Origin: Candidatus Puniceispirillum sp.
GTDB taxonomy: Bacteria > Pseudomonadota > Alphaproteobacteria > Caedimonadales > UBA1908
Reading direction: 5' to 3'
DNA: 64,000 bases
NCBI GenBank assembly: GCA_013822015.1
Contig: PNJU01000002.1
Location: 128,500 to 192,499 of the forward strand
Positions 1-64,000 of the stretch are shown in pieces. The notes under the pieces are model-generated. The model made no database searches. It was given only the letters and a program-made list of their open reading frames with translations, and had not been told where the DNA came from. How positions within the stretch are numbered: position 1 is the first letter of the stretch; the number at the start of each line of letters is the position of its first letter. The translations under genes and the position numbers were made by a program.

Positions 1-681
1 TGCGGTTAAATTGCCGATGGTGCGCAGGGTCAGCGTATCTGTCAGCTTCACACCCACATTGCCCGCAAGCCCTTGGAGAGCACCTTCATCTGCCACAACG
101 TTCCCATGGAGTTTGTTCACGCGGCTGCCAAGACCCGTCTTTTGAAGGGTGCCGCCCACATAAAAGTCCGTTTTATCGATTTGGCCAGAGAGAGCCTCGT
201 GGGCTGTGGTTGAGCGCAAACTACCCCGCTCAAGGAGCGACGAGAACTGCGGTTTTCCCTTGCCGCGCTTGGTGCGCATGCTGATCACGCCTCCTAGCGG
301 GTGGGCGCCCTGCCCCACCTGGGTGCCTGGCAGCATACGCACGTCTTCCATGTCCAGCATTACAAAGGGCCCAAGGCTAGCGCGCCCAAGCTCACTCTGG
401 GTGTTGAGGGTCGCCCCGTCCATCATGACTGTGGTGCCTTGGGAAGGCACACCGCGTATGTAGGCAAAGGCATTTTGAAGGGGGCTTCCTTGTTGGGACA
501 GCGCCACAGAACTCTGGGATGAAAGCGCCTCACGCAGGGAACGCTCTTGATATGTTTCAAGGGGCGCGGCTTCGGCGGGCGCCTCCCCTTCCACACGCAC
601 TTCATCAAGGACATAGGTCTGGGCCAAAAGCATAGGGGTTACAAAAAAAGAAGAAAGCAACAAAAGATGATGGCCGCGCAT
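1..681 (-). CDS. TonB-dependent outer-membrane receptor, N-terminal part (signal peptide plus plug domain). The gene runs off the left window edge. Probably a cobalamin (BtuB-type) receptor, given the riboswitch upstream.
   Basis: Absent from the ORF track because there is no stop inside the window. Hand translation of the minus strand from the ATG at 681 gives MRGHHLLLLSSFFVTPMLLAQTYVLDEVRVEGE...SVALSQQGSPLQNAFAYIRGVPSQGTTVMMDGATLN...GGVISMRTKRGKG. That is a signal peptide followed by plug-domain-like motifs. GGAG lies 5 nt upstream of the ATG. Confidence 0.8.
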   Translation of the reverse strand, partial: MRGHHLLLLSSFFVTPMLLAQTYVLDEVRVEGEAPAEAAPLETYQERSLREALSSQSSVALSQQGSPLQNAFAYIRGVPSQGTTVMMDGATLNTQSELGRASLGPFVMLDMEDVRMLPGTQVGQGAHPLGGVISMRTKRGKGKPQFSSLLERGSLRSTTAHEALSGQIDKTDFYVGGTLQKTGLGSRVNKLHGNVVADEGALQGLAGNVGVKLTDTLTLRTIGNLTA

Positions 682-694
682 ACAGGCTCCTTAT

Positions 695-928
695 AAGACA
701 AGCGGTTTTTCCAAAACCACTCACCCTGGGGGCCTTTTGACTGCGTTACCCGCACAGCAAAGCGTGGCTGCTCAGGCAGGTCTCCTGGCTCACACGTCAT
801 CATTTTCTTGGGCCTTCCCGGGAGAGGCTCCCCCAGTGGCTGTGCACACGCACCCCAAGAAAACTCGGTGTCTACAGTTACGGGAATAGCCGCGATTGGT
901 AAGGTTTTCCTTACACCGCGTTCCCTCT
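695..928 (-). promoter_or_regulatory. Cobalamin (B12) riboswitch in the 5' leader of the TonB-dependent receptor
   Basis: The reverse complement contains the conserved blocks GGGAACGCGGTG, GCGGCTATTCCCGTAACTGTA, GCCACTGGGGGAGCCTCTCCCGGGAAGGCC and the B12 box GAGCCAGGAGACCTGCC (plus coordinates 775-790). A GGTTTTGGAAAACC hairpin follows, just before the RBS and ATG at 681. Boundaries are approximate. Confidence 0.85.
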
Positions 929-1126
929 TCAGGCCTTTTGGGGCCCTATACCATCTTCTGGTACCTGAGCGAGCTCGATAATGGGAGTGTCGTCCTCATC
1001 TGTCAAGGGGGCTTGACTGGCACGCTGGCGTGCCTGATCTTTCCGCTTGCGCAAGTTTGCGCGCAGAGCCGCCGCCAAACGCTCTTCTTTGAGTTGTTTT
1101 AAATCTTTTTTGGGCTTTGTGGTCAT
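929..1126 (-). CDS. Small basic/acidic hypothetical protein (65 aa)
   Basis: Internal ATG of ORF 929..1282, chosen because the longer form overlaps tRNA-Thr. Sequence begins MTTKPKKDLKQLKEERLAAALRANLRKRKDQARQR... No family recognised. Confidence 0.4.
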   Translation of the reverse strand: MTTKPKKDLKQLKEERLAAALRANLRKRKDQARQRASQAPLTDEDDTPIIELAQVPEDGIGPQKA

Positions 1127-1185
1127 GAAAATTACTTTCAGCTCTTGCAAGATCGTCTTGATTCCGATAAACATCTTTGAGTGTC

Positions 1186-1260
1186 GCCGCCGTAGCTCAG
1201 TGGCAGAGCGCACCCTTGGTAAGGGTGAGGCCGGGAGTTCAATCCTCCCCGGCGGCACCA
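1186..1260 (+). tRNA. tRNA-Thr (anticodon GGU)
   Basis: Cloverleaf read by hand: acceptor GCCGCCG/CGGCGGC, anticodon arm CACCC-TTGGTAA-GGGTG, T arm GGGAG-TTCAATC-CTCCC, encoded CCA. Confidence 0.95.
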
Positions 1261-1308
1261 TCAGCTTCCTTGTATACGCCAACTCCCACTGGAGGTAAAG
1301 GACTCTAC

Positions 1309-1995
1309 GTGTTCAGGTTCGCGCTTTCTTTTTTGCTCGTTGTCCCGGCCCTTTGTGCAAAGCCCCCCACGTCCTATTGGATTTGGACCGGCATTACGCC
1401 AGAACCTTACATGCAAGGCGCACCCCTTTATATTTTCCAAGGAACCTTGAGTGAGGAAAAGGGAGTCCTTAAACATACGAGGGAAGGCCTCTCACCCCAC
1501 GCTCTGGCCCACGAGATTCACCTTGTCTACCGCGCCACCCATCCGATCCCTGATGCCAAAAATATTTTGGCCGTCTTCCACACCCAGCGCCTTGGGTGGG
1601 AAAAGCACGGCGTGCGGGTCAAGGGGATTCAAATTGACGCAGATGTCCCCACGCGTCGGCTTAAAGATTATGCGAAAGACCTTGCGCGACTGCGCGCTCG
1701 CCTTGGGAAGACATACGCACTCAGCGTGACAGGGCTTGGAGACTGGACAGGAGCCCCCTATAGGCGAGATTTCCTGGCACTCACCCGTGCGGTGGATGAG
1801 ATGGTGATCCAGCTTTATCAGGCGCGCACCATGCATAAGGAGCACGCGCGTTTTACACGGGCTTTGTGCGCGTCAGGTGCGCCCTTTAAACTTGGCCTGC
1901 TTGCCAAGGTGGACGCAAACACGTACCTTGAAGAAACACGCCAAAAGTGCCCTGGATTTCAGGGCGTCGCGCTCTTTGTTCAAAAGGAGGGGTAA
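1309..1995 (+). CDS. Exported hypothetical protein (possibly DUF3142-like; family assignment is from memory only)
   Basis: In-frame GTG at 1309, preceded by GGAGG at 1291-1295. The track start at 1177 overlaps the tRNA and is rejected. The N-terminus VFRFALSFLLVVPALCA is signal-like. Confidence 0.6.
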   Translation: MFRFALSFLLVVPALCAKPPTSYWIWTGITPEPYMQGAPLYIFQGTLSEEKGVLKHTREGLSPHALAHEIHLVYRATHPIPDAKNILAVFHTQRLGWEKHGVRVKGIQIDADVPTRRLKDYAKDLARLRARLGKTYALSVTGLGDWTGAPYRRDFLALTRAVDEMVIQLYQARTMHKEHARFTRALCASGAPFKLGLLAKVDANTYLEETRQKCPGFQGVALFVQKEG

Positions 1996-2000
1996 GCTCT

Positions 2001-3995
2001 ATGTCATTGATCAAAAAGTCTCTCAAAACCCTCTTGCTGGTTCCCCTTGTGGACGCCGCCCTGTCCTTGGCGTGCTATATTGTGGATCCCTTTTTGCAGC
2101 CCCATACTTTTGTTGGCCCCCATGACATCAACCGCCTTTTGTCCGTGTACCTTGGACCCCGGCCTGGGGAAAAGTCAGCCATGACATTTGAGGCCTATCA
2201 TGCCCGCGTCATGAGCCTTGCAAAAGACAAAAAGGCGCCCATAGACGCCCCTGTGTTCGGCCAACCCATCACCTATTTTGGGCCGTTTCCATCCAATTCC
2301 TATGTGACCGCTTTGAGCTTTATGGAGGCGGCCGCGGGTGATGTGCGCGACCCAGCCGCCCTTGCACGCCTCATGGAAAATCGCCACAGAATTCTTGGCC
2401 TTTTCATGGACGCTGAAAAACGGGATGAGATACAGACTATCCTGGCCAAGCCCCTCCATGAAACCGCTGTATCTTTTGCGGCGTATCTGCAGGGGGCTTT
2501 TACCTTTTACACAAACGCGCCGGATGATGCCCGCGCGTTTTTCGTAAAGGCAAGCGCCGCCCCCGCCCCGTCCTTGTGGACACGGATATCCTCTTTCTTT
2601 GGCCAAAAACCCTCCACCTGGCTTGCCGAAAGTGCTCTATATATGGAAGGACGGTGTTTGCTTGTGGCCGCTCAAGCTGCCATGAGCGCGTATGATCTGC
2701 CAGCTGAGGGCAACGATAAGCTAGATAGAAAAAAACTCAGCCAAGCGCGCACGACCTTCGCGCGTTACCTCAAAGCCTATCCAGAAGGCCTATATGCCGA
2801 CTCCATCAAAAATCTTGATCGCAAGTTTGACCGCCTTGAGGGACACGCCCAAGAGCTTAATGCCAAACTGCGTGCGCTGGTGGTTGAGACCTTCAAAAAG
2901 GATCCCCTCTCGTCCCAGGCTTACGACGCCCTGGATGAATACATGAACTATTTTACAGGCGAGCCGGATCCCCACCAAGACGCGCCCCTGGCCTTGGCTG
3001 TTCATATACTGAGCCGCATACACGCGCTGAAGGAAGAAACCCTACGCGTTCTTCTTGCTGGCGTAAACGCACGCGCAAAAGACTTCGCCCCCTATCCAGG
3101 CCTTGCCTCTTTCCTGAAAGCCCTCCTTCTGACGAATCTGAAGGCGTATAAAGACGTGGTGGCACTCGACCAAACTGCGACCCACCCCCTCAACAAAGTC
3201 CAGCAAGGCACCCAAATCCTGCGCGCCAAGGCGCAATTAATCCAGAAGGATCCCCAAGGAGCTCTGGAGACACTGCACGCCCTCAAAAAAAGCCTCACAG
3301 ATGATCATTTAGACCTTCTCCTCATGCGCACCCATATGATCCTCGCGAGCCCGCCTGAGACGCTCCTCCAGGACGCTGTATCCCCACGTGTGCGTGAGCT
3401 GTACCTTGAGCGCTTTTGCCCCACCCAGGCGATTGAGCGCCTTATGGAGGACAAGAGTCTACCCAAGGAGGTAAAATCCATTGTTGAGACGGCCTACACG
3501 CGGCGCCTTCTGCTGGAGGGTAGCTTTGAGAAAGCCATTGAAAAAAAGCTCTTAAGCAAGGACGAGCAAAAAGAGGTTGAAGCGTATCTTAAGGATAAAA
3601 ACACGCCTCAGGCGCAGCTGCGCATGGGGCAATGGCTCGAGGAGAACATATCCCCTTGGCACGGCCTCATTCAAGACGATGACAATCTTGAGGAAGAGTG
3701 CCCCGAGTGCAAGCCGGCAGATCTCGCCCTTGTGGCGCCCATCCACTATTTCATCAAGGCGCTGAGCCTGCCTGGTTCAGGAAACAGCGATACCCAGGCG
3801 GAGGTTCTCCACCGCTTGACCGGCGTTTGCTTTCGCGGCAATGAGCCAGCCTACAGCTGTCTATGGGTCCATACGTGGTGGGAGGATCAGGCACTTAAGG
3901 CGATCCATGACAAGGACGTGCCAAAGTGGTTCCATATGCTCCATACGCGTTTTAAGACAAGTAGTTGGGCAAAGAAAACGCCCTATCACTATTAA
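2001..3995 (+). CDS. Large hypothetical protein (664 aa), helical-repeat-like with a Cys-containing C-terminus
   Basis: ATG at 2001 follows GGAGGGG and lies 6 nt after the upstream stop. Long uninterrupted ORF. The N-terminus has a hydrophobic segment. No family recognised. Confidence 0.6.
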   Translation: MSLIKKSLKTLLLVPLVDAALSLACYIVDPFLQPHTFVGPHDINRLLSVYLGPRPGEKSAMTFEAYHARVMSLAKDKKAPIDAPVFGQPITYFGPFPSNSYVTALSFMEAAAGDVRDPAALARLMENRHRILGLFMDAEKRDEIQTILAKPLHETAVSFAAYLQGAFTFYTNAPDDARAFFVKASAAPAPSLWTRISSFFGQKPSTWLAESALYMEGRCLLVAAQAAMSAYDLPAEGNDKLDRKKLSQARTTFARYLKAYPEGLYADSIKNLDRKFDRLEGHAQELNAKLRALVVETFKKDPLSSQAYDALDEYMNYFTGEPDPHQDAPLALAVHILSRIHALKEETLRVLLAGVNARAKDFAPYPGLASFLKALLLTNLKAYKDVVALDQTATHPLNKVQQGTQILRAKAQLIQKDPQGALETLHALKKSLTDDHLDLLLMRTHMILASPPETLLQDAVSPRVRELYLERFCPTQAIERLMEDKSLPKEVKSIVETAYTRRLLLEGSFEKAIEKKLLSKDEQKEVEAYLKDKNTPQAQLRMGQWLEENISPWHGLIQDDDNLEEECPECKPADLALVAPIHYFIKALSLPGSGNSDTQAEVLHRLTGVCFRGNEPAYSCLWVHTWWEDQALKAIHDKDVPKWFHMLHTRFKTSSWAKKTPYHY

Positions 3996-4025
3996 GGGGC
4001 TGCTGGGGTGCACTTTGTGCGAGGG

Positions 4026-4487
4026 TTACAGGAATCGCCCATCTTGGGTGGCTGTGAAGTTCCAGAAGGCCTCCAAGCGCTGTAAAAGGGCTCGCATGGA
4101 CTTTATTTCCTGCTCCATTAAGCCATTGTGACGCATGTTCTTTGTATGCTCACGCAAAAGAGCGTCGATCTTTTCGTAGAGATCCAACCCTTTTTGGGAC
4201 AGCTGAATGTGGCTGGAACGACGGTCATGGGGCGACTGTTCCTGGATAATATATCCACTCTCAACCATCTTCTTAAGATTGTACGTCACATTGGATCCAA
4301 GGTAGTACCCTCTGTTGGAAATCTCTCCCACAGAAAGGCGATTCTTACCAATGTTATAAAGGATAAAGCACTGTACGTTGCTAATATCCATGAGGCCCAT
4401 GCGATCAAGCTCTCCCTTAATCACCTCAAGAAAGAGGCGATGGAGGCGCTCGATTAGCATCACCGTTTCAAAATAAACGTCTTTCAC
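4026..4487 (-). CDS. MarR-family winged-helix transcriptional regulator
   Basis: GTG start with GGAGG 5 nt upstream. Motifs ISNVQCFILYNIG...LSVGEIS...YLGSNVTYNLKKMVESGYI...PHDRRSSHIQLSQKG are typical of the MarR wHTH. Confidence 0.85.
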   Translation of the reverse strand: MKDVYFETVMLIERLHRLFLEVIKGELDRMGLMDISNVQCFILYNIGKNRLSVGEISNRGYYLGSNVTYNLKKMVESGYIIQEQSPHDRRSSHIQLSQKGLDLYEKIDALLREHTKNMRHNGLMEQEIKSMRALLQRLEAFWNFTATQDGRFL

Positions 4488-4583
4488 CTATTCCTCCGGG
4501 GAGAAACGAAATCATCCTATACTTTCATGTTAGAGGAGATGAGTTAAATTTTAATTAATAATAGAAAAAAGTCTTCTTTGAGT

Positions 4584-5072
4584 TTAGGCACCTTTACGAT
4601 CAAGCTGCTCTCCAAAGGACTGAATCAGCACAGAACGCACGCGTTTTTTTCCTGCAACTTTTTGCGTTACTCGGAGGAGGCGGACCTTTAAATCCTTCAA
4701 AAGGACGCGCGTGTCGGGCGACCAAACCAGGCAAAAGACGCTGTACATGTCCGTAAAAAGCGCATCAATGATGCGCGGACGAAAAATAAACAGCTCTGGC
4801 ATAATCTCTTTAGATGTGGCCTCCACTGTAATGTCGATACTGTAGGCAGTCACCAATTGACGGTCTTGAATGACAGGAATGATAAAAGTTGGCAATGCCA
4901 TGTACGGTGTCGCTTCGCCGCCACTTTTTTCTTCACTTTCTTCTGGCGGGCCACTTTGCTTAGGTTTGGGTTTTTCAGCGGCCCCATGCCCTTCTTCCTC
5001 CGCCCAAAGAGGCGCACGGCTTGTGACAGCCATAACACCCATTAAGAGCAAAAGAATCGAAGTGCGTCGCAC
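4584..5072 (-). CDS. Exported protein, tentatively FliL-like
   Basis: Signal/anchor RRTSILLLLMGVMAVTS, a charged linker, then YMALPTFIIPVIQDRQLVTAYSIDITVEA...FRPRIIDALF, which resembles the FliL pattern. Assignment is weak. Confidence 0.45.
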   Translation of the reverse strand: MRRTSILLLLMGVMAVTSRAPLWAEEEGHGAAEKPKPKQSGPPEESEEKSGGEATPYMALPTFIIPVIQDRQLVTAYSIDITVEATSKEIMPELFIFRPRIIDALFTDMYSVFCLVWSPDTRVLLKDLKVRLLRVTQKVAGKKRVRSVLIQSFGEQLDRKGA

Positions 5073-5117
5073 AAAAGGGCCTCACCAGAAGTTTCTTGAC
5101 CCTATTCTAGCAGACAC

Positions 5118-5600
5118 TTAAGCCTTTGAAAGGGGTTTATTCAGCTTTCGTGCAAGGGCGTCCAGAATGCCGTTCACAAAAGCGCCTTGCTTCTTGCCAC
5201 AAAAGTGAATGGTCAGGTGAACATATTCACTGATCACAACGGGTGCGGGTGCAAAAGGGTGTGGGGTGAGAAGCTCAGCCGCGCCAGCTTTCAGGATAGC
5301 TTGTAGCACGGGCTCGTGCTTATCAAGGGTAGATTCATCAGGCAGTAGCTCCTGAATGTGCGACGCAAGACTCTCGTAGTCGCGCGTAATCGTTTCAAAA
5401 ACCGTCGAAAAAAGAGCCACATTGGGAGCGTCCGGATAATCCTCACGCTCACCAAGGCGGTGCATGAGGAATTCATCTTTGACACTTTCGGCAGAGGCCT
5501 GGGTCGCATGGATCTGGAACAGCGCTTGGGTTAACGCCATGCGCGCAGCCCGCGCTTCACGGTGATTCTTGGAAAGGGGTGGTTTTGTCGGCGTTGTCAT
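5118..5600 (-). CDS. nusB: Transcription antitermination factor NusB
   Basis: REARAARMALTQALFQ... and C-terminal PVVISEYVHLTIHFCGKKQGAFVNGILDALARKL match NusB. ATG at 5600 is preferred over the TTG at 5612. Confidence 0.9.
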   Translation of the reverse strand: MTTPTKPPLSKNHREARAARMALTQALFQIHATQASAESVKDEFLMHRLGEREDYPDAPNVALFSTVFETITRDYESLASHIQELLPDESTLDKHEPVLQAILKAGAAELLTPHPFAPAPVVISEYVHLTIHFCGKKQGAFVNGILDALARKLNKPLSKA

Positions 5601-5679
5601 GGCTCTTGTCAAAAAATCGGATGTGTGCGCACTATGCCTTTCGCAGCCTTAAAAGGCAAGGTTTTTGTGCGCGTTCTCC

Positions 5680-5946
5680 TTATATACTGTCCCAGACTTT
5701 CAACCCCGGATAGGCTCGTCTGGCTTTCCAGATACTCTCAGGCTTGAGCCCCACCTCGCCGCAGAAGGCCAAGAGAACTGGTTCATTTTCAAGGAGAAAG
5801 TCGAGCACACTTCCCAAACAATCAGGATCAGCAAGGCGCCCGCGCAGGGTCCCAAGATCCATCCCCGTTTCGGCTAAAAAGCGCTCTGTGACCTCTTGGT
5901 GAGCCAAAAGATAGGCAAGCGCCTCGTGTGCAATGTCGTGCTTCAT
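5680..5946 (-). CDS. DUF3572-like small protein
   Basis: Internal ATG (MKHDIAHEALAYLLAHQEVTERFLAETGMD...). Size and pattern resemble the alphaproteobacterial DUF3572 family (from memory). Confidence 0.6.
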   Translation of the reverse strand: MKHDIAHEALAYLLAHQEVTERFLAETGMDLGTLRGRLADPDCLGSVLDFLLENEPVLLAFCGEVGLKPESIWKARRAYPGLKVWDSI

Positions 5947-6071
5947 GGATCTGTCCTGAGGTATCGTCCTGGGACAAAGTTTACGCGAGCACGTTTCCAA
6001 CAATCAAGGGAAAGTGCTATAGTTTATTTGCTTGGCTTTTGAAAAACACATTAAAGCAAGGAGGAAAAAAC

Positions 6072-6548
6072 ATGAAAAGTCGCCAGGATACAGCCAAACT
6101 CATCTTTACAGCAGGTCTTATCGGAGGGCTCATGGAGATTTTGTGGGTCTCTTTTTACGGGCTCGTGACAAATACGCCTGTCTTACCCGTTTCTCAGGAA
6201 ATCACGGCCACACTTGTGGGATCGTCCACATTAAGCGTGACACCTGGCATACTCGGCATTGCCGCACACATGCTTTTGTCTCTTTTGCTGAGCGCCGTTT
6301 TTGTTCTTGGATTATGGCAGCCCTTTGTCTCCCAACGTACGCCTCTTTTGGGCATGGTCAGCGCATTGGCCGCGCTCACCCTCGTGTGGGCCGTCAATTT
6401 CTTCGTGGTCCTACCTATCATAAACCCGCGCTTTGTGACCCTCTTACCCATGGGCGTCACACTCACATCAAAGATGCTTTTTGGTCTGGGAATGGGCGCA
6501 TTTCTTGTCCTGCGCAGCCGCGTTACTTCTCGCGTCGCCCATTCTTAA
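6072..6548 (+). CDS. Integral membrane protein (about 4 TM segments), unknown function
   Basis: ATG at 6072 is preceded by AGGAGGAAAAAAC. Four hydrophobic stretches are present in the translation. Confidence 0.6.
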   Translation: MKSRQDTAKLIFTAGLIGGLMEILWVSFYGLVTNTPVLPVSQEITATLVGSSTLSVTPGILGIAAHMLLSLLLSAVFVLGLWQPFVSQRTPLLGMVSALAALTLVWAVNFFVVLPIINPRFVTLLPMGVTLTSKMLFGLGMGAFLVLRSRVTSRVAHS

Positions 6549-7167
6549 TCTTACCAGTCACCCTTGACGACTCATCAAGGAACACCTTACCGGGTGTTCC
6601 TTGGAAGATCACATCTCCTGAAATCACAGTCTCTTTCAGCTCAACCTTTGAAGGGTGCTCGCTTTTAGAAGATACAATAAGGCGCCTTGTTTTGACCTCA
6701 CTTAAGTGTACGTCTCTACCAACCACATTGATCACTTCACACGAACCATGAACGGCGTTTAAGGGGCCATAAATCTTTACCTCTTTCGCGATCTTAAAGT
6801 GGTTGATCATGGCTGGCCCCTTGATCAAAAGGCGCCCTGTCTGCAAATGAAACACGCTCACAGGTCCGTGAACAGTCAGTGTCTTCGCTGATATATGCGC
6901 ACCTTCCAGGGGACCGTAAACGGCCGCCTGGCCCAAAATTGTCACATGATCAAGATGGGTTGGGCCATAAATCTCGAGCTTCTTCAAACGCTTCTTTTCG
7001 ATGCGCGTCGGCCCAAATGACTCCTCGATTTCTTCCTCAACAATATCGTCCCCGCTATAGATGCGGTAGGGAGATGGGATGAACTTGCTATAGGAATCCC
7101 TTGAGTGCGCAAGCAAAGTTGTTGCAGTTAAAGCAGAAAGTAAGGCGGAAAGAAGAAAAGAATGCAT
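6523..7167 (-). CDS. Exported beta-helix repeat protein, bactofilin (DUF583)-like
   Basis: ATG at 7167 gives the signal-like MHSFLLSALLSALTATTLLA. Repeated short beta-strand units follow (IYGPTHLDHVTILGQAAVYGPLEGAHISAKTLTVHGPVSV...IYGPLNAVHGSCEV...). The 3' end overlaps the convergent gene 6072..6548 by 26 nt. Confidence 0.5.
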   Translation of the reverse strand: MHSFLLSALLSALTATTLLAHSRDSYSKFIPSPYRIYSGDDIVEEEIEESFGPTRIEKKRLKKLEIYGPTHLDHVTILGQAAVYGPLEGAHISAKTLTVHGPVSVFHLQTGRLLIKGPAMINHFKIAKEVKIYGPLNAVHGSCEVINVVGRDVHLSEVKTRRLIVSSKSEHPSKVELKETVISGDVIFQGTPGKVFLDESSRVTGKIKNGRREK

Positions 7168-7257
7168 ATGTGATGCCCCATGGTGTGCGTGTAGATCTAG
7201 CCTAAGCAGAGCCATCCTGCCATGTCAACTCAGACCACATTGCTGTCTGAGTGTCAA

Positions 7258-7632
7258 CTAAGCAGCTTTCGCCATGCGCCGTTTCAAATAGAGGATTTCA
7301 CGACCAAGCTCAGCGTTCACCACCGCGAAAGGGCCCTGCTCAGACAAAGCCTGCCTTGCCTCAAAGGTCTTCCCTTCACGGGCCAGGTCGATGATCTCTT
7401 GTGCACAGGTGTGAAAGCGCGCGTGGATCTCCATAACCCGTTGATATTCAGGCAAGGTTCCATAACGTGGCTTCATGGAACGCAGCCAGGCCCCAAGGGC
7501 ACAAGACGCGCTTGATCCCAAACTATCACCCGAGAACTGCCTTGAACCGTTCACATAAAGAAGGAGACGTACTTTCCAGTCATTGTGCTCTTTGAGCGCT
7601 TCTTCCAACGTACGTGGCATATTTTGCACCAT
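7258..7632 (-). CDS. Stand-alone CZB (chemoreceptor zinc-binding) domain protein
   Basis: H..W pattern (EHNDWKVRL), then C.LG.WL (SCALGAWL), then H...H.C (EIHARFHTCAQEI), as in CZB domains. An alternative ATG lies at 7620. Confidence 0.7.
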   Translation of the reverse strand: MVQNMPRTLEEALKEHNDWKVRLLLYVNGSRQFSGDSLGSSASCALGAWLRSMKPRYGTLPEYQRVMEIHARFHTCAQEIIDLAREGKTFEARQALSEQGPFAVVNAELGREILYLKRRMAKAA

Positions 7633-7705
7633 TCATTTTCTATGCCTTCCCGGTAAGATTGTACCCCCAAAGAGTCCTGTTGCAAACCAGGGAAATAATC
7701 AGACT

Positions 7706-8629
7706 CTACTCTTTGTAGACTTGGACAAGCTTATCAAGCATCTGGAGCGCATCTTCTCTTTGGCGTTGGAATGCGTTACGCCCAATGATCGACCCGTGAC
7801 CGCCGCCTGCTTTGATGGCACGAGCGTCATCAAGAATTGCTTCTTCGGACTTTTCGCCGCCGCCAGAGAAAATTACAAGGCGTCTTCCTTGGAAGGTACA
7901 TTCCGTAATATGACGCACACGCGCCTCAAGGGACGAGAAGTCACGACCATAGCGTCCAAAAACCTCTTGGGAATCTGCGTACTCCAAGTGGTGGGAGGGA
8001 AGCTTAACCTTGATAATATGTGCGCCCAAAAGAGACGCCATATGCGCGCTGTAGGAAATGACATCGAGAGCTGTCTCGCCAGCCTTAGACATGTTGCCCC
8101 TTGGGTATGACCAAATCACAACCACCAAACCATAAGATTTCGCGCGGTTTGCGATCTCGCGTATCTCCTCAAAAAGACCATAAGTATTGTCAGAGCCTGG
8201 GTAGATTGTGAAACCAATACCTACGCATCCTAAGCGCAGCGCGTCCTCTAGACTAGACGTCAGCGCCTGATCCGCAAGGGAACTGCTGTGGGCAAAGCGC
8301 GTCATAAGGTTAGAGCTATTCATCTTAAGAATGAGTGGAATTTGGCCTGCAAAGGTATCGGAGCCTGCCTCAAGGAGCCCAAGGGGTGCTGCGTAGGCTG
8401 AAAGACCCGCGTCAATGGCCAAGCGAAAGAGATAATGGGGATCAAGGGCTGCTGGGTTCATGGAAAAACTGCGATCGGGACCGTGCTCAAATCCTTGATC
8501 AACGGGCAGGATAATCATGCGCCCCGTCCCGCCCAAACGCCCATGGTTCAAGAGACGAGCGATGTTTGTTTTTACACCAGGTGTTTGCCCTTCATACCAG
8601 CTTAAGATCTCTTCAACGCGCTTGGTCAT
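7706..8629 (-). CDS. Class I fructose-bisphosphate aldolase (DhnA/FbaB type)
   Basis: LLNHGRLGGTGRMIILPVDQGFEHGP...IPLILKMNSSN...KVKLP match the FbaB family over the full length. Confidence 0.9.
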   Translation of the reverse strand: MTKRVEEILSWYEGQTPGVKTNIARLLNHGRLGGTGRMIILPVDQGFEHGPDRSFSMNPAALDPHYLFRLAIDAGLSAYAAPLGLLEAGSDTFAGQIPLILKMNSSNLMTRFAHSSSLADQALTSSLEDALRLGCVGIGFTIYPGSDNTYGLFEEIREIANRAKSYGLVVVIWSYPRGNMSKAGETALDVISYSAHMASLLGAHIIKVKLPSHHLEYADSQEVFGRYGRDFSSLEARVRHITECTFQGRRLVIFSGGGEKSEEAILDDARAIKAGGGHGSIIGRNAFQRQREDALQMLDKLVQVYKE

Positions 8630-8821
8630 GTGTTTTTCTCTTTATAAACAAGTTTCTTGATTTGTATACATTACGTTATGTTTTTGGCACAAGCAACACT
8701 TTGCAGTCTCCACCCCAAGGGACCACCTGTGCCATTTTTCACACGTCGCGACGATGGACTGCAGACACAAAAAAAGGACGCTAGCCCAGTGCCAGCGCCC
8801 CTTTAGATAAACGAAATTGCC

Positions 8822-9355
8822 TTACTTGCTTGGTGCCTCATCTCGCTTATTGGCTTGGGAAACAGCAAGATCAAGGGCTTCTTGGGTACAAAGCCCCAGC
8901 ACCACTGGGTTGTGGGGCTTAATGTTGTCTGCGTTTCTGTGGGTCCCGTCACGCACCGCTTGAATGGTGGCCTTGGTTGTGCCCACGAGGCTGATAATTT
9001 GGGTGTCCGAAAGATTCTTATGGAACTTGATGAGCCACGCGATGGCATCGGGACGCTCTTTCCTGCGCGAAAGGGGTGTATACCTTGATTTTTTTGCGCG
9101 TGAGCTCTGGGCATGGGGCGCTAAAAGGACCAATGGTGTATTGGGGTCATCTTGAGACTTATCCAAGGATTCCTGTGAGAGCTGTCCAGCTACAATAGGG
9201 TCAAAGGGCTGCAAACCTTGGCCTAGCTCGTCATCGGCAAGGGCTTGGACCTCTAAAATATGCAGTTCGCAATAATCTGCGATTTGCGCAAACGTGAGGG
9301 TCGTATTCTCCAAAAGCCAGAGAGCTGTTGCTTTAGGCATGAGGGGTGCAGCCAT
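8822..9355 (-). CDS. DUF1013 protein (cell-cycle transcriptional regulator TrcR family)
   Basis: The N-terminus MAAPLMPKATALWLLENTTLTFAQIADYCELHILEVQALADDE is the hallmark DUF1013 start. Confidence 0.8.
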   Translation of the reverse strand: MAAPLMPKATALWLLENTTLTFAQIADYCELHILEVQALADDELGQGLQPFDPIVAGQLSQESLDKSQDDPNTPLVLLAPHAQSSRAKKSRYTPLSRRKERPDAIAWLIKFHKNLSDTQIISLVGTTKATIQAVRDGTHRNADNIKPHNPVVLGLCTQEALDLAVSQANKRDEAPSK

Positions 9356-27397: not shown

Positions 27398-28286
27398 TCT
27401 GGCAACCATTCGGGGGTGCGTTGATATCCCGCGGGATCTTGGCTGCCTTCTTACCACCCAAAGACAAGCGTTTGTGGACTTCTCAGGTGGGCTTTATGAC
27501 GTCCCCTGCCCCATGCAGTTTGCCTTCCCCGGTGATTCAAGCGACTGTCATATAAAAGGCGCCCATAAGCGAGGCAGCCAAGAGCTCGTGCTCAAAATCG
27601 CGGGCAGCAGTAAACTGGGCAACAATGGACTTATTTTGATCCTCGATACCCTGACATGGCAGGTGCGTGCAATTCTAAATGACGAGGGGTTTCTCACAAC
27701 CCTGCGCACGGCCCTGGCTGGCATCCTTGTTGCCGAGCGCCTCCCCTGGGCGCCTACGAACATTGGCATTGTGGGAAGTGGTTACCTTGCAAAGCAGCTC
27801 CATGATCTCGCCCGTCTTCGCTTTCCTGAGGCCCGCATTGCTGTGTGGTCCCGCACCCCTGGCAAGGCGCACGCCATTTCATCCCACACCTACAACACGC
27901 CAGACGCGCTGGTCGCGTACTGTGACACAGTCTTTACAACCACAGCGTCAAAGTCACCTCTCATTGAAACCCTGCCGCCAAATCCGCGTCTTGCCCTTAT
28001 CTGTCTTGGGAGTGATGATGCGGAGAAAAGCGAGCTCTCCCCCATGCTTTTTGCACAAGCAGACTGCGTTCTAGTCGACAGCCTGAGTCAAGCGGCAAAA
28101 TATGGCGATATCGCAAGGGCGCTCAAGAAAGGCGTCCTGCCCCCAAGCGCGCCCATTGAACTTGGTGCGGCACTTACCTTAGGTATCAACAAAAATGCCC
28201 GCAGAATTATCGCGGATTTCTCTGGCATAGGAGCCCAAGACGCCGCCATGGCCGCCTTTGTTGTGCCGCGCCTTTCAATGACATGA
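27390..28286 (+). CDS. Ornithine cyclodeaminase/mu-crystallin family protein
   Basis: LTTLRTALAGILVAERL...IGIVGSGYLAKQL (Rossmann)...ICLGSDDAEKSEL. Overlaps the upstream gene by 8 nt. Confidence 0.8.
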   Translation: MFDLATIRGCVDIPRDLGCLLTTQRQAFVDFSGGLYDVPCPMQFAFPGDSSDCHIKGAHKRGSQELVLKIAGSSKLGNNGLILILDTLTWQVRAILNDEGFLTTLRTALAGILVAERLPWAPTNIGIVGSGYLAKQLHDLARLRFPEARIAVWSRTPGKAHAISSHTYNTPDALVAYCDTVFTTTASKSPLIETLPPNPRLALICLGSDDAEKSELSPMLFAQADCVLVDSLSQAAKYGDIARALKKGVLPPSAPIELGAALTLGINKNARRIIADFSGIGAQDAAMAAFVVPRLSMT

Positions 28287-28380
28287 CTTTACAAAGAGAT
28301 AGCCTTGACTCATCGAAGGCGCCCCTGCTATAGAGAGCGAAAAATAAAATAACAGGCAATAAAAATAATGGGGCATACAA

Positions 28381-29892
28381 TTGATAAAAACAAACAAAGA
28401 GCATTTTTCGCTCAAGCATATTATTTCAAAGCTACAAAAACACGCTCGACGGCAACACGCGTCCCTGAGTGAGCAGCATCATTTCTTTTCCCAAACGCTG
28501 TTACTGACCAAACAGACGCTCCCCTTTCGCCCGCGCACGCTCTTCTTAGCGGCTGTGTTTCTTGCGGTGGGCTGCTTCACTGTGTTCGCAATCCAATACA
28601 AAGTTGATATGCGTGCGGAAAGCCTCGCGCGCCAACACCAGGCGCAGCAAGCCTATGACGCTTTTGCAACGCGTGTCGACGCACATCTGCGCTTTGCCGC
28701 AAAGGTATATGATCACAAAAAAACATCTGACTCTAAAGGCGCTGTCTGGCTGGCACTCCACAGGCTCACCGCGTACCCTATGACTCTTATCAAGGGACAA
28801 GAACCTGACAGCGTTACTTTTGGTCCACAAGGCCTTCTATTCAAAAAAGCCCTCGGTGAAAATATGGGCACCTTGAGCATCCACGTTTCTTATGCAGAGC
28901 TTGCGCAAAAGCTCTCAGTCCCCCACATTTCCACCTCAACGGACAAAGGGCACATCCAGACGGCGGCTGGCACACTCTATTTCCCTGACAACACCCCATC
29001 CTTTTTGGCTGATTTCGCGAACGCAAAGTTCCCCCGCGCCTTCATGACACTCTTGGAGATCTATGGCGCCGCGTTTTTAACCCTCATAACCTATACACTT
29101 TTAGTCTCACGAGGGCGAAAAAGTGTAAGCTGTGAACTTGCATCATTGCATAACAAAGTGACGAATCTCACGGCCCACTCCCAAGATTTAGAAGAGGAGA
29201 TCACCACGCTCAAAGTGCGCTTAGCGATGAAGGCGCGCGCTGACAATGCCCTAACAGCGCTGCAGAAAAAACACGTGCAACGAGGGATGCAAAACCGCAA
29301 GCATGCATCGTCTCTTTGCGCCCTGCTCCAGCACGTCCTAAGGGCAGAGACGCTCTCGCCAGACGCCACGGAGCTTCTAAGCAAAATAAAGCTCACACTC
29401 CAAGAGGGGCACGATGCTTTTACAGTGTCGGCGCCTGCCAACATTGACCCCTCCCACACACTGGCAAGGGTGCAGCACATCCTGTCTCCATTCATGGCGC
29501 GCAGTCGGCTTGTGTGGGAGTGTCATGTGGAAGAAGGTTTTTTCTCAATGACAACGGACCCATATCTGTTTGAAATTTTCCTCCTTTTGATGTGCAAGGA
29601 TATGCTCAGCTTTGCCTATCCGCATAGCGTTCTACGAATCATGCCACATAGCAATGGGCTCACAGTTACACTGCACGGAGAAAGGGTAGTCGCAAAGCGC
29701 ACTTTTGCCGATGAAGCCATTGACCTTGGCTTCATATGCTTTTCGCGCACAAGTCTTCCAAAACTTGCCAGCGCCCTGCATATGCAACTTTCGCACAACA
29801 ATACACATATCACGCTGACATTTCTCGACCCCGCAAAGTCCACCCAAGACGCGCATCTTTCCCATGACAACGTTGTCCCTCTTTTTGCGTAA
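28381..29892 (+). CDS. Membrane protein with periplasmic loop, coiled coil and a histidine-kinase-like but degenerate C-terminal region
   Basis: TTG start (uncertain). TM segments near aa 54-74 and 236-256. A DHp-like region NRKHASSLCALLQHVL, then an ATPase-like region LFEIFLLLMCKDMLSFA...LTVTLHGE without clear N/G1/G2 boxes. Confidence 0.55.
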   Translation: MIKTNKEHFSLKHIISKLQKHARRQHASLSEQHHFFSQTLLLTKQTLPFRPRTLFLAAVFLAVGCFTVFAIQYKVDMRAESLARQHQAQQAYDAFATRVDAHLRFAAKVYDHKKTSDSKGAVWLALHRLTAYPMTLIKGQEPDSVTFGPQGLLFKKALGENMGTLSIHVSYAELAQKLSVPHISTSTDKGHIQTAAGTLYFPDNTPSFLADFANAKFPRAFMTLLEIYGAAFLTLITYTLLVSRGRKSVSCELASLHNKVTNLTAHSQDLEEEITTLKVRLAMKARADNALTALQKKHVQRGMQNRKHASSLCALLQHVLRAETLSPDATELLSKIKLTLQEGHDAFTVSAPANIDPSHTLARVQHILSPFMARSRLVWECHVEEGFFSMTTDPYLFEIFLLLMCKDMLSFAYPHSVLRIMPHSNGLTVTLHGERVVAKRTFADEAIDLGFICFSRTSLPKLASALHMQLSHNNTHITLTFLDPAKSTQDAHLSHDNVVPLFA

Positions 29893-32146
29893 CCTCTTAC
29901 TTTTTCTAACGATAGTGTGCTGCGATGTTTCAGCCTCTAAACCCCAGCCGGCCCTGTGGAATGTGCCAGTAAGTCATTGTTCTTTTTGGGGTAGAAAGGC
30001 AGAACTGCTTACGCTAGAACAAAAAATACAAAAGGGTCCTGTGGTGGTCACAGGCCTATCTGGCATGGGGAAATCACGTCTTGTTTTCACCTATGCCAAA
30101 AAACACGCACACAAATACCGCGTCGTCTGGGTCTTTGATGCGTCGAATACACAAGGGATGGATAATCAAATGATTGACTTTGCAAACAAACTCTATGCAC
30201 TCGAACACAAAGGAAAGGAAGGCACCTTTTCGAAGAAAAATGAAGCCACTCACTATGTAAAAACCTTACTGCGCACATGCGCTTTCTCGTGGCTTTTGAT
30301 TTTTGATGGAGCGTCAAGTTTCGCCTCAGCCACCGGCGCGCTGCCTGAAATCTTCGACCAACGGAATAAACATTCTATTGTGGCAAGCACTTCTTCTGCT
30401 GGCGCCCCTCAAGTCCTTGAGGTCGGCCCCCTTGACGATGTAAGCGCCCTTTCTCTGCTAAAAGAAGGCCTCCCCGATTACAAAGATGAAGACCTCCAAG
30501 ACCTTGCACGCGCCCTTGAAAACCACCCCCTGGCACTGAACCAAGCCGTGTCCTACATCAAGCTTGCGCCTAGCATGGATCCACAAAAGTACATCACACT
30601 CTTCAATGATAAGGTGGCGCTCTGGTCATCTGAGGCCCAAGCGCTTCAAGGTCAAGTGACTCTCCACACAGCCCTGAAAATACACCTTGAAGATCTCACA
30701 GCAGAAGATCCCACAAGCCTCCAATCATTGTGTTTCTTTGCAATGATCGATACACACAATATCACTCAACCCCTGATTGATGGATGGTATGAAAAGAGTC
30801 AAAACACCAATGCCTCGGCCTTTGGGCAGCTCACCAGCCGCTCACTCTTAACCACAGGCGAAGATGGTGCCTATACCATGCAGGGTTACCTGCGCTGCGT
30901 TATCCTCCACGTCGCTGATGAAACAACGAAACGCACAGCTGCAACCACTGCCACGAAGCTTTTTGCCGAATTTTTCTCGGACAAAATTGCCGATTGCGTA
31001 GAGGACTTCCAAAAGAATCCAGGGCTTTTTAACCACGCAAGAAGCCTTTTTGACCATGCGGATTTCATGCCAGCAGAGAGCGCCTTTCACCTTGGCATGA
31101 GGCTCCTTCACTACTCAGAGCGCAACAATCGTGACTTTGAGTTTGCGGTCCCACAGCGCGCAAAGCTGAAAGAGCTCTTTGACGCGCAAGATGTCAAAGA
31201 CCACATGGCTGCAGGTCTTTTCTACACCAACTATGGATGCACTGTTTTAACCGGCGGCACAGTGGATGACTCCCTGCGCGAATTTGAAAAGGCCTACGCC
31301 GCTTTCAAAGCTGCAGACCCAAAAGAAGCACGTCTGGAGCTTGCATCCTTGCTTCTTAATGAGCTTGGTTTCTTCACCCATTGGAAGGCAGACTCCCAAA
31401 AGGTGCGGGCATATCTTGATGAAGCACATGCACTCATTGGAGACGATGCCCCAGATTATTTGCGCACATCTCAGCATGAATTGGAGGCTGTATTTGAGCA
31501 GGATCAGGGGCATCACGAAAGGGCACTTGCTGTTCTGGACAAAAGCGCACCCCTTTTTGCTCAAAACGAAGACTTACGTACATCTTGCTGGCCGTTCTCC
31601 GCGTCCTTGAAGGCGTGCTCTCTGGTGAAGCTGGAGCGTTACGAAGAGGCGCGCACGCTGTGCAATAAGGCCATTGAGGTTGCCATCAAGCACGCAGACG
31701 GCAACGCCGAAGATGACCAAGTTGGGCGCATTCGCGTTTATCTCTCCCAGGCACAAAGCGGTTTGGGTGATTACGTAAACGCTGAAGCGAACGCACGCAG
31801 CGCCATTGATATTATTGATGGGTGTTACGGTGAAGGTGTGATTCGTCGCCAAGGTGTTGCCTATATGGCCTTGGGGGACGCCCTCAAAGGACAAGGAAAG
31901 CGGATGGAAGCAGCCGCCGCCTACCAGAGCGCCAGAGACATCTTCGAGAAAATCTCAGCCCACGTGAACTTTGACGACATGAGTGAGCTCCTTGCCAAAA
32001 TGTACGCCCTTGGTTTGGGGCAACAAGATACGCCTGAGGGGCAGCTTCTCATGATGAACGCACTGGGTGCCCACCAGGGTATTTTCGACAAGGAACATCC
32101 CCGCTTTGTGAAAATGGTTTCCCTAAGCATAGACCCTGCCGCTTAA
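29864..32146 (+). CDS. NB-ARC (STAND) NTPase with C-terminal TPR repeats and a hydrophobic N-terminal segment
   Basis: FWGRKAELLTLEQKI...VVVTGLSGMGKSRLVFTYAKK (P-loop)...WLLIFDGASS (Walker B)...LEVGPLDDVSALSLL...LENHPLALNQAVSYI. C-terminal TPR-like units (GVAYMALGDALKGQGKRMEAAAAYQSARDIFEKI). Overlaps the upstream gene by 29 nt. An alternative downstream GTG start would remove the hydrophobic segment. Confidence 0.8.
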   Translation: MTTLSLFLRNLLLFLTIVCCDVSASKPQPALWNVPVSHCSFWGRKAELLTLEQKIQKGPVVVTGLSGMGKSRLVFTYAKKHAHKYRVVWVFDASNTQGMDNQMIDFANKLYALEHKGKEGTFSKKNEATHYVKTLLRTCAFSWLLIFDGASSFASATGALPEIFDQRNKHSIVASTSSAGAPQVLEVGPLDDVSALSLLKEGLPDYKDEDLQDLARALENHPLALNQAVSYIKLAPSMDPQKYITLFNDKVALWSSEAQALQGQVTLHTALKIHLEDLTAEDPTSLQSLCFFAMIDTHNITQPLIDGWYEKSQNTNASAFGQLTSRSLLTTGEDGAYTMQGYLRCVILHVADETTKRTAATTATKLFAEFFSDKIADCVEDFQKNPGLFNHARSLFDHADFMPAESAFHLGMRLLHYSERNNRDFEFAVPQRAKLKELFDAQDVKDHMAAGLFYTNYGCTVLTGGTVDDSLREFEKAYAAFKAADPKEARLELASLLLNELGFFTHWKADSQKVRAYLDEAHALIGDDAPDYLRTSQHELEAVFEQDQGHHERALAVLDKSAPLFAQNEDLRTSCWPFSASLKACSLVKLERYEEARTLCNKAIEVAIKHADGNAEDDQVGRIRVYLSQAQSGLGDYVNAEANARSAIDIIDGCYGEGVIRRQGVAYMALGDALKGQGKRMEAAAAYQSARDIFEKISAHVNFDDMSELLAKMYALGLGQQDTPEGQLLMMNALGAHQGIFDKEHPRFVKMVSLSIDPAA

Positions 32147-32297
32147 CGCTGCCTTGCCCTCTTCCGCCACGCGCGGTGGAGGGCTTTGCTTACCGTAGCC
32201 CGCTCCCAAAGCAAGATTGCTCACACCACGTCTTCGTGCTTGACCTCCTTTGGGATATCTCGTATGCACGATCATCCCTTTGACGAAGAGTCCGACC

Positions 32298-32702
32298 ATG
32301 ACAAACATTGTTTTAAACTTGCCACGCAAACTGAGAAAAAGCATCCAGCATAACGCAGCATTATCACGGATTTCATGCGAAGCCTTTGTCACCAAGATGT
32401 TGGAAAAAAACATTATTCCAGCGGAACAGGTGCGCCCACACCTGGTGGAGAGAGGTCTTTTAAAACTCAAAGCTTTTCTTGAACGTATTCCAGGTGTGCA
32501 CGTCATCAGTTTTGACCAAAACCATGAGAGTTTTTGGTGGATCAAGTTTGATATCGACATCACCCACCCCCTTGCGTGGCAAGTTGTGCAGGAATTAGGC
32601 TTTGTCCTCAACTACATATCCATTAGCCAACAATTGCCTACTGTGTTCATGCCCGTATCTCCTCCCCCATACCTCAATGGTGGACCAGAAGACTATAGCT
32701 AG
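32298..32702 (+). CDS. Hypothetical protein with an RHH/antitoxin-like N-terminus; its stop codon lies inside repeat copy B
   Basis: Internal ATG. MTNIVLNLPRKLRKSIQHNAALSRISCEAFVTKMLEK resembles a ribbon-helix-helix. The terminal codons TAT AGC TAG belong to the repeat. Confidence 0.5.
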   Translation: MTNIVLNLPRKLRKSIQHNAALSRISCEAFVTKMLEKNIIPAEQVRPHLVERGLLKLKAFLERIPGVHVISFDQNHESFWWIKFDIDITHPLAWQVVQELGFVLNYISISQQLPTVFMPVSPPPYLNGGPEDYS

Positions 32703-32800
32703 AACAGTTTAATGTGATAACAGGATACGAGGAAAGCGACGTGTATAAGTATACACGAGCGGCGAGTGACGCATTATCAAATTATAATGGTTCGGCTATA
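32694..32800. repeat. 107 bp palindromic MITE/RPE-like element, copy B
   Basis: See copy A. The right half, about 52 nt, is identical between the copies. Confidence 0.85.
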
Positions 32801-32825
32801 TTTGTCTTGGGTGATTGAATCAAAG

Positions 32826-33062
32826 CTACCCTGCACTGACCCCCACCTCATTGCACAAATCCTTGAAGGCAGGCTGCCCTCTCCTGTCGAAGATCCCGTA
32901 AGCTGGCAGGACAGTGATGGCGATGGGGAAGAGGCGGCCGAAGACAACAGCGTCTGTGAGCACACACAAGATAAGAGCCAGGACACTCATGCCGCCAAGA
33001 GCAAGGAAGATAAGGAGAGTCGCAACACCGACATAAATGTGAGCACAACCCATGAACAACAC
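32826..33062 (-). CDS. Possible small two-TM membrane protein (alternative: the plus-strand ORF 32766..33119 is real instead)
   Basis: MLFMGCAHIYVGVATLLIFLALGGMSVLALILCVLTDAVVFGRLFPIAITVL looks like genuine TM helices. It is the exact antisense frame of an acidic plus-strand ORF, so one of the two is an artefact. Confidence 0.3.
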   Translation of the reverse strand: MLFMGCAHIYVGVATLLIFLALGGMSVLALILCVLTDAVVFGRLFPIAITVLPAYGIFDRRGQPAFKDLCNEVGVSAG

Positions 33063-33259
33063 TGTGTGTCGTTTTTGTCCCGCCGCTTTCTAACGCGGGT
33101 GGATCCAGGGAGTGTGTAACAAATCGCAGGTATTGCAATGGGATACGACTCAGGGCAGGAACTGGTCATAGGTCGTTATCAAGAAGGCACCTTTGTGCAA
33201 AATCTGCCTGATGGCGACGCCCAGTGGTAGCCAGATGCCACCAAGCTCTCCCAAAAGAC

Positions 33260-33502
33260 TCAGGCATTCTTATAGGCACACCACTCTTCCCAGATATTTT
33301 CTGGGTTAAAATCACGGTAACCGCGCGCCTCGTCAAGCTTTTTTCTGTCCTTTTTGGAGAGGATGATGGCAACGGCCCTGTCGCGCACATCCAGCACTTC
33401 CTCCCGCGTCAAATCCTCACCCTTTTGCTTCTCTAAATAGGTGAGCATGCCCACAAGGGACGGTATGATGTAGGGTGCGAGATCTTGTGCGTCATCGTTC
33501 AT
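33260..33502 (-). CDS. Small hypothetical protein (80 aa)
   Basis: ATG with a GAGGGG RBS-like sequence. No family recognised. Confidence 0.45.
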   Translation of the reverse strand: MNDDAQDLAPYIIPSLVGMLTYLEKQKGEDLTREEVLDVRDRAVAIILSKKDRKKLDEARGYRDFNPENIWEEWCAYKNA

Positions 33503-33555
33503 GAGGACGCCCCTCTTCTCTTGTTGAATCTGTAAAATGCTTTACCACTTTACCT

Positions 33556-34224
33556 TTATGTCGAAAGATCAATATGATCCCAGCTGCTTGTGGGATCATA
33601 TACCCACTCCAGCGCCTGCCTTCGCGTCATAATAACACTGTAGTTAAAATCTTTTGTGTCTTCGTTTACAAGATTCGCGTCCACCACGTACCAAGAGGCT
33701 CTATAATACAGATCCAGCATCTTATAGATTTGGGCGTAGGGGCGCGTCTTTATACTGCGCCTGAGCTTGTCTGCACTCTCATTCTCTTGAATATCGGGCG
33801 TAACGTTAACCAGGGTATCGGGGACATACTTTTGGACATCTAGGGTGTCAAACACCGAACCCGCCCACAAAAGAGCGTAGATGGCTTCAACGTTCCAGCT
33901 GAGGTCACAGCGTTCTTGGTCACACAGCTCATCTTCGTGCTTTTCAATCAGCTCAAGCTCGTTGGGCGACAGGTATCCCATGAGACGATTTTTCTCAAAC
34001 CACGTCCTGATGACTTGTGTCGGTGCCCGCAGATAAATCTGAAAGAGTCCATACAAGACCGCCGCGCGCTGTCCAATCTCGCGGGCGCCTCGGATGCATG
34101 TTCTATGCTCGATCGTAGGAAGCCAGGCGCAAATGCGTGCGCCGCGCTCGAGCAAATAATGGTCATTTTCTTCTTTAATGGCGCGAGGCGGCAAAAGAAA
34201 ATGTTCTCTGATGAAATGTAGCAT
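33556..34224 (-). CDS. Hypothetical protein, possibly DUF4272-like
   Basis: Internal ATG at 34224 (MLHFIREHF...). The motif LSWNVEAIYALLWAGSVFDTL resembles DUF4272 (from memory). Confidence 0.5.
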   Translation of the reverse strand: MLHFIREHFLLPPRAIKEENDHYLLERGARICAWLPTIEHRTCIRGAREIGQRAAVLYGLFQIYLRAPTQVIRTWFEKNRLMGYLSPNELELIEKHEDELCDQERCDLSWNVEAIYALLWAGSVFDTLDVQKYVPDTLVNVTPDIQENESADKLRRSIKTRPYAQIYKMLDLYYRASWYVVDANLVNEDTKDFNYSVIMTRRQALEWVYDPTSSWDHIDLST

Positions 34225-34261
34225 CCTAGCCCTTTGATTTATTTGTAAAACTTTGTGGAAA

Positions 34262-34292
34262 CCCTGGTGCCGCATGCCGAATTCGAACCGCC
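34262..34292 (-). pseudogene. Decayed copy of the 3' part (T arm plus acceptor 3' strand plus CCA) of tRNA-Thr(UGU)
   Basis: CCCTGGTGCCGCATGCCGAATTCGAACCGCC versus CCCTGGTGCCGGATGACGGATTCGAACCGCC at 35811-35841. The similarity extends a few nt into the 3' flank (GGA.ACCC). The T stem no longer pairs and there is no 5' half. Confidence 0.6.
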
Positions 34293-34393
34293 TCCGATGG
34301 GGGGATTTTTGTGTTCTCTTGCATGAGCCCTTGTTGCTGACCTTCTATTATGTTCCCCACCCTTCCGGGGCCCTCGTTCATGAGCTCACTCAT

Positions 34394-35482
34394 TTAATTC
34401 TTCAGATTAACAAGGGGGCGCCACCACTTGCCAGTAGCTGCCAACACTGTCTGAACTTGGGGATCTGCATGCCATCTTGACCGATGAAGCATATACGCAA
34501 CGAGCCGCGTGCCGTATGGCGCTACGGTAAAACGAATCGTGCCCCCCGACTTTGTAATACGTTGGGCAATACGCAAGGTTGTTGGATCAAGAAAGACATT
34601 GTAATTAATATTCTCATAATATATCAAACTAAAGCGATGATCGGGAAGATAAGACATGTCAGTCTCACTCGTGACAGACGCAATCAGATCCGGCAATGTC
34701 GATTTATTTAAGTCAACTGTATACCACTTTTTCTTTAATGTATCTAGCGCTGGGTAATGTGGTAAAAGATGTCCATGGGCATGTCTGTCAGCAACTGCTT
34801 GCGAAAAGGCGCTTTTAAGATCTTCTAAATAACCATGCTCGACTTCCGTAAGGGGCACTCCTGTCAAACCATTAAACTTTAGGTGGAACTGCTTAAAGAC
34901 AGGGACAAGTCCTTCTGCACGTTGAATCTCTAATGATTTTGCAAAGGATCTTAGGAGCTCTTTCTCACTTTCCAATTGGCTTGGATGTTCAAGAACGCGG
35001 TTAAACGCTTTCTCAAGCTGCAAAGTTGCTTTTGTTGTCAAATCGTTCTCTTCAGAGGCATGAAACTCTGGTTTAAGTTGACCCTTGATATCATCTAGGG
35101 AGGCATGGAGTGATGGTAACTGCTGGCCCTCTGCCGTCAATCCGACTTCTGAATCATGTGTCAATCCCCAGCCTGTCCCAAGCATTAGGGCGTCACCTAC
35201 AAAGTCTTTGATAGATCTGGTGTGTATGCCTGCAAAGGACTTTCCATAGTACTGGTGCGCGAGTTCAATACCATGAATCTCACTCTCATTTAATGGCTCA
35301 CGGTGATCTTTAAAAAAAGGATCTTCTTGAATGAGGCGCTTCCACTCCTCAACAGTTAAAGGGCGTGTTAGTTCTCGCGCTGTAGAAGACATCTTAGACT
35401 GATCAAATGCAGATGCCCCACAAGACGTAGACATTATACACCCAAGGAGAAACAGCGTTATTTTATAGCTCATTGCACGCAT
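34394..35482 (-). CDS. Secreted/lipoprotein-like hypothetical protein (362 aa) in a visibly AT-richer segment
   Basis: N-terminus MRAMSYKITLFLLGCIMSTSCGASA. No confident family. The C-terminal FSLIYYENI...ITKSGGTIRF is faintly methyltransferase-like. Confidence 0.55.
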   Translation of the reverse strand: MRAMSYKITLFLLGCIMSTSCGASAFDQSKMSSTARELTRPLTVEEWKRLIQEDPFFKDHREPLNESEIHGIELAHQYYGKSFAGIHTRSIKDFVGDALMLGTGWGLTHDSEVGLTAEGQQLPSLHASLDDIKGQLKPEFHASEENDLTTKATLQLEKAFNRVLEHPSQLESEKELLRSFAKSLEIQRAEGLVPVFKQFHLKFNGLTGVPLTEVEHGYLEDLKSAFSQAVADRHAHGHLLPHYPALDTLKKKWYTVDLNKSTLPDLIASVTSETDMSYLPDHRFSLIYYENINYNVFLDPTTLRIAQRITKSGGTIRFTVAPYGTRLVAYMLHRSRWHADPQVQTVLAATGKWWRPLVNLKN

Positions 35483-35813
35483 AGATTAATCCTCTTGATG
35501 TATCATTTATGATATTAACTGAATTAGGACGATGTCAATGATTGCAAGGCTCTTCACAGGTACTGTGCATTTGTTGAAGAGGTAAGAGAACCATTTTGTG
35601 TTCCCATGAATATCGCGTTTTTTTATGTTTTGTCAGTTATACCAGAGGTATGTGGCACAAAAGGGTGACAAAATGAAATGATCGCGCAGTTCTTGCAGGG
35701 CCGCTTATGGATTTTCCATCACCCAAATGCATTTGGGTGCAAAACGGTGCAATTTACAGCAATGAAATTTTGATTGAAGAGGTTGCTAATCTTGAGGGAA
35801 ACTAAGGATACCC

Positions 35814-35889
35814 TGGTGCCGGATGACGGATTCGAACCGCCGACCCACTGATTACAAATCAGTTGCTCTACCAGCTGAGCTAATCCGGC
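35814..35889 (-). tRNA. tRNA-Thr (anticodon UGU)
   Basis: The reverse complement GCCGGATTAGCTCAGCTGGTAGAGCA-ACTGA-TTTGTAA-TCAGT-GGGTC-GGCGGTTCGAATCCGTC-ATCCGGCACCA folds as a canonical cloverleaf. Confidence 0.95.
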
Positions 35890-35970
35890 AACCCAAGGAT
35901 AGGGGTAGGTTTATCACGCACCCTCACCCTTGGCAAGAGGAATTTTAAGAAAAAGTGCGCATCCCCTTTG

Positions 35971-36861
35971 TCAGGCTTCCCCATAGATAAAGCCGCGCGC
36001 CACATAGGTGGGAAAGGCATGCTTTGCTGCGCACGTTATTTCGATTTTTTCGCGGTTAGGGAACGGGTTATCTTGCATATGCATGGCGTACCCTTCAAGG
36101 CCAGATAACACAAGCAGGCTGTCCACCCCAAACCTATTGGCCCCATAAATATCTGTTGTAAGACTATCTCCCACAGCCAAGATTCGAGACTTGCCAGGCG
36201 TGCCAAGCAGATCCCAGAGTCGCTCGTAAATCTCAGGGTAAGGCTTGCCGTGATAATGCACACGCCCGCCCATCTCTTCATAGCGCTTGGCCAACGCTCC
36301 AGCGCACAGACTGTAGACACCCTCGCGCATCACCGCGATATCGGGATTCACACACACCATGGGTAAATCTTTGGCAACAGCCTCCTTAAGAAGTCCCTCA
36401 TGCTCCTCCACAAAAAGGGGTATGGGGCCTGTGTTGAGTACGAAATCTGCCTCATCTAAGGTCAGGGTAACGCGCGCACCTGCGTCCTCTAAAAGCGGCT
36501 CATGGATTGACGCCATAATGGCGTAGCAGACTTTTCCACGGTGCTCTTGGGTCAGCGCCCCCATGGCGTCTTCGCCAGATGAGTAGACACGGGTATAAAG
36601 ATCCCGCTCCACCCCCATTCGACTGAGCTGGTCCTCCAGTGGCCTGGAACGGCGCGGCGCATTTGAGAGAAACACAACGGTTTTATCCATGAGAGCCAAG
36701 GCGCGCAGGGCATGCAAAACGCCGTCCAAGGGCTTATGTCCATCATGGATTACGCCCCACAAGTCCACAATGAAGGTGTCATAGCGATCGGCAATGTCCG
36801 CAAGAGAGTCAATAAAAACAAATGGATGTTGGGTGGCAGGAAGGGACATAATCTCTCTCAT
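35971..36861 (-). CDS. HAD-superfamily class IIA hydrolase (TIGR01459-like)
   Basis: FIVDLWGVIHDGHKPLDG...VVFLSNAPRR...AVGDSLTTDIYGA. The start is ambiguous (36849, 36861 or 36870). Confidence 0.8.
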   Translation of the reverse strand: MREIMSLPATQHPFVFIDSLADIADRYDTFIVDLWGVIHDGHKPLDGVLHALRALALMDKTVVFLSNAPRRSRPLEDQLSRMGVERDLYTRVYSSGEDAMGALTQEHRGKVCYAIMASIHEPLLEDAGARVTLTLDEADFVLNTGPIPLFVEEHEGLLKEAVAKDLPMVCVNPDIAVMREGVYSLCAGALAKRYEEMGGRVHYHGKPYPEIYERLWDLLGTPGKSRILAVGDSLTTDIYGANRFGVDSLLVLSGLEGYAMHMQDNPFPNREKIEITCAAKHAFPTYVARGFIYGEA

Positions 36862-37035
36862 AATGACCAAACGTGGTGGCAGGAGAGCACATAAAAATGG
36901 GAGCTGTCAACGTTCCCTTCCTTTGCTTGAGATTTCCATGGTTATTTTACTCACCATGGTGATGGACATGGAAAAGCCCCTGTCGTCGGCTGTCCACGGT
37001 TTTCCTCCTCAAGCATTGCAAGGACATCTGCCCTG

Positions 37036-38583
37036 TCAATCTGGTACAGCGCAAAGGGTAAGGGGAAACATCAGTGGCAGAACATGGCGGTGCGTCTCCC
37101 TCACATGGGACCTGAAGGTGTCTGGGTCATGCTCACAAGCCCATTGTATATAGTCAGCTTGCGTAAAATACCCGTTCATGCTCCCCCTCTCCCATGAGGC
37201 TAAAACATTCACAAGAAGAATCCAATTCTCTTGCTTGACGGCATTGGCTCGCCGCAGGAGCAAAAGGATTTGGTCCGGTGTCAGATCAGCCACAGTGAGG
37301 GCTTTAAGTTGCCACGGCGCCTGGCCACGCCCAAGCGCTCTCAAAAGAGTCGGATGACGTTCTTGTGAAAAAGAAAAAAGGAGTCGCTTTACAAAGGGAA
37401 GATGCTTGCGGGCCATGCGGCTACTGTTATTACGATACCACTCAAATATTTTATGGCGCACCTTAATATCAAAGCCCTCATGTATAATGTCCCGAGCAAG
37501 GTCTGTTGTGCTACGGCCACCCTCACGCCCCTCTTCAGCTAAAAGGACCCTGGACATGGCACGCATCCGCTTCAGGCTTACAGAACTTTCATCAAACCCT
37601 TCCATGAGCCCAAGAAACACCTGCATCCGACTATAGTTGGGATTTGTAAGAGGCAAATATGACCGCAGTCTGAGAGCGCAGATGCGCTTCAAGGGAGAAA
37701 GCTTTAAATTCACAAGGGCATCCAAATGAGCATCATCAAGGGTACCCTCTAAAAAACCTTTGGAAAGCTCATAGGACAGCGCCTGCACATGGTGGGCTTC
37801 ACACGCCCCACACAGCGCTCTCACATAATTTATTCTGGCGGGTGATGGGTAAACCCGCCCCCCTTGAAAATGACAAGCCCGCAACGGGTCACTCAGGCGG
37901 ACAATGTCCGTAAGTTCTTCTACGCTTATTGGGCAAGCTGCCATAGCCCGGGCAAAATCTGGTGCGCGCACCGAACCCGCCATCAAAGGGCCAACCAGAG
38001 CGAGTTTTTTAGGCGCGTGTGCAAAACACATTGCGTGCCGCATAACATCCGGTACGTAGAATGGTGGCACGGTCTTAGAAATAATACGGCTTACCTTGGC
38101 AGGAAGCTCTTGAAAGCGTGCAACGATGTAAGCAACTTCTGCGTGGTGCTTGGAAACGCGCCGCTGACTAAGCAGATCCGCCAAGGCTGCAAGGTCATTG
38201 GACGAAATACCATGCCCATGGTCAAGGACATGTATCAACACGCCCGGCTCAAAGCCTGCGTGGCTCAAGGCGCCCAATCGTTCAAGCGGCAGGGGCGCGA
38301 GCCTCTTTACCAGCTCTCTAGCATCCCTTGCTGTGCGCTCTGCTCCGACAAGGGGGGCACAAGCATCCATGCGATCTGGATCAGCTATATACTGTCTTAA
38401 AAGCATGCCGTGTGGCAGGTCTCTGGGGAAGGTGTCCACGTCTGTGGACGTGGTGGATTGGGAGGGTGAGACGCACCAGGACAAGCTGTTCTCAGGCGTA
38501 TCTTCCTCATCTTCAAGGCCTGCGGCCAAGGGGATCACGTGCGCACACAAAGCAAGAATAAGCAGAAAAAAGAACTGAGTCAT
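37036..38583 (-). CDS. Secreted hypothetical protein (515 aa), helical, no recognised family
   Basis: ATG at 38583 gives the signal MTQFFFLLILALCAHVIPLAAG. Long clean ORF. Confidence 0.6.
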   Translation of the reverse strand: MTQFFFLLILALCAHVIPLAAGLEDEEDTPENSLSWCVSPSQSTTSTDVDTFPRDLPHGMLLRQYIADPDRMDACAPLVGAERTARDARELVKRLAPLPLERLGALSHAGFEPGVLIHVLDHGHGISSNDLAALADLLSQRRVSKHHAEVAYIVARFQELPAKVSRIISKTVPPFYVPDVMRHAMCFAHAPKKLALVGPLMAGSVRAPDFARAMAACPISVEELTDIVRLSDPLRACHFQGGRVYPSPARINYVRALCGACEAHHVQALSYELSKGFLEGTLDDAHLDALVNLKLSPLKRICALRLRSYLPLTNPNYSRMQVFLGLMEGFDESSVSLKRMRAMSRVLLAEEGREGGRSTTDLARDIIHEGFDIKVRHKIFEWYRNNSSRMARKHLPFVKRLLFSFSQERHPTLLRALGRGQAPWQLKALTVADLTPDQILLLLRRANAVKQENWILLVNVLASWERGSMNGYFTQADYIQWACEHDPDTFRSHVRETHRHVLPLMFPLTLCAVPD

Positions 38584-38769
38584 GTGAAACACTTGAGCCG
38601 CATGGAGAATCCCTCTGGTGTTACACCTACCATGAATTATCACCCGTGGCAAAATTGCTGACAAGTGGAGGCAAATGGCTCAAGAACCTTAAAACGACGT
38701 ACTTTGTTTGGGGCGCAAATTCTGCTAAAAAGGAAGGACCAGTTGTCCAAAAAATAAGAAGAGGGAGCC

Positions 38770-39477
38770 ATGGCTGTTATTGCCTTTGAAAATGTTGCCC
38801 TAAGTTATGAAAAGAATCAGCACGTTTTTCGCGATGTCTCCTTTAAGGTCGAGGCTGGTGCTTTTTTCTATCTCATGGGGCCGAGTGGCTCGGGTAAAAC
38901 CTCCCTCATTCGTCTCCTGTACGCAGGTAATCTAGACTACGAGGGGGACATTCGCCTTTTTGGGCGATCTCTTCAGGATATGCGCCCCGATGAAATTCCT
39001 GAGCTGCGCCAACAAATTGGCGTGATCTTTCAGGATTTTTACCTCCTTGACCATTTGAATGCCCTGGATAATGTGGCCCTGCCCCTGCGCATTCAAGGAC
39101 AGAGCTGGGCGGCGGCGCGCAAGAATGCCGCTGAGGTCCTCGAGTGGATTGGGTTGACAGAAAACCTTGATGCCCTACCCGCCACCCTGTCGGGCGGCCA
39201 AAGACAGCGCCTTGTCATTGCAAGGGGTATCATCAACCGGCCGCGCATTCTCATTGCTGATGAGCCCACGGGAAATCTTGATGACGAGAATGCCTTGAAA
39301 CTCCTCTACCTTTTCGAGGAACTCAACAGACAGGGCACCACGATCCTTTTTGCCACCCACAACCGCGAGCTTATGCGCGCGTTTCCCCACGATATTTTGT
39401 TCCTCAAGGACGGCGCTCTTTCCATTGAAAGTGACACACAGCTCCACCCTCACATAAGGTCCGTACGCCATGGCTAG
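38770..39477 (+). CDS. ftsE: Cell division ATP-binding protein FtsE
   Basis: GPSGSGKTSLIRLL, LSGGQRQRLVIARGI, ILIADEPTGNLD. Followed by ftsX with an 8 nt overlap. Confidence 0.9.
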   Translation: MAVIAFENVALSYEKNQHVFRDVSFKVEAGAFFYLMGPSGSGKTSLIRLLYAGNLDYEGDIRLFGRSLQDMRPDEIPELRQQIGVIFQDFYLLDHLNALDNVALPLRIQGQSWAAARKNAAEVLEWIGLTENLDALPATLSGGQRQRLVIARGIINRPRILIADEPTGNLDDENALKLLYLFEELNRQGTTILFATHNRELMRAFPHDILFLKDGALSIESDTQLHPHIRSVRHG

Positions 39478-40378
39478 TTTTTCCAATAAGAATGTCGATG
39501 AAATCCCCTTCGAAAAAGTAGGCTCCGGGAGGATCGTCCCCTGGATTGTGGCGGCCATGGTGTATCTGATTATCCTGGCCCTTGGGGCGTCCGCTTACAT
39601 CGGTGCCTTTATAACGCGCTTTCAGGAAGGGCTGACAAAGGGCTTTACGGTAGAGCTCATGACCCCTCAACAAGGGCTTGGCCAACAACACACCTCCAAA
39701 GCTGTGGTTTTGGAGCGTCAACGTCACGCCCTGGAGGTCTTGTCCCAGTACCCAGGTATCAAGTCTGTGGAGCCTGTTGGCGCCAGCTACCTCGAGGGTC
39801 TCGCCTCGCCCTGGGCCCTGTCCAAAAAGGATCCCCTCTTTACAAAACCCACCATGATTAATGTGGAGCCAAAGCTCGGCGCCCATGTTGACCTCAAAGC
39901 ACTTCAAAAGTATTTGCATGCCAACCTGCCAGGCGCTGTTGTCTACGCGGCCCACCCGTGGCGTGAGCAGCTCATGAACATGGCGTGGACGGCGCTCTTC
40001 ATCACACTGTCCTTTGCAGGGCTCATTTGCATTGTCGCCATGGGAACACTGGCCTTTGTCACCCACTCAGGTCTTTTAATCCATGAACGCATTATCCATA
40101 TCTTACGCCTCATCGGGGCGACAAATCGCTATATCTCAAAGCGTTTTGAAAGCTACGCACTGTCCGTCGCCATGCGGGGAAGCTTCTGGGGTGGGCTCTT
40201 TGCGGCGCTTACGTTCTGGGTGATCTTGGGGCCCCCTCAGCTTAATCAAAGTGATAACAGCATTGGTGCGTGGGGCGTGCTCCTTCTCTCACCCGTGCTC
40301 ATGGGGCTCATGACTTATATTTGTGCCAGGGCGTCCGTTTCCTTAGCGCTATCGAAGGAGCCGGCGCGTTGCCTTTAG
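39470..40378 (+). CDS. ftsX: Cell division permease-like protein FtsX
   Basis: Position after ftsE. N-terminal TM, periplasmic loop, then three C-terminal TM segments (FtsX topology). Confidence 0.8.
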   Translation: MASFSNKNVDEIPFEKVGSGRIVPWIVAAMVYLIILALGASAYIGAFITRFQEGLTKGFTVELMTPQQGLGQQHTSKAVVLERQRHALEVLSQYPGIKSVEPVGASYLEGLASPWALSKKDPLFTKPTMINVEPKLGAHVDLKALQKYLHANLPGAVVYAAHPWREQLMNMAWTALFITLSFAGLICIVAMGTLAFVTHSGLLIHERIIHILRLIGATNRYISKRFESYALSVAMRGSFWGGLFAALTFWVILGPPQLNQSDNSIGAWGVLLLSPVLMGLMTYICARASVSLALSKEPARCL

Positions 40379-40929
40379 TCATCTTAGACAGGGACGGGGT
40401 TATCAACCGCGACCGCCCAGAGAGCGTGCGTTCTTTGGCAGCCTTTGAGATTCTTCCCGGCGCATGTGAGGCCGTTGCTGAGCTAACTAAGGCAGGACAC
40501 AATGTTGCCATTGCCACCAACCAGGCCGTTGTGGGGCGTGGTGAGATGGCCCGGGAGGAACTGGACCGTATCCATGCTTTCCTAAGCATGGAGGTCGAGA
40601 AAATGGGCGGAAAATTCGGCCACATCTATGCCTGTACGGACACTCAAGTTGAGCCCAACAACCGGCGCAAACCCGCCCCTGGCATGCTCCTTGAAGCCAT
40701 GGCTGACTTTAAGTCGCCCGCCCATCTTACTCTTTTCATAGGGGACGCAGACAGAGATATGGAGGCCGCCCACCGCGCCGGATGTCGTAAGCTTCTTGTG
40801 CGCACGGGCAAAGGGGGAAAAACCCTTGCAAGCTGGCAATCGCACTGGGGTGAGCCCCTTGTTTTCGACGACTTGCCAGCCGCCGTCTCCCACATTTTGC
40901 AAACGCCAGACTTTTGGAGCGCGCCATAA
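40369..40929 (+). CDS. HAD-IIIA family phosphatase (GmhB/histidinol-phosphatase-like)
   Basis: LVILDRDGVIN...VAIATNQ...RKPAPGML...FIGDADRDMEAA. The TTG start at 40369 with GAAGGAG upstream is my choice. The start is uncertain. Confidence 0.75.
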   Translation: MPLVILDRDGVINRDRPESVRSLAAFEILPGACEAVAELTKAGHNVAIATNQAVVGRGEMAREELDRIHAFLSMEVEKMGGKFGHIYACTDTQVEPNNRRKPAPGMLLEAMADFKSPAHLTLFIGDADRDMEAAHRAGCRKLLVRTGKGGKTLASWQSHWGEPLVFDDLPAAVSHILQTPDFWSAP

Positions 40930-40931
40930 CT

Positions 40932-41507
40932 ATGGGGATTTTCGGGCGCTCCTTTTTGTGCCTCTGCTTGTGCGCGTGCCTTGTCTTTGGCGCAGGCTTT
41001 TTACTGTTTTGTTATCACATTATACACCTTGAAAGCCCACGCCTTCCCGGCCCACAAGCGGGCATTGTTGTGCTCACAGGCGGCCCCCAGCGCTTGGAGA
41101 CAGGCCTCACGCTTTTGAAAAACCATCAAGGCACTCGGCTTCTTATCTCGGGTGTCCACAAGGATGTGCGTCGCCCTCAAATTCTGCCAGATACCACCTT
41201 ACCTGTTGATCTTGGCTACAGCGCGCAAAATACCATTGAGAACGCAAGGGAAGCCAAAGAGTGGGCAAGCCAGCACCACTTTAAGGCCCTCGTTCTTGTC
41301 ACATCAAAGTACCATCTGCCGCGCGCGCGCCTTGAGTTTGCACAGCGCCTCGGTGATACAACGATTTATCCTTACCCAGCCGAGCCAGCAAACAGCAAGG
41401 AGGAACCCTTTCTACTGCCCCTTGCATGGAAAGAGTACACCAAGTACACTTTGGCGCTTGTGCGTGCAAGCGCGCGCTTTATAGCCATTAACCTAGGACT
41501 GACATGA
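40932..41507 (+). CDS. YdcF/DUF218 family protein
   Basis: N-terminal TM, then IVVLTGGPQRLETGL...LLISGV...GYSAQNTIENAREAKEW...LVTSKYHLPRA. Confidence 0.75.
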   Translation: MGIFGRSFLCLCLCACLVFGAGFLLFCYHIIHLESPRLPGPQAGIVVLTGGPQRLETGLTLLKNHQGTRLLISGVHKDVRRPQILPDTTLPVDLGYSAQNTIENAREAKEWASQHHFKALVLVTSKYHLPRARLEFAQRLGDTTIYPYPAEPANSKEEPFLLPLAWKEYTKYTLALVRASARFIAINLGLT

Positions 41508-43240
41508 TGCTTTTTTTGAGATCTCTTCTTTTTAATGCCCTCTTCTACCCTTGGACCTTTTTAATGAGCTTTCGCGCGCAGTTCGGCGTCATCTTTGGAC
41601 AGGCTTATGTCATTCGCACAGCCTACACATGGGGCAAGGGACTTCATGCCCTTCTGTCTTGGGTGGTTGGCGTAACTTATGAGATTCGTGGCAAGGAGAT
41701 CTGGGGCGGAAAACCTGCCCTCATTGCGTGTAAACACGAGTCAGTCCTGGAGACCTCCGCCATCCAGCTTTTGGCCTACAATTCTGCCATTGTCCTCAAG
41801 AAAGAACTGACCTGGATTCCACTGTTTGGTCACTCTGTCTTGATGGCGGGCGTGATTCCCATCAACCGCGCAAAGGGCAAAGGTGTTTTGCCCCAGATCG
41901 TTGAAGGGGCGCGGGGCTTTTTTGCCCAGGGGCGTTCGCTTTTCCTATTCCCTGAAGGCACACGTAAGGATCCCCATAAGCCGACAGTGCTGCGCCCTGG
42001 CATTGCGACCCTTTATGAGGAGCTTAAAGTCCCCGTCTACCCCATTGCCCTTAATACGGGTCTTGTATGGGGAAGGCGCAAATTCTTAAAGCGTCCTGGT
42101 AAGGTCATCTATGAGTTCCTTCCCCCCATTCTGCCGGGGCTGACAAAGCAAGAGTTTCTTGAGCGTCTCACGTCCCAACTTGAGGAGGCCCGCCTGCGCC
42201 TTCACGAAGAGGTGAAGGGACAAGAGCCTAAGCCACGCCTGAGCAACTTTGGACTTTTCGCGTTTCTAGGGGCGCTTGCCTTGGGGCTTGTTTATGCAGG
42301 CTTTTGGTACACAGCCGCACGCAGTATCGACGCGCAACTTGCGGTTTTTCAAAAATCACTTGCAAAAGACGGCATCACGCTTACCTACACCCACACGGAC
42401 ACAACGGGCTTTCCTTTCTCCATGCACGCCCACTTTGAACATGTGCGCCTTGACCATCCAAACGCCAGCGTGACCTCCCAGGGGGTTGTCACCATCGGCA
42501 CGACTCTTTTCAAACCCCACGTTTGGCATCTTTCAACACAAGGCGTGAGCAGACTGACCCAGGCAAATTCAAAATGCTCCCTTGACGCAGCACGCGTGAC
42601 CAGCACCCTTGATGTGAGGAATCTGGCAGACTTTTCCCTCGCCCTTGAAGGACCAGCCTACTTTGACGCGGCGGGACAAAAAACCTTCGAGGCAAAGGAT
42701 CTCGCCCTCACCCACACGCGTGACGGGGCAACGCAGATGCAGAATCTGGCTCTTGACGTGACCTCACCCAAGGGTCATCTGGGGTTTGTGGATGAAGCGG
42801 AAAAAGTGAGCCTTGCGGCCATGCTGACAAAGCCCCTGCCCTCCTTGTCACAAGAAGCACTCACCCGGTGGCAAGAAGAAGGCGGCACCTTTGAGATTTC
42901 CCAGTTTCATCTCAAAGCCGCGCCCCTTGATATGACAGCCACCGCCACCCTGACCTTAGATGCGCGTCTTCAGCTAGAGGGTGCAGCTTCCGTGTACGCC
43001 ACGGGCGTGAATCCCTTTCTTGACACCCTTGTGTCAAAGGACAAGGTGTCCTTCCTTGCGGCCCAGGGATATAAGCTTGCCTTTCACCTGGCGACTGTCT
43101 TTTCCCAGAAGAAGGGTGTTGAAACAAAGGACGGTGTCGTTGCCGTCAGCCTCTCCCTTCAAGACGGGACGCTGTCTTTGGGACAAACGCCGCTTTTCTC
43201 TCTGCCTCTGACCATTGTGGAAAGGTCACTAAGCAGCTAG
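41504..43240 (+). CDS. Lysophospholipid (1-acyl-sn-glycerol-3-phosphate) acyltransferase fused to a DUF2125-like C-terminal domain
   Basis: ATGA overlap with the upstream gene. The acyltransferase blocks are ACKHESVLET (H-x4-acidic) and LFLFPEGTR. After a TM segment near aa 250-275, the remaining approx 300 aa (GFWYTAARSIDAQLAVFQKSLAKDGITLTYTHTDTTGFPFSMHAHFEHVRL...) resemble DUF2125. Confidence 0.8.
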   Translation: MMLFLRSLLFNALFYPWTFLMSFRAQFGVIFGQAYVIRTAYTWGKGLHALLSWVVGVTYEIRGKEIWGGKPALIACKHESVLETSAIQLLAYNSAIVLKKELTWIPLFGHSVLMAGVIPINRAKGKGVLPQIVEGARGFFAQGRSLFLFPEGTRKDPHKPTVLRPGIATLYEELKVPVYPIALNTGLVWGRRKFLKRPGKVIYEFLPPILPGLTKQEFLERLTSQLEEARLRLHEEVKGQEPKPRLSNFGLFAFLGALALGLVYAGFWYTAARSIDAQLAVFQKSLAKDGITLTYTHTDTTGFPFSMHAHFEHVRLDHPNASVTSQGVVTIGTTLFKPHVWHLSTQGVSRLTQANSKCSLDAARVTSTLDVRNLADFSLALEGPAYFDAAGQKTFEAKDLALTHTRDGATQMQNLALDVTSPKGHLGFVDEAEKVSLAAMLTKPLPSLSQEALTRWQEEGGTFEISQFHLKAAPLDMTATATLTLDARLQLEGAASVYATGVNPFLDTLVSKDKVSFLAAQGYKLAFHLATVFSQKKGVETKDGVVAVSLSLQDGTLSLGQTPLFSLPLTIVERSLSS

Positions 43241-43252
43241 TGCCTAAAAACA

Positions 43253-43287
43253 AAGGGCGGTGTGCTCTCACACCGCCCTTCTTTTGG
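43253..43287. terminator. Bidirectional rho-independent terminator between convergent genes
   Basis: AAGGGCGGTGTG-CTCT-CACACCGCCCTT followed by CTTTTGG. An A-run precedes it, serving the opposite strand. Confidence 0.7.
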
Positions 43288-43336
43288 TTCACAGCTCAAA
43301 GAGCCGTGAGGCCTTTAGGAATGCAACCAGATGACG

Positions 43337-44050
43337 TCAGCCAGCAGCAGCTACCACTGCACCACCCTTCACCTCACCAGTTTTTACTTTGGGCTCTGCG
43401 CTGTCAGTCTTACCCGCGCCAGCGTCCCCTTTGCTGATGTCTTTGGCAACGTCCGCTGGCTTTTTACCAAGCGCCGTCAGAACCGCACCACAAGCGGAGG
43501 CAAGCTTTGGCACAAACACCGCACCTCCCTCAGTCGCCACAAGCCCCGCGCCGATACCCAGGCATGTTAGTGTGACGGTGGCTTTTGTGCCCTTGACAAG
43601 CCCCTCCGCCAAAATGGCATTGAGTTTCTTTGGATCATCGGCAGCGGACCCAAGGACTTTACGTGCATTTTTGGCGTAGGCAGACTGATCGAAGTCCGCG
43701 ACCCCCGCCTTGGGGCACACCAGCATACCAAAGGCGGCTGTGTATTTTTGCTTGCCCAAGAGTCCGTTCATCACTCGGATGGACAAATCATTTTTGAAAA
43801 AGTTTTTCACATCACCCAATGAGCGCCACTTATAAAATTGAAGGGCGTTCACAGCTTTACCTTTTTTGCAAAGATCTTGGGGGTTAATGGGTTGCTTGGC
43901 GACTAACTTTTGTGACAGGCCTTCGCTGATCCAGGTGACGAACGTATCCGCCCCTGGAATGGAAATGGCCTGTGCTGGCCCAGCAAGCAAAACTGTTCCA
44001 AGAGCGCATCCCAGAGCAAGGCTTTTTGTCGCATTTGTAATTGATTTCAT
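43337..44050 (-). CDS. Secreted hypothetical protein (237 aa), Gly/Ala/Lys-rich C-terminus
   Basis: ATG at 44050 with AGGGAGAA RBS. Signal MKSITNATKSLALGCALGTVLLAGPAQA. Confidence 0.55.
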   Translation of the reverse strand: MKSITNATKSLALGCALGTVLLAGPAQAISIPGADTFVTWISEGLSQKLVAKQPINPQDLCKKGKAVNALQFYKWRSLGDVKNFFKNDLSIRVMNGLLGKQKYTAAFGMLVCPKAGVADFDQSAYAKNARKVLGSAADDPKKLNAILAEGLVKGTKATVTLTCLGIGAGLVATEGGAVFVPKLASACGAVLTALGKKPADVAKDISKGDAGAGKTDSAEPKVKTGEVKGGAVVAAAG

Positions 44051-44238
44051 GGCATTTTCTCCCTGTTGTTTTTTAAAGTATGCCCTTAAATTGATTAAAA
44101 ATTGATTAATCAGCTGCATTTCGCCTTGATTATGCAATATTTTTTTGTTTTCAATTTTAATCAAATTAAGACATTATGTTTTTTACCTATTTCTTGATAT
44201 CTTTCCCCGTAGAAGATTTTTTTAAGCAGGCGATTAAA

Positions 44239-44775
44239 GTGGACATATCAAAAATATCAATTGGGCGAAATGCACCCTGGGACGTGAACGTTCTCATTGA
44301 GATTCCCATGGGCGGGGCGCCCGTCAAGTACGAGATTGACAAGGCTTCCGGCGCCATGTTTGTGGACCGTTTTCTACACACCGCCATGCATTATCCCGCC
44401 AACTACGGCTTTATCCCCCACACGCTGAGCGAGGACGGCGATCCCATTGACGCCCTCGTGTTGGGTCAGGTACCCGTTGTACCTGGCGCCGTTGTGCGCT
44501 CACGCCCCATTGGCATATTGATGATGGAGGATGAGGCTGGGCAAGACGAGAAGCTCCTCATGGTGCCAGTTACGGATCTCAAGCCCTACTACGCCAATGT
44601 GACGAACTATATGGACGTGCCTGAGATTCTGCGTCGTCAGATTGAGCATTTTTTCGAGCACTATAAAGATCTTGAAGAAGGTAAGTGGGTTAAGACTCTG
44701 GGATGGCAGGATGAAAAGGCAGCAGCCAAAGCCATTGAAAAGGCCGCCCTGGCCGCGGCAGCCAAGGGGCTCTAA
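44239..44775 (+). CDS. ppa: Inorganic pyrophosphatase (family I)
   Basis: The GTG start gives VDISKISIGRNAPWDVNVLIEIP..., matching the usual Ppa N-terminus. Also YPANYGFIPHTLSEDGDPIDALVL. Confidence 0.9.
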   Translation: MDISKISIGRNAPWDVNVLIEIPMGGAPVKYEIDKASGAMFVDRFLHTAMHYPANYGFIPHTLSEDGDPIDALVLGQVPVVPGAVVRSRPIGILMMEDEAGQDEKLLMVPVTDLKPYYANVTNYMDVPEILRRQIEHFFEHYKDLEEGKWVKTLGWQDEKAAAKAIEKAALAAAAKGL

Positions 44776-44785
44776 GCCCCCTTGG

Positions 44786-46657
44786 CTATTCTTTATTGTG
44801 ATCGACCTTACCCGTCTTCATAAGACGACGCAGTTTCTCCTCTTGGCCCTTGGTCGCCAGATCGAGAGCTATTTTGAGTGTCCCAGAAAACGAAGCCATG
44901 ACACTCTTTTCGATATTTACGCGACAAAAGGCGCTCCCCTTGGCGCAATCGAGGAAGTCATAGCCAAAATTCACCCCTGTTAAGGGAGGTGCTGCCGGCA
45001 CACGTCGCAAGGTTGGCGGATCAAGAAGCGCAGGTGAGAGGGCTGCAATTTGTTCCGTCAGCTCTTGATGGGACAGGACTAAATCAGGTTGCAGAGACGC
45101 AATTTGCGCTGATTCTAAAGGCTTGCGCGAAAGCTGTGACACGGCCACAAAAAGGCGCTCGCCAAGAGTCTCCAAGGAAAGGGACTGATAAGGCCCCGCC
45201 TCATCCCACACGTCCATGGTCTCCAGTTGACCGAGCGCACGGCGAACCCGGGAGGGGAATGAGTCAGGCAGCTCATAGATATTGCCGACCCTCACCACCA
45301 TCACTTCTTCCATCACAAGGTACCCTTCCAGGAAGGCGTAAAGGGCGTCAACGGCGCTTCTAGGCACCTCGGGACGACCTGGTATGAGGTATACAAGACG
45401 TTCAACGTTTTGGGCGCGGCAGGCGGCAACGAGGGCCTTGGCCTCTTTCATCATGAGGGTAAAAGCCTGACACAGATGCGCCTCTACAAAGGAGCGATGC
45501 CCTAAGGAAGGTTCTGCAAAAACAATCTGCGCGCCCGATCCTTCTAACACATCACCAAAGCTTTTTTCGTCCCTTGCCTGTAAAAGGTGCGCGTGACAGA
45601 GGGAGGCCTCCTCCTCAAAGAACTGTAGGCTTTCCCACAGAAGGGTCTCACTCAAATCGCAAATGGAAAGGGATTTTGGGCTCCCTTGTCTGGCGATATG
45701 AAGGGACAGTGCCCGCCCCATGGGCTGGCCCGCTTGGCACACAAGCACGCTTTTCCCCTTCACAGGCGAGGAAATTGCCTTCTTGACGGGCGCACTGGCC
45801 TTTAGAAGCTCCTCCAGGGCAAAGGGGCGCACACTCAAGGTCCCCTGCACGCCTTCCACAACGTGGGACAAGCTCACGCCGTGGGCATGCAGGACTTTGC
45901 TGAGCTCAAGGACGAGTTCACTGGGCACTTCCTTAGGATCCGTCAGCACCACATGGTGGGGGTGGCGTCCTTCTAGGTTAAGCTGTTCAATAATTTGGGT
46001 AATCTCTTGGGTTGAGCCAAGGAGCTTGAGGCCCTTTGCCCCCTTAAGGGGGGTGAGCGGCGTCTCAAGCACACCCATCACATCAAAAAGATCCTCAAAC
46101 TGTATCAGCTGCTTCCATGTCCTGCCCATGGAGAGCGCGCCGCCAAGGAGCATCACGCGCATCTGGGGCGTGCTGGAGTAGGCGTGATCCACGTCCTCAA
46201 AGAGGCGGGCACGTAATACATTGAGGGTTACCCGGGATAAAACTAAAAGGCCAAAAAGCACAATCCAAAGAACAAAAATCGTTCCCTGGGGCCAGAGGGA
46301 CGCGCCTTTCATAAGAAGCGTGAGAGGGAAGAACACTGCGCACGCAAAGAAAGAGGCAATGGCAAGGGTGGCCACCTCCTGCCACGAAGCGAAATACCAA
46401 GCACTGCGATAAAGCTGTAACCAAAGGTAGATAGCCAGTGACGTGAGGGCAAACACCCAAAGTATTTTGGTAGGCATGTGAAGGGCAAGATCGGCATTGC
46501 CAGTGCGCAGCCAGAGGGCAAGGGGCAGCGCCGCGACAGCAAGCACCACGTCATGAACAAGAACCGCGTGACGCTTCTCCAAAAGCACGCGCACAACTTG
46601 CCACATATCTCCCACGACCATCACAGCTCGCTCAAGGGGTGTAAGCACTCGCTTCAT
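44786..46657 (-). CDS. CapD/WbpM-like membrane polysaccharide-biosynthesis protein with degenerate nucleotide-binding and catalytic motifs
   Basis: Four N-terminal TM segments and overall CapD-like layout. The expected Rossmann motif reads GKSVLVCQAGQPMGRAL, and the STDKAV/Y-K region is not recognisable. The track's N-terminal extension overlaps cvpA and is rejected. Confidence 0.65.
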   Translation of the reverse strand: MKRVLTPLERAVMVVGDMWQVVRVLLEKRHAVLVHDVVLAVAALPLALWLRTGNADLALHMPTKILWVFALTSLAIYLWLQLYRSAWYFASWQEVATLAIASFFACAVFFPLTLLMKGASLWPQGTIFVLWIVLFGLLVLSRVTLNVLRARLFEDVDHAYSSTPQMRVMLLGGALSMGRTWKQLIQFEDLFDVMGVLETPLTPLKGAKGLKLLGSTQEITQIIEQLNLEGRHPHHVVLTDPKEVPSELVLELSKVLHAHGVSLSHVVEGVQGTLSVRPFALEELLKASAPVKKAISSPVKGKSVLVCQAGQPMGRALSLHIARQGSPKSLSICDLSETLLWESLQFFEEEASLCHAHLLQARDEKSFGDVLEGSGAQIVFAEPSLGHRSFVEAHLCQAFTLMMKEAKALVAACRAQNVERLVYLIPGRPEVPRSAVDALYAFLEGYLVMEEVMVVRVGNIYELPDSFPSRVRRALGQLETMDVWDEAGPYQSLSLETLGERLFVAVSQLSRKPLESAQIASLQPDLVLSHQELTEQIAALSPALLDPPTLRRVPAAPPLTGVNFGYDFLDCAKGSAFCRVNIEKSVMASFSGTLKIALDLATKGQEEKLRRLMKTGKVDHNKE

Positions 46658-46688
46658 AAGCTCATTCAACGTAGTTTTTTCCTTCCAC

Positions 46689-47405
46689 TTAACCTTGGGC
46701 TTTTTTGGCCGCAAGGGCTGCTGCACCTTCAACGGTTTTAAAAAGACGCTCCATCTCCACACGCTTAGCGGCAGCGTAGTCACCGTCCTCGTGCTTCTCG
46801 GTGGTCTTACCTTCCGCCTTGGGCTTGGCCAGGGCCTTAAACATCTCTTCATTGGTGCGCAGCTCGCCTCGCACAAGACGCGCCTTAAAGGAGTCAGGCA
46901 CAAGTCCATTTGGTGCCATTTCAATGAGGGCAAAGGCCCCCTTCTCTACCGCCGACAGGAAATATGCATGTTGTAAGACCTGCGGGCGCGCAGACGGCGT
47001 TTTCCAAATAAAAAGGGACACAATAAAAAGCCCGATAACCAAGACACCAGCGCGAAAGAAGCCATAAATAACACCAAGGGAGCGGTCCAGGCCACCCAGG
47101 TGTGACTGTTTCACTTTGTTGGACAAGGCACTGATCAGGGTCGTAAAAATCACAAGACTCGTCACAAAAACAAAAAGAATCGCTGCTATGTCTGCAAAAA
47201 AGGCATTGCCGATCATCCCGCGAAAAAAACCTCGTAGGGGCACATAGCTATAGGTCGTCACAAGACCAGACGCAATCCAGCCACCTGTGGAGAGAACCTC
47301 CTTGGTGAAGCCGCGCATCACACCCACAAAGGCGGAGAGAATGAGAATGAAAAAAACCGCCATATCAACGGGGTTAAAGGATGATGTCATCTCTTGTGCA
47401 CTCAT
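46689..47405 (-). CDS. cvpA: CvpA family membrane protein
   Basis: FNPVDMAVFFILILSAFVGVMRGFTKEVLS..., multiple TM segments, and position downstream of radA. Confidence 0.85.
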   Translation of the reverse strand: MSAQEMTSSFNPVDMAVFFILILSAFVGVMRGFTKEVLSTGGWIASGLVTTYSYVPLRGFFRGMIGNAFFADIAAILFVFVTSLVIFTTLISALSNKVKQSHLGGLDRSLGVIYGFFRAGVLVIGLFIVSLFIWKTPSARPQVLQHAYFLSAVEKGAFALIEMAPNGLVPDSFKARLVRGELRTNEEMFKALAKPKAEGKTTEKHEDGDYAAAKRVEMERLFKTVEGAAALAAKKAQG

Positions 47406-48784
47406 GATGCCAAGGCCTCTGGGGTTTCAAAACTTCTGCCAATGTCAGCCAAAAACGCGACTTCGTCAATGGCAAGACTGGGCAGTGGCACCTTTACCTT
47501 TTGCCGCCTTGCGGGAATCATAGCTTTTTCAAAACCGAGTTTGCTGGCCTCTTTAAGGCGCAACTCTTCTTGGGAGACGCTGCGCACCTCGCCGGACAAG
47601 CCTACCTCTCCAAAATACACTGTATCGTGGGGACACGGCACATTATAGAGGCTCGACAAAAGAGCCGCCGCAACGGCCAAGTCCGCCGCAGGTTCACCGA
47701 TGCGCAACCCCCCCACAACACTCAAGTAAATGTCACGCGCCCCAAAGGTGACCCCGCACCGGGTTTCAAGGACGGCAATGACCATGGACAGGCGTCCTGC
47801 GTCCCACCCGATGACGGAGCGCCTGGGTGTACCAAGGCTCGAGGGCGCCACAAGGGCTTGGATTTCAACGAGAAGTGGGCGCGTTCCCTCTAGGCCCGCA
47901 AAAATGACGGATCCCGGAACATTCTCGCCGCGCTGGGATAGAAAGAGCTCCGACGGATTGGGCACCTCCGCAAGACCCTCCCGTCCCATCTCAAACACAC
48001 CAATCTCGTCCGTCGCACCAAAGCGGTTTTTCACCCCACGCAGGATGCGGAAGTGATGGCCGCGCTCGCCTTCAAAGTAAAGGACCGTGTCCACCATATG
48101 CTCCAGGACCCGGGGGCCCGCAATGGCGCCTTCCTTGGTCACATGCCCCACAAGGATGAAGGTCATCTGGCTCTTCTTGGCCAGGCGGATCAGCTCCTGG
48201 GTACAGGCACGCACCTGGGACACAGAACCAGGCGCTGAGTCAAGTTGCTCCAAAAACATGGTTTGAATAGAGTCAATGATCACAAGCTTGGGCGCCGGCT
48301 TTTCCTTTTCCAGGGTCGCGATGATGTCGTTGAGGCTTGTGGCAGACGCCAGGCGCAGGGGGCATTTTTCAACACCCAGGCGCTGGGCCCGCAAGCGCAC
48401 CTGGTCCGCCGCCTCCTCGCCGGAGATATAAAGGCAAGGGTTGTGGGCGGAAAGGGCTGCTGCCACCTGGAGAAGAAGGGTCGACTTACCAATACCCGGG
48501 TCTCCTCCAAGCAAAATCACAGCCCCCGGCACAAGACCTCCTCCGCACACGCGGTCAAACTCCCCAATACCGCTCATGGAGCGCGTAAGGGGTGTGAGGG
48601 GCGCGTCCAAGGTATCGAGCGTTAAGAGCCGTCCCGTCTTGGTGGGGGCCGGCGTGCCGGGGGTATGTGTCACCATCTCTTCAACAAGGGTATTCCAGGC
48701 TTCGCATCCCGGGCATTGTCCCGCCCACTTGGGCTGGGTCACGCCGCACACGGTACAGGCAAAAAGCTTTTGCGCCTTGGCCAT
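47402..48784 (-). CDS. radA: DNA repair protein RadA
   Basis: Zinc ribbon CTVCGVTQPKWAGQCPGCEAWNT, P-loop GGDPGIGKSTLLLQ, KNRFG motif, Lon-like C-terminus. Confidence 0.95.
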   Translation of the reverse strand: MAKAQKLFACTVCGVTQPKWAGQCPGCEAWNTLVEEMVTHTPGTPAPTKTGRLLTLDTLDAPLTPLTRSMSGIGEFDRVCGGGLVPGAVILLGGDPGIGKSTLLLQVAAALSAHNPCLYISGEEAADQVRLRAQRLGVEKCPLRLASATSLNDIIATLEKEKPAPKLVIIDSIQTMFLEQLDSAPGSVSQVRACTQELIRLAKKSQMTFILVGHVTKEGAIAGPRVLEHMVDTVLYFEGERGHHFRILRGVKNRFGATDEIGVFEMGREGLAEVPNPSELFLSQRGENVPGSVIFAGLEGTRPLLVEIQALVAPSSLGTPRRSVIGWDAGRLSMVIAVLETRCGVTFGARDIYLSVVGGLRIGEPAADLAVAAALLSSLYNVPCPHDTVYFGEVGLSGEVRSVSQEELRLKEASKLGFEKAMIPARRQKVKVPLPSLAIDEVAFLADIGRSFETPEALAS

Positions 48785-49539
48785 CAGGTGCGCTCCACGG
48801 TGATGGGGCCCTCTGTACGGCCGTGGATGAATTGGTCCACAAAATCGTTACCAGAGTGATCGAGGTCCTTGGCTGGACCACACCAAATGATGCGTCCCTC
48901 GTGGAGCATGGCAATGGTGTCAGCCACTTTCCTTGCACTGTTCATGTCATGGGTGATGGTGATGGCGGTGGCGCCCAACTCCTTGACGTTGGTGACGATG
49001 AGGTCATTGATCACACCGCTGATGATGGGATCAAGGCCGGCCGTTGGCTCATCAAAAAAGATGATCTCAGGTTGGGTCACGACGGCTCTGGCCAGGCCCA
49101 CACGGCGCTGCATACCACCCGACAGCTCCGCCGGATAAAGATCCGCCACTTGACTTGCAAGACCGACAGCGGTCAGCTTTTCCTCCGCCAGGGCGCGCGC
49201 CTTGGCGCGCGTCATCTTTTTCTCTTGCAAAGGTGCAAAGAAAATATTCTCCCACACGGGCAAGCTGTCAAACAGGGCCGCCCCTTGAAAGAGCATCCCC
49301 ATGCGGGCGCGAAGGGGTGCAAAGTCCGCCTCTCGTCCCCCAAGAACGTCACACCCATCAATGCGGGCGCGCCCTGCGTCGGCGTGCATAAGGCCCAGCA
49401 AGCACTTGAGTGTCACAGATTTACCGGAGCCAGAGGCCCCCATAATCACAAGGGATTGCCCCTTTTTCACCTCAAAGGAAACGTCCTTCAAGACAGCCTT
49501 ATGGCCAAAACTCTTCTTTAAATTCTCAACCAGAATCAT
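48784..49539 (-). CDS. mlaF: MlaF-like ABC transporter ATP-binding protein
   Basis: GASGSGKSVTLK, LSGGMQRRVGLARA, IIFFDEPTAGLDP. Adjacent to an MlaE-type permease. Confidence 0.8.
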   Translation of the reverse strand: MILVENLKKSFGHKAVLKDVSFEVKKGQSLVIMGASGSGKSVTLKCLLGLMHADAGRARIDGCDVLGGREADFAPLRARMGMLFQGAALFDSLPVWENIFFAPLQEKKMTRAKARALAEEKLTAVGLASQVADLYPAELSGGMQRRVGLARAVVTQPEIIFFDEPTAGLDPIISGVINDLIVTNVKELGATAITITHDMNSARKVADTIAMLHEGRIIWCGPAKDLDHSGNDFVDQFIHGRTEGPITVERT

Positions 49540-49546
49540 GGCACAC

Positions 49547-50326
49547 TTAACCTTTACTGAAGAACAGAGCCGTCAAAAGATAGTTAAAAATCAAAATCAT
49601 AATGGACGCGGACACAACCGCCTGGGTTGTGGCAGATCCCACACCTTGGGCGCCTCCCTTGGAGTGATAGCCGTGATAACATCCCATGAGGCTAATGAAA
49701 AAACCAAAGACAGACGCCTTCACAAGACCCGACACCACGTCCATGGTTTCCAGGTACTCGAAGGTTTTGTAAAGATACTGCCCAGGGTTAAAGCCCAGCT
49801 TATAGACAGAGACAAGGTACCCACCAAACACACCCACAATGTCGCCCACAAGAACCAAAAGGGGCAGCATGATGAGGCCCGCCAGAACCCGCGGGGCCAC
49901 TAGGTACTTCATGGGGCTTGTAGACAGAGTCACAAGGGCATCCACTTGCTCCGTCACACGCATGGTGCCAATCTCCGCCGCCATGGCGGCGCCCACACGT
50001 CCCGCTACCATAAGACCTGCAAGAACTGGCGCAAGTTCCCTGGTGACAGACAAGACAACAACGGTGGCAACGGCCCCTTCGGCGGAAAATCTGGCAAAAC
50101 CCGTATAGCTTTGAAGGGCCAGCACCATACCCGTAAAGGCAGCCGTAAGCCCGACAACGGGCAAGGAGTTATAGCCAATCTCCACAAGTTGTCTGGCCCA
50201 CTGACGGGGGTAATAGGGAGGCGTGACGCCCGCCGCAAGGGCTCGGCTTGCAAACAGCGTCAAGCGCCCTGTGGTGGCGAGAAAAGCGAGGAAAAAGCGG
50301 CCAATGGAGGCGAGAAACCCAGTCAT
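49547..50326 (-). CDS. mlaE: MlaE family ABC transporter permease
   Basis: Full-length similarity to the MlaE/Ttg2B pattern (...ELAPVLAGLMVAGRVGAAMAAEIGTMRVTEQVDAL...). Confidence 0.85.
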   Translation of the reverse strand: MTGFLASIGRFFLAFLATTGRLTLFASRALAAGVTPPYYPRQWARQLVEIGYNSLPVVGLTAAFTGMVLALQSYTGFARFSAEGAVATVVVLSVTRELAPVLAGLMVAGRVGAAMAAEIGTMRVTEQVDALVTLSTSPMKYLVAPRVLAGLIMLPLLVLVGDIVGVFGGYLVSVYKLGFNPGQYLYKTFEYLETMDVVSGLVKASVFGFFISLMGCYHGYHSKGGAQGVGSATTQAVVSASIMILIFNYLLTALFFSKG

Positions 50327-50359
50327 GTTTTAGTCTTTTCTCCGTCTTGCAAGTATGTC

Positions 50360-51466
50360 TTACCCTTCATAAACACGCGCGCACCTGGGCCCAAGTCCCA
50401 CGAGGAATGTGTGGGGCGCCGTCCCGGCCGCCTGTGCTTGGCGCGAAAGCGTTACGCCATCATAGAACAAATCGACCCAGTCTCCTACTCTTCCCTGCAC
50501 GGGCGGCAGGTCCGTGAGATCCAGGGTCGTGAAATCCATGGACACCCGGCCTATGATGGGAACCTCTTGGCCATCCAGCCACATGCATCCTTTGTTCCCC
50601 AGATCGCGGGGCAAACCATCGGCGTATCCCATGGCCACCGTTGCAATGCGTGAGGGGCGCTGGGCTTGCCAGGTCATGGCGTAGCCCACACTTTGACCCG
50701 CATCAATAGTGCGCACCTGAATAAGACGGGCGCGCACTTGAAGGGCGCTGCGCAGGCCGTACTCAGCCGCGTTCTCGGGCGCAAGACCATAAAGAGATAA
50801 ACCAGGGCGCACAAAGTCTCCCCAAAAGGCGGACCCCAGGGTTAATCCACAGGAGTTTGCAAAGCATGTGGAAACGTGAGGCATAAGCGCGCACAGTGCT
50901 TCAAAACGCGCGCGCTGGGTTTCATTAAAGGGATGGTCCGCCAAGTCGCTTGCTGCAAAGTGGCTCATGAGGCACACGGTATTGAGGCATTGAATGACGT
51001 CCAATAAGCGCTCAAAGTCCTTGGGCTCAAGACCCGTGCGGGCCATACCCGTATCAATGTGAATGGCACACGGGGCGCTGCCTCCCACATTTTGCCAGCG
51101 CAAAAGACTCTCCTCGTCATTTAACACAGGAATCAGGTTTTGGGCCAGAAACTGACGCTCCATACCCTCAAAAGCCCCGGACAAGACGTAGATATCCACA
51201 TCCTTTAAAAGAGCGCGCAGGGCAAAGGCTTCTTCAGGAAAGGCCACCACGAAGTGGCGACACCCCGCCAAGCGCAAAGCGCGGGCAACGGGCGCAAGCC
51301 CAAGCCCATAGGCGCCTGCCTTCACAACGGCAAGGGCGCGGCGCGTGGGGCCAATCTTCTCCTGAATCACCCGGAAGTTATGGCGCACAGCGCTCAGGTC
51401 AACGCGCACCTCACAGGTGGTATCTAAGCTCTCTTGGATCATGGGAAGGCACTCAGTACTGGGCAT
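50360..51466 (-). CDS. alr: Alanine racemase
   Basis: ALAVVKAGAYGLG (PLP lysine motif) and ...GYADGLPR... An alternative ATG lies at 51442. Confidence 0.9.
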   Translation of the reverse strand: MPSTECLPMIQESLDTTCEVRVDLSAVRHNFRVIQEKIGPTRRALAVVKAGAYGLGLAPVARALRLAGCRHFVVAFPEEAFALRALLKDVDIYVLSGAFEGMERQFLAQNLIPVLNDEESLLRWQNVGGSAPCAIHIDTGMARTGLEPKDFERLLDVIQCLNTVCLMSHFAASDLADHPFNETQRARFEALCALMPHVSTCFANSCGLTLGSAFWGDFVRPGLSLYGLAPENAAEYGLRSALQVRARLIQVRTIDAGQSVGYAMTWQAQRPSRIATVAMGYADGLPRDLGNKGCMWLDGQEVPIIGRVSMDFTTLDLTDLPPVQGRVGDWVDLFYDGVTLSRQAQAAGTAPHTFLVGLGPRCARVYEG

Positions 51467-52931
51467 CGGGCAAACGCTCTTTCTGTGTCAAATTGCCAAA
51501 GCGTGTCAGAGACGAATCGAAGTAGAGACGCACTGTGCCAATGGGGCCGTGACGCTGCTTCGAGATAATAGCCTCCGCCACGTTGTGGGCGTCTTCCATA
51601 CTCTTTTCCCATTGCTGGTGCTTGTCACTGGCGTGGTCGGAGGGCTCTTGGCGCGCCAGATAATATTCCTCACGGTAAACGAACATCACAACGTCCGCGT
51701 CCTGCTCAATGGATCCCGATTCACGCAGATCAGACAGCTGAGGACGTTTGTCATCGCGCTGCTCCACCGCACGAGACAGCTGGGAAAGGGCAATGACCGG
51801 CACGTGGAGTTCCTTGGCCAGGGCCTTAAGACCACGGGTAATTTCCGAGACCTCTTGCACACGCCCTTCTTTGTTGCCAGATGATCCTTGGAGAAGCTGC
51901 AAATAGTCGATCACCACAAGTCCCAAGCCGTGCTTGCGCTTGAGGCGGCGTGCACGCGTGCGCACGGCTGAAATGGACAAGGCCGGCGTGTCATCAATAT
52001 AAAGGGGCAGACTTGCACAGCGCTCCGCCACCATACGAAAGCGGGGAAAGTCTGATTCCGTAATATGCCCACGGCGAATATGATCGGACGGCACATTACT
52101 TTCCTGGGCCAAAAGACGCCCGGCCAACTGCTCGGCGGACATCTCAAGGGAGAAAAAGGCAACGGAGGCACCACTTCCCGCCTCGGGATCGTCAATCTGT
52201 GCCAGCGCTGCGTTAAAGGCAATATTGGTGGCAAGGGCCGTCTTACCCATGGAGGGACGTCCCGCCAAAATGATCAGATCCGATGGATGAAGGCCACCTA
52301 GCTGCTTATCCAAATCATCAAGGCCCGTTGTCACACCCACAATCTTAGACTGGCGCGTTTTGGCTGCGTGGGCCGACTGGATGGCCTCCGTCAAAGCCCC
52401 AGAAAAGGGCACAAACCCCTTATCCGACTGGCCTGTTGTGGCCAGATCATAAAGCCGCTGTTCGGCGCGCTCAATTTGCTCCTGGGGGCTGACGTCTTCT
52501 GAGGCAGGCGCCAGCGCGTCCTGCACCACTTGTGCGCCCAGATCAATCAGGGAGCGTCGCAGGGCAAGCTCATGGATAATGCGGCCATAGGTCTGGGTGT
52601 TGCCCAAGGAAATCACGCACGTTGCCAGGTGAGCCAGATACTCGGTGCCTCCCACATCGCCCAGCGTCTTATCACGGGCAAAAAAATCACGCAGCGTAAT
52701 GGGGTCCGCAATCTGACCACGTTCCAGAAGTCTTCCAATGGCCGCGTAAATGCGCCCGTTGGTCGCGTCTGCAAAGTGCTCGGGCTTAAGGTACTCGCCC
52801 AAATGCTCATAGGCGCCGTTATGGTGCAAGAGGGCGCCCAAAAGCGCCTGTTCGGCCTCTAGGTTGGCCGGCGGAGTATGGGCAAGCTCAGACGTCACTT
52901 CTTCCTTCTCGGGAAATGCTACAACACTCAT
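51453..52931 (-). CDS. dnaB: Replicative DNA helicase DnaB
   Basis: PPANLEAEQALLGALL, GRPSMGKTALATNIA, FFSLEMSAEQL, SQLSRAVEQR, IISKQRHGPIG. ATG at 52931 is preferred over the GTG at 52937. Confidence 0.95.
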   Translation of the reverse strand: MSVVAFPEKEEVTSELAHTPPANLEAEQALLGALLHHNGAYEHLGEYLKPEHFADATNGRIYAAIGRLLERGQIADPITLRDFFARDKTLGDVGGTEYLAHLATCVISLGNTQTYGRIIHELALRRSLIDLGAQVVQDALAPASEDVSPQEQIERAEQRLYDLATTGQSDKGFVPFSGALTEAIQSAHAAKTRQSKIVGVTTGLDDLDKQLGGLHPSDLIILAGRPSMGKTALATNIAFNAALAQIDDPEAGSGASVAFFSLEMSAEQLAGRLLAQESNVPSDHIRRGHITESDFPRFRMVAERCASLPLYIDDTPALSISAVRTRARRLKRKHGLGLVVIDYLQLLQGSSGNKEGRVQEVSEITRGLKALAKELHVPVIALSQLSRAVEQRDDKRPQLSDLRESGSIEQDADVVMFVYREEYYLARQEPSDHASDKHQQWEKSMEDAHNVAEAIISKQRHGPIGTVRLYFDSSLTRFGNLTQKERLPDAQY

Positions 52932-53124
52932 GCGCACACCTTCAGTCTCTTAAAACACAACAACAGAAATTAAATTCGCTCAGAAATAGGTAGGTGCTAT
53001 TTTTAGCACAAAACCCCCCACTCCCAAAGGCCTAAAAGAGACGCGTACTCAACATGTTAAAAAATATCTCGCCTTTCACAAAGGTCTGTCGTAGGATATG
53101 CCCAAAATCAAGGAGGTCTAGAAA

Positions 53125-54546
53125 ATGACACATGCGTCCCACGACGTTTTGCTTAAACGCATCTATGATGATGGTATCACTTACGTTGATTTTCGCTTCA
53201 CCGATCCCAAGGGCGTGTGGCATCACATGACCTTCCATGTGAACGCTGTGGACGCCGATCTTCTGCACGATGGCATCATGTTTGATGGATCCTCCATTCC
53301 CGGCTGGCGCAGCATTGAAAACTCTGACATGATTCTGATGCCAGACCCCTCTACTGCCTTTCGCGATCCATTTTCCCAGTACCCAACCTTGGTTGTCACA
53401 TGCGACATCTTTGACCCCATGACGGGCAAGGGTTATAACCGTGACCCACGCAGCATCGCAAAACGCGCCGAGACCTTTTTGCGCGGCACAAACGTTGGCG
53501 ACCAAGCCTTTTTTGGTCCAGAGCCCGAGTATTTTGTCTTTGACGAAGTTTACTATGAGGTAGGCGCAACCCACGCGTTCTATCATCTCAATTCCGCCGA
53601 AACCACGTGTTTGAACAACCCTCTCTTTAACAGAGAGACGGCGCTGAGTTACCACCAAGGTCACCGCATGAACGCGGGCAGCGGATATTGCCCTGTGCAG
53701 CCGGCCGATTCCCAGCACGAGCTGCGCGCCGAGACGCTCTCCACCCTGGCCAGCATCGGCCTTGGCATCCAAAAGCATCACCATGAGGTGGCCCCTGCCC
53801 AGCACGAGCTTGGCTTTGACCACAGCACGCTCCTATCTATGTCCGACACACTACAGGCCTTTAAGTACGTCGTGCGCTGCATGGCTCAAAAGCGTGGTAA
53901 AACAGCGACCTTTATGCCCAAGCCCATTGCGGGCGATAACGGATCAGGCATGCACGTGCACCAGTCTATTTGGAAGGACGGACAGCCCCTCTTTTTTGGC
54001 AAGCAGTACAATGAGCTCTCCCAAGACGCGCTCTATTATATTGGGGGCATTTTGTCCCACGCCAAAGCGCTGAATGCCTTCACCAACCCCACAACCAACA
54101 GCTATAAACGCTTGGTACCCGGTTATGAGGCCCCTGTATATTTGGCATACTCCGCGCGCAACCGCTCCGCCGCCATTCGTATTCCCCACAGCACAAGCCC
54201 CAAAGGCAAGCGCATTGAAGTACGTTTCCCGGATCCCACAGCCAATCCGTACCTCGCCCTTTCCGCCATGCTCATGGCGGGTCTTGACGGCATTGCCAAC
54301 AAGATTGATCCGGGTGAGGCTATGGAGAAAAACCTCTATGAGGCAGATACGTCCTCCCTGAACAAAATGTCTTCGACCCTCAAAGAAGCCCTCATGAGCC
54401 TGGATCAAGACAAGGCCTTCCTCACAAAGGGCGGCGTTTTCGACAATGATCAAATTGAAGCCTACATTGAGCTTAAACTTCAAGAGCTTGAGGAAGTCGA
54501 ACACGGACCAAATCCTGCCGAATTTAAACTGTACTACAGTTTATAA
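53125..54546 (+). CDS. glnA: Glutamine synthetase type I
   Basis: DFRFTDPKGVWHH, FDGSSIPGW, GSGMHVHQS, NSYKRLVPGYEAP, and an adenylylation-site-like KNLYE. Confidence 0.95.
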   Translation: MTHASHDVLLKRIYDDGITYVDFRFTDPKGVWHHMTFHVNAVDADLLHDGIMFDGSSIPGWRSIENSDMILMPDPSTAFRDPFSQYPTLVVTCDIFDPMTGKGYNRDPRSIAKRAETFLRGTNVGDQAFFGPEPEYFVFDEVYYEVGATHAFYHLNSAETTCLNNPLFNRETALSYHQGHRMNAGSGYCPVQPADSQHELRAETLSTLASIGLGIQKHHHEVAPAQHELGFDHSTLLSMSDTLQAFKYVVRCMAQKRGKTATFMPKPIAGDNGSGMHVHQSIWKDGQPLFFGKQYNELSQDALYYIGGILSHAKALNAFTNPTTNSYKRLVPGYEAPVYLAYSARNRSAAIRIPHSTSPKGKRIEVRFPDPTANPYLALSAMLMAGLDGIANKIDPGEAMEKNLYEADTSSLNKMSSTLKEALMSLDQDKAFLTKGGVFDNDQIEAYIELKLQELEEVEHGPNPAEFKLYYSL

Positions 54547-54616
54547 TATTATTGACAATCCTCTTGCCGCTTGTTACTGAGTCGTTCGTTAATAATAAAA
54601 AAAACGGACGACTCAT

Positions 54617-56368
54617 ATGAAACACTTTTTTCTTGCCCTTTCCCTTTCAGCCTCCCTTGTGGCAGCTTCCCCTTTGCTCGCCAGCGCAACTCCAGAAGCT
54701 GGACTGGAAGCTGGACTGACGGACTTTTCTGCCTATGAAGATGTCATCCATCGCTTTCCCGGCCAGTTCTTGAGCCCAGATCTTTCCCCCATCAAAGCCC
54801 TTGACGCGGTTTACAAAGACGCTTCTCTAGATGAAATTGCGCGCCTTGATAATACGCACTGCGAGGCCCTGGTTGGCACAGCGCGCTTGTGGCAAGAAAC
54901 ACTGCGCGCACATTTGTCCCCGACTGCACAGACCTTTGTGCGCGAGATCGATGAGACCATCACCTCTCAAGGCGTCACCCCCATGTGGCTGACCTATATG
55001 CCCCTGCGTTTTGCAGCAAGCATTTCACAATCCCCAAATGAAGATGAGTGCACCGCCTACAACAGCGAAATCTTCCAGGGCGAAATCTCCTACGAACAGA
55101 TTCTTTCACTTTGGCAAAACCCCAGCGCCTTTAAGGGCTACATGGACCAATACCCGCCCCTCAAAGACCTGCGCTTTTTTGCCCCCACCCATGTTCCTGA
55201 GAAAAGAGTCTTCTTACCTTTTCTTGGCTTGGTGGAACTATCACTCCATGACATCGTGTACATGAACCTGACAACTCTTGCGCCCGTGGCGATCCCATTG
55301 GAGTCCATCAAAGGCCGCGTCCACAGCATCACAAATCCAACTCCCTTGGGATTTGCCCTTCACGATATTCTCCACGGCCGCAACTCTGTTTTTTCCATAC
55401 CCACCCCAAAGGATGACAGCACTGAGCTTGCCTCCCTGCCCGAGGGAAGCAGCATCACAAGGGAGCCAAGTCCCTTTGAGGACCCAAAGACTTTGGCCCT
55501 TGCCACGGGCGCCCATGACGCGTTGATTGGCGCCTTGCGCTATCTTGCAGACAAAGCGCTGGCGCACGGTGTTGACTCACCCACCTTCCGCCAAGCCATC
55601 TTTTCCATTTTCGCCATCCACCATGAAAGCTCTCCCTGGCCCATCGAGGCGTTTATGAATCCCACCCTTGAGGGCGCACTCATCAGCTTAATCCGCCATA
55701 CCAAAGGGCTGGACGACGACGTGTATGAGCCACAAGATTTTGCGCAAACTTACTATGAAAAAGAGTTCGGCGTGGACATCTTTCAAACCTCCCCCTTCGA
55801 CGGCACAAGCCCTCTTTCCGATGAAGAGATCGCAGACACAATGACAAGGCTCACGCGCACACCTGAGTCACCGGTCGAGCTCTTTCCCCGTTCAGAGGCG
55901 GCGAAAGACAAACCCGTGCGTGCACCCCATAAGATCACTGCGTCCGCAACCTTTGTCTCAAAAGAGTCTTGGCAGAACCCAGTCACGCAGGAAACGACCT
56001 ACAGCCACATGCACATTGTCAAAAAAGGCGTTTTTACCCTCAATTATCGCATCAAAAACGCCCAAGGGACACGGTCCATGCTGAAAGCTGCGGGGATGAA
56101 AGACTTGCCAAAGCCTGTGACTTTTGAGTCTCTCCTTGCTGGGCGCAAGCCGGAGGTGATCGGTGAGAGTGACACGAGAAATGCCACACAAGAAGCGGTG
56201 CAGTATCTCAACACCCTTGGCGTAATGGCAAGTGATATTCTCGATGCCGGCACGTTGTTTGCAAGGGATGCGCTTGCTCTTGATGAAGCAGCCCCGCACC
56301 ACGCCCGTCAGGCCGCAAGCGCCGCAGCCCTGGCCAAGCATCTCGCAGCATTAGAAGAAGGCCTATAA
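54617..56368 (+). CDS. Secreted hypothetical protein (583 aa), no recognised family
   Basis: Signal MKHFFLALSLSASLVAASPLLASA. Long clean ORF. Confidence 0.6.
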   Translation: MKHFFLALSLSASLVAASPLLASATPEAGLEAGLTDFSAYEDVIHRFPGQFLSPDLSPIKALDAVYKDASLDEIARLDNTHCEALVGTARLWQETLRAHLSPTAQTFVREIDETITSQGVTPMWLTYMPLRFAASISQSPNEDECTAYNSEIFQGEISYEQILSLWQNPSAFKGYMDQYPPLKDLRFFAPTHVPEKRVFLPFLGLVELSLHDIVYMNLTTLAPVAIPLESIKGRVHSITNPTPLGFALHDILHGRNSVFSIPTPKDDSTELASLPEGSSITREPSPFEDPKTLALATGAHDALIGALRYLADKALAHGVDSPTFRQAIFSIFAIHHESSPWPIEAFMNPTLEGALISLIRHTKGLDDDVYEPQDFAQTYYEKEFGVDIFQTSPFDGTSPLSDEEIADTMTRLTRTPESPVELFPRSEAAKDKPVRAPHKITASATFVSKESWQNPVTQETTYSHMHIVKKGVFTLNYRIKNAQGTRSMLKAAGMKDLPKPVTFESLLAGRKPEVIGESDTRNATQEAVQYLNTLGVMASDILDAGTLFARDALALDEAAPHHARQAASAAALAKHLAALEEGL

Positions 56369-56377
56369 CCCCCACCT

Positions 56378-56408
56378 CCCCCAGGCCCGGCCTGGGGGTT
56401 CTTCCTTC
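56378..56408 (+). terminator. Putative rho-independent terminator
   Basis: CCCCCAGG-CCCGG-CCTGGGGG followed by TTCTTCCTT. Confidence 0.5.
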
Positions 56409-56488
56409 ACAGAACACACACCTTAGCTTTTCCTTAACGCCTTGGGGCGTAGTATGAAAGTAGGAAGAGCTTTTTCATGGAGGTTGTC

Positions 56489-57028
56489 ATGGGCAACTTT
56501 GTGCGTGTGTGTCATATTCTCTTATGTATGTCGGTGGCGTCTGTGGCAGGGGCGTCCTCATCTTCTTCAAACGAAAAAGACCTCAAGCCCACGGAACCCC
56601 ACAAGCACCGCGTTCTTGCAAGTGCGTATGTTCAGTACCTTCCTCCAAGGGTCATTGTGGATCGTCTCCATAAAGGAACTTATGATTTTGCAAAAGGGCC
56701 TTTGGCAGGCGCCAATCTCAATAAACAGGATTTGTCGGGCGTCAACCTTGCAAAGACCGACTTGCGCCACATAAAGTTGGCCTGGGCAACCTTGAAGGAC
56801 GCTAAGCTTGATGGTGCCAACCTTGAAGGCGCGCAGCTTTATCATGCTAACTTTAAGGGCGCCAACCTCAGAGGCGCAAATCTCAAAGATGCCCAAACCT
56901 GGGGTGCGAACTTTTCAGGCGCGGATCTTTCAGGGGCCATCGTGTCTGAAATCCACTTTAACCATGCCGTGACTGACGAAAACACAAAGAAGGTTGGGTT
57001 GATCATTATCCCGGCCAAATCGCATTGA
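56489..57028 (+). CDS. Secreted pentapeptide-repeat protein
   Basis: ATG at 56489 with GGAGG 5 nt upstream. Signal MGNFVRVCHILLCMSVASVAGA. Tandem A(D/N)L-type pentapeptides follow (ANLNKQDLSGVNLAKTDL...GANLEGAQLYHANFKGANLRGANLKDAQTWGANFSGADLSGA). Confidence 0.85.
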   Translation: MGNFVRVCHILLCMSVASVAGASSSSSNEKDLKPTEPHKHRVLASAYVQYLPPRVIVDRLHKGTYDFAKGPLAGANLNKQDLSGVNLAKTDLRHIKLAWATLKDAKLDGANLEGAQLYHANFKGANLRGANLKDAQTWGANFSGADLSGAIVSEIHFNHAVTDENTKKVGLIIIPAKSH

Positions 57029-57077
57029 CACATTGTTAATAAAGTCATAACGTTCCTTGTCACAATAGTGGAGGAAC

Positions 57078-58034
57078 ATGATGACATTTAAGCGTATTCT
57101 GACAAAGAAAACGGCTCTTGCACTTGTGCTTTTAGCCCCAGGTGCCTTAGCAACGGCAACCTGTGACACCATCGCCGTGGTGGAGAAAGAAGACTTCGAA
57201 ACACGTGTTGCACGCAGGTGGGATGATGCTGAGCGTATCTACCACCAATTTCTAGACAAGGTCGCGTTCCAGGTAAATATCTGTGAGGAAAACTCCGCAA
57301 AGGAAGAGCTCATTAGTCGCCCCGTTAACGTGACGTATCTTCAGACGCTTACATCCATAGACGACTTCAACGCAGATGAGGCGGTTGAGGATGTAGGATC
57401 ACACCCCATTGTATATATGAATAAGCAAAAACAAGGGCGCATCAACTACAATAAATTTACGCCCATCGCCTTGGCCGTGGCCATGTCACGGGCGGACCTT
57501 GTAGAGGCGTGGCTGCCTTTTATACCTGACGTAAACGATCATAAGCTCACTGGCTGGGGCTACCGCCAGCCTTATACGCTGGCCCACTTTGCCGTTGAAC
57601 CCCATCCATGGCGTGAACGTCCCCTTAACTTACAGGCAGCGCGCCAGGTCATTGACCTCCTCGCCGCAAAAGGCTTAGACTTCCAAAACTACGTCAACCA
57701 TGATCAGCTGGGTATCTACACCGGGCTTCCCTTGGGGGCCGGGAACCATCGACCCCACACCTTGGATCCCTTGACCATCCGTGCTCTTTTGTACGGCGCT
57801 GATCCAAACGCACCAGGCACAAGCTGTCACGGGACAGGAAGACGTTTGCAAAAAGAACCTCACTGGTACTGGGACGATGACTTTGCCCAGAAGCTTTACA
57901 CAGACGCAAAAAAACTCGTCAAAGGCAAGAAACCCATACGGCCGGTTGCGCTCGTTACCAACACCCTAGAGGAGCAACGCGTTGAGGAGCTTGCGCTCTT
58001 GCAATCCTTCTCCTTCTTGACCGTACAGGACTAG
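57078..58034 (+). CDS. Secreted protein with degenerate ankyrin-like repeats
   Basis: Signal KKTALALVLLAPGALATA. ANK-like units TPIALAVAMSRADLVEAWLPFIPDVND, TLAHFAV...VIDLLAAKGLDF, LTIRALLYGADPNA. The start may be 57081. Confidence 0.55.
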   Translation: MMTFKRILTKKTALALVLLAPGALATATCDTIAVVEKEDFETRVARRWDDAERIYHQFLDKVAFQVNICEENSAKEELISRPVNVTYLQTLTSIDDFNADEAVEDVGSHPIVYMNKQKQGRINYNKFTPIALAVAMSRADLVEAWLPFIPDVNDHKLTGWGYRQPYTLAHFAVEPHPWRERPLNLQAARQVIDLLAAKGLDFQNYVNHDQLGIYTGLPLGAGNHRPHTLDPLTIRALLYGADPNAPGTSCHGTGRRLQKEPHWYWDDDFAQKLYTDAKKLVKGKKPIRPVALVTNTLEEQRVEELALLQSFSFLTVQD

Positions 58035-58140
58035 CCCTTCCTAACACCTTCAAGGGAAAGGGGTGTCCCCATCCCTTTTCCTTGAATCCTTTCCTGCCAC
58101 GCGTTACCATATAAGAAAAGATAAAGACACGGAGGTCGCG

Positions 58141-59049
58141 ATGATTGAAGATACCTACTATGGCCTGTCGGCTGAAGGATTTCATAAGGTTTACTACCGC
58201 ACTTATGGCGAAGCGCACATGGAGGACACTCTCTTTTGTGTCCATGGCCTGACGCGAAACTCCGCGGACTTTCATTTCCTGGCACAGGCCCTTGAGAATA
58301 AATTCCGCGTGGTGTGCCCCGACGTTGTGGGACGCGGCAAAAGTGCGCGCTTTCAACAAGCAAGGCACTATTCCTATCATCAATATCTTTCGGACATGAA
58401 CGTCTTGATGCAGCGCCTGCGTGTGCCCCATGTGGATTGGCTTGGCACCTCCATGGGTGGACTATTCGGCATTGTACTGGCAAGCCTTCCCGAGGCGCCC
58501 ATTCGCCGGCTGATCCTCAATGACATTGGTCCCTTTGTGCCAGCAACGGCCGTGGATCGCCTGAAGACCTATGCGGGCATTCCCATGGAATTCAAAGACA
58601 TGCATGAGGCAGACGCCTTCTTGCGTGTGGCGTACGCCCCCTTTGGCCCCATGTCAGCGGAGGCGTGGCAGTATTTCTTGGAGCACAGCCTGCGCGCAAC
58701 AAATGCGGGAACACTGACCCTGGACTATGACATTCGCGCCACCGCCGCTGTGGAAGGCGACAACCAGGACGCCCTCGCCCTTGGGGAAGACCCTGAAGGC
58801 AACGTCACCTTCTGGCGCTTTTGGGACAACATCAAGTGCCCAGTTTTGCTGCTCCACGGCAAACACTCAGATCTCGTGCCCCAGCGCGTTATCGATGAAA
58901 TGCGCATGCGTGGTCCAAGCTTTGATTTGGTACAATTTGAAGATGCAGGACATGCGCCGTCCCTGACACAACCCGACCAGATTCAAGCCGTTAAAGACTG
59001 GCTTGAAAAGACAGATCCCATTGTGCGCACCCTATCTTGCCAGAAGTAA
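58141..59049 (+). CDS. Alpha/beta-fold hydrolase
   Basis: Internal ATG. LFCVHGLTRNSADF, nucleophile elbow GTSMGG, LLLHGKHSDLVP, and a C-terminal GHAP. Confidence 0.8.
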   Translation: MIEDTYYGLSAEGFHKVYYRTYGEAHMEDTLFCVHGLTRNSADFHFLAQALENKFRVVCPDVVGRGKSARFQQARHYSYHQYLSDMNVLMQRLRVPHVDWLGTSMGGLFGIVLASLPEAPIRRLILNDIGPFVPATAVDRLKTYAGIPMEFKDMHEADAFLRVAYAPFGPMSAEAWQYFLEHSLRATNAGTLTLDYDIRATAAVEGDNQDALALGEDPEGNVTFWRFWDNIKCPVLLLHGKHSDLVPQRVIDEMRMRGPSFDLVQFEDAGHAPSLTQPDQIQAVKDWLEKTDPIVRTLSCQK

Positions 59050-59062
59050 TGAAAGATCTATG

Positions 59063-59090
59063 AAAAAGGCGCGTGGCCACGCGCCTTTTT
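59063..59090. terminator. Bidirectional rho-independent terminator
   Basis: Perfect dyad AAAAAGGCGCGTGGCCACGCGCCTTTTT between the convergent hydrolase and ispB genes. Confidence 0.75.
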
Positions 59091-60101
59091 CTAATTTTGC
59101 CGCAGTAAACTAAAATGGACAGTTTCCTCGAGAGCCGCCTTGGCGGGAGAGTCTTGAAACACGCTCAGTGCGCCCAGCGCTTCCTGCCCGTAGCCCTTTG
59201 CTATGCGATGGGCTTCATCAAAGGCGTTGTATTTGGACAGAAGTGACAGAACCTTAGGAAGGTGCTCTTTTTGATCCGCACCCGCGTCATAGACGTCGCG
59301 CCAGAATTGCTGCTCGGACGTACTCCCCTTTTCATAGGCCAGGACTACTGGCAGTGTTACTTTACGCTCAAGAAGATCGCCGCCCACAGCCTTGCCAAAG
59401 GACGCATCACCACCTTGGTAATCCAGAATATCGTCAATAATTTGAAAGCAAACACCCAGAGCGCGCCCGTAGGTGAGAAGCCCTTGCTTTTGAACCGTGT
59501 CAACACCTGCAAGGATACCCGCAACACCCGTGGCCGCCTCAAAAAGTGGCGCCGTTTTTGCGGACATAATGTCGACGCATCCTTGGCGCGTCACGCTTAG
59601 ATCCCCTGTCATGCTCAGTTGCAAAACCTCACCCTCCGACAGGCGCACAGACGTTGCTGAAAGGAGTGCCAGTACCTCTAAACTCCCTTGTGCGACCATT
59701 AGCTCAAAGGCGCGCGCAAAAAGGAAGTCACCCACAAGGACGCTGGCCTTATTACCCCATACCGCATTGGCCGTGGGGCGGCCTCGGCGCAATAGACTCT
59801 CATCAATGACGTCATCGTGCAGAAGGGTCGCGGCGTGGATAAACTCCACACACGCGGCAAGCTGGGCCGCGTCCTCTAGTGGCGCTCCACACATGTGGCT
59901 AGCGGCCAGGGTCAGCATGGGTCGCAGCCTCTTGCCCCCTGCCACCATAAGGTGGGTTCCAAGCTCGGGAATAAGTGGGACAGAGCTTGCAAGCGCTCGC
60001 TGCATCACCTCATTCACCCGCCCCATGTCTTTGTTTACAAGCTGTTGTAACGACGCCAAAGATGGCGTTTGTATTTCTACCTGCAATGCACTTTGTGTCA
60101 C
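59091..60101 (-). CDS. ispB: Long-chain polyprenyl diphosphate synthase (IspB-type)
   Basis: GGKRLRP, first DDxxD block LLHDDVIDES..RRG, second block FQIIDDILDY. GTG start. Confidence 0.85.
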   Translation of the reverse strand: MTQSALQVEIQTPSLASLQQLVNKDMGRVNEVMQRALASSVPLIPELGTHLMVAGGKRLRPMLTLAASHMCGAPLEDAAQLAACVEFIHAATLLHDDVIDESLLRRGRPTANAVWGNKASVLVGDFLFARAFELMVAQGSLEVLALLSATSVRLSEGEVLQLSMTGDLSVTRQGCVDIMSAKTAPLFEAATGVAGILAGVDTVQKQGLLTYGRALGVCFQIIDDILDYQGGDASFGKAVGGDLLERKVTLPVVLAYEKGSTSEQQFWRDVYDAGADQKEHLPKVLSLLSKYNAFDEAHRIAKGYGQEALGALSVFQDSPAKAALEETVHFSLLRQN

Positions 60102-60165
60102 ACGTATGCCTTTTTCCTCATGTCCGTGTTCAAACTATGCCCGAAATATGGGCAAAAGGGAATCC

Positions 60166-61935
60166 TTAGGCTTCATTATCCTCAAGCAGAGCAAAGGAAT
60201 TTCCCGCCTTTGCTTGCACACATAAGGACCCTGCATTAAGGCACTGTCTGGAAGGAAGTGAAACATCGGGATTCATGACAAGATCAGGGTTCATACGATC
60301 CCACCAAAAGGCTCTTGCCTTGGGCACGGGACCGTTATTCCTGACATCAAAAAACGCAAGGGGCCGTAAGCGAATAAGTGTGGCAATCGTCTCCCAAGAG
60401 GTTCCCGTTTTAGAAAGGCTCAGGCTTCTCAATTTTGGCAGGCAAGAGGCGTCCTCCAAAAGATTCGCACGTCCGTCAAGATGATTGCTGCTTAAGTTCA
60501 ACGTCTCAACTTGGGGGAAAGCACCAGCTGAAACAAGCGCCTCAAGATGCGGCGCCGTCATTTGTGTTTTAGAGAGTGTGAGCATTTTAAGTGCGCTGGC
60601 AAAGGCAAGTGTCGACAGGCCTATCACACGGTCCTGCAATGCGTTTCCATCAAGGCGCAGCTCTGTTAGCTCCAAGCAAGCCTCATGGGACAGGCATGCG
60701 AGATCACGCATGCGCGCATGTCGCGCATCGAGCCGCCTCATGGCCCCGGTCGGCGCCATACTTAAAAGCGCATCCACCCCCTCTTCACCAAGATCATTGC
60801 GACTCAGGTTCAGATGCGTAAGCCCAGGACACGCGCCGATGGTACGTAGAAGCAAGGCACTTGATTCAGCTGTAAGATCGTTGTGTGAGACATCAAGGGA
60901 GGCAAGTCGCGGCAAAAGAGGTTCTGCGCGTCGTTGGAATAAGTCCCTCTCTAGCGCTGTAAAAAGACTTCCCCCCTCATCATCTTCATCTACGTGTGGT
61001 GTTTGTGATACCGCCCTTTGAAGATGAACCGCCTTGGAAAGCGAGTTCTGGGATAGATCCAGCGTCTCAAGGGTCTGCGTGCACGTAAGGGATGAAATTT
61101 GGCCTACAAAGTCACCGTCTAAACAGTTATTTGACAGGTCGACGTGTCGCAGATGTTTTAAGGCTGGCAGGGTAAGTATCTTAAGGGCCTCATTTGTTTT
61201 AAGATTTCCACCTGTCAGACAAAGAGTCGTGAGGGCTTTGACCTGGGGCAAATAGGCCTCAAGAACCTGGATGGGCATGGAGCGTGACGCGCGGTCCCAT
61301 CGCAGCACCTCCAGATGAGGATGCAACGCTCGCGCTAAGTTCTCATCTGCCCGCACGCGCAGCTTAAGAGGGGCACTCTGACTTGGGTATCTACCCAGCA
61401 TGGTAATCTCTTTTACTTTTTGCTGTACCCCTTGGGGGCCTGAGATAAACTGGGCTCCTCCCATCTCATCTCGCGTGAAAAGTGCGCTTCCTTGACGTTT
61501 GCCCGTAAATCGCACACTGGCCTTGACGCTGAAATCATATCCCACCAATGAGCTGCGCCAGCTCTTGCAAACGTGCATCATAGTGAAAAGGGCGTGCGGG
61601 TCCAGGAACGAGGCCACGTGGAAGAGTATTTCCGTTGGAAGCTCTAAAATATCGAACTGTTTTGCCTCCAACGGCATACTGTTCACCCTGCCGCGACGCT
61701 CTTTCCTGTGGACTGATCCTTTGTGCGACGACGCGGGTGCCAGCAAACTTGTACTACGCCCTTGGCGAACGCGTCTCATATCCTTTGCTCTAACAGGCGT
61801 TCGCAAAGCTTCGGCAGACGCGTTGTCAGCATTTTCTTGGACGCATGAGGCCTGGACATCTTGGGGTGAAAGAAAAACAGATAACGGTGTGAGCAGAGCG
61901 AATGTTGTAAGAGCCGCGTAAAAAGACTTTGTCAT
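60166..61935 (-). CDS. Secreted F-box plus leucine-rich-repeat (RNI-like) protein
   Basis: ATG at 61935. Signal MTKSFYAALTTFALLTPLSVFLSPQDVQA. F-box LELPTEILFHVASFLDPHALFTMMHVCKSWRSSL (nt approx 61537-61653). More than 10 LRR units follow (LRHVDLSNNCL, LETLDLSQNSL, LASLDVSHNDL, LTHLNLSRNDL, LTELRLDGNAL, VETLNLSSNHL...). Confidence 0.85.
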   Translation of the reverse strand: MTKSFYAALTTFALLTPLSVFLSPQDVQASCVQENADNASAEALRTPVRAKDMRRVRQGRSTSLLAPASSHKGSVHRKERRGRVNSMPLEAKQFDILELPTEILFHVASFLDPHALFTMMHVCKSWRSSLVGYDFSVKASVRFTGKRQGSALFTRDEMGGAQFISGPQGVQQKVKEITMLGRYPSQSAPLKLRVRADENLARALHPHLEVLRWDRASRSMPIQVLEAYLPQVKALTTLCLTGGNLKTNEALKILTLPALKHLRHVDLSNNCLDGDFVGQISSLTCTQTLETLDLSQNSLSKAVHLQRAVSQTPHVDEDDEGGSLFTALERDLFQRRAEPLLPRLASLDVSHNDLTAESSALLLRTIGACPGLTHLNLSRNDLGEEGVDALLSMAPTGAMRRLDARHARMRDLACLSHEACLELTELRLDGNALQDRVIGLSTLAFASALKMLTLSKTQMTAPHLEALVSAGAFPQVETLNLSSNHLDGRANLLEDASCLPKLRSLSLSKTGTSWETIATLIRLRPLAFFDVRNNGPVPKARAFWWDRMNPDLVMNPDVSLPSRQCLNAGSLCVQAKAGNSFALLEDNEA

Positions 61936-62024
61936 GAGCAATAAGCACCAAACTTTTTACACGGCACACTACCATGGATAGCCCCTCGTCAACAGAGTCT
62001 TTTTTTTCGGGTCAGCAAACAGAT

Positions 62025-62051
62025 AAAGCACCCATGAAACATGGGTGCTTT
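62025..62051 (-). terminator. Putative terminator downstream of lon
   Basis: Dyad AAAGCACCCATG-N3-CATGGGTGCTTT. Confidence 0.55.
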
Positions 62052-62073
62052 CGTCTATGGTTTTACATATTTT

Positions 62074-64000
62074 TTAGCTGTGCAGCTCAGGGGGCTCCTG
62101 GGTTGCCGCCGCTGTGACAGGTGGCAAGTCAACTAAGGGGGCTGTGGGGCGCACAAGGGACTTGGCCAGAACCTCTTCCACGCTTGACACAGGAATGATC
62201 TCCAAGCCTTCCGTCACATTGGCGGGAATGTCTGGCAGATCCTTGCGGTTATCCTCAGGAATCAGAACGCGCTTAATGCCGCCGCGGTGGGCCGCAAGGA
62301 GTTTTTCTTTAAGACCACCAATGGCCAAAACGCGCCCGCGCAGGGTCACCTCACCAGTCATGGCCACGTCCTTGCGTACCGCAATCCCCGTCAAAAGAGA
62401 CACAATGGTTGTACACATGGCAATACCCGCCGATGGGCCGTCCTTGGGGATGGCGCCTTCCGGCACGTGCACGTGGATATCATTTTTCTCAAAGATTGCC
62501 GGGTCAATGCCATAGTGGCGCGCACGCGAGCGGACGTAGCTGGCCGCCGCCTGCACAGACTCCTGCATCACCTCACCCAGCTTACCTGTAATTTTCATCT
62601 TTCCCTGACCAGGAATCAGAACAGCCTCGATGGTGAGAAGCTCGCCCCCGACCTCAGTCCAGGCAAGGCCTGTGGTCGCCCCGATTTGGTCCTCTTTTTC
62701 TGAAACACCAAAGCGGAAGCGTGGAATGCCTGCGTATTTTTCGAGGTTGCTCTCATCCACAACCAAATGATCAATGCTTGAGGTCATGATCTCCTTAGTG
62801 GCTTTGCGCAGAAGATTCGCCACCTCACGCTCGAGGTTACGCACACCAGACTCACGGGTGTAAAGACGCACAAGCTGGCGCAGGGCGTCATCCGTAATGC
62901 GCCACTCACTTTCCTTCAAGCCATGGGCCTTGAGTTGTTTTGGAATCAAGTGCTGACGCGCAATCTCAAGCTTTTCGTCTTCCGTATAGCCAGACAAGCG
63001 AATGATTTCCATGCGGTCCAATAGAGGCTGAGGCATATCAAGGCTATTGGCCGTTGTCACAAAAAGCACGTCCGACAGATCATAATCCACCTCTAAGTAG
63101 TGATCATTGAAGGTCGCATTTTGTTCCGGGTCCAAAACCTCCAGAAGGGCTGAGGTGGGATCACCACGCCAATCAGCACCCAGCTTATCAATTTCATCAA
63201 GAAGAAACAGCGGGTTTGAGCTTTTAGCCTTCTTCATGCCCTGGATCACTTTACCGGGCATGGAGCCAATGTAGGTCCGCCTATGGCCACGAATTTCAGC
63301 CTCATCGCGCACCCCTCCCAGGGCCATGCGCACAAAACTACGCCCTGTCGCCTTGGCAATGGACTGCCCCAGGGACGTCTTACCCACACCTGGAGGGCCA
63401 ACAAGACACAAGATAGGCCCCTTCACCTGGCCAACGCGCGCCTGGACCGCGAGATACTCTAGAATGCGCTCTTTCACCTTCTTCAGGCCATAGTGGTCCT
63501 TATCAAGAATCTTTTCAGCCGCATTAATGTCTTTCTTAACCTTGGTGGGCTTCTTCCAGGGAATATCCAGGAGCCATTCCAGGTAGTTGCGCACAACGGT
63601 CGCTTCCGAGGACATGGGGTTCATGGCACGCAGCTTTTTCAGCTCGGACACTGCCTTTTCACGCCCTTCCTTGGAAAGCTTTGTCTTGGCAATACGCTCC
63701 TCAAGCTGTGCAATTTCGTCAAGGCCGCCCTCTTCACCTTCACCAAGCTCCTTCTGAATGGCCTTCATTTGCTCATTCAAATAATACTCGCGCTGGGATT
63801 TTTCCATCTGACGCTTCACACGCCCACGAATACGCTTTTCCGTTTGAAGAATGGTGATCTCACCCTCCATGTGGGCGCATACGCGCTCTAAGCGGTCGTT
63901 CACATTGGAGACCTCTAGGATGTCCTGCTTTTCGCTGACACGGATGGCCAGGTGGGAGGCCAGGGTGTCCGCAAGCTTTTCAGGCTGGTCAATCTTTGAG
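62074..64000 (-). CDS. lon: ATP-dependent Lon protease, C-terminal approx 640 aa; the gene continues beyond the right window edge
   Basis: [58 protein letters not shown], protease domain [11 protein letters not shown]. The reading frame stays open from 63903 to 64000 ([32 protein letters not shown]...). Confidence 0.95.

Follow-up and report, generated by a model that had tools for sequence, protein, structure and literature searches.

A conserved two-gene module encoding a predicted histidine-kinase-like pseudo-kinase and a predicted exported STAND NTPase on mobile elements of obligate intracellular Alphaproteobacteria

Results

Two overlapping genes of the window, by which we mean the whole 64,000-nucleotide stretch of DNA analysed here, belong to a conserved two-gene module on mobile elements of obligate intracellular Alphaproteobacteria, a pairing that has not been described earlier. 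The first gene encodes a membrane protein (pHK) that, judging from its structural model, is a pseudo-kinase with the DHp+CA fold of histidine kinases. Sequence motifs and profile matches place the second product, as a divergent member, among the NB-ARC-type STAND NTPases; it carries TPRs and is predicted to be exported.

Arrangement of the gene pair

The pair corresponds to two ORFs of 503 aa (TTG start) and 760 aa (ATG start), which were found, together with their 29-nt overlap, where the first-pass annotation had placed them; every motif it had listed (NRKHASSL, GLSGMGKS, LLIFDGA and HPLALNQAVSYI) was recovered as well.

28381..29892, + strand: pHK gene, NCBI C0514_02100 (ORF; identical NCBI protein P0001)
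29864..32146, + strand: STAND gene, NCBI C0514_02105 (760 aa: signal peptide, NB-ARC-like NTPase and TPR)
29864..29892, + strand: pHK/STAND overlap of 29 nt
32160..32183, + strand: terminator-like hairpin, 14 nt 3' of the STAND stop

No Shine-Dalgarno sequence was found upstream of the STAND ATG (29864), and the overlap suggests that the two genes are translationally coupled. Elsewhere the overlap measures 29 nt (L008, L004, L022 and L023), 23 nt (L015 and L021) or 40 nt (L024); the sole non-overlapping pair, L017, has an SD-like GAGG/AAGG. The hairpin possibly marks the end of the operon, its position alone being suggestive and the regional count of such sites not being above chance. A MITE insertion lies directly downstream of the pair in the window, and ankyrin-repeat and T6SS genes are found near it.

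The upstream protein has a histidine-kinase-like fold without the catalytic features

By a hydropathy scan pHK has two TM helices, one spanning residues 53-71 and the other residues 224-242. The loop between them measures 152 aa, close to the loop of about 160 aa proposed before. Since TM1 is found in family members, the TTG start is preferred over M77.

28537..28593, + strand: TM1, residues 53-71, after a basic cytoplasmic N-terminus (hydropathy scan, charge counts)
28594..29049, + strand: predicted periplasmic domain, residues 72-223, mixed alpha/beta (AF2 secondary structure)
29050..29106, + strand: TM2, residues 224-242, then SRGRKS (hydropathy scan)
29107..29403, + strand: signalling helix/coiled coil leading into a short DHp-like hairpin, residues 243-341 (AF2 helices 217-322 and 327-341; Foldseek)
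29404..29835, + strand: CA-like (Bergerat-fold) domain without N, G1 and G2 boxes, residues 342-485 (AF2, Foldseek, family alignment)
29836..29889, + strand: low-confidence linker and conserved tail N-V-V-P-L-F-A-COOH, the tail at 29869-29889 (AF2, alignment)

The basic flanks of the TM helices (10 K/R in the N-terminal 52 residues, and SRGRKS after TM2) indicate an N-in/C-in topology. The periplasmic domain is the quickest-diverging region of pHK in the family comparison, and the order of its secondary-structure elements suggests a PDC/Cache-like fold.

The AlphaFold model of pHK (pLDDT 75.7) was built on an alignment of 9 homologues, the only ones among 1.84 billion cluster representatives. 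When it was compared with the PDB by Foldseek, the top 50 matches were all DHp+CA cores of histidine kinases (E 8e-7 to 3e-5, probability 1.00), the non-canonical kinases RetS (6dk8/6dk7/7n0e) and DivL (4q20) being among them. Domain HMM scans found no HisKA or HATPase_c match for 4 pHK members at E up to 10 in Pfam, nor did NCBIfam or PDB sequence searches. At the places of the N, G1 and G2 boxes the family consensus reads LLxxxKD, xxGxxV and IDLGF, with only about 15 residues for the ATP lid, in a register read off the alignment and the sole hhalign anchor to a real histidine kinase, which is non-significant and lies at the start of CA. The motifs conserved in this domain are DPxLxELFLLxxxKD and IDLGF. 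Within the DHp-like region the window pHK holds H308 (NRKH) and H318 (LLQH), neither of which is conserved across the family: H308 is restricted to the window and its sister strain, and H318 (LLxH) occurs in the window, P0002, P0018-20 and L004 and is missing from L015, L017, P0021, P0022, P0024 and P0025. It is because no histidine is conserved and the N, G1 and G2 boxes are missing that we regard the upstream protein as a probable pseudo-kinase. These data bear out the DHp plus catalytic layout without ATP boxes that had been read from the letters of the window. No gene for a REC-domain response regulator flanks the pair in the window.

RetS and DivL resemble pHK in that their DHp+CA fold serves as a scaffold and not for classical His autophosphorylation. 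They are still matched by the HisKA/HATPase_c models and act with kinases or response regulators as partners; the pHK family differs from them in being unseen by Pfam, in its much shorter ATP-lid region and in its conserved C-terminal tail. This tail, which follows residues of low confidence (486-501, pLDDT below 50), is the most conserved part of pHK, and 12 of the 13 full-length members of the family keep it. Part of this conservation may arise because the same nucleotides also encode the STAND start and the Arg of its n-region; the tail shows synonymous codon variation and is also kept in L017, whose two genes do not overlap, and in the solo pHK (L020).

The downstream gene encodes a divergent STAND NTPase of the NB-ARC type with C-terminal TPRs

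The STAND gene is called by NCBI as 701 aa, which the family alignment shows to be too short compared with the 760 aa read from 29864. As the hydrophobic N-terminus and a P-x-LWNVP..FWGRK block are conserved among homologues 39-53% identical, we retain the ATG at 29864 in preference to the downstream GTG that had been considered as another start.

29864..29938, + strand: predicted Sec signal peptide, residues 1-24/25 (rule-based scan)
29984..30901, + strand: NB-ARC-like NTPase module (NCBIfam FxSxx_TPR, AfsR profile alignment, invariant columns)
30053-30076, + strand: Walker A, GLSGMGKS
30293-30307, + strand: Walker B, LLIFD
30524-30538, + strand: HPLAL (GxP-like), conserved in the family
30881-30886, + strand: MHD-equivalent position, Q-G in the window copy (H-D in the family)
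31061..32098, + strand: helical/TPR C-terminal region with TPR_12 at residues 587-650 (AfsR and kinesin-light-chain TPR matches)

The NB-ARC placement rests on two comparisons, a match to NCBIfam FxSxx_TPR (NF040586) over residues 35-306, the NB-ARC part (E 2e-39, 135.6 bits), and a profile alignment with AfsR that runs from Walker B to the hHD motif. The first of these failed as a full-length equivalog match, the 135.6 bits standing against a cutoff of 300. Up to E 1, Pfam NB-ARC (PF00931) did not match the window protein; it matched 1 of 11 members at 1e-3, and Rickettsiales relatives reached 21-22 bits for a cutoff of 23.5; other P-loop/STAND models match weakly. Residues G64, G67, G69 and K70 of Walker A and D148 of Walker B are at least 90% conserved (n=11 STAND sequences). 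The family sequence IHDYVRDV aligns with FHDLVR of AfsR; the window copy reads MQGYLRCV and has lost the His-Asp. As for the C-terminal repeats, TPR_12 matches the window protein at E 7e-9 and is found in 11/11 members, TPR_MalT in 8/11. HMM matches and profile alignments thus agree with the NB-ARC/TPR STAND NTPase without effector domain proposed by the first-pass annotation.

AfsR and FxsT (NF040586) are the best sequence relatives, with the P-loop, Walker B (hhhhD-N/G), hPLAL and hHD aligning before the TPRs. AfsR is cytoplasmic and carries an N-terminal SARP DNA-binding domain where the window protein has its predicted signal peptide, and FxsT differs in being part of a RiPP-like gene cluster. 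Avs/AVAST and bacterial NACHT defence proteins share the NTPase with a C-terminal repeat sensor and are often on mobile elements. The protein studied here differs from them by its predicted export signal, its lack of an effector domain and its intracellular symbiont hosts, and neither protein of the pair matched any family of PADLOC-DB 2.0 at E up to 1. The Avs-like antiphage immunity that the first-pass annotation named as background finds no matching antiphage model.

The STAND NTPase is predicted to be exported

Signal peptides were called by rule and not by a trained predictor. In this rule-based scan 15/15 STAND family N-termini were laid out in n-, h- and c-regions like a cleavable Sec signal peptide, with a positive n-region and small -1/-3 residues in all 15, a hydrophobic core of 11-15 aa in 13 and a neutral or acidic early mature region. 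The regions of the window protein are MTTLSLFLR (n), NLLLFLTIVCC (h) and DVSA|S (c), and the pattern is also found in the solo paralogues and in distant Rickettsiales relatives (L023 and L024). Given this signal peptide, the membrane is predicted to separate the STAND NTPase from the pseudo-kinase domain. Of the membrane-associated pair suggested earlier, the hydrophobic STAND N-terminus is real, but its layout is that of a Sec signal peptide and goes beyond plain membrane association.

The pair is conserved across genomes and carried on plasmid-like contigs

A STAND gene follows pHK in 8 of the 9 pHK genes with readable downstream context, usually with an overlap of 23-29 nt. Order and overlap are kept at 16-27% pHK identity and into a second bacterial order. 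The co-occurrence anticipated by the first-pass annotation therefore extends to other genomes, but it is not obligatory: each gene has solo copies (at least 4 STAND paralogues and one pHK), and the solo pHK retains XRE and 184-aa neighbours. The MAG of the window contains at least 3 STAND copies and the 1.88-Mb sister MAG at least 4.

Plasmid-like contigs carry the pair with RepA/ParAB on one side and an F-type tra operon (TraE/K/B/C) on the other. A divergent XRE gene and a gene for a conserved protein of about 180 aa accompany it, so that an XRE-type HTH stands in place of REC. The XRE is also found on Rickettsiales plasmids, and the layout of a 2-TM protein, signal-peptide STAND and XRE recurs on those of Rickettsiales bacterium Ac37b and Ca. 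Megaira, where the upstream proteins resemble pHK by architecture only and not by sequence. No XRE or tra neighbours were found at the window copy or the other chromosomal copies. The sister MAG belongs to Caedimonadales in GTDB. An obligately host-associated life is described for the Holosporineae, among them the Caedimonadaceae, and a Caedibacter species has a recorded nucleotide transporter; the organism of the window is probably a protist endosymbiont.

Compared with the sister strain, dN/dS is 0.145 for STAND and 0.39 for pHK, both under purifying selection, which is strong in the TPR region of STAND (0.12). In that strain an IS splits pHK, and STAND is intact at 91% identity.

Discussion

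We tentatively favour an envelope sensing pair of the ExoR/ExoS kind, with a secreted host effector almost as probable. The exported NTPase-TPR protein and pHK would come together on the periplasmic side of the inner membrane, where the repeat protein would bind the extracytoplasmic domain of pHK as ExoR binds ExoS. In turn, pHK would signal the state of this complex through the membrane with no phosphotransfer, and would recruit a cytoplasmic partner by its DHp/CA scaffold and the docking tail at its C-terminus; on the plasmids the divergent XRE regulator after the pair is a candidate for the output. Nucleotide switching outside the cytoplasm may be feasible in these organisms: because the bacteria live in host cells and import host nucleotides, host ATP must cross their periplasm. 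Of the membrane sensing module with a pseudo-kinase first put forward on the window sequence, the pHK fold is supported and the pair recurs, but the STAND partner is predicted to be exported and the pairing is not obligatory. Against the envelope pair stand the solo copies, the IS-split pHK of the sister strain, the missing XRE of the window and the Gln-Gly at its MHD-equivalent position.

The two-TM kinase ExoS is bound on its periplasmic domain by ExoR, a periplasmic protein with a signal peptide and Sel1 repeats (PMC4550343). Like the present pair, ExoR-ExoS(-ChvI) of Rhizobiales is an alphaproteobacterial system that combines a signal-peptide helical-repeat (Sel1/TPR-like) protein with a sensor in which two TM segments enclose a periplasmic domain of about 150-210 aa and a cytoplasmic HK core follows. 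ExoS differs from pHK as an active kinase with the response regulator ChvI, ExoR lacks an NTPase domain, and there is no overlap between exoR and exoS. Sequence comparison detected no similarity of the pair to ExoR or ExoS and no Sel1 or HisKA matches; the likeness is one of agreeing topologies, and binding between pHK and STAND is putative. A STAND NTPase predicted to be periplasmic also occurs in Thiohalocapsa, where, by prediction only, the NACHT domain of a DGR target is so placed (10.1101/2023.09.22.558884); that protein differs in its NACHT and C-type-lectin domains, its placement by TM helices, its diversity-generating system, the lack of an HK-like partner and its origin in a free-living multicellular bacterium.

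P-loop NTPases are very unusual outside the cytoplasm, and the conserved Walker motifs, which imply an ATP-containing compartment, therefore also fit a protein of the host cytosol. The STAND-TPR protein would then be a host-targeted effector that leaves by Sec and crosses the outer membrane to act in the ATP-rich host cytosol, where it would bind host proteins by its TPRs or interfere with host NLR-like machinery, with pHK as a co-expressed, non-stoichiometric regulator or accessory. We consider this possible, if somewhat doubtful. The signal peptide in every STAND member, solo copies included, the expansion to at least 3 and at least 4 copies per MAG, typical of effector families, and the ankyrin-repeat and T6SS genes close by all point this way, as does the view of Orientia TPR proteins with Sec signals as putative effectors (PMC10732058). 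Yet the analysis identified no route over the outer membrane, and RARP-1, a comparable signal-peptide repeat protein of Rickettsia, proved to be periplasmic and not secreted (10.1101/2022.02.23.481736). The TPR dN/dS of 0.12 indicates strong purifying selection, whereas host interfaces often show diversifying selection, and the overlap with a membrane sensor gene, conserved in two bacterial orders, would be left unexplained.

The pHK tail, to which a disordered linker leads, resembles a ligand of TPRs, and its cytoplasmic location would favour a meeting of the two proteins there, where ATP is available. The STAND N-terminus would in that case be an uncleaved tether and the NTPase a cytoplasmic, sensor-controlled switch, its TPRs binding the pHK tail, in regulation or in plasmid conflict/defence. 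TPRs often bind extended or C-terminal peptides, effector-less STAND proteins often rely on a neighbouring gene product, and chemoreceptors, whose C-terminal pentapeptides tether CheR and CheB, provide a model. We hold this arrangement to be unlikely, as the charge distribution, the short h-regions (11-15 aa in 13/15) and the small -1/-3 residues argue for cleavage and an external mature part, PADLOC has no matching defence model, and the conservation of the tail may partly reflect dual coding.

Another proposal, to which we give a rather small chance, concerns the output and is compatible with the envelope sensing pair: with the XRE, the two genes would form a control region of conjugative plasmids or ICEs that senses the envelope or host to license transfer or replication, the chromosomal window copy being a relic of an integrated element. 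The position between RepA/ParAB and the tra operon with the XRE and the protein of about 180 aa, the XRE shared with Rickettsiales plasmids and the neighbours retained by the solo pHK are in its favour, but position alone is no proof of regulation, and the window and other chromosomal copies have neither XRE nor tra. That the adjacency is meaningless, fast-evolving and possibly decaying mobile-element genes merely travelling together, is very improbable: the IS in the sister-strain pHK, the MITE in the window, the solo copies and the relaxed constraint on pHK (dN/dS 0.39) would agree with it, but gene order and overlap persist in a second bacterial order and where pHK identity is 16-27%, purifying selection acts on both genes, and the ORFs are intact.

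The RAGE/plasmid cargo of Rickettsiales includes degraded HATPase_c 'HK/MRP' and TPR genes, some with predicted Sec signals (PMC10732058). It resembles the pair in bringing HK-like and TPR genes together on F-type tra elements of obligate intracellular Alphaproteobacteria, a likeness that, for the Orientia HK/TPR cargo, is one of setting and of no demonstrated homology.

The gene pair and its source genome

The two overlapping genes proposed in the first-pass annotation are both present as open reading frames, and so is the 29-nt overlap between them:

28381..29892, + strand: pHK, the two-TM protein with a degenerate histidine-kinase core, 503 aa, TTG start, locus tag C0514_02100
29864..32146, + strand: STAND, the NB-ARC-like NTPase with TPRs, 760 aa, ATG start, locus tag C0514_02105

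The sister strain, MAG CAED1 (GCA_020161545.1; 1.88 Mb), comes from a phosphorus-removal bioreactor (PMC9723799) and is 88–90% identical to the window at the DNA level. Its homology ends at window position 29687, where a transposase follows. This break, taken as a possible case against the pairing, proved to mark an IS that has inserted after pHK codon 436. The element is about 1.3 kb long and bounded by the terminal inverted repeats GAACACCTCTAA; beyond it, on another contig, the locus continues with the pHK tail and an intact STAND gene (91% identical). The coordinates are as follows:

L002 2336-3652, L001 5720-5860 and L008 1-114 (sister-strain loci), equivalent to window 29686/29687: IS with a DDE_Tnp_1/DUF772 transposase and a short target duplication

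Compared with the sister strain, dN/dS was 0.145 for STAND and 0.39 for pHK (0.09–0.27 for neighbouring genes). Both genes are real, pHK being the faster-evolving of the two.

The source MAG is named 'Candidatus Puniceispirillum sp.' at NCBI. GTDB places CAED1 in the Caedimonadales, family UBA1908, and the gene content (a T6SS and an ankyrin-repeat protein, with genes for both in the window, and relatives on tra plasmids) is consistent with a protist endosymbiont, so that the NCBI genus name is probably wrong. Characterised relatives among the Caedimonadaceae and Holosporineae are obligate symbionts of protists (PMC11909080), and this is most likely also the lifestyle of the window organism.

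pHK is a predicted pseudo-kinase with a conserved tail

Hydropathy places the TM helices of pHK at residues 53-71 and 224-242, with a 152-aa loop between them; the basic N-terminus and the basic stretch after TM2 predict that both termini are cytoplasmic. Neither the single protein nor a 4-sequence profile gave a meaningful match in Pfam, NCBIfam, PADLOC or the PDB sequences, and a word-indexed homologue search returned only pHK itself and the sister-strain fragment, even with the alignment as query. When HMMER was run exhaustively against 1.84 billion cluster representatives, only nine relatives emerged, and four more came from loci reached through the neighbouring STAND gene. Apart from the sister-strain fragment (82%), these relatives are 15–27% identical to the window protein, and despite this they share its whole layout.

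With nine homologues, AlphaFold modelled pHK at a pLDDT of 75.7 (compared with 36 from the single sequence). In this model TM1 leads through a long helix into an alpha/beta extracytoplasmic domain, and TM2 is part of one helix (residues 217-322) followed by a short hairpin and an alpha/beta domain. All of the top 50 Foldseek matches in the PDB were histidine-kinase cytoplasmic DHp+CA cores (E about 1e-6, probability 1.00), among them AdeS, ZraS, HK853, CusS, CpxA and KinB, and also RetS and DivL. The kinase-like layout first suggested by eye is therefore borne out at the level of the fold. The ATP-binding boxes are missing, as had been noticed: the sequences LLxxxKD, xxGxxV and IDLGF stand at the N, G1 and G2 places, with a very short lid, in a register taken from reading the alignment and from one non-significant hhalign anchor. 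The histidine of NRKHASSL is present as H308, but it is private to the window lineage and not a family-wide feature; H318 is shared by only part of the family, six members having no histidine there. Since the histidine-kinase fold is present, no histidine is conserved and the N, G1 and G2 boxes are absent, we call pHK a putative pseudo-kinase.

The first-pass annotation does not mention the C-terminal tail. In almost all members the chain finishes with N-[VI]-[VI]-P-L-F-A-COOH, preceded by a linker (residues 486-501) whose pLDDT is below 50. The codons of this tail vary synonymously between loci, and the tail is kept both in L017, whose two genes lie apart, and in L020, which has no STAND gene after pHK; selection at the protein level thus explains its conservation at least in part. 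In the overlapping pairs the tail shares its nucleotides with the STAND start and with the n-region arginine of STAND, and this dual coding must add a further constraint.

STAND carries a predicted export signal

STAND matched the NB-ARC part of NCBIfam FxSxx_TPR at 2e-39, with a score far below the model's cutoff; TPR_12 matched as well, AAA_16, AAA_22 and nSTAND matched weakly, and Pfam NB-ARC stayed below threshold. In a profile comparison the family lines up with AfsR between Walker B and the hHD motif, hPLAL included, and also with TPRs of the kinesin-light-chain type. On these profile matches we assign STAND to the NB-ARC-type STAND clade, as a divergent member. Across 11 homologues there is almost no variation in Walker A and Walker B. 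At the MHD-equivalent position the window protein departs from its family:

30881-30886, + strand: MHD-equivalent (STAND residues 340-341), MQGYLRCV compared with family IHDYVRDV, H-D to Q-G

In plant NLRs, changes in the MHD motif often alter nucleotide-dependent autoinhibition.

The start of the gene had been left between the ATG at 29864 and a downstream in-frame GTG, and NCBI begins the protein at V60 (701 aa). The 59 residues before V60 are conserved in kind in homologues of 39–53% identity, as a hydrophobic N-terminus followed by P-x-LWNVP..FWGRK. This conservation supports the ATG at 29864, correcting the public annotation, and not the GTG at 29963 (V34, within WNVP).

A rule-based scan covered 15 STAND N-termini. 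Each carries between one and five positive charges within its first 5–10 residues and has small residues at -3/-1 (VSA, AQA, AFA, VFA, LCA etc.), and 13 have a hydrophobic core of 11–15 aa. The -3/-1 site lies 3–5 residues upstream of the conserved LWNVP, and the mature start would be neutral or acidic. These features predict a cleavable Sec signal peptide and not a 20-residue anchor. A Tat signal is unlikely, with RR in only three of the 15, and Sec is likelier; a lipoprotein signal was rejected as well, since many N-termini have a cysteine close to where the h-region ends, yet a lipobox is not consistently present. The observation that no effector domain is apparent holds: mature STAND would be a bare NTPase-TPR protein.

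The two genes are usually, not always, linked

A STAND gene follows eight of the nine pHK genes whose downstream context is readable, so that the proposed co-occurrence in other genomes stands, but each gene also has solo copies and the pairing is not obligatory. The linked loci include:

L004/L005/L014 (one plasmid-like contig): 486-aa pHK and 751-aa STAND, 29-nt overlap
L015: pHK-STAND pair, 23-nt overlap
L017: pHK-STAND pair, 59-nt gap with a Shine-Dalgarno sequence
L021: identical with the second module of a 74-kb contig that carries two modules in tandem
L022: STAND signal peptide seen just ahead of the contig end

The contig of L004/L005/L014 also carries ParAB, RepA and an F-type tra operon. 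In the lone exception, L020, the XRE regulator gene usually found after the pair comes directly after pHK. Conversely, STAND occurs without pHK in at least four paralogues (L006/L010/L013; L007, beside T6SS genes; L016; the tandem copies of L009), and CAED1 has at least four chromosomal loci, with five copies, of the 750-aa family. The window's own MAG has the paralogues P0004, P0008 and P0018.

L009 3-3620: two direct-tandem STAND paralogues in CAED1, about 10 nt apart, no pHK between
L004 8571-9122; L017 3452-3973 and 9100-9642; L020 8327-8881: ORFs of 173–184 aa adjoining the divergent XRE gene

The latter ORFs, on the plasmid-like contigs, had no Pfam match; the L017 copies loosely recall LuxI-type acyl-homoserine-lactone synthases, and no model matched.

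In PLSDB, tblastn turned up STAND relatives (21–28% identity) in Rickettsiales bacterium Ac37b and Candidatus Megaira, in both cases plasmid-borne (L023/L024). Each has a signal-peptide-like N-terminus, is overlapped by 29 or 40 nt by the gene of an upstream two-TM protein of 470–500 aa with no Pfam match, and is followed by a divergent XRE gene. By hhalign and by an HMM of 10 pHK sequences, neither these upstream proteins nor a genuine histidine kinase could be tied to the pHK family better than shuffled controls, so that the relationship of the plasmid proteins to pHK is architectural only. Gene order and overlap are conserved, in a mobile-element setting restricted to intracellular Alphaproteobacteria. 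On the Ac37b plasmid, genes for SPINDLY-type TPR glycosyltransferases lie upstream of the module, and one further gene lies within it:

L023 7341-8624: TPR-only protein, 427 aa, between the STAND and XRE genes

Possible functions of the module

The usual view is that STAND/NLR-type NTPases work as switches in the cytoplasm and that histidine-kinase folds carry out phosphotransfer. A kinase-dead sensor of histidine-kinase fold that is genetically coupled to a STAND NTPase with intact nucleotide-binding motifs and an export-type N-terminus appears to break both expectations. Each protein belongs to a known superfamily; what is new is their pairing, an export signal found throughout the family, and a transducer that is kinase-dead and has a conserved tail. 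Both families are absent from Pfam, NCBIfam and PADLOC, and their definition adds two that current domain libraries miss. We found no description of the pairing in the literature. There is one earlier prediction of a periplasmic STAND domain, for a NACHT-lectin DGR target (10.1101/2023.09.22.558884), which gives the idea some precedent.

Given a functional signal peptide, STAND would be exported, and the two proteins would meet at the periplasmic face of the inner membrane, then their only possible meeting place. pHK would signal onward without catalysis, by way of its DHp/CA scaffold and its tail, and on the plasmids the XRE regulator is a candidate target. The closest working analogue is the alphaproteobacterial ExoR/ExoS system (PMC4550343), in which ExoR, an exported Sel1-repeat protein with a signal peptide, binds to the periplasmic domain of ExoS. 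The ExoS topology (TM 48-67, periplasmic 68-278, TM, kinase) is nearly the same as that of pHK. RARP-1 of Rickettsia, a repeat protein with a signal peptide, was for a long time taken to be secreted but is located in the periplasm (10.1101/2022.02.23.481736). A periplasmic STAND-pHK sensing pair of the ExoR/ExoS type is the reading that we favour, tentatively.

Conserved Walker motifs need ATP. Dedicated host-nucleotide importers occur in this lineage, as far as the reference list of PMC11909080 indicates; imported nucleotides must pass through the periplasm, so that an NTPase outside the cytoplasm is conceivable. A bolder version, in which STAND in the periplasm of an energy-parasitic endosymbiont would cycle on host-derived ATP/ADP like an NLR and pHK, as a dedicated transducer with a docking tail, would relay the host state or a TPR-bound host ligand to the bacterial cytoplasm, seems unlikely to us; if true, it would amount to a way of signalling that has not been described for STAND proteins or for two-component-type sensors.

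The main rival to the ExoR/ExoS-like pair, somewhat doubtful but to be taken seriously, makes STAND a secreted effector aimed at the host. It would account for the expansion of STAND paralogues and for the solo copies, and it agrees with the view of Sec-signal TPR proteins in Orientia (PMC10732058), but it leaves the conserved coupling to a membrane sensor unexplained and has no known route across the outer membrane. The carriers are obligate intracellular Alphaproteobacteria (Caedimonadales, Rickettsiales), whose host-sensing and effector repertoires are largely uncharted, and as envelope sensor or as secreted NLR-like effector the module is a concrete candidate for host-symbiont communication. 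A cytoplasmic, membrane-tethered STAND whose TPRs dock on the pHK tail would explain that tail neatly and is nevertheless improbable, being at odds with the charge and length of the N-terminus. The antiphage role raised initially is unsupported, PADLOC having no match for either protein.

Other features of the window and related loci

The window and its relatives also contain:

16391-18286, + strand: fused T6SS sheath VipA-VipB, single 631-aa ORF (T6SS_VipA + VipB + VipB_2)
L007 3086-4981, - strand: VipA-VipB fusion in a related locus, directly adjoined by a solo STAND paralogue
758-983, - strand: cobalamin riboswitch (Rfam RF00174, 92 bits)
1186-1260, 9491-9575 and 35814-35889: tRNA genes (Thr, Leu, Thr)
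11594-13600, + strand: 668-aa protein, MCP signalling domain and C-terminal PilZ
32696-32797, second copy 13678-13784, also L006 7694-7790: MITE-like element, about 102 bp

The T6SS of the Holosporineae is described as non-standard in a review. The TPR-bearing ORF at 13921-15945 (- strand) occupies the place beside the sheath gene where L007 has its STAND paralogue; it is not itself a paralogue. A fusion of MCP and PilZ is uncommon in a reduced genome. The terminal inverted repeats of the MITE-like element are imperfect, and inside it lies a palindrome (GTGTATAAGTATACAC). Its copy at 32696-32797 splits a gene (ORFs 32250-32702 and 32766-33119) whose product begins like a ribbon-helix-helix protein and which is one unbroken ORF in the sister strain (L008).
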